From an uncultured Nitrososphaeraceae archaeon (lineage in GTDB: Archaea; Thermoproteota; Nitrososphaeria; Nitrososphaerales; Nitrososphaeraceae), in NCBI GenBank assembly GCA_963825865.1, contig CAWGVG010000056.1:1-34096 (forward strand): a stretch of DNA of 34,096 nucleotides, written 5' to 3'. The position numbers were made by a program, and so were the translations under genes. A model generated the notes under the pieces. That model was not told the origin of the DNA. It ran no database searches and saw nothing but the letters and a program-made list of their open reading frames with translations. Shown piece after piece: positions 1 to 34,096 of this stretch (position 1 is the first letter of the stretch; each line of letters opens with the position of its first letter).

Positions 1-190
1 CATGAATCGTTGTCCTTCAAGTTCAAAGGTCACAGTCATCACGGTTCCCTTTGGTCTTCCTGAGACCTCGCAGCTGATTCTCCATAATGGGCAATATCAA
101 TGATTTTTGATTTTGAAAATAGATGTATAAAATTTTGCTCCTTTCTTCTGCATTGTCGTCAAACCACAAATGAGGAGCTATTTTTTGCAT
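1..190 (-). CDS. VOC/PhnB-like (3-demethylubiquinone-9 3-methyltransferase family) protein, N-terminal part, frameshifted, runs off window edge
   Basis: Starts MQKIAPHLWFDDNAEE; other frames give KFYTSIF and SGRPKGTVMTVTFELEGQRFM, typical of this family. Confidence 0.8.
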
Positions 191-409
191 AACGAACTTG
201 TTCATAGATGCCCTATAACAAATGATATAAAAGACATTACTCCCCAAGGGAGACTCAATTCCATTTAGCGAAGAGCTTCATAGAACAAGCAGTTTTTTTG
301 TTTATGTTATTAGCTAAAAGACGCAAATCTGGTAGTCTTGCTACCAGTTGAACTAATAATTTGAATTACATCTGATTTATCTTGTTTTGAGAGTTTCACA
401 TTTTTACAC

Positions 410-462
410 AAATAGTCTAATACCTCCCATAAATAGACTATTTAGACTGATTTATTAGTCTA
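410..462. promoter_or_regulatory. Cluster of inverted TAGACT/AGTCTA half-sites, possible operator
   Basis: AAATAGTCTA (410-419) and TAGACTATTT (434-443) form a perfect 10-bp inverted repeat; TAGACT (443-448) and AGTCTA (457-462) form a second pair. Confidence 0.3.
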
Positions 463-1494
463 CTACTATTTTCTTTAACATGCTCCTAAGAAAAATGCTG
501 TTAATTGGAAAGATAGACGATCACCATCAAAGCCATTGATCCTGTTACATGCTTATAGAGAAGGCAATGTGTAAACACTTTTGACTCAGTCTTTGGTGTT
601 TCGTTTGTCTACTATGTAGCCACCAGGCTCTAGGAAATATCCACCGGGTCCTTCCATTGCTTTTGTAAATTCTTTTTGTTTGTGCAGATCTTCAGATATA
701 CTTTTTATTCTCTTCCTTTTTGTGAGCCATTCAATATGCTTTCATAATCCAAACCACACATACGGAAAATATTGTAGTTTATACCTTAAATGACTTTGTA
801 GTAAATGTATGATTGACACACCGGGCTTGGCACAGAGTCAGGAATAGCTTGAGCAGTTCAAGCGGTGGTTCAGTACCAAACATGGTTGGCCAAATATTGG
901 TACTGCCTAAACCAGCAGTATGAACATGATAAGAACGGAAGCAGCAATAATAACTGGTACTTGTTATGCACAGCTGATAGTAACACATAACAAATATCTT
1001 CCTCAATTTTTTGTTTGTAACAACAATCTCATTTACTATCATCATATTTCGTTATTATCTATAGTAGTAACATTCGTTCTTTTCCTTTTTGTCTTCTGTC
1101 TGCTGTGATGTACTACCTTACTTTTGGTTTATTAGCAATAGCCCTAAGGCGGAAATTCGAACGTAGATTTAGACATTAATTTAAATCATCACGTAAAAGA
1201 ATTTCTTACTTTAGAAAACTTGATTTGTTGTGGTTCTAGCAGTTGTTATTTCGCCAGTTTGCTCTTCCTGTTTTACTTCTCCTTCTTTATGTGAGTTTTC
1301 AGTCATCATCATGCGTAATCGAATAGGTTGAGATATTGGATAGCATGAAAAGATGAGTTAGGGTGACGAAGCCTTTGAAACACTTTCTGAAAAAGTCACA
1401 AAGAATTAAGTTGACGGCCTAGTAAAGCCGTTCCATTTTGTCCATGTCATAGAAATTGATAAGTTCTGTACAACGCTGTCATCATGTTCAAGTA

Positions 1495-1650
1495 TTACAG
1501 ATCATCTATTAGCTGAATCATGACAACTGCCTTATATATCCTAAGAGCTTTCTTCATTCTCTCCACAACCCCATCTATATCATCTGAGTTTACTACAGTA
1601 GCCACAATTTTTCTTGTAGTGTATGCAAACTTCAATGGTCCTGGCGGCTT
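1495..1650 (-). pseudogene. Possible P-II-like protein C-terminal fragment
   Basis: RKIVATVVNSDDIDGVVERMKKAL...VVMIQLIDDL loosely resembles the P-II/GlnB C-terminal half; the 5' end is replaced by HsdS sequence. Confidence 0.25.
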
Positions 1651-1651
1651 G

Positions 1652-2080
1652 TTTGAAATAATAAAAAAGAGCCAGAAGAGACATGCCTTTATGAAGGAAA
1701 ACAAAGAATATATAACAATAAATGATGAGAAAGAATATCAGCTAATCACAGTCAAATTGCATGGTCAAGGCATCTTTTTCAGAAAGTCTATGTATGGTAA
1801 GAGAATAAAAACAAAGAAACAAAAAGTAGTCAAAGCAGGACAGTTTATAGTTGCTGAGGTAGATGCTAAATATGGGGCTTTCGGTGTTATTCCTAGGGAA
1901 TTAGAAGGTGCAATAGTATCGTCTCATTATTGGTTATTTGATTTAGATGAAGAGAAAATCCTTCCAAAACAAGAACAGGAGAAAATAGTCAAAGAACTAA
2001 ACAATCAACAGGAAATAAAGAATAACGCGCAACAAGCATTTGATTCGTTAATAAACGAATCCATAATCAAACCTTGTTGA
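1652..2080 (+). pseudogene. hsdS: Restriction-modification specificity (HsdS-type TRD) fragment with internal deletion
   Basis: ITVKLHGQG...IKTKKQKVVKAGQFIVAEVDAKYGAFGVIPRELEGAIVSSHYWLF is a TRD; it is followed directly by the conserved helix LPKQEQEKIVKEL. Confidence 0.75.
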
Positions 2081-2371
2081 CAGGTAATTAAGATCTATTG
2101 AGTTATATAGATTAGGAAATTTTTGCTATGACTCGCTAGTTAACAGAACCTGATGTAGATTACTTATTTGCCTGTCAGTAGTACCATTCAATTATAACTA
2201 AATTATAAATTAATCTATGTCTGATATATTAAAAAGACATTATCGATCTACTCACAGAAAAATATAGGAAGTTTGTTTGTTTGTTTTTAGTTAACCGCTA
2301 AGGCCCGTGTCCGAAGCAAAGTCCTTTACTGGCATTGAATGCTTTGCTACTAGTTTAACACTCTTTCTGTA

Positions 2372-3103
2372 TCAAGTAGTAGTACATTCCACGTTACCTG
2401 TGAATGTTGCATGTTCTCCGTCAGCAGTTGCAAATTGTATTGTTTCACCTGTTCCACATTGTCCAGTCATGGTAGCACTTGAAGGAAGTTGCGCGCTTCC
2501 ACAATGCGCAATAGGGCCCTGTGAAAGTTCTGTTCCAGTAATGGTAAATGAGTTTCCAGTTATTTGTACACTATCCAAGGTACCTGTTTTTGTAAAACCT
2601 GGGCCAACAAATACCTCGAACTGTCCTTGGACCTCAGCACTTCCACTTTGCTTAACAGAAAATGTTATAGATGTTATTAATGGTATTGGAATTGGGCTTC
2701 CTGGACAAAAGGTTTCCCCTTCTCCTTGTCCACTTACCTGTATTGATGTTGGAGTTTTAGTTGGTGTTGGTGTTGGTAGAGTAGATATAACTCCTTCTTG
2801 TGTACAAGTTGCATTTTCACCTGGATGGGGACATATCAGGTTTTCACATTCTTGGTTTGTTTTTGTATCAAATCCACTTGCTGACCCTCTGTTTTTGCAG
2901 TCCTCGATGGTAACTGTGTTGTCGTTACCATTTCCACTTCCATTATCTCTTGTCTTTTTATTATCGTCTTGTCGTGGTAGTTTCTTAGCATAAGCATATG
3001 CGGACTGCGTTGATGTTGCCATCGTTGCTAATGTTCCTACTACTAATGTTGCTGCGATAAAGACAGCAACTAACGCTAGAGTTCTCGTTATTGTGTTGTT
3101 CAT
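2372..3103 (-). CDS. Secreted Cys/Thr-rich hypothetical protein
   Basis: 243-aa ORF with signal-peptide-like N-terminus ending QSAYAYA, a PT linker and several Cys. Confidence 0.8.
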   Translation of the reverse strand: MNNTITRTLALVAVFIAATLVVGTLATMATSTQSAYAYAKKLPRQDDNKKTRDNGSGNGNDNTVTIEDCKNRGSASGFDTKTNQECENLICPHPGENATCTQEGVISTLPTPTPTKTPTSIQVSGQGEGETFCPGSPIPIPLITSITFSVKQSGSAEVQGQFEVFVGPGFTKTGTLDSVQITGNSFTITGTELSQGPIAHCGSAQLPSSATMTGQCGTGETIQFATADGEHATFTGNVECTTT

Positions 3104-3277
3104 ATCTATATTCGGAATATGATGCCATCTGTATATTTGACTTGAGTAAGTTACTGCTGATTTATATGATATAATTTACTACAGACTTATCTAGTATAAC
3201 TATCAAAAATATCAAATGAACTATTCTTACTTATTTACCTATTATTGATAGCATTCAGTTATAACTAGATTCTAGTA

Positions 3278-3752
3278 ATGAGTGGACCTGAAGGGAGTAT
3301 AATAAACAGCAATTATGTCTATGCTGCCAAATCATCAGGTGGAGGAGGATCAAGTGATGGAGGAGGTAGCAGTGGCGGTAGTAGTCACAGTAGTAAAGGT
3401 GGAAGGCAGCGGAGGTGGAGGTGGCGGAAGTGACGGCGGCGGCGGCGACAAAGGCGGTAGTAATGGCGGCGGAGATTCAAGCAAAGGCTTTTCTGATAGT
3501 GGTGGTAGCGATAGTAAAAGTAGTGATTCCAAAAGTAGTGATGGAGTAGGAACAACGTCCTCAGGAACACCCAAAGATGACGGTAACATTGTCGATCGAA
3601 GCACAGAGGGAGGAGGAGGAGCAACAGGAATAACTCCTAATCCTAACGAGAATGGCTTTATAAACAAAGATGGTCCACAGACTCCTTCGAATGATCATCC
3701 AGTATTTAACGGTCCTCCAATTGAAAACTGTGGTGGTGGCGCTTTCAAATAG
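3278..3752 (+). CDS. Gly/Ser-rich low-complexity (probably secreted) protein, frameshifted
   Basis: MSGPEGSIINSNYVYAAKSSGGGGSSDGGGSSGG joins, by a frameshift near 3405, the GSGGGGGGSDGGGGDKGG...PPIENC frame. Confidence 0.6.
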
Positions 3753-3868
3753 TATAATATTTAAATATAAAATATCAAATGATCGGATGATAATTCAGAT
3801 TAGTACGAACGTTCGATTCGCAAATTAAATAAATAGAAAACTTGAACAAATATATAACAAAAACAAGT

Positions 3869-3908
3869 GAACCCTTCTATGGGTCGGAGTCAAATCCTTC
3901 TCAGACCA
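3869..3908 (+). other. Degenerate tRNA 3'-end-like / att-like motif
   Basis: GAACCCTTCTATG followed by GGTCGGAGTCAAATCCTTCTCAGACCA, resembling a T-arm plus acceptor strand. Confidence 0.3.
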
Positions 3909-4228
3909 TCATTTCAGACATTATCTTGGTGAAACAAGCTTCAAATTTAGTTATCTATACTCATTAACATAAATTCATCAAGTCAATCAACGCATCTGCT
4001 CTCTGGTTAAACACTTTTGTAGTTATACGAAATTATGTTATGCAGTATAGATTGAGATTCCTTTTCAACTGCGTGATCATCTCATTAATGTGGTGATCGA
4101 TTGGTTTTGGAAAAGTAAGCATGTTGATCAGGTCCTACATAGATAAGACACATATTCGCATCATCCTTACACAGCTGGTACTTTGCCTGCCATGTACTAT
4201 AATGAACCACAAGCTGTGTCAGTAGCGC

Positions 4229-4705
4229 AAAATTAGTTATGACAATGCTTTGAAAATAAACCCAAATAATGGCAAGGCTTGGCTTGTTAAAGCAGAGGCT
4301 CTTTATGATTTGGGGGGAGGTGGATATAATCAAAGAAGGGAATAACTATCGTACCATCCATTCTAGCGTTCTAGTATAGAAAATCATGATAGCGTTCCAG
4401 CTGAAGAATATAACATGCAAACGTGCAAATCATAACTATCGTACCATCCAAACACAGAAGTAAGCGAAGAGATATCTCTGAAATGCTATTATTGCTATGA
4501 GTTGGCCTGGGATGAAAATGATATCAAATATTATGAAGAATATTCAAAAGTAAACAAGGAAGATCCTACTCCATACTCTAGAGCATGGGTTAGTAAAAGA
4601 GCATGGCATCGTAAAGGACACGATCTTATTAATTTAGGCGAATATGAAAAAGCTATAGAGTGTTACAATAAAGCCATACTCTTTAGTCATATGCGCAATT
4701 CCTAA
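4229..4705 (+). pseudogene. TPR-repeat protein remnant interrupted by an inserted scrambled sequence
   Basis: KISYDNALKINPNNGKAWLVKAEALYDLG (4229-4315) and AWHRKGHDLINLGEYEKAIECYNKAI are TPR motifs. Confidence 0.7.
4319..4450 (+). repeat. Out-of-order patchwork copy of segments of 7059-7327
   Basis: 4319-4339 = 7090-7110; 4345-4370 is near-identical to 7059-7084; 4373-4415 = 7285-7327; ATAACTATCGTACCATCCA recurs at 4432-4450. Confidence 0.9.
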
Positions 4706-4749
4706 TTCATAGAAAACATTTGGATTCTTATCTGTCAAATCTGGATTAG

Positions 4750-5025
4750 TCTCAAAGGATGAGTATGTACCTGCTCTTTCTATAGACGGAAAGCTAAGGA
4801 ATGATAAATACGTTGGGACAAGTTTTGGCAGCTCCATTATTTGCCAGGCATCTTGCATTTCTGGATAAATCTCTGAGAGGGAAACTACGAAATGCAGAGA
4901 CACTTAAAGCTTTAGCATATAGTGCATGTTATCCTACAAAGGATTATGATAGCTTTTGTGGTTTTGGTATTTTGGATCCACGACAGTTGTCCGTGAACCC
5001 CGCTAAAAGCAATTTTCCTCATTGA
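4750..5025 (+). pseudogene. S8 (subtilisin-like) serine protease, catalytic-Ser region fragment
   Basis: Removing one G at about 4827 gives KYVGTSFAAPLFARHLAFL...NAETLKALAYSA...CGFGI, containing the GTSFAAP catalytic motif and downstream GFG. Confidence 0.7.
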
Positions 5026-5079
5026 TTTGTCAAAAATGCTGCTTACAAGTATGAATATATTGTACGCATTGGTTTTATC

Positions 5080-7422
5080 ATGGTAGCACTAGTAGTATTA
5101 TTAGGTAATAACGGTGTGCCAATAGTGCCAAAACTCAGCAAAATCGAGATAAAATGTCTAATGCTAGAGTTGGTAATAATACTAGCAACATCTATGATAA
5201 TAGCATCATGTCAAATATATGCCCAACCACTGTCATTATCTGTCGGCGCAGCGTCTGATATTCAGGTGCGCACATCCCCGCGAGCTATAGCTGTTAACCC
5301 AAATACAAATATGATATACGTGGCTAACTCTCGTTCTGATTCCGTCTCTGATAAATGGGACAAGTGGCATAGTATTGGCTAACAACGTTACAGTGGGCAA
5401 ATTTCCGCGAGCTGTAGCTGTTAATCCATATACAAATATGATATACGTGGCTAACGCTGGTTCCGATTCTGTCTCTGTGATAAATGGCATAACAAATAAG
5501 CCAGCTCAACCTGATATAAAGGTGGGCACATCTCCGTTTGCTGTAGCTGTTAACCCAAATACAAATATGATATACGTGGCTAACCTTGTTTCTGATTCTG
5601 TCTCTGTGATAAATGGCAAAACAAATAACGTATCAACAGCTCAACCTGATATTAAGGTGGGTATATCTCCATCTGCTGTAGCTGTTAACCCAAATACAAA
5701 TATGATATACGTCGCTAACTATGGTTCTGATTCCGTCTCTGTGATAAATGGGGCAACTGACAAAGTATTGGCTAACAACGTTACAGTTGGCAAATTTCCG
5801 CAAGCTGTAACTGTTAACCCAAATACAAACAAAGTATACGTGACATTTGGAGAAGGGAAGAGGATCCTTGTGATAGATGATCATAATGATATCGGAACCG
5901 TAGTATATGGCAATTATTCTGATCCAAGTGTAGGTGCTATAGCTGTTAACCCAAATACAAACAAAGTATACGTGGCTAACGCTGGTTCTGATTCTGTCTC
6001 TGTGATAAATGGCATAACAAATAACGTATCAACAGCTCAACCTGATATTAAGGTAGGCAAATCTCCATCTGCTGTAGCTGTTAATCCATATACAAACAAA
6101 GTATACGTCGCTAACTTCTATTCTGATTCTGTCTCTGTGATAAATGGCATAACAAATAAGCCAGCTCAACCTGATATTAAGGTGGGTATATCTCCGTTTG
6201 CTGTAGCTGTTAACCCAAATACAAATATGATATACGTGGCTAACGCTGGTTCTGATTCTGTCTCTGATAAATGGCAAAGCAAATAACGTATCAACAGCTC
6301 AACCTGATATTAAGGTGGACAAATCTCCGAAAGCTGTAGCTGTTAATCCATATACAAATATGATATACGTGGCTAACGCTGGTTCTGATTCTGTCTCTAT
6401 GATAGATCCGTATAATGTAAGCAAATACACTGAAGGTAGTATAGCGGCGAACACCGCAGTGGGCAAAGCTCCGCAAGCTGTAACTGTTAACCCAAATACA
6501 AATATGATATACGTGGCTAACTTCTATCCTAATTCTGTCTCTGTAATAGATGGGACAAGTGGCAAAGTATTGGCTAACAACGTTACAGTGGGCAAATTTC
6601 CGCAAGCTGTAGCTGTTAATCCATATACAAATATGATATACGTGGCTAACTCTGGTTCTGATTCTGTCTCTGTGATAGATGGATCAATTAACAATATAGT
6701 AGCAGGAGTGACCTTTAACATTCATCCTTTTAATGCAGGCCATATAACATGTAATAATGATATTTCAACAAATGTTTATGTTAGGATTAGATTTGGAACC
6801 CAATGCAAAGCCGAGGCTAATAGTGGTTTTGTATTTAGTTCTTGGTCTGAAAATCTAGGGCATAATTCAAGCAAGACTATGACAACATCACCAATTTCTG
6901 ATTCATGGACTTCCTTATTAAATGCTATAGGTCTTTTAAACGATAATTCTTCTACATTCAAAATTTCTCAATATGGAAACTTTATCGCTAACTTTAGAGA
7001 AGCTCCTTCTCCAATTCCACCGGCGTATTTGCTCGCCATATTTGGCTTTATTCTCAGTACTATCTGTACCATCCATTCTACGTTGGATCGGTGGATATAA
7101 TCAAAGAAGGAATCTATACAAATACATGCTGGATCAAATTGATTCTAGTCGTGAGAGCATCGATCGAAACACAAGAACAAAAAAGATTACAGAATTATAT
7201 ACGGAAGGAAAGATAACTGCATCACAACGCAAAATGTTAGAAGAAAAGATTTCACGGTATTATAAGGCGGTGAGTGATACGACCAGTATAGAAAATCATG
7301 ATAGCGTTCCAGCTGAAGAATATAACAAATCCGTACCTGCAAGAAAATCAGCTACAGGAACTATAATGCCACCAACAGCGAAGCAAGAGTCTAATCCTAA
7401 CACCAATTTAGAGAATAAATAG
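5080..7422 (+). CDS. YVTN/YncE-type beta-propeller repeat surface protein with C-terminal TM segment, split by 3 frameshifts
   Basis: 11 repeats of P-x-A-V-[AT]-V-N-P-[NY]-T-N-x-[IV]-Y-V-A-N-x-x-S-D-S-V-S-V-I; signal-like N-terminus; TM PPAYLLAIFGFILSTIVPSILRW after indel repair at about 5350, 6266 and 7065. Confidence 0.9.
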
Positions 7423-7940
7423 ACAAAACATGCTGGGATGTTCGTAAGCTTTTCTACCGCCGCTCAGAAAATTATTGCTACATTTATGAGGCCTTATAGC
7501 ATATATATGGTAGCGTTTGAGTGAAGTCTCAAGTCTCCGCAGTATAATTAGTAGGCTCGATTTTCCCAAGTATCTGATACATATCTTTATTGTCTGGAGA
7601 AGTCATGTTGGTATGACTTCTTCTCTACAACAACAAGGAGTTACAAGCTTCCCTAGTCAGTATGGCGTCGGTATGAATAAACCAGGAGAATATGGAGCAG
7701 GAAGGTTTTTAAGATCATCCCAAATGCAATAAAAGTTAGTTCTTTCTAAATCTTTTATTTGTTCATCAGAGCTATAATTACGCTTTATGGCATAGATTAA
7801 TTTAAGGTCATCGAACTCGTAAGACTCAATTTAATATAGTTGTCAAAACTCAATTTATCATCACCTTTATTGTAATCCTAAAGTATCGCACGCACCGATA
7901 TTCCTTAAACGATTCTGATGTGAACCTGTTATGTAATATG

Positions 7941-8411
7941 TTATGCAATATTGTTATTACTACCATTAACATTTCCATGTTTTGATTGGGGTATAGGAGG
8001 ATGAGAATCTACTGCTATACCTAACATACCTCTGTGTCCATACGTTGAAACGTTAACATCCATCAAGGGTTGTGGCAATATCATGCCATTTACAATCCTT
8101 TTTACAGTACCAGTATCTTTTTCTGTGACCAAAATATCTTTGGGGCCTAAGAAAGCCATACTGGTAGGATATCTTAATCCTCTGAAAATTATTTCTGGCC
8201 TTAAATTGGGATCATTTATAATTGGTCCTTTAGAAGAAGGAACGCCTACTTCAGGATATTTTGAGTCCAATGCTTTTGCAAGGTGGTAGTTATAATGATA
8301 TTCATCAAAGTATTGATATTCAACTGCCAAAGATATAGATGTCAAAATCAAAATTCCAAATAAAATTAGTCTTACAAATGATGACGATGATGATATTAAT
8401 GAACGGAACAT
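7941..8411 (-). pseudogene. PQQ-dependent glucose/sorbosone dehydrogenase family, N-terminal fragment
   Basis: Signal peptide then GPIINDPNL...GLRYPTSMAFLGPKDILVTEKDTGTVKRIVNG...RGMLGIAV; stops far short of full length. Confidence 0.85.
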
Positions 8412-8989
8412 TCCAAACTTGTCAAAGACTAAATGGAATAATATAATATTAATAGTATCAATTTTTGCATAAATGTATGTATCTTAATTACTCACGTTCC
8501 TTTCTAACAGGGAAGTGGAATTGCTAATAAGATTAAATAGTTCTTACTTTATTGTTGGAACCAACGCTACAAAATCAGGAATGATTGACTACATATGTGT
8601 GGTCTCTCTTCTTCTGGTGATTTTACATTCATAATTGAAGGTCCTTCTTTGAGACACTAAATCATACTTACTTACATAAGGTGCTGACGATATTGTAAGA
8701 TAGTCGTGCTCTATGAAGCAGTTTATCTTCACTATTTTACATAAGGAATCCCCCAACAGCATGTAAAGGGGTTCGGTATCCTAGTTTTAAAATATTTCGA
8801 GAACTAGGGATTGACTCATAGTGTTATATGCAGTACGATTGTAAAATTGTACGTCCAAAGACATGTTTCATGCGTATTTGTCTTTTAGTAGTGGCATAAT
8901 CATTAAATTCTCTTTCACTTTTCATAATTCTTTTCATTTTAGAATAATGTCGTGAGCGAATAGCAAATAAACACAATTCGGCTTTACGT

Positions 8990-9199
8990 CTAATTATTTG
9001 CCATTTGTTCTAATTTATCTAATAGTTCATTAACATAATGCTTGTCAATCTCATGTTCGTCAGGACTAAACGTAGTCTCAAAAATAGCACATGCATTAGT
9101 TCTTACTTGTTGGTGTGTGTCGTTAAGCGATTGCATTAGTGTAGTAAAAACAACTTTGTTGACAGTTTTTTTGTCCTTTGCAAGCAGAAATCCTCCCAA
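8990..9199 (-). pseudogene. HEAT-repeat-like fragment
   Basis: SALGGFLL...LMQSLNDTHQQVRTNACAIF resembles a HEAT repeat. Confidence 0.4.
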
Positions 9200-9351
9200 G
9201 GCGGATGTTTTCGCAACGCACAGGACTTTTTATAATATATCTCCATGCAGATATCTGAAGTGTGGTTACAAATGCTTCCAAATGTAGGTTAACTTTGTTA
9301 ACTAATCTTTTAATTATCTAATTATCTAAATATACAATGCATTAGTCGATA

Positions 9352-9819
9352 ATGCAAACCGTAAGTAAATCTATGTTCACAACAAATATCGTTATAAGGA
9401 TAAGTTTTACGGCTGTTGTATTAGCAGGAGCAATAGCATCTGCTAGTGCAGTATTGGAAATTGGAATTATTAATGGGAGTCAAGCTCAAGTAACACCCTC
9501 CTCACCTACTTCGTCATCACCTACTAACAAGACTGTTTCACCTGAGCTAAAATCAAAGATGTGTGATCCTAATAACCCAAAGCTTAGATTTGTTAATACA
9601 ACTGAGTCAAACATATGTGGTATTCCAAAAACAATAAAAAACGTCACAACAACAACGCCACCACCCACACCTTCATCACCAAAACCAATAACACCTACAA
9701 CACCTTCATCACCAAAACCAATAACACCTACAACACCTTCATCACCAAAACCAATAACACCTACAACACCTTCAGAAACAACACCAACGCCACAGGAACC
9801 TATACCTGGATTACCATAA
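9352..9819 (+). CDS. Secreted Pro/Thr/Ser-rich protein
   Basis: Signal-like N-terminus, small Cys-pair domain (KMCDP...NICG) and PT-rich repeats. Confidence 0.8.
   Translation: MQTVSKSMFTTNIVIRISFTAVVLAGAIASASAVLEIGIINGSQAQVTPSSPTSSSPTNKTVSPELKSKMCDPNNPKLRFVNTTESNICGIPKTIKNVTTTTPPPTPSSPKPITPTTPSSPKPITPTTPSSPKPITPTTPSETTPTPQEPIPGLP
9667..9774 (+). repeat. 33-bp perfect tandem repeat x3.3 (TPSSPKPITPT)
   Basis: ACACCTTCATCACCAAAACCAATAACACCTACA at 9667, 9700 and 9733, partial at 9766. Confidence 0.95.
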
Positions 9820-10549
9820 CTATTACTACTAATAACATCACTCACACATGATCTTAGTAATATTGCTGCTATTACTATGATTCCAATATATAACGACTAC
9901 CAGGTAAGATGATAATAGAAAATCCTATCTACTGACGAAATTGTCAAGAGGGCAAAATACCTAACCGAGATTTCAAATTATGTATCGGTTTGCTCATATA
10001 TCCTGTTGAACTACTGCTACTGCTGCTGTCGGATACTTTTAAACTATCGTCATCAACAAATCTTATATATCCTTAGGTTTGATTTTTGCATGCGATGTTG
10101 TTGGTATTGCAAAGACCATATACATCGACTATATGAAGACCATATCTCTTTCCAATTAAAATGACACAAATTGCAACTCCACAATTGAATAGAGTTGGTG
10201 TTATCTATTCTATGTCTTTTGACTGTTAAGAGTGTCTAATAAGCAAGGAGATAAATACATGAAGTTAAAGCACGGTAGTAGATAGCATATGCAGTTACAA
10301 TATCTTTCAACTCAATAAATTTACTTATCTAAGCCTGCTAGGTCTCCTTTCAATATCACAGAATCTTTGGATACACATACCTATCAACTGATCTATTTCT
10401 TCTCCTCCTTTTCTTTCTGATTATTTTCCTTTTTTATATTGTAATAATTTTCTCTTATTTTCTGTTTGTTGATAATGATGGTGCAAATCCTTCTATTCCA
10501 TCCAAAACCATAGAATGATTGCTATCTGTACAACAATTGCAATTGGCTT

Positions 10550-10994
10550 TCATGCAGTCTGATGCAATTCTGTGATTGCTAGCACGCTTGCAATGATAAA
10601 GCTCGTTAAAGGTCCCACTGCCGCGATTTTAAATTCCATATGAAAGTCCTTTCTTGATGGTCCTGTTGTTTCTCCTTTTTGTTCCCACTTGTATTCTTCT
10701 TCTTCTATATCTGAAACTCCACCAAAAATGAAGAGCATTATCTGGCGTACTCTAATGCCATACCTTAGTGCTAAAATGGAATGTGCTAATTCGTGTAAAA
10801 GTACAGATATAAACAATATAGCCGCACCCAGTACACCCATAATCCAATAATGTACAGTCGTTAGACACGGGATAACGATATATTTGAGGCATTAGCGTTG
10901 CTGCAAGTGTCCAAGATATTAGAAAAAAGGCAATAATTAAAGTAAAATGTAAACGGATAGGTATTCCTTTGATTTTCGCTACCTGTAGTGACAA
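10550..10994 (-). pseudogene. Site-2 protease (M50 family), N-terminal part, frameshifted and truncated
   Basis: IKGIPIRLHFT, SVLLHELAHS (HExxH), IMLFIFGGVS, EFKIAAVGP; the NxxP/LDGG and CBS regions are absent. Confidence 0.9.
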
Positions 10995-11008
10995 TATGTA
11001 TACAATAC

Positions 11009-11574
11009 TTTCTTGTAGAAGGGTGCAGAAACCCCAAGGCAGTTACAATTCTCGTAAGAAGGCGGCTCACAGAGAGTAGTTGACGAAGCTGAGCGTTCTA
11101 TACATGATGCCTTGATGGTGATAAAAGATGTTTTAGAAAAACCACAAATAGTTGCAGGCGGCGGTGCTCCTGAAGCATATATTGCAACTCAATTGAGAGA
11201 ATGGTCAAGTAGTATAGAAGGAAGGGCGCAGCTATCAGTTCACAAATATGCAGACGCGCTTGATTCGATTCCATTAACACTCGCAGAAAATGCAGGTATG
11301 GATCCAATCGATACTATGACTGAATTAAAGATCAAAACAGAGCAAGGGTGCGAAATGGACTGGCATGGACGTCAGAAACACGGTGGTTGCTGATATGTTC
11401 AAACAGGATGTGCTAGAGCCAGTTATTGTTAAGGAACAAATCATTAAATCTGCTACAGAAACAGCTTGCATGATATTAAGAGTAGATGATGTAATTGCTT
11501 CAAGCAAGTCAAAGACGCCCCCTATGCCTCCAGGAGCTGGTGCCGGTGGAATGGGAGGAATGGGTATGGAGTAA
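11009..11574 (+). pseudogene. ths: Thermosome (group II chaperonin) subunit, C-terminal third only
   Basis: FLVEGCRNPKAVTILVR, VVDEAERSIHDAL, IVAGGGAPE, LAENAGMDPID, ILRVDDVI, GGMGGMGME tail; two +1 indels; no 5' part. Confidence 0.92.
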
Positions 11575-11830
11575 AAAAAGGCTCTCCTTATTTTTGGAGC
11601 ATATGTGTTAGAGATGCCACATATGCAGATTGAAGATTCATGATAGTAACAGGCCCTAGGATCAATTTAGCTGAAGAATTAGTTGATAGGATTCATTCTC
11701 TGTTTATGAATAGACTAGAAATAGATTGTAAGCAAACAGGCCCTCCTGCTTATACGAATTATAATGGAATTAACAGGCAAGTTGTAATATCTGAATACAT
11801 TATAACCATAATATATAATTAACAACCAAA

Positions 11831-12031
11831 ATGATGACAATGGATAATAATAATAATAGCCTTGACTTGAAAGGAGTAATTGTCCTAAATATAGGAAGAA
11901 ATAAAAAATTGGTGAAAAACGCGAATGGATCATTTGCACTATTCAACACGGAAACGCACGATGTAGAGATGACGGGTAATAATAGCGATCATATAGAAGT
12001 AGTTGCCTATCATGGAGTTTCTGGACAATGA
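11831..12031 (+). CDS. Hypothetical protein
   Basis: 66-aa ORF with plausible composition, no recognisable motif. Confidence 0.3.
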   Translation: MMTMDNNNNSLDLKGVIVLNIGRNKKLVKNANGSFALFNTETHDVEMTGNNSDHIEVVAYHGVSGQ

Positions 12032-12216
12032 CAAGAAGAGGACCAAACAAAAGGTAGTAATAATAATAACAATTCTCTCAAAATATACTCTTTAGTGATA
12101 CGAATAGGTGGCAACAAAGATGACGATGATAATCCAGCGAAATATAGAGCAACGATACGACCGTGTTTTTTCATATGGTTTTATTATCCAGTCCGAATTC
12201 ACATTCTACCTACAAT

Positions 12217-12447
12217 ATGGCAGCAATAGATGTTGAGGAGTATGCCCTAATGGCTGATATATTAAAGGTATGTAAGAATGGGTGCACAAAAGAAAAGATA
12301 ACGCATCTGTCGCACGATCAGCTAAGAAGAATTACAGCAGAGATGGTAGACAAAGAGTTCTTGCAATATATTGAACATCAGCAAGTCTATATTACAACAG
12401 ATAAAGGATACATATTTCTTGATAAAAGACAGCGATCAAATAACTAA
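12217..12447 (+). CDS. Small winged-helix DNA-binding protein
   Basis: MADILKVCKNGCTKEKI...LSHDQLRRITAEMVDKEFL...YITTDKGYIFL matches the archaeal wHTH pattern. Confidence 0.75.
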   Translation: MAAIDVEEYALMADILKVCKNGCTKEKITHLSHDQLRRITAEMVDKEFLQYIEHQQVYITTDKGYIFLDKRQRSNN

Positions 12448-12696
12448 AGGTAGAAGCAAGGACATTTAATTTCAAGAACATATTTTATACTCCTTCTATT
12501 GCACCTTTCGTTCTTGTCATATGAAATCTTAACATTTTCATAATGTTTCTAACACAGAATTATATTCCTCAAACCACATCAATATATGTATGAGGTGTTA
12601 GATGGTCCTTTCAAAAAATGGAGACACTTACACAAGTTTTACAATAACAATGGAAAACAAAGAGATAATAGATGAAATTGAATTTGAATTACAGAC

Positions 12697-12905
12697 TCAA
12701 AATATGCTATCCTTATCGCATACAAGGAAATAGTTTATTTGCTGGTCGCCATAACTTCTACTCGGTTCTCTGCGATATCTACTTTTGCGATTATAACCTC
12801 GCTGTTCTCTATAGCTCCTTTTACTTCTATTACTCCCATATCCACCATGATAACCTCCATTTCTGTTGCCGCCACTTTTATACCAATATCTGTGTCTTTG
12901 ATATT
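12697..12905 (-). pseudogene. Arg/Gly/Tyr-rich low-complexity tail fragment
   Basis: A frame not in the ORF track reads YQRHRYWYKSGGNRNGGYHGGYGSNRSKRSYREQRGYNRKSRYRREPSRSYGDQQ. Confidence 0.35.
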
Positions 12906-13175
12906 TTGATCATTATTATATCCACAACTGTTCAGTACTTGAAGTCTTCTTATCAATAGTGATAATAGCGATAGTGTAATGGTTCCCAGATGTGGATATT
13001 CTTATCAATCCACAACTACCGTTCAGTCATTGAATGTCTCTATGTACATCACTTACGTGTTGCTAACAAATTATGTGAGTTTTCATTCACGTGAATTTCC
13101 ATTTCCAATATATTTAACAGAACCTTACAACCAGTTGTAGGATTTCCTTAAATAGTTCCCAACTTACCAAAGGAT

Positions 13176-13682
13176 ATGTCAAATCACGAATGTATTAGGA
13201 AACTATGGGTCGTACCACTCTTTATTGCTCTTGCATTTCTATTTATTATTCCAAGTACTGCAATATTGCTTAGTAATAATAGCTATTTAGGTACTACTAC
13301 CAATCTTGTATATGGTCAACTAGATCAAATGAATTCCAATGTTACAAATTCACTAAACATCCAAAATATACCAGTAAAAAAAGTCCACGTGGGAGATATT
13401 GACATTGCATACAAGATGTTTGGTAAAGGTGACCCTATTTTACTTTTCAATGGCGCTTCTGATAGTATGGATGCCTGGGATCCGTCCTTTCTAACGGGTC
13501 TTTCTTCAAATCACACAGTAATCGCGTTTGATCAACGTGGAATTGCAAATACAACAGCTGGTTCCAAACCATACACTTATCAGCAACTAGCAAACGATAC
13601 AGCTGGTTTGCTTGATGCTCTAAAAATACCAAAAGCAGATGTTATGGGATATTCTTTGGGAGGTTATGGTTGTAGAAGATGA
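13176..13682 (+). pseudogene. Secreted alpha/beta hydrolase, truncated just after the nucleophile elbow
   Basis: KKVHVGDIDIAYKMFGKGDPILLFNG...VIAFDQRG...ADVMGYSLGG, then stop. Confidence 0.88.
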
Positions 13683-14009
13683 CCTAATAGCCTGATGATG
13701 ATTTGTTAGGATTTAAAAGTATAGCATAATGCTCAATATATAACGACAGTGTAAGAGTACTTGCTGAGCTTCATAGCTTCAGATATATTTATACTATAGA
13801 AGAACCTAAACTCAGAATCATCACAGTTTGAAGCATTAAGACATTTATCACATGTAGTTTAACAAAATAACTTTTCAGGAACAATCTGAACTTCCATATA
13901 GGTACAAGAATATAGTTTTTTTACATCATATTAACTTATTATGGAATGCTATTTTCATAATCTCAGAACCTGATACTTCTACTCTATTTTAATGGATGCA
14001 TTATATGTT

Positions 14010-16849
14010 CTAGCAAACTATAGTTGGTGGCGCATCAACCACTTTTCCATATTTCAAGTCTACTAATCGTGCCAGCTTTCTTGGCTGGGCTTTTGAAGTA
14101 ATGCCTGCCATTAGATGAAGCAGCACCTGCCCATCCATTTAACATCATATCAAAGTTACCTAGAATAATTAACTTTTCTTTTGACCTAGAAATAGCAACG
14201 TTCAGATCCTGTAATGTTCCAGCTGCACCTACATTCCTTTCAGGATTATTTCTAGTTAGTGAAAAAAGGACAATATCAGCTTGAGTTCCTAATGCACCTG
14301 TAGTAGTAGTTACTTTAATATCTGTATGTCCCATTCTTTGCAAATACCTTCTTATGATTTGTTTTTGAGCTGTGAATCTGGTGATAACAGCGATGGATTT
14401 ATTATGATTATTACGTGTTATGTGAATTAAATGATTACAGATCTTTGCACATGCTTTAGCTTCCATATCATTTGCCCATGATGAGGGGCCTATCGGCTGC
14501 TCATTACCATTGATATCAACCCATGTTGTAACTTCGTCAGGTTGAATAATTTCACGAATTCTATATCCGGTGATCTGTCCAAGACTAACCTCCTTGAAGC
14601 GATTTCAGGAGCAGATCTCAATCCATCATATTCAGCGAATTCATTAACTAGCCCAGACAACCGATCTGGAAGACGATGTGAAATACGTAATGTATCCCAA
14701 CGCGATCTCTTCATTACCCATTCAATTGCACTGTAATCGACTCGCACAGGACTGATAGGTCTCGATTGTTTTGGATCTCCAACTACTGTGGCAACTGTAC
14801 CACATTGTGATATTAGTTCCATGAGGTCGTTGATTTGAGAAGAATTGCTATTTGCATTAGTATCATCAGAATTGTTATTATTACTGTGCTATTCTTGTAT
14901 TGTTGTGCTATTGCATTATTGACACCAAACCAAAATGGCCACAGTAAATGTTCTAGTCTTTCAATACCGGCTTCATCGATAATCATATTGTCAAACCTCA
15001 TCAAAGAAGGTAATCTTTTGAGTGATAAGTTTGTAGATATTATAATCCTCTTCTCTTGAATCTCATCGGCAGATCTGCTGAAAGGAATTGGTATAAGGGA
15101 TCTACTCCTGTTGGATTACCTGTTCTAAGGCATAACCTCTTTGCTACTTCTGGACCTAGTATGTTACAAAGCTCCCAGCAAAACTCATTGGCAGCAGCAT
15201 TAGTATAAGCTACAAGCAGAACTCTCTTAGCAAGATCTTCAGCTATCATCTTGATAGCTAATCCACTTCCAACAGTTGTCTTGCCACAACCAGGTGGGCC
15301 TACTACGGCTGCAATATCTTTAGTGTTGCACGCCAGTTTAACACCCTAAGCTGTTCTGTATCAAGAGAGAATTATTCATTCTGATTACAGCCGAAAAATA
15401 ACTCTGTGGGTAGCATTATGTCAGCAGCTAATCGATGGAACCTATGCATTGGCTCAGAGTACTCTTCGTGTAAGATTGATTTCATCTGGAATGATTATGA
15501 TTGGAAGATCGAACAGTTGTGTTTTAGCACGTTGAGCAATTGTGTTTCAATCAAAATCTACTACCAATTTTGTGTCATCTACTTCCTTTACAAACCCTTT
15601 TTCATTTACACAGGCCAGAAGGGGAATGCTGTCACCATCACCTTCTTGTTCTTTGCCAATTATTCTGACAATTTTACGTGGTTCTAGCAGGGTAAGCGTT
15701 GTGATATCATCATTGTTATCATTATAGTTTTTTACAAGAGTAATTGAATTGTCATTAATCGAATGTACTCTGTATCCGGAATGTATGACACCGGTTCTTT
15801 CAAGTTCCCGTAATGCAGCTGCTTCTCCTAATCTATCAATTATGCTACTAATTACAAATTTGTGTTTGTGGGTTTCAGCGCGTTCATCTAAAACAAGGTA
15901 TCGCCTTTTTACTAACAAGCGTCTAATATTAGCATAATTTACAGGTAAATTTCCTTGGAGTGCTAGTTTAGAATCCTCACGATAGAACCGACAATCAAAA
16001 GAAGATTCACCATCTCTATCACATACAGGACAGAAGGCAGGTTTTTGTGCATGTGGCCTTCCTCCACATAGAATCTCATATGCAAACTTTCTATCATTTT
16101 TAACCTTGTTAATCCAGTCTTCTCCTAATGGAAAACGTGGAATGTAGGCTCCTTCATAGAATACTACTGAACCAAATAGACATTTACTCCAGTTATTCTC
16201 ATCGCCAGTATAACGATAGTTTGTCAGTAGAAAATTTGCGATTAGCTCCCATCGATCTGTTCCACTACTACTGGTGTCTTTGGTTATATCATTTGTCTTC
16301 CAATCTACAAGACCGTATCTGCCATCCTTGAATTCAAAAATAGCATCAATTCTCCCTTCTTGCACTTCTTTTACATTGGTTATGGTGATCTCCGTCACAG
16401 CTCGTTTAGGTTGCTCATATTTTTTCATTATGCGTTTTGCAAGACCAAGCAAAAGGCCATGGAAACGATCTTGTACTTCGTAGTCGAATGTTTCTAGAAC
16501 AGGAGTTTTTCCCTCCATTCTAGCCTTTTCTTTTGCATTGGCTATCCCCTTTTCTACAATACCTTCTGAGTCTTTATCTATAGATTTTGCAATATGTTCA
16601 AAATCTTATTCTGTCTTACCTTGCTGCCAATTATCCAAAATTGTTGTTGGCGAAGCTAGGCTTATGATATCATGAACTGTATTGGCAATTAGATAATCTC
16701 GCTCTCCTCCAGACAACTCCAAACGGATAACTCATTTTGAATAAATAAGGACACACACATGTGGTGGCAATTTCTTTTGATTGCACTAGATGAGTCTTTG
16801 TGCGTGCCATAGTTTTGTAAAGGTCTCTTACTACAAGGTTGTTACTCAT
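14010..16849 (-). CDS. Dna2-like Fe-S PD-(D/E)XK nuclease fused to SF1 (Upf1/Dna2-type) helicase; multiple frameshifts
   Basis: N-terminal TTCVCPY...TVHDII; EGRIDAIFEFKDGRYGLVDWKT; FCPVCDRDGESSFDC; Walker A GPPGCGKTT (about 15275-15300); VAYTNAAA; IIDEAG; VGDPKQ; QADIVLFSLTR; LNVAISRSKEKLIILGN. Confidence 0.88.
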
Positions 16850-16889
16850 TTATAGAATTGCACCCATATCCACAATAAATAACCACCGT

Positions 16890-17121
16890 TTATAACCAAC
16901 CACACTCACCAATGGTTAAATCGCAATTTTCGCATTGATATCGGGCTTTATCTGAATCATAGATCTTGATCATGGTATCAAAACAATCAGGACAGTCTAC
17001 TACGAGTTCTTCTTCCGGCTCTGGTTGTAGATCAGTCAGTGTCTTGATCAGCTATTTCCTCCAGATTATTATCTGCTCTTTCTAAGATTACTGCCTTCTG
17101 AGATAATATCGTTTTTGTCAA
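16890..17121 (-). CDS. Small zinc-ribbon protein (one frameshift)
   Basis: PEPEEELVVDCPDCFDTMIKIYDSDKARYQCENCDLTIG (CxxC-x16-CxxC); not in the ORF track; ends 40 bp before the nuclease-helicase ATG. Confidence 0.65.
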
Positions 17122-17161
17122 TCCGATGAGTCTTCTTACATACACAATAGCAAACAATATA

Positions 17162-17187
17162 AGTAATATCATATGACTAATATTACT
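17162..17187. promoter_or_regulatory. Inverted repeat, candidate operator in divergent promoter
   Basis: AGTAATAT-N10-ATATTACT, overlapping a TCATATGA palindrome. Confidence 0.45.
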
Positions 17188-18030
17188 AAAGTGACTATAG
17201 CGAGCACTGATACTATGCTTAATACAGTTAACTCGCTACAAATCCTCCGTGTTCACGTGGCACCAGTTGGGTTCGAAGTAGACAGGATAGTCTTACCTGC
17301 TATCAGAATGAAGGCTGACAGAGTATGGCTTATTGTGCATAATGAACCTCATGCTGACAAGGGAGGTAGATTCGTGAAATTAATTCAAGCAAAGTTAAAG
17401 GATGCCAGAATTGATTGTTTACAAGCGCAAGCTGATAGAATTGATCTCTTTGATATATTAAGAGCTCTAAGAACAATATTTTTGCGAGAGAAAGGAAACT
17501 CTATTTTAGTAAATGTATCAGTTGGTAGTAAGATTCAAGCCATTGCTTCTATGATGGCATGCATGATGTTCAAAGACATTGCCATGATAAAGCCGTATTA
17601 TGTTGTACCTCAAAGATATAACAGCACGTTAGTAAAGGAGGAGGAAAAGCAAGAAACTGAAGGTGTAAAAGATATCATTGGCCTTCCAGAATACAAAATT
17701 GAAATTCCTACTGATAGATTGATAAGATGTTTGGACATAATAAATAAAAAAACTGATGGCAAAATTACTAAACGCGAGCTCAAAGATCTAGCAATAGAAC
17801 ATAATCTTATCTATGTAGAAAGTGATAATAAAAAAACAATTGGTGGCAAGAAGAGAGCAAGAGGAGAATATAGCGATCAAGCGGCCTATATGACATTGAA
17901 TAAAAATCTGATAGAGCCATTACTTGATTGGCGATTTATCACTGAAAGTAAGATTGGATCTCATCATGTAGTTTCATTAACGGATGATGGAAAACACGCT
18001 TTAAAATTCCTTAATGCAGATATTCTTTGA
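17173..18030 (+). CDS. DUF6293/HFX_2341-like regulator: CARF-like Rossmann domain plus C-terminal winged helix (Csa3-like architecture); true start may be ATG 17215
   Basis: RVHVAPVGFEVDRIV...ADRVWLI...ILVNVSVGSKIQAIASMMACM...PYYVVP, then ITKREL...IEPLLDWRFITESKIG...VSLTDDGK; intact 285-aa ORF. Confidence 0.85.
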   Translation: MTNITKVTIASTDTMLNTVNSLQILRVHVAPVGFEVDRIVLPAIRMKADRVWLIVHNEPHADKGGRFVKLIQAKLKDARIDCLQAQADRIDLFDILRALRTIFLREKGNSILVNVSVGSKIQAIASMMACMMFKDIAMIKPYYVVPQRYNSTLVKEEEKQETEGVKDIIGLPEYKIEIPTDRLIRCLDIINKKTDGKITKRELKDLAIEHNLIYVESDNKKTIGGKKRARGEYSDQAAYMTLNKNLIEPLLDWRFITESKIGSHHVVSLTDDGKHALKFLNADIL

Positions 18031-18166
18031 ATTCTACGTGTATTGACAAAAGACAGCGTTGATGATATTCTACGTTGGACAAAAATGTATGTTGCTATCT
18101 TAAAAAACCAAATAAGCTGACACTATAAGTTTCCCCCACTTATTCATTGAAATCCCATTCTTAACA

Positions 18167-18331
18167 CTATACACTTACCAAAATTGCTCCATTCATTGCA
18201 CCTATAGAAGTACCGGCAACGATATCGAATAACAGGCTATCTTCTCCTTTACCTTTTTTATTATCCCAATTATCTTCTTCTTTGAACTTTTCACATAATA
18301 CCTTAAGTACACCTACCTCATAAGCGCCAAG
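18167..18331 (-). pseudogene. Patatin-like phospholipase fragment
   Basis: LGAYEVGVLKVL...FDIVAGTSIGAMNGAILVS (GxSxG nucleophile); not in the ORF track. Confidence 0.85.
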
Positions 18332-18901
18332 TTCCGGTTGCATCTAGTTTAGTTACCAGGCTAAATGTCTTGAACTGGTTCTGCGTAGCTCGCAGGCAGT
18401 GGCTGCGTCGTCCTAGATGTCGCATTTTCAAGACCAAGGGGCCACGTGTCAGTAAAGTTTTCCCATTGGGACGTGTCGGTATCATTGGCAAGTGAAAATG
18501 GATTTCAGAAAACTATTTGAAATTCAGTTCTGTAGTTTAGATGGCAGTAGTAGTAATAATCTACTACTGCGATAATCCTAAAGAAGATACAAGCATTATC
18601 TCTAGCCAAAGATTGTTATTCAATGAAGGTAAAACCAAGTTTGATATGCGAATTTGGCTGTCCATACAACTCATAGGCAGCCATTAGAAGTTTTAGCTTT
18701 CTAGTCCACATAAGTAAGATAAGAAGTACTTCAATGTGCTATCATTGATTGAAATTCTGTGACTTTATATTTACGTCCAGTACAAACCCATAAAGACAAG
18801 ATCATTTCATTAAAAATGAATACAAAAACTATGGACGTATATGATCCTACAAGCGTAGAAGTTGAACGCCACTTTGAAACAAGCACGGTGAAATTGAACA
18901 T

Positions 18902-19225
18902 TTGAGCCTGCAAATTGAACACAAACAAAAACAAGAAAAAGAAGGCAGTAGAATTGATTGGCGCAGGAATAAAGTCCAGGAGTGAGCAGCCAGGGACACA
19001 GCCAGAGAGAAATAGCACAGCTATTACAGGTATCTAATGGTACTGTTAACAGAGACCTATCGTACCTCAGGCAGCAGGCAAAGTCCAATATCAGAAGGTA
19101 CATTGACGAGAGGCTGCCAGAAGAGTACGAGAAATGACTTGTTGGCTTCACAGCAATATTAAGAGAGGCATGTAATGCTTCACAGCAGTCAGATGAAAAG
19201 AGAGAAAAAATACAAGCTTTATCGC
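18902..19225 (+). pseudogene. HTH protein of a family common in Nitrososphaeraceae, disrupted
   Basis: IDWRRNKVQE/SSQGHSQREIAQLLQVSNGTVNRDLSYLRQQAKSNIRRYIDERLPEEYEK*LVGFTAILREA...KREKIQALS; one frameshift and one in-frame TGA. Confidence 0.75.
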
Positions 19226-19317
19226 GCGCGATTGTCTAATGAATGAATGAATCTAAAACCAAAAATTGTAATTATTGTTTTTTGATTTTGTTATCTGAAA
19301 GGTTTGAAGTAAAATAA

Positions 19318-19758
19318 CTATTTCACTACCATTACAGGACAATGTGAATAAGTTACTACTTTATAAGCAACACTTCCAAGTAGTATTTTCTTGAAACCTG
19401 ATCTTCCTCTTGTTCCAACAACAATCAGATCAACGTCTTTATCTTCAGCATAATCTACTATACCTCCTGCTGTATTTGTAGAAGCAATAATTTCTGTTTT
19501 TATCGGAATATTCTTTTCATTTGCTTTGAGTTTAACTTTATCCAAATATTTCTGAGCTTCTTTGTTCATGTCTATTGTATTGTAAGCTGCTGTTGTCATT
19601 TCTCCAGTTGATCCAAATAAATCAGCGTCAGCTGGGTGTATAACATGCAAAGCATAAAGAAGTTCTGCATTATATTGTTCAGATATAGATACAGCATAAT
19701 CTGCTGCATCCATTGACGCATCAGAGCCATCTATTGCAATTAATATTTTGGAGAACAT
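19318..19758 (-). CDS. uspA: Universal stress protein (UspA family)
   Basis: MFSKILIAIDGS...VDLIVVGTRGRSGFKKILLGSVAYKVVTYSHCPVMVVK. Confidence 0.95.
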   Translation of the reverse strand: MFSKILIAIDGSDASMDAADYAVSISEQYNAELLYALHVIHPADADLFGSTGEMTTAAYNTIDMNKEAQKYLDKVKLKANEKNIPIKTEIIASTNTAGGIVDYAEDKDVDLIVVGTRGRSGFKKILLGSVAYKVVTYSHCPVMVVK

Positions 19759-19943
19759 TGTCTTTTGACTAGCGTAGTAGTTGACATATATGTATGTACT
19801 TTTAGTTAAAAAAGAAGATCTATTAAAATTCATGTCTTAGAGTCATCATAGGTTCAGATCCTATCTCTTGTTGACATGCCATGAATATACTATATATATT
19901 ATTAAAGAACTATTACTTCAATACCTTTGATCATACAGTGTAT

Positions 19944-20274
19944 ATGTCTGCTGATCAGAGACTAACCAAATTTATAAAAGAAGGTAAGGACTGGGAAAGG
20001 AAAGCTACCAGTATACCTGGCATATTCTTACTTAGGTTACCTGGGCTAAGGTCAACTGCTCCTTCCTTAGCTATTGAAATAAATCCTGTTGATTCGACTG
20101 GTTCTGCTACCAAGAAAAGAGGAGTTGTAATTAGGTCTAGTTACTGAGCTAGCGCAAATTAATAAACTGCTTTCAAATCCAAAACTTCCTCAGTTAGCAA
20201 AAAGTATGGACGAAGTAAATCCTGAAGTAAAACGACTTACGGCTACAAAGGAATCAGATATTTTTGAGATCTAA
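19944..20274 (+). CDS. Conserved archaeal hypothetical protein, one frameshift
   Basis: MSADQRLTKFIKEGKDWERKATSIPGIFLLRLP...IEINPVDSTGSATKKRGVVIRS, continuing ELAQINKLLSNPK...SDIFEI*. Confidence 0.7.
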
Positions 20275-20317
20275 TACTACTGGTAATAATTATAATGATG
20301 GCCAAGAAGTTAATAAT

Positions 20318-20592
20318 ATGGCCAAGCCATCAGACGTTCTTAAATCTCTAGAAAGGATGGCCAAAAATGAATTTGTTCCATCTATAGGCCCTGTCAAAGG
20401 TAGAATCATAACAGAAATTATCAAAAAATATAATCCAAAAAACATTCTTGAGGTTGGCACCTTGTATGGTTACTCTGCTATACTGATGGCTACTACTGCC
20501 TACTGATATTCTTCAAGCAGATGGAAAAATAGTAACTATAGAAATAGACAGATCAGTTGCAGATATCGCAAGAAAAAATGTAGCTGGTGCCT
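20318..20592 (+). pseudogene. SAM-dependent O-methyltransferase, truncated next to IS630
   Basis: PSIGPVKG...NPKNILEVGTLYGYSAILMA / GKIVTIEIDRSVADIARKNV. Confidence 0.85.
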
Positions 20593-20613
20593 ATGTATCC
20601 AATGGATCAGAAC

Positions 20614-21635
20614 TATACTAATTAACATAAATTCGTATACTCATCTCAGCAGATACTTGACAATATCTAAATTGAAACGTCTAGTCCTGTAATATTCTCT
20701 TATTGCCTTCAGATCAAGAAATTTGGGATAGTATTTTGATACCAACAGATCATATTTTCCCTGTTTCCAGCATTCCTCGACAGCATTGAATTCTGGTGAG
20801 CTCTTTGGAAAATATTCGACTCTAATGACATCCTTGTTTTCTTCTAGATATGTTCTAACCTTTCTTGAACGATAATGTTGTGTTGCCCGTTATCCATGAG
20901 CAAAATTATATTACCAATCTTCTTCTGTAGCTTCTTTAGATAATCCAGAAATACATTTTCATTAAACGCATGATATTGCCTAAAGAACTGCTTACAGTCA
21001 ATGGAAAGAGTGCCAAACACGTATGTTTTCTGATGAGAACCTGTTATAGTTACTACTGGGCGTGTTTTTAGGTACCCATATCTTTCTCTTCTAACATTAG
21101 TACATCATGTACAAATATGGATTCATCTAGAACTGCGACTGTGAATCCTTCTGGGACGCTAGCAAGGATCTCTTCAACTCTTTTTTGAACTGTTCCTTCT
21201 CTTCCTTTGATGCCGTATTGACAAATCTCCTTTGTGGTACTTTAGGTTTGAAACCCCACTTGTGTAGTAGCCTATAGACATGAACTTCATGGTATCTTAC
21301 ATCTGCTTTCTTGTGAATTATGTTCATAATTTCCTTAGCCTTCCAACCTGATGGGTTTTCTGATAGCTCTATTCTTATCTTTGACAGCTCCTTCTCTGGT
21401 ACCTCTGGTGGCCTGCCATTTCTTGGCCTGTCCTTTAATCCATTTAAACCATCTATATCATATCTTTTTAGCCATTTGTAGGCCCAAGCCCTAGATCTAT
21501 GGAGTTCATTCTTAGCTACATCAGTAACATTTTTGCCCTCAGCTCTAACACGTCTAACCAACAGAATTCTTTCTCTTACATCCGCATCTGATTCATGGCG
21601 ATAAGCATCATTTAGCTTATCGCTAAATGCTTCAT
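20614..21635 (-). mobile_element. IS630-family element (HTH ORF plus DDE ORF), left end lost, DDE part frameshifted
   Basis: HTH ORF 21127-21561 (AWAYKWLKRY...GLKDRPRNGRPP); A6G slippery site at 21180-21186 leading to VAVLDESIF; LLMDN; PEFNAVEECWKQGK; stop at 20641; TA-bounded end near 20614. Confidence 0.9.
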
Positions 21636-21857
21636 TTATTTTACGGTTGAAAGCTCAATTATTGCTGTTAGATCATAGCCTAACTTTTCATGATCTAATA
21701 CCGTCGAATAGGATTTGATACTATGATTGTTCTCTAGCCTTTGCATTCTTGTAAGAACAGTAGGCGGCGAGACACCAATCTCTTCTGCTATTTTTCTATA
21801 TGACAATCGAGCGTCTGATAATACTTGTTTAAGTATTTTAACATCTGTGTCATCCAT
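21636..21857 (-). pseudogene. Lrp/AsnC family regulator, C-terminally truncated at the transposase junction
   Basis: MDDTDVKILKQVLSDARLSYRKIAEEIGVSPPTVLTRMQRLE...LDHEKLGYDLTAII. Confidence 0.9.
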
Positions 21858-22002
21858 ATCAAATATATTAACGATTAACTAACTAACAAATAAAAGTCAT
21901 TCTAAAAAAAGCTTTATTATTGAATATTAAGAAGACAGTATAAATCATTATATTTTTATTCTAAACCATTTATAGTGATTTTGTCATTCAATCAATATGA
22001 CA

Positions 22003-22427
22003 TTACATCAGAGGTGTCTTTGTCCTCCGCTAGCATCATTGACATACCAAACAGACCTTATATGGGATAAATCAAAAGGAAATTTGTTCGATTCCTTAAT
22101 CTTTTTTTGATAGATGATAATAACTTATTTCTTTAGTGCATGCGCGACGCCAAGCTCATACATAACCTTGGGATTATACCTTGTAACATCTGCAATTAAA
22201 AATCGTGCTTTACATATACCTTCTAATATGTCTCCGATAATGGTATTGCTTGTCATAAAATCAGCTGCTACTTCACATCTTAAACCCTTTGACTCAACAG
22301 TAGGTTTAACAATAGTTTCAAAGATATTTGTTAGATCTTGATCAAATGGCATAATAACGAAAACTAATCTTTGATCCATATCCTTAGATAAGCAATCAAA
22401 TAATCCACGAAAATTAATATTATTCAT
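22003..22427 (-). pseudogene. Nucleoside 2-deoxyribosyltransferase-like / TIR-like domain protein with in-frame stop
   Basis: VFVIMPF...IIGDILEGICKARFLIADVTRYNPKVMYELGVAHALKK*VIII...FPFDLSHIRSVWY; homology continues past the TAA at 22125. Confidence 0.8.
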
Positions 22428-22608
22428 ATTTTCATAATTCAGAAAAAACTAATGATAAAGAAAATATCATAAAGGAATTTGAAGTGATTCGAGAAGCGCA
22501 ATCATACCAGCAACTACGCTCGCTAGGAACGAAGTCGCGAAGACTATTACCATTATTCTTGTCTAAGGTTATCATAACAAGGTGAAATCAACTATAATAT
22601 TAAACACT

Positions 22609-22698
22609 TTACTCTTGGACTTTGGGTAAGGTTGTTGTTGTTGGTATCATCTTATTACTTGTAGCACCTTTGTCATCTGTAACTGTGAGAGAAAACAT
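22609..22698 (-). pseudogene. PKD/Ig-like domain shard
   Basis: FSLTVTDDKGATS motif only. Confidence 0.4.
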
Positions 22699-22779
22699 AA
22701 ACCCCCATCACTCAGAATCCTTTTCTGAGAAAACTTAATATTGTATATATCATAAGTCAGATTTTGAGAAAGTTCATTA

Positions 22780-23686
22780 AAAGTTATCTAACCTCGATAG
22801 CACTAGCCTTAGTAATAATATTAACCCTTTTGTCAATTCTAAATGCAACTACTTCTTTACCTAAACAAGCATTTGCAATTTCTTTTGACGAGATAAAAGC
22901 GAGCAATACGATTAGATCATGATCTGTATGATTTGCTCAAAGCTGTTATACCTGATGAGGGTAAAACAGCGGATAGTAAAGGCTTAGATCTTGTAAAATT
23001 AGGGCAATACAATCAATCTATTGGTTACTTTGATAAGGCTTTAGAAATAGATTCTAATGATATTCTAGCATTAACGGCAAAAGGTCAATCTCTATCTTTT
23101 TTAGGTAAAGACAATGAAGCTAATACATATCTTGATAAAGCTTTAGCTATAGTAAGCTATGGTCATACAGATTCTAATAACATTACAGTGTTGAATATAA
23201 AAGGAGAAGTCCTTCTGCTCTCAGCTCTTGATGGTCTTGGACGGTACAGAAGAAGCTATACAATATTTTGACAAGGTACTAGTTATAGATGCTAACAATG
23301 ATTTTGCTCTCTCTCTGAAGGGTAATGCCCTCCTCCAGTTAGCAAAATATAGCGAAGCTATTACTTACTATGATAAAGCTTTAGCTATAGATCCTAACAA
23401 TTCTTTAGCATTGAGTGACAAAGGACTAGCAGTTGCTAACTTAGGCAATTATACTCTTAACGGATTAGGAAAATACAATGAAGCTATTACTTACTATGAT
23501 AAAGCTTTAGCTATAGATCCTAACGATGTTTTCACATTAACTAATAAAGGTGCTGCTCTTAACGGATTAGGAAAATACAATGAAGCTATTACTTACTATG
23601 ATAAAGCTTTAGCTATAGATCCTAACAATTCTTTAGCATTGAAAAATAAAAATATAACGTTCAATACTGAAAGGTCCCTGCATTGA
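22780..23686 (+). CDS. Secreted TPR-repeat protein, frameshifted; start approximate
   Basis: Signal-like LIALALVIILTLLSILNATTSLPKQAFA, then repeated YNEAITYYDKALAIDPN; near-identical DNA repeats at about 23454-23524 and 23556-23626. Confidence 0.85.
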
Positions 23687-23779
23687 TGTAATAATTCCTA
23701 TTTACGTTCCAAGAATCATTCTCACTTAGTAAACTTTGAAAGCTGCTTTGTGGTATAGATCATCATATTAAGATCTCTG

Positions 23780-24242
23780 GTTTTATTCCCTGGTAACAGC
23801 TGACCCGGTCAAAAACCGAGAGATAGAGAAGCAAATACACCAGCTATACAGGACCAAAGATCCTAAAGGCGAGTGGCTATTTTACAACGTGATGCTGTTG
23901 GAAAATGATTGGAAGGATAACAGGAAAGATTTTGCGTACATCGAAGGCTGAATCGAGGGAATACCCATATTTACGAAGGAGGTAGAGCCATCGACTGGCG
24001 CGATTATTACAGGGACCACACAGGTTTTAGAGATACAGAAGCCGATTCACACTATCAAATTCTCAAAAGAGAAAGTTAACGAGCTATCAAAGTATTTCAC
24101 GCACCTTCTATCACTTATAGTAGAGGATAAGACGGTAGGAGGCAGGAAGTACTCGTGTAGCAATCTTGAGGAGTTTCGAGATATGAGTTATGACGAGCTG
24201 GTAAATCTGAAGACAGGATTCACAGAGTACATGGAGAAATAA
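23780..24242 (+). pseudogene. Hypothetical protein with one in-frame stop
   Basis: Long frame FYSLVTADPVKNREIEKQIHQLYRTKDPKGEWLFYNV...IEG*IEGIPIF...FRDMSYDELVNLKTG; GC-richer than flanks. Confidence 0.5.
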
Positions 24243-24393
24243 AAAAGAAAAAGCAGGAAGAGGAGGATCCAGTATGAAGATATAATACATGCCAAAGTTT
24301 AACAGCATTTAAAAAATACCAAACGAATATTATAAAAAAGAAGAGAAGGTGATGCTATTTACATTAAGAAATATCCTTACCTGCTTCTACTTC

Positions 24394-24927
24394 TTATGAA
24401 CAGCCATAAGGGCCAGCGTTATAAGTATCGGGTCCAGATACAATACAATGTGGATCCATTCTCATGGCAAATACTTTTTGAATAGTACTACCATTAGGCG
24501 TGGTTACAAAAGCAATTTCGCTTATTGTTGCTAACGCTGCTAATGCTAGTACTAGACTCAATACCACATATTTTGTTTTTTTGTTGATTTCTTTTGACCT
24601 CGTGTTATCCTTTTCCAAGGATAACTTCATTTCTGTCAAAAGTTTTATTGCTTTGACATAATTGCGGATTGTAGATCCTGTGATTTCCTTTCTGTCAACA
24701 CGCTCTTTTTGAACTAGTAAGAAGTTTATTATGCTCCTGAAGGCCCAGTCATTATCCTTCTTTGCATTTTGTACGAAAACTCGGCAGCGTTCTTCTATAT
24801 TAGTACCTTCAATTCCAATAAAAGAGAAGAACCTATCAAGCCTTGTGGTATATCTATCTCTGGTTACTGGAGAATTCATCGCGTACTTAAATATTGAATA
24901 GGGATCTAGGCATTCTTGTTCCATCAA
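24394..24927 (-). pseudogene. Tyrosine integrase N-terminal domain fused in frame to the start of a small secreted protein
   Basis: DPYSIFKYAMNSPVTRDRYTTRLDRFF...QKERVDRKEITGSTIRNYVKAIKLL, then switches to KKTKYVVLSLVLALAALATI...QKVFAM; no catalytic RHRY domain. Confidence 0.8.
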
Positions 24928-24972
24928 TTCTTTTTGTTTTCACCATATTGTTTGTGAAACCCACTAAAAAGG

Positions 24973-25013
24973 AGTGGGCCCAAGGGGTTAGGTCCCTGCA
25001 TGCAAAGGGGTTC
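24973..25013 (-). other. Degenerate tRNA 3'-end/att-like site upstream of integrase remnant
   Basis: Minus strand GAACCCCTTTGCATGCAGGGACCTAACCCCTTGGGCCCA; ends like an archaeal tRNA acceptor strand. Confidence 0.4.
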
Positions 25014-25634
25014 AATAGTCTAACGTATTAAGATTATTTTTCTTTCTCTAGAATAGATCAAATCATTTGATCCTGTTGAATCTTTAGGTGTTATTTCAGT
25101 TGATTAAAAACAGTTGAATTTTTTTCTAGCACAGCTACAACCTAAATAAATTAAGGTCTTTATCAGTTATACTAGGGAAGATTCTGATGCAGTAATAAGG
25201 CTTCATAAGAACATATCGAAGGTAGTTGATATTGGTAAGCTTTCCCCTATCGAGTAAATACCCGGACCCAATGTAACTAGAGTGCCACTTTCACTTCTGC
25301 TAATTTACTGACCATATCGGAAATTTTTGAATTCAAAGTTTATTGATACGAGTTCAACTAATTTTTTGCTACCTACTTAGTTTATACTATGCCCATCAAA
25401 CCTTTTAGAATGTCAACTTTATCGCTTTTCTTATCTGCTCTCTCTGGTCCTTGCGCTTAAATGTTACAATATACTTCTTTGTTAGTGGATTTATCTTTAA
25501 ATCTCCATTCGTTCTCTCTGATAATACCTAGAGTAATCGAAAAAGAAAGAAAGCTATATCTTTTTCTATTATTATACTTCTTCAAAAAGAAAAAGTTGGA
25601 TATATATATGCGTTCTTTTGAAGCTTTTCGCTAT

Positions 25635-26054
25635 TCACGATGCTAAATGTGCACAAATCACGGTCGCTAGGAAGTCTGCTGGTTCTGGAGTAGTATTCTT
25701 GGCATCTACTACCCAACCCGCTGGTCCACCATTAGAATCTATAATTGCGATTGGCTTGTAGTCTTTGATGTGAAATCCTCCTCCGGTTGCAACAGTACCT
25801 TGCGGACAATATACTGCATTTTGTCCAGATTGTCCTGGTTGAAGTGTAGTATATTTGCCAGTCGATATGGCGTCTATTTGGATATGTATATTACGTATAG
25901 GCGCCCCAGGGTTGACACTGATAGCAAATGCCGAGTGTTGGTCTAGCGTTCCTATTGCTGTTCCAATAGCAAAAGTTACTGCTAGGCCAATAGCTAATGG
26001 AGAGAGTTTTGGGTGTACTGATATTCCGTTTAGAAGTTTTTGCTTTATTGACAT
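25635..26054 (-). CDS. Small secreted protein with C-terminal CP.G..ATGGGF...W...ICA beta domain
   Basis: Signal-like segment ending DQHSAFA; AVYCPQGTVATGGGF...GWVVDAKN...ATVICA. Confidence 0.8.
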   Translation of the reverse strand: MSIKQKLLNGISVHPKLSPLAIGLAVTFAIGTAIGTLDQHSAFAISVNPGAPIRNIHIQIDAISTGKYTTLQPGQSGQNAVYCPQGTVATGGGFHIKDYKPIAIIDSNGGPAGWVVDAKNTTPEPADFLATVICAHLAS

Positions 26055-26440
26055 CTTCTAGGAACGAGGAACACTACACAGTATATGAAATTATATGGAC
26101 AATGATTATGATTTTTCAGCTGGTAATTAGAAAGTTAAGCAATATACATACATACATGGATCTATCAACGTATTTTGTTCGCGATAGTCAATTTGTGAAT
26201 TGCCACCACTGCTCATGCAATAATTGATGTGTTGGTGATTGGAAACAATGTCGCTTATACGCAATAGAGTTACATTGATGAAAGGCGAGTCTGCAAATTG
26301 ACCCTCTATGCCGCATTCTGTGCATTCAACTACAACGGGATAATGATATCCTAACAATGCAACATTAAACTGATGCGCTATATTGCGCATCGAGGATTCG
26401 TTGAAACAGAGTAAGATATGAGTTAAATTGTGACGACAGA

Positions 26441-27710
26441 AATATGCTAATACGTACAGGCGAAATTGTGAAATCTAAGTAAGCTTTGATGTATCCTGGC
26501 TAGCAATAGCACTCCTCCTCTTGGTTTTGGAACATCTCTATTAGTTGTGGTGATATTTCTATACAAACTGAATATCCGGCTGATAGATATGGGAAAATGA
26601 TTCTGTAAGCATTTGCTATCTATTACAACTTCTTTTTTAAACTTGTATTTTCTAAATTTTTAACGTTCTCATTTTTGATAAGGACTATTTGAAAGCAAAT
26701 AAATGGCAACAAGCATATCATTGTGGTAAGACAGTAACAGCTTTACAAATTGTCACGTTATAGTTAGATATATAGTTGCCATGTAATTTTCTATACTAGC
26801 CTAGTCTTAATCCAGATATTTTCAAAGAAACTGGCAGAGCACTGGTCCCAAACCTTCGCCCAGGATCGAAGATTCGTTAAAACAATCCAAGATAGGTGTG
26901 AAGTTGTGACTGCAGAAATATGTTAATACTAACGCGCACACACACATAGACGAATTGTTAAAAGCTAAGTATCATATCTTATTCTCACTAGTACAGATCC
27001 TTTAGGCTTTGGAATAGCTCTGTTATCTATATGGTGATATTCCCATAACAACCTGAATATACAGCTGATAATGACAGGAACATGATTATGCAAGCATTTG
27101 CTATCTATTACAACTTGTTTTTTAAACCTGTATTTTCTAAATTTCCGTTATTCATCGGATTTGGTAAGGACCCAAAAGAGGTATTGTATGGTATTAGATG
27201 ATAACAAGACGGATCTAAAAACAGTATATTTTATATCCATTCATCCATGCGTTATATGAAGCATAGGTCTAGCTATTTGATAACGATCATGTAAAAAAAA
27301 TGGGACCATATAGAGGGGTATTACAAAAATTAGCTGTAGTACTTCCAGAATAACTATTCCAAGCAATATTCGAAAGCTTCAGCAATTCGCCAATCATTCC
27401 ATTGTCTCCTTATATTGACTTTCATTTGGTCTTGACCTTCTATTGCTTTTAACTTGCTCTTTGTCATTTGGGCCGGAATTCCCTACTATTGTTACTAATC
27501 CTTGTGTAGACTTCTTTTGTACATCCGATAGTTCCGATCTATCCTCTCGCTTGCTATATCATTAATGGAGTATTTGGTTAGAAACTGACTAATGATGGCT
27601 GATATATGTTAACCACCTACACAGGCATAGACGAATTGGTAAAAGCCACATATATTGACTTTTTAGAATATGAAAAAGTCCTCATTGTTCAATATTCCAT
27701 AACTCCGAAT
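26441..27710. repeat. Diverged direct repeats: 26441-26685, 26917-27171 and partial 27604-27710
   Basis: Copies 1 and 2 share AAGCATTTGCTATCTATTACAACTT.TTTTTTAAAC.TGTATTTTCTAAATTT; copies 2 and 3 share CATAGACGAATTG.TAAAAGC. Confidence 0.8.
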
Positions 27711-27949
27711 AGCTCTTTTCCTTACTCTGTCATCTTATCGGGATCGATTAAGTGACCGTCAGGAAACAATCTTCTGACAAGTGCATCCGCATACTCTTGG
27801 TTTGGATACTCTTCGCATTACTACTATTAGTAATTTCTATACATTACTCTGTATCCTTTGAACTGTATAAGTTTGTAATGGTAACTATTCTAAATATAAC
27901 ATACGTTAAACGTTAAGAATACAATTTGACAACTTTTCATTTTTCTGCC

Positions 27950-28072
27950 ATAATGATTGTTAAAATACACCCTTAGAATTTTGGTCTCTTTTTTGACCTG
28001 TTCTACTTTTTCAACCCATGGTTTTAGTTCTTCTTTTGTATACAGGTAATTATACCAATAATGACCTTTCAT
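27950..28072 (-). pseudogene. DUF72 (YecE-like) C-terminal fragment
   Basis: WYNYLYTKEELKPWVEKV...LRVYFNNHYG. Confidence 0.85.
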
Positions 28073-28176
28073 GTCTTGTATTCTATATTTTCTTTCAGGA
28101 TGCGGTGGTATATCAATGTCAACTTTGTCCTAACATTTGATAATACTAATTTTAATCCCAGTGGTGATTTACCATA

Positions 28177-28485
28177 TTGCATCATTTGATTACAATACGC
28201 CAGGATTTGAATGCAATCACTTCAATATTGTACCAGACTTTCGAAATACCTCCATTTAAAAGGGACTATGATGCTGCATTTGGAGAAATTACCGCTATCC
28301 TATACCGTTATGGAATTATGGAAAATCCAAGAAATTTACGTTATAGATTTACTTTGTGTATGCAAGAGTTTTTTGATTCTATTCCTCAAGATCAGTGGAG
28401 GACAAGTGATCCTACTTTTATCAAGCAATCTGAAGAATTTGCAATTACAAAATTCAAAGACTGGGTAATAGAACAGATTACATAA
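28177..28485 (+). CDS. Hypothetical protein
   Basis: 102-aa ORF, globular composition, no recognised motif. Confidence 0.5.
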   Translation: MHHLITIRQDLNAITSILYQTFEIPPFKRDYDAAFGEITAILYRYGIMENPRNLRYRFTLCMQEFFDSIPQDQWRTSDPTFIKQSEEFAITKFKDWVIEQIT

Positions 28486-28734
28486 ATGGCAATAATTGGA
28501 TAATAATAATAAAACATGATTGTATTTGCAACACCTTAAACTTTTTGAAATGATCATTTGGTAAAAATAATGGCTAGAAAATTAACTCTCTCAAGTGAAT
28601 GTTGTGTGAGCATTATAATGAAACATGATCTCAAAAGACATTTTCAGAAACTTTAGAGTCTATGTTCTCTGCTATGCGTAATAATAGCAGAGAATGTGTG
28701 TCTTTTGCTTTCTTTGTAGTTACTTCTTTTTTTT

Positions 28735-29283
28735 CTACTGACAGAAAGTTTTCGTAGTGTCTCTTGATGCTTGCTCCAATGTTTTTGTGCTGTTAACGCC
28801 TATTCTAGAAAATTCCTTTACATTATCTCTTGCAGTTTGAACAGACGTCTTGAATGCTCCTAGGTTTGCAAACACAGCATTGTTTACTAATTTAGTTACC
28901 GCAATTGTATTATCTGCAAAAGCGTTAACTAATCTTGCGTAGTGTTCAGTCACATATCTTGGAGATGTCCAATTTGATGTAACTGCTCTATTTGCTGCGT
29001 CTATCTGTGGTACGAATGCTGACTGATTGAATTGATAATTTCCCTTTGACATTCTAAGTAGTTATCTGCCATCTGTCTGGCTGCTTGAATAGTTTCCTCT
29101 TGATACTCGTTGACAATCTGAGTATAACGTGGGATATCTTTCCTTGCTTCATCTGTTGTTCTTCTGATGTTGTTCTTGGTTTCATCTAATGCTTTATTGA
29201 TATCTTTTTGCTGGTACTTGTTGTTGTTGTGATATTGTTACTTCTTCTTGTTCTTGTCTTCTTTGATCTTTAGTTGTTGACAT
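28735..29283 (-). CDS. Amphipathic-helical conserved thaumarchaeal protein (phasin-like), frameshifted
   Basis: MSTTKDQRR / INKALDETKNNIRRTTDEARKDIPRYTQIVNEYQEETIQAARQMADNYLE / SAFVPQ...FADNTIAVTKLVNNAVFANL. Confidence 0.7.
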
Positions 29284-29295
29284 ATTTATCCCTAT

Positions 29296-29313
29296 TATAT
29301 ATATATATATATA
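29296..29313. repeat. (TA)9 microsatellite
   Basis: TATATATATATATATATA, 12 bp upstream of the ATG at 29283. Confidence 0.9.
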
Positions 29314-30159
29314 GTATTGAGTATAAAGGAATGACCATAGAACAGTTCCTCTGCTATGTACTGACAGCAGCATCTTCTTTTTAGGTTCTAACTATTCACT
29401 ACTACCTTTACCATCAGATAATTCGTTATTAATTATTGGTAACAATAATCTTAAGAAGTAAATCTGATAGGAGAAAACATTTCTAGTAATTGCATAATCC
29501 CGATTGCATACAGTATGCTAATGATAGCATATCTAATAGAAATACTGGTTACATAAGTATTAGAACTTGTTTCATGTTGTATTGAAATACAGTAGTGTAT
29601 AGCCTTAGTTAGTTATTACATAACCAAAGCTTACAGACTGTAAAAATGCAATATGTTAACAAAACTTCGAGAGTATTTCAAAACAGACATAAATTTATTG
29701 CAATTCTTGGATTGATTCGGTTATGTTCTACTTTCAAAGAAGATCTTGTGTTTTGGTTTCAAATATAATTTATTGAACATTTCCACGCCTCCCCCCTTGT
29801 AACTTAAATTCCATCAATACACTGCTTGTATTAACGGCAATCCAATTTTGTGTCCTACTTCAATGTGAGCTGTAAGGTCTGTAAGAGAAGTAAAAACTCA
29901 TCATTATCATCATAATATCCTTTGAATGATTCAAAGACATTCTGTAAGATATTCTTTTTCATGTTAAATCCATGTCAATTTTTATTTCTTCCCCATCAAA
30001 GTATTTTTTGCTTGCATCTTTGAGTGCATTCTTTGCTGCACAAAAACAATTCTAGGTAGAGGGGAAAAGTATTTTCAAAAGTAAAATCATCTACTAGTTT
30101 AAGCATTTAAAGGATATGAATTGATTTTCATAAATGGAAGATCAGGATTTAAGAAACTA

Positions 30160-30495
30160 TTACTTGTAAGTGATGCATTTTCGTAGTGACTTATGCCCTA
30201 TGACAATGACAATGCAAGGATCTGATTTTGTAATATATGTTGGACCTGGCGTAATTGGTAATTGTATAGGAATAATATCCTTCCATTGACCATTTATCAA
30301 ATGTAAATCACTGTGACATAGGCCTGCGGCTCCTACTTTAACTAAAACTTGCTCCCCTGTGGATATTCTCGGTTTTGGAATATCATCGATAGATAGCGGT
30401 CTTTGGTATTCGTGAATCCTTGCAGAAAGAATAGTGGTAGCATTCTTTTCCTGATCCTTGTTGTTGCGGTCATAGATATCTCTCTCTTGTCCCAT
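30160..30495 (-). pseudogene. Zinc-binding alcohol dehydrogenase N-terminal fragment
   Basis: ARIHEYQRPLSIDDIPKP...VLVKVGAAGLCHSDLHLING...LPITPG; diverges exactly where the GHE motif is expected. Confidence 0.88.
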
Positions 30496-30554
30496 GATAA
30501 TACTCTAGGAATAATATTTAGTGACAACTATTTTTATGAATTCCCGATGTTATA

Positions 30555-30797
30555 ATGAGGAAATCTATTACAAAGATAGCTTCAGAATCAAACGATGATT
30601 ATTATGATTACACAATTGCAACATTGTGCGAGGCGCTCCTTCCTTTTATGCTTACAATTTGTTATTTACCGTCAGAAAGAAAAATTCAAGTTACTAAAGA
30701 TTTAGTTCTTGATGTAATTATGCCTGGTTTAGAAAGCTTGAGGAGAAAGCCTGACAAATCAAGAATATATATAAGAAAAACATCTATTTCAGTTTAA
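30555..30797 (+). CDS. Hypothetical protein
   Basis: 80-aa ORF only. Confidence 0.3.
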   Translation: MRKSITKIASESNDDYYDYTIATLCEALLPFMLTICYLPSERKIQVTKDLVLDVIMPGLESLRRKPDKSRIYIRKTSISV

Positions 30798-30925
30798 TAG
30801 AGTCGCTCAGGTTAATATGACGTAAAAAGTACCTGTAGCAAATCCTGAGTTCATTTTTGAACAATCCAGAAAAGCTCCCAACTTTGACAAAGGAGCTAGC
30901 AGACCTTCATAACATGTTTCCTTTT

Positions 30926-31582
30926 TTATTCTATCTTTATCTGCTTTCCTTTTGGTTTTGTCTGTTCTTTTTTCTTGAATGCTATTTCAAGTATTCCATT
31001 TTTATAAGTTGACGTCACTGTTTCAATATCTGTTTCAGGAGGTATTTCAATAACTTCATGATATTTTCTATCTGTGCCAGTAGTTGTTACTTCTAATGAA
31101 TTATCATAGACATTCACCTTGATATTCTCTTTGCTAACACCTGGCATTTCTACTACCACTTTTACCTCCTTATCTGTAGTTGTTACGTCTGCTAAAGGTT
31201 CCCGTTCAGATGATACAAGTGGCCTAGTGAAAAAGCCTCTGCTACTAAATGGTGATTTAACATTGCCAAATTCTCTTACTTTTGGTCTACCATCAGGGCC
31301 TATAGTCATAGAATAACCATAAACAAATGGCCCATATTCTCTTACTTTACCTCCAGTAGATGTTTCATATTCTTTTACGAGGTCTTTTGGTGCTTTACTC
31401 TCTATATCTTTAAACTGTTGTTCAAATTGTCTTTCCATTTCTTTTCTCATATCATCAAATCCCCTGAAAATATCAGGAAAACCAAAAAATCCTCCTCCTC
31501 TTCCGCCACTTCTGCTACCACCACCAAAGAATCTATTGAACCAATCAAATGGTTCTATGTCACGATCTTCTGCCGAACTCAT
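30926..31582 (-). CDS. hsp20: Archaeal small heat shock protein Hsp20
   Basis: GPFVYGYSMTIGPDGRPKVREFGNV, EREPLADV, VVVEMPGVSKENIKV, STYKNGILEI; intact. Confidence 0.97.
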   Translation of the reverse strand: MSSAEDRDIEPFDWFNRFFGGGSRSGGRGGGFFGFPDIFRGFDDMRKEMERQFEQQFKDIESKAPKDLVKEYETSTGGKVREYGPFVYGYSMTIGPDGRPKVREFGNVKSPFSSRGFFTRPLVSSEREPLADVTTTDKEVKVVVEMPGVSKENIKVNVYDNSLEVTTTGTDRKYHEVIEIPPETDIETVTSTYKNGILEIAFKKKEQTKPKGKQIKIE

Positions 31583-31750
31583 ATATTTCTCAACCTCCTA
31601 GTGCGGGATAGTATCTTAAAAATGTCGTGGCTAAGAATAGACAAAAAAGGGAGATCGCAGCAAAAAGACATTTGCTTCATTACATTTGACTAAATCAAGG
31701 GAACATATGACACTTAAACTAAATTCTATTCGGAGTATGATGTTAGAGCG

Positions 31751-31963
31751 TTGAGATATACTATTTTTGTCAAATTCGATTCAAGTGGAAAAATTGACGT
31801 TAATGGGAACGAAATAAGTGTATCATTGAGATTTAAGCCAGAAAGAAACAAAGCAAATATGGAACTCATAGAAAAGATAGCGGATTATTTTGGGACATCT
31901 AAAGACAAGATACATATTATTTCAGGTATAACTTCCACTAAAAAATTAGTTGATATCTACTAA
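31751..31963 (+). CDS. DUF167 (YggU-like) protein
   Basis: VSLRFKPERNKANMELIEKIADYFG...IHIISGITSTKKLVDI. Confidence 0.88.
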   Translation: MRYTIFVKFDSSGKIDVNGNEISVSLRFKPERNKANMELIEKIADYFGTSKDKIHIISGITSTKKLVDIY

Positions 31964-32735
31964 GGATATGGAAGGAAGTGTTGATGCTGATATTATCGCT
32001 ACAGCAAATGCAAGACCTATGATTATTGTTTGCATGTATTATCACAAGTAATTGCGAGTCTCTAGAAGAAATAAAAATTCGTGAACTTCTATCTCAAGGT
32101 TTATGATATTGTTGTTGTTCCTTTCCATTCTTCACTTCGAATTGCGCTAGAGCCTGGTATGACGCCATAAATCTTTTGTGATGGGTTATCATCAGGTGCT
32201 CCACAAGTTCATGGATATGAGGCCCTGGTGCTAGTATCTCGCATTTGCATTTTTTGCAGATATATTTACTCATTTTCTTCTTTCACTCAGGCTCGGAAAG
32301 AGAGATTTCTAATGGCGATTGTATATTTAGGAATTTAGGAAATTTGGAGAAAACTACCATGCATATTTTTTCTTTGCGGCATAGTCATAGTTTTCTGTTG
32401 CTCCCCCAGTCGTCTTCCATGTTAAACTCTAAGTGAATTGTGAATTTTGGATACGATTATTCTTCAATTGATAGTGTTACCAATCATTAGATTGACAATG
32501 AAATCGGAATATTTTTATAAATATGGTATATTTTATATTAATATTATTTAGATATCAATAGAACAAACAAATAAACAATAGATCAAATTATAAACATGTA
32601 ATCCCCATATGCTAATTTATGGAACGTAATAAACAGCCTTTACGAGACCATAATAGCAGCTTTAAGTTGGCAGTTACAATCATGATTGAAAAGCAAAGAT
32701 GTACCTCTAATCCTTTCAGGTAGGAGTTTATTTTT

Positions 32736-33230
32736 ATGATAGACTATTTTGAAATGGATCGTGTAATTGAAGAACTTGCGAAAGCGTATCCTGCTCAATG
32801 CGCAACCACATGGTTCAAGATAACAAAAAATCACAAGCCTACCAAGGAAGAATATCGTGATAAAGTAGTAGAATACATGAAGCAATTTGAATACTTGCTA
32901 GCTACTTATCCGCAATGCCTTGAAACAGACAAGCTCGAAGAACTTGTTAAGAAATCTCTAGATAATGAAATAGAAAAGGTGCTTCAGGGAAATAATAACG
33001 ATGTCGAAAGGCGTTACAAACACTACGTTGAGAATTCTCCATCAGAATCCAAAAATATTTTGGAAAAAGAAGTTACTGAAAAACGTCCCGACAGAGATGC
33101 TGTTTTGATAGAAAAAAGTCAAGAAAATGAAAATAATACGGGGCAAGAGCGGGAACAACAAGAGATTCAATATGAAAAGAGTGTAGAGGAGCGTATACGT
33201 AAGAAGAAGAAGATGATGATATCAAGTTAA
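32736..33230 (+). CDS. Hypothetical protein
   Basis: 164-aa ORF, helical N-terminal domain and charged tail. Confidence 0.65.
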   Translation: MIDYFEMDRVIEELAKAYPAQCATTWFKITKNHKPTKEEYRDKVVEYMKQFEYLLATYPQCLETDKLEELVKKSLDNEIEKVLQGNNNDVERRYKHYVENSPSESKNILEKEVTEKRPDRDAVLIEKSQENENNTGQEREQQEIQYEKSVEERIRKKKKMMISS

Positions 33231-34096
33231 GAAAAGAATAAGAAAAGAATAAGAAATATCAAAAGAAATGGCTCCTAACTATTTTCCATTAAGAAAAAGA
33301 ATGTTCTAGGAGGTAAGATTGTTTTGGCTTATAGTAAATTATATATTTTTATTGAATATTAATGAAGTGTTGTAGTAGCAGTAGTCTTAGTATTTGCAGG
33401 TAATAATAAGATATTATTAGTAGTTACCAAGAATGAAACTAATACTGCAGATATAAAGCAGCTACTATAATTACAATAACAAGGATTTGTTGCGTATTCA
33501 TTACAAGAACAATACTTTTAGTATGTGCCTCTGGGGTAAATTTGTTTACAACGTGTGATCGGTCACGCTGATAGTCACAGTCATACGCTCAAAGTGTTAT
33601 ATCCATGAACACAGAGACAGTTATTTTAATTAGATACATTTCTGTGGACCACTGTTGTTAATCTGCCTGATATAAGAACATACTTGAAAATTACAATTAA
33701 TGTCATAGCTCTTAAATTGCCTTCTATTCTATGTCCAAGCAAAAACAATCCAATTGCGATAGACCACAAAATAACACCTTTTATAGGATTTGTATACAAG
33801 CCAAACAAATCGCCTAAAATTAAGGCTATTCCCGTAAGATAAATAGGAGATCATATAAGATTTTATTAATTGTATGTCTGTGACTACTTTTTATATGTCT
33901 ATAGATTAAGCACTCTTTAATCTATTTAACTCGTTAGGATTACCTTCAAGCCTTTCAAAGTTTTTTCCATAACTACCAAATTTACCAAAAATTTGTTCAA
34001 ACTGATTCTGACATGTGTTACCAATATTCAGTATCGTAGGTCTGGAATGCAGAGGTGTGTTATGTATATTTCTTTCTATCTCTATTTTATGTACGT

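Follow-up and report, generated by a model that had tools for sequence, protein, structure and literature searches.

A CARF and winged-helix regulator divergent from a zinc ribbon and a two-gene Dna2-like nuclease-helicase in a Nitrososphaeraceae archaeon

Described CARF regulators and DNA-end-processing enzymes

To our knowledge, CARF domains have been described almost exclusively as receptors for type III CRISPR signals, and little is known of the way in which archaea beyond Sulfolobales detect DNA damage or invaders and turn on their end-resection enzymes. The regulator analyzed here, located in a window of 34,096 nt (the whole stretch of DNA studied) from an uncultured Nitrososphaeraceae archaeon, has the same two-domain plan, CARF plus winged helix-turn-helix (wHTH), as Csa3a of Sulfolobus islandicus. 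Csa3a is encoded within a CRISPR-cas locus and activates adaptation genes as well, whereas the present regulator has no cas genes in the window and belongs to a family with no Cas10 found in 81 genomes; it physically adjoins its presumed nuclease-helicase target, and its similarity to the Pfam domain Csa3_N was marginal (0.003, under the cut-off). In the available text of two reports, Csa3a is described as binding and activating the promoters of nurA-herA, dpo2, and DNA-damage-response genes (PMC5587795, PMC7515695). HFX_2341 of Haloferax mediterranei, described in the accessible part of its report as a transcriptional repressor and global regulator without CRISPR linkage (PMC11434293), shares with the present regulator the domains HFX_2341_N and DUF6293_C, both above cut-off. 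However, the present regulator is not an equivalog of it, as the 83%-identical orthologue from genome G006 scored 25.8 bits with NCBIfam NF051475 against a cut-off of 500, and the same part of that report mentions no nuclease-helicase neighbour for HFX_2341.

Among the enzymes, mouse Dna2 (PDB 5EAN, 5EAW, and 5EAX) shares with the present nuclease a PD-(D/E)xK site and a four-cysteine cluster, and is matched in sequence by the present SF1B helicase. In contrast to Dna2, the enzyme here is made as two chains, with the division falling between the barrel/stalk and RecA domain 1A; its nuclease resembles Dna2 at the fold level, and the module is accessory and patchy rather than universal. In the text available to us, the function of archaeal Dna2 homologues is itself called unclear (PMC3914693). 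UvrD-Cas4, AddAB/AdnAB, and NurA-HerA likewise process DNA ends with a helicase and a nuclease of RecB/Cas4 or NurA type, although their helicase families (SF1A UvrD, HerA hexamers) and architectures differ, and the accessible portions of two reports mention no DUF6293 regulator alongside them (PMC5704561, PMC6563490). In other genomes, the place next to the regulator is taken by UvrD-Cas4 or NurA-HerA machines instead of the split Dna2. The module is best read as a variation on the Csa3a/HFX_2341 theme.

Genes of the module and their reading frames

The locus was a four-gene module, in which the regulator faced zinc-ribbon, nuclease, and helicase genes on the opposite strand (Table 1). The nuclease and helicase motifs, the mini-gene, and the regulator all lay where the earlier note had placed them; its three-gene module has become four genes because the motor is a Dna2-like enzyme split into two genes, and the 2.8-kb reading unit that it described did contain the nuclease and helicase motifs but was two genes in all intact relatives.

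Table 1 Features of the locus, with positions in the window
Feature	Position	Strand	Remarks
DUF6293/HFX_2341-like regulator	17173..18030	+	N-terminal CARF, C-terminal winged helix; ORF intact
Shared divergent promoter	17156..17197	+	TATA-like box and three direct TKACTA repeats; putative operator
TATA-like box	17156-17163		AATATAAG; upstream of probable regulator start 17245
Direct TKACTA repeats	17174, 17183, 17192		Spacing 9 bp
Zinc-ribbon mini-gene	16890..17145	-	Core VDCPDC-x16-CENC at 16893-17051
Nuclease gene	15376..16849	-	PD-(D/E)xK Cas4/RecB-type domain, 4-Cys cluster, then stalk and beta-barrel
SF1B (Dna2/Upf1-like) helicase gene	14010..15379	-	Start ATG 15377-15379, stop 14007-14009

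The regulator ORF was uninterrupted over 285 aa, as noted earlier, with ATG 17245 (M25) probably being the true start. It matched Pfam HFX_2341_N (2.7e-33, 115.4 bits versus a gathering score of 30), DUF6293_C (6.6e-17, 62.2 bits versus 27), and, above cut-off, CARF_Card1 (6.7e-6, 26.6 bits versus 24.6), and the G006 orthologue matched PADLOC CARF3 (PDLC01847) at 9.7e-65. When the regulator model (pLDDT 81.4; residues 1-21 under 50) was searched with Foldseek, the top matches were all Can2, Csm6, Sis0811, Csa3 (6wxq, 2wte, and 6w11), or Card1, with E-values of 1.3e-8 to 1e-6 and a probability of 1.00. The CARF signature [DN]x[ST]xxx[RK], reportedly defined by Makarova et al. in 2014, is said to come after strand 4; it was satisfied by N114-V-S116-V-G-S-K120, which follows the model strand E110-114 and was unchanged in 16 of 16 aligned regulators. 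The predicted structure and the CARF3 match thus bear out the earlier assignment of the N-terminal domain to the CARF (Rossmann-like) fold.

The CPDC-x16-CENC mini-gene was confirmed, its stop codon preceding the nuclease ATG (16849) by 40 nt. Owing to a +1 near 17043, its ORF had no in-frame start in the window; contigs of all four soil runs possessed one base fewer at this position, and the sequence together with orthologue N-termini suggested that GTG 17143-17145 is probably the start. In an alignment of zinc ribbons (A3), C20, D22, C23, C40, E41, N42, and C43 were invariant, and no match was found in PADLOC-DB 2.0. A zinc-ribbon ORF adjoined the regulator in 14 of 24 loci by tblastn, plus an 83-aa form in locus L058, and accompanied the regulator whichever nuclease partner was present. 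Its product is a probable co-factor for regulation or DNA-end recognition.

The nuclease motif EGRIDAIFEF..GLVDWKT was located in minus-strand ORF 15547-16518, and the cysteine pattern consisted of a first C (ATTCVCPYLF, ORF 16670-16849) followed downstream by CPVC-x9-C. In alignment A2 of the nucleases, C32, E163-G-R-x-D167, K183, Q199, and C274 were invariant and C271 was nearly so. No PDB sequence was matched by the nuclease profile at E<=0.1. The model of the G006 nuclease orthologue (pLDDT 83.9, pTM 0.87) matched Dna2 5ean in Foldseek with E 1.3e-9, and VIA-align placed its residues 7-468 on residues 37-586 of mouse Dna2 (Z 19.7, rmsd 4.5 over 394 residues), the next-best structural matches being AdnAB, AddAB, and Cas4 (Z 10-13); the Dna2 likeness proposed earlier was thus correct at the fold level. 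Intact relatives had 468-495 aa, and the 120 database relatives listed were unnamed or "hypothetical protein", with two named "PD-(D/E)XK nuclease superfamily".

The helicase possessed a Walker A motif (GPPGCGKT), DEAG, and GDPKQ, and its C-terminal piece in the window matched Pfam AAA_12 at 9.4e-22; intact orthologues (436-459 aa) all carried AAA_11 and AAA_12, and the best PDB sequence matches by phmmer were Upf1/NAM7 (1.5e-10) and Dna2 (4.5e-10). Nuclease and helicase were separate ORFs in 17 of 17 loci carrying both, with overlapping stop and start codons in L018, L021, and L024, and on sequence grounds they form a translationally coupled pair in every intact relative. A word-index search, which is weak evidence, gave no fused relative of 841-2400 aa, and a single fused form of 901 aa (PDDEXK_1 plus AAA_11/12) was observed among 1.84 billion representatives. 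According to the models, the pair resembles a Dna2 split at the barrel/helicase boundary, before RecA domain 1A, thereby defining a two-subunit Dna2-like enzyme that had no prior annotation.

Relative to the 89%-identical ortholog in genome G016, the window copy of the nuclease-helicase contained eight frameshifting indels and two in-frame stops. In the nuclease gene, these were two +1 indels (around 16712 and 15457) together with the stops TAA 16606-16608 and TGA 15547-15549, while the helicase gene had six frameshifting indels and was spread over at least five frames. The breaks are probably assembly errors, with the genes intact in the organism. The assembly has 62 contigs and a completeness of 81.8%, and its rpoB, an essential gene, was likewise split into at least six frames; substitutions at the three codon positions numbered 44/22/116 in the nuclease and 34/34/96 in the helicase gene, a third-position bias that points to purifying selection. 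Related soil contigs (92-99% identity, four soil studies) carried the frame-restoring state at 15093, 15327, 15457, 16715, and 17043, although, being derived from related strains rather than this genome, they leave the intactness of the window copy unproven. Against these three observations stands the view that the pair are true decayed pseudogenes beside an intact regulator, that is, a dead module, which is unlikely but accords with ten disruptions in 2.85 kb, two of them in-frame stops. The TGA is a plain substitution, the TAA requires two substitutions or a compensated indel pair, and several indels lie outside homopolymers; furthermore, the same genome (G000) holds true remnants of other modules (C19, C28, and C59), and the window had a long-ORF cover of 32%, the lowest of the larger contigs, versus 48% genome-wide. 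The possibility raised earlier of a chimeric junction near 17130 was removed, since contigs from four runs of four studies spanned it.

The shared promoter and a proposed regulatory circuit

Within the zone 30-90 bp upstream of the conserved RVHVAPVGFE codon, TKACTA occurred 41 times in 24 loci, always on the forward strand, versus about 1.1 expected from a background of 0.78 per kb, and the triple repeat was present once in the 4.98-Mb genome versus 0.035 expected. At the corresponding position, Nitrosopumilaceae loci possessed a related inverted repeat that contains ACTA. The regulator, probably dimeric, would bind the three repeats, although a symmetric dimer is expected to favour inverted repeats and the TKACTA repeats are direct, which counts against such binding. 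Located just downstream of the regulator's own TATA box, the repeats would mediate autorepression; on their other side, they immediately precede the start of the divergent zinc-ribbon-nuclease-helicase operon. This one putative operator would thus govern the level of both transcription units.

We favour, with moderate confidence, the reading that the locus is a CARF-gated, autoregulated operon for DNA-end resection. A small ligand in the conserved CARF pocket would switch the regulator. Cyclic oligoadenylate of type III CRISPR was considered as the signal and rejected, on the grounds that searches of the family yielded no Cas10: of 81 family genomes, none had Cmr2 (TIGR02577) and none had Csm1 (TIGR02578) above its cut-off. 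As the earlier note had stated, no cas genes were found among the window ORFs scanned. The operon would produce Dna2 in two subunits, an Fe-S PD-(D/E)xK nuclease with stalk and beta-barrel and an SF1B motor, which by homology would thread and degrade 5' single-stranded DNA ends. In double-strand-break repair, such degradation constitutes the resection step; linear DNA of invaders would be destroyed by it just as well.

The conserved layout in many relatives suggests that DNA ends are processed under the control of a signal, in repair or in defence, in soil ammonia-oxidising archaea. The locus offers a candidate sensor and operator, a promoter some 40 bp long, and a defined operon as target, and it makes the question of what a CRISPR-free CARF protein senses and controls directly testable.

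Linkage, exchange of partners, and genomic surroundings

The linkage proposed earlier was kept in other genomes, a nuclease/helicase-type divergent neighbour being present in 20 of 24 family regulator loci and, in an independent GTDB scan, in 19 of 26 Nitrososphaeraceae loci. The 20 comprised nine of the window clade, two plus two remnants of a second Dna2-like clade, five of a third, and two of NurA type, one of the latter being a full Zn-ribbon-NurA-HerA-Mre11-Rad50 operon. In Nitrosotenuis, a 1025-aa fusion of UvrD and PDDEXK_1 comes after the regulator. Thus, in a lineage with no Cas10 found, a CARF-wHTH factor is repeatedly paired with five kinds of machine, namely three Dna2-like clades, NurA-HerA-Mre11-Rad50, and UvrD-Cas4, and the Nitrososphaeraceae partners always had the same divergent, promoter-sharing geometry. 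The regulator tree tracked host genus, whereas partner clades varied within genera g14 (a, a, c) and g16 (b, b, c, c); by these comparisons, partners have been swapped beneath a vertically inherited regulator.

Some loci count against this linkage. The nuclease-helicase pair occurred without the regulator, within the contig sequence examined, in 7 of the 10 other genomes retrieved with the nuclease query (G016, G017, G010, G002, G008, G019, and G022), and about 50 Nitrosotalea-type loci held the regulator without a nuclease neighbour, in a different and fixed synteny of metallophosphoesterase, hemerythrin, and regulator; the regulator can therefore act elsewhere. These Nitrosotalea-type loci, together with a PNPOx flank common to loci of different nuclease clades, would agree with a global regulator that merely shares a recombination-prone spot with nuclease-helicase genes, the adjacency having no regulatory meaning; HFX_2341, in the available text, represses many unrelated genes without genomic link to its targets (PMC11434293). 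We regard this as very improbable, given that five unrelated nuclease-helicase machines lie by the regulator, in Nitrososphaeraceae always divergent and promoter-sharing, and that chance or a hot spot would bring other gene types as well. Were the link merely positional, the locus would present a new DUF6293 family member beside a Cas4-like nuclease.

Of 24 other genomes of the family, 10 had the nuclease, and it was found in none of 16 genomes from other families of the order. The module was multi-copy in some genomes and often decayed, with remnants in L059 and L076 as well as those in G000; an integrase adjoined it twice (L082 and L084), and the NurA-HerA-Mre11-Rad50 set beside the regulator in G003 was an extra copy, not the housekeeping one. 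Patchiness, decayed multiple copies, integrases, and this extra copy are more in keeping with an accessory function or with defence than with core repair. CARF domains are typical of immune sensors, the regulator's structural neighbours are all CRISPR-ancillary proteins, its family is in PADLOC as CARF3, and effector clades are exchanged under a stable regulator as in other modular immune systems, all of which would fit anti-virus or anti-plasmid defence, with the CARF domain sensing an infection signal and turning on an exchangeable DNA-shredding nuclease-helicase effector. Methylase and GIY-YIG neighbours point the same way, and UvrD-Cas4 fusions have been proposed, in the part of the report available, as defence components (PMC5704561). 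Nevertheless, defence as such appears doubtful, for the regulator is passed down with the host genus, Cas10 was not found in 81 genomes, and the 83 flanking ORFs of 14 loci were mostly housekeeping, with two integrases and no known defence gene. PADLOC, run with the PADLOC-DB 2.0 library of 2023, matched no module protein to a known defence system as such; the helicase aligned only with the part of MkoA/MkoC that forms a generic helicase core (5.9e-32, profile positions 939-1082 of 1112) and the nuclease matched Cas4 weakly (1e-3). Of the two alternatives offered in the earlier note, defence or DNA damage, the latter seems favoured at least as much as the former, because all partners are homologues of double-strand-break end-resection machines.

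In a more tentative extension of the resection reading, the CARF domain would sense a second messenger and turn on exchangeable resection machines (split Dna2, NurA-HerA-Mre11-Rad50, or UvrD-Cas4) through one shared operator, as a nucleotide-signalled break or invader response predating or independent of CRISPR in ammonia-oxidising archaea without type III CRISPR, with the zinc ribbon as a dedicated co-factor.

The housekeeping genes in the flanks included those for PNPOx, polyprenyl synthase, Nuo, CysRS, TFB, TBP, UDG, and Fen1. L058 had a DNA methylase and a GIY-YIG gene as neighbours, and the G010 pair also had a methylase next to it.

Gene content and frame breaks in the window

Three genes, encoding a zinc-ribbon protein, a nuclease and an SF1 helicase, were found on the minus strand, divergent from an intact regulator gene; reading of ORFs and motifs together with Pfam searches thus bore out the motifs, zinc ribbon and regulator described in the earlier note.

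Features of the regulator and nuclease-helicase region, with the diagnostic motifs and Pfam matches of each
Feature	Position (nt)	Strand	Characteristics
SF1 helicase gene	within 14010-18030	-	GPPGCGKT, DEAG and GDPKQ motifs; C-terminal piece matches Pfam AAA_12 (9.4e-22)
Nuclease gene	ATG at 16849	-	First Cys in ATTCVCPYLF; PD-(D/E)xK motifs EGRID and VDWKT; QxxxY-like motif; CPVC-x9-C
Zinc-ribbon mini-ORF	16893-17051	-	CPDC-x16-CENC; open from stop to stop; stop codon 40 nt ahead of nuclease ATG
TATA box of regulator	17156-17163		
Three T[TG]ACTA repeats	17174, 17183, 17192		
Regulator ORF	17173-18030	+	Intact, 285 aa; HFX_2341_N (2.7e-33); DUF6293_C winged helix (6.6e-17); CARF_Card1 (6.7e-6, above cut-off)

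The window is an entire contig, and its parent assembly (4.98 Mb in 62 contigs) has a completeness of 81.8%. Alignment with the orthologue from genome G016 (89% amino-acid identity) revealed eight frameshifting indels, two in the nuclease and six in the helicase, and two in-frame stops were located at nt 16606-16608 and 15547-15549. The sole rpoB of the window's genome (contig C44, nt 24950-28183) was broken into at least six reading frames, and ORFs of at least 150 aa covered 48% of that genome and 32% of the window, as against 60% in 222 kb of the relatives' loci. Substitutions relative to G016 at codon positions 1, 2 and 3 numbered 44, 22 and 116 in the nuclease and 34, 34 and 96 in the helicase. 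In Logan contigs of related strains (92-99% alike) from four soil or rhizosphere runs of four studies, the frame-restoring state was present in three runs each at nt 15093, 15327, 15457 and 16715, and in all four at nt 17043. The latter site falls within the N-terminal portion of the zinc-ribbon ORF, which accounts for the missing start codon of this ORF in the window. The split rpoB, the low coverage by long ORFs, the codon-position bias and the undisrupted soil contigs favour error rather than decay, and it is quite likely that the frame breaks are an assembly artefact. True decay of this nuclease-helicase copy, which is unlikely, would fit the genuine remnants of such modules elsewhere in the same genome, namely regulator fragments on contigs C28 and C59 and a nuclease fragment on contig C19. 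The two DUF6293 regulator pieces (C28, nt 90997-91257; C59, nt 33713-33838) were 88% and 52% identical to the regulator of genome G006, and the isolated nuclease fragment (C19, nt 12441-12627) was of the second clade described below, a remnant of another module. Indel errors seem to be pervasive in this assembly, as seen in the split rpoB and the ORF coverage (48% versus 60%), and bear on every finding from that genome.

The earlier note had considered that the junction near nt 17130 might be chimeric. Related soil contigs from all four runs span this position, so that the head-to-head arrangement is real and a chimeric junction was ruled out. Many gene fragments were observed along the contig (nt 5375-7100, 10550-10840, 11112-11393, 13176-13682 and 18167-18343): a lactonase beta-propeller is broken in two, an alpha/beta hydrolase is truncated, and M50 peptidase, thermosome (Cpn60_TCP1, 93 aa) and patatin (58 aa) are each represented by a fragment. 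The minus-strand ORF at nt 21127-21561, possessing HTH_33, HTH_32 and HTH_29, is probably the N-terminal part of an IS-element transposase.

The nuclease-helicase pair

The nuclease (468-495 aa) and helicase (436-459 aa) were separate ORFs in every locus holding both (8 + 9 loci), and in L018, L021 and L024 the helicase ATG overlapped the nuclease stop, a usual sign of translational coupling. A programmed frameshift between the two was rejected, as the orthologous helicases have a start codon of their own overlapping the stop. No fused relatives of 841-2400 aa were found by a word-index search, which is weak evidence. When 1.84 billion representatives were searched exhaustively with a profile, 198 proteins matched at E<=1e-3, 43 of them at E<=1e-30, and a single fused protein (P0188, 901 aa, PDDEXK_1 plus AAA_11/AAA_12) was present among the best 150 of the 198. 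Names, where given among 120 listed relatives, were "hypothetical protein", except for two with the generic "PD-(D/E)XK nuclease superfamily".

Pfam searches gave no match for the window nuclease fragments at E<=0.1 or for nine intact orthologues at 1e-3, and the nuclease profile matched none of the PDB sequences; identity of the nuclease therefore rests on motifs and fold. Residues C32, E163-G-R-x-D167, K183, Q199 and C274 were invariant, and C271 nearly so, in 15 sequences from three clades. The AlphaFold model of the G006 orthologue (pLDDT 83.9, pTM 0.87), which is about 80% identical to the 323-aa nuclease fragment of the window, was matched far more strongly by mouse Dna2 than by any other structure in Foldseek (E 1.3e-9), followed by AdnAB (3e-4) and Cas4 (about 2e-3). 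With VIA-align, residues 7-468 of the model were superimposed on Dna2 37-586 with a Z of 19.7 and an rmsd of 4.5 over 394 residues, the next being Cas4 (Z 13.1) and AdnAB (Z 12.3); the C-terminal 160 residues of the model also matched the N-terminal barrel/stalk of IGHMBP2, Sen1 and Upf1 (Z 7.6-8.9). The helicase was similar in sequence to Upf1/NAM7 (1.5e-10) and Dna2 (4.5e-10). Judged from the model, the pair appears to be Dna2 divided into two polypeptides, with the split point between the barrel/stalk and RecA domain 1A, since the nuclease model spans the barrel/stalk and the helicase is separate. Thus, of the Dna2-like unit of 2.8 kb proposed in the earlier note, the likeness to Dna2 stands, through the fold of the nuclease and the sequence of the helicase, and the single reading unit is replaced by two genes.

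Regulator, promoter element and zinc ribbon

The predicted structure of the regulator (pLDDT 81.4) consisted of a beta-alpha Rossmann-like domain and a winged helix. The Foldseek matches listed were all CARF proteins (Can2, Csm6, Sis0811, Csa3, Card1, Cam1 and uncharacterised CARF-like proteins such as VC1899), and the PADLOC CARF3 model PDLC01847 matched the G006 orthologue over its full length (9.7e-65), in agreement with the CARF-like N-domain anticipated from the sequence. In 16 regulator sequences, N114-V-S-V-G-S-K120 and the following QAIASMMxCMMF were invariant or nearly so; the former fits the CARF signature [DN]x[ST]xxx[RK]. The Pfam match of the window regulator to Csa3_N was weak (0.003), no meaningful sequence match was found in the PDB, and the regulator is not an equivalog of haloarchaeal HFX_2341, scoring 25.8 bits versus a cut-off of 500. 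Searches of the 81 family genomes for Cas10 found no Cmr2 (0/81) and no Csm1 above the cut-off (0/81), which makes a type III cOA signal unlikely; a type III CRISPR accessory module was rejected on these grounds.

The annotated start at nt 17173 was discarded, and the real start is probably the ATG at nt 17245, because the first 24 annotated codons overlap with the conserved promoter element, show no conservation at the protein level and have a model pLDDT below 50. This element, T[TG]ACTA, was present in 41 copies across 24 distinct Nitrososphaeraceae loci, all on the forward strand and 30-90 bp upstream of the RVHVAPVGFE codon, where about 1.1 were expected (background 0.78 per kb). The copies, usually two or three with a 9-bp spacing, were located 8-12 bp downstream of a TATA-like box. 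The triple repeat occurred once in the 4.98-Mb genome of the window (0.035 expected); paired TKACTA repeats in the same genome gave 16 matches versus 11.6 expected, with no signal outside the regulator's own promoter. Nitrosopumilaceae regulators had, at the same place, an inverted repeat, TAGTATG-N9-CATACTA, sharing the ACTA core, and in L107-L160 of this family a conserved TATA box followed by the inverted repeat was observed about 20-60 bp upstream of the regulator start. With this core in the regulator promoters of both families, the element travels with the regulator gene, in the manner of an autoregulatory operator.

In 14 of 24 loci, tblastn detected a zinc-ribbon mini-ORF between the regulator and the nuclease. 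At L058 a form of 83 aa lies ahead of NurA, and the gene was kept where the nuclease is gone (L061, L085, L089, L100 and L105). The zinc ribbon thus goes with the regulator. Its core, VDCPDCxDxMxxxYDWDKxxYxCENCGLxI, had seven invariant positions in 14 sequences, whereas the N-terminal 30-45 residues were poorly conserved save for an RRxxLxQ-like start; similarity to the TFIIB zinc ribbon was weak (3.5e-5 and 7e-4, under the Pfam cut-off). From the sequence, the zinc-ribbon ORF probably starts near nt 17145, and if so the repeats would be 30-50 bp upstream of the divergent operon as well. They would then form a putative shared site at which the regulator, if it binds there, could repress its own gene and control the divergent operon.

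Linkage, cassette exchange and possible role

A PF19810 search of 81 family genomes gave matches in 46 at E<=1e-3 and in 31 above the cut-off, tallies that include the unpublished genome G092. Twenty-four strong regulator loci were examined, each with up to 15 kb of context. The divergent neighbour belonged to the window's Dna2-like clade in nine (the window, L018, L020, L057, L060, L062, L064, L067 and L071), to a second clade (PDDEXK_1 plus AAA_11/12) in two (L025 and L063) with two further remnants (L059 and L076), to a third clade in five (L068, L069, L070, L073 and L074; no helicase ORF was seen at L070) and to the NurA type in two (L058 and L072), the locus of L072 ending at a contig edge. 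No such neighbour was present at L061 (decayed), L065, L066 (a 1.3-kb contig) and L075 (a distant paralogue). The linkage on which the earlier proposal depended is therefore conserved, being found at 20 of the 24 loci, without counting one like locus in G092, and at 19 of 26 Nitrososphaeraceae-type loci in a scan of GTDB contigs (80 regulator loci), these 26 largely overlapping the genomes of the 24-locus set and not being independent of it. Three of the other seven have less than 250 bp upstream. None of the 54 Nitrosopumilaceae-type loci of the scan matched the nuclease, helicase or NurA queries, and 47 of them shared a fixed metallophosphoesterase-hemerythrin-regulator synteny; at two Nitrosotenuis loci (L138 and L148) the regulator was followed by a 1025-aa UvrD plus PDDEXK_1 fusion.

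The largest nuclease fragment of the window, searched against 41 genomes, matched 11, comprising the window's own and 10 of 24 others of the same family; none of 16 genomes from other families of the order matched. In seven of the ten other genomes, the nuclease-helicase pair had no regulator within the available sequence, and five such loci that were scanned were flanked by housekeeping genes. Without a regulator, the pair of G010 (L019:4240-7604) was preceded by a DNA methylase, an ORC-like AAA_22 plus wHTH ATPase and an unknown 348-aa protein, and that of G016 (L016:3582-6275) by a 117-aa ORF and a divergent 414-aa wHTH protein. In genus g16, a TFB (TFIIB) paralogue or TFB fragment was located directly downstream of the regulator (L069:5165-6660, L070:4416-5912 and L025:1098-1424). 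A Usp gene lay a few kb from the regulator in the window (nt 19318-19833, minus strand), L065 (1814-2275), L095 (10420-10944) and L101 (11700-12167), which may be chance.

The 27 regulators of a maximum-likelihood tree grouped into clades by host genus. The clade of genus g14 (support 99/97) had partners of nuclease-helicase clades a, a and c, and that of genus g16 (95/93) had b, a b-remnant, none, one unplaced locus with the zinc ribbon only, c and c. Since partners vary within a tree that tracks genus, the nuclease-helicase cassette has been exchanged while the regulator/zinc-ribbon pair remained stable. L082 and L084, from two genomes of one genus, shared a PNPOx-TENA-polyprenyl synthase flank, carried different cassettes in opposite orientation and each had a tyrosine integrase on the far side; the positions (L082:420-1619 and L084:8213-9235, with flanks L082:8468-11624 and L084:575-3415) may mark an integration hot spot or a small integrative element. 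The 83 flanking ORFs of 14 loci were mostly housekeeping genes, with two integrases and no known defence gene. At L058, which by Pfam holds a complete zinc ribbon-NurA-HerA-Mre11-Rad50 operon, a DNA methylase and a GIY-YIG gene adjoin the regulator. A second, housekeeping-type Mre11 is encoded elsewhere in genome G003, and the HerA-Mre11-Rad50 of the window's genome is on contig C9; the NurA-HerA-Mre11-Rad50 set linked to the regulator is thus an additional one.

This is a real, well-conserved module, made up of a CARF-wHTH regulator, a shared promoter bearing a repeat element, the zinc-ribbon gene and a nuclease-helicase machine that can be exchanged; the window's own copy is damaged, probably by the assembly. 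No description of the regulator/nuclease-helicase linkage was found in the literature searched, the 2020 CARF census (Makarova et al., NAR) and its supplements, which may list it, aside, and the relevant text of PMC6563490 and PMC5704561 contains none. The module is a variant on the theme of Csa3a and HFX_2341, its two closest experimental precedents, and is paired with a two-subunit Dna2-like enzyme that is unannotated. Csa3a of Sulfolobus binds and activates the nurA-herA, dpo2 and DNA-damage-response promoters (PMC5587795, PMC7515695), and HFX_2341 is a DUF6293 repressor with no CRISPR linkage (PMC11434293).

As to function, we infer that the regulator controls the adjacent operon in the manner outlined, a reading that we hold by a modest preference; within it, a primary role in repair and one in defence are about evenly balanced. 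A response to DNA breaks is favoured because all five partner types are homologous to end-resection machines, and an accessory, possibly anti-invader role because the module is patchily distributed, occurs in multiple copies, shows decay, exchanges its cassettes and occasionally neighbours an integrase. End-resection enzymes also destroy linear foreign DNA, and the two roles are therefore compatible.
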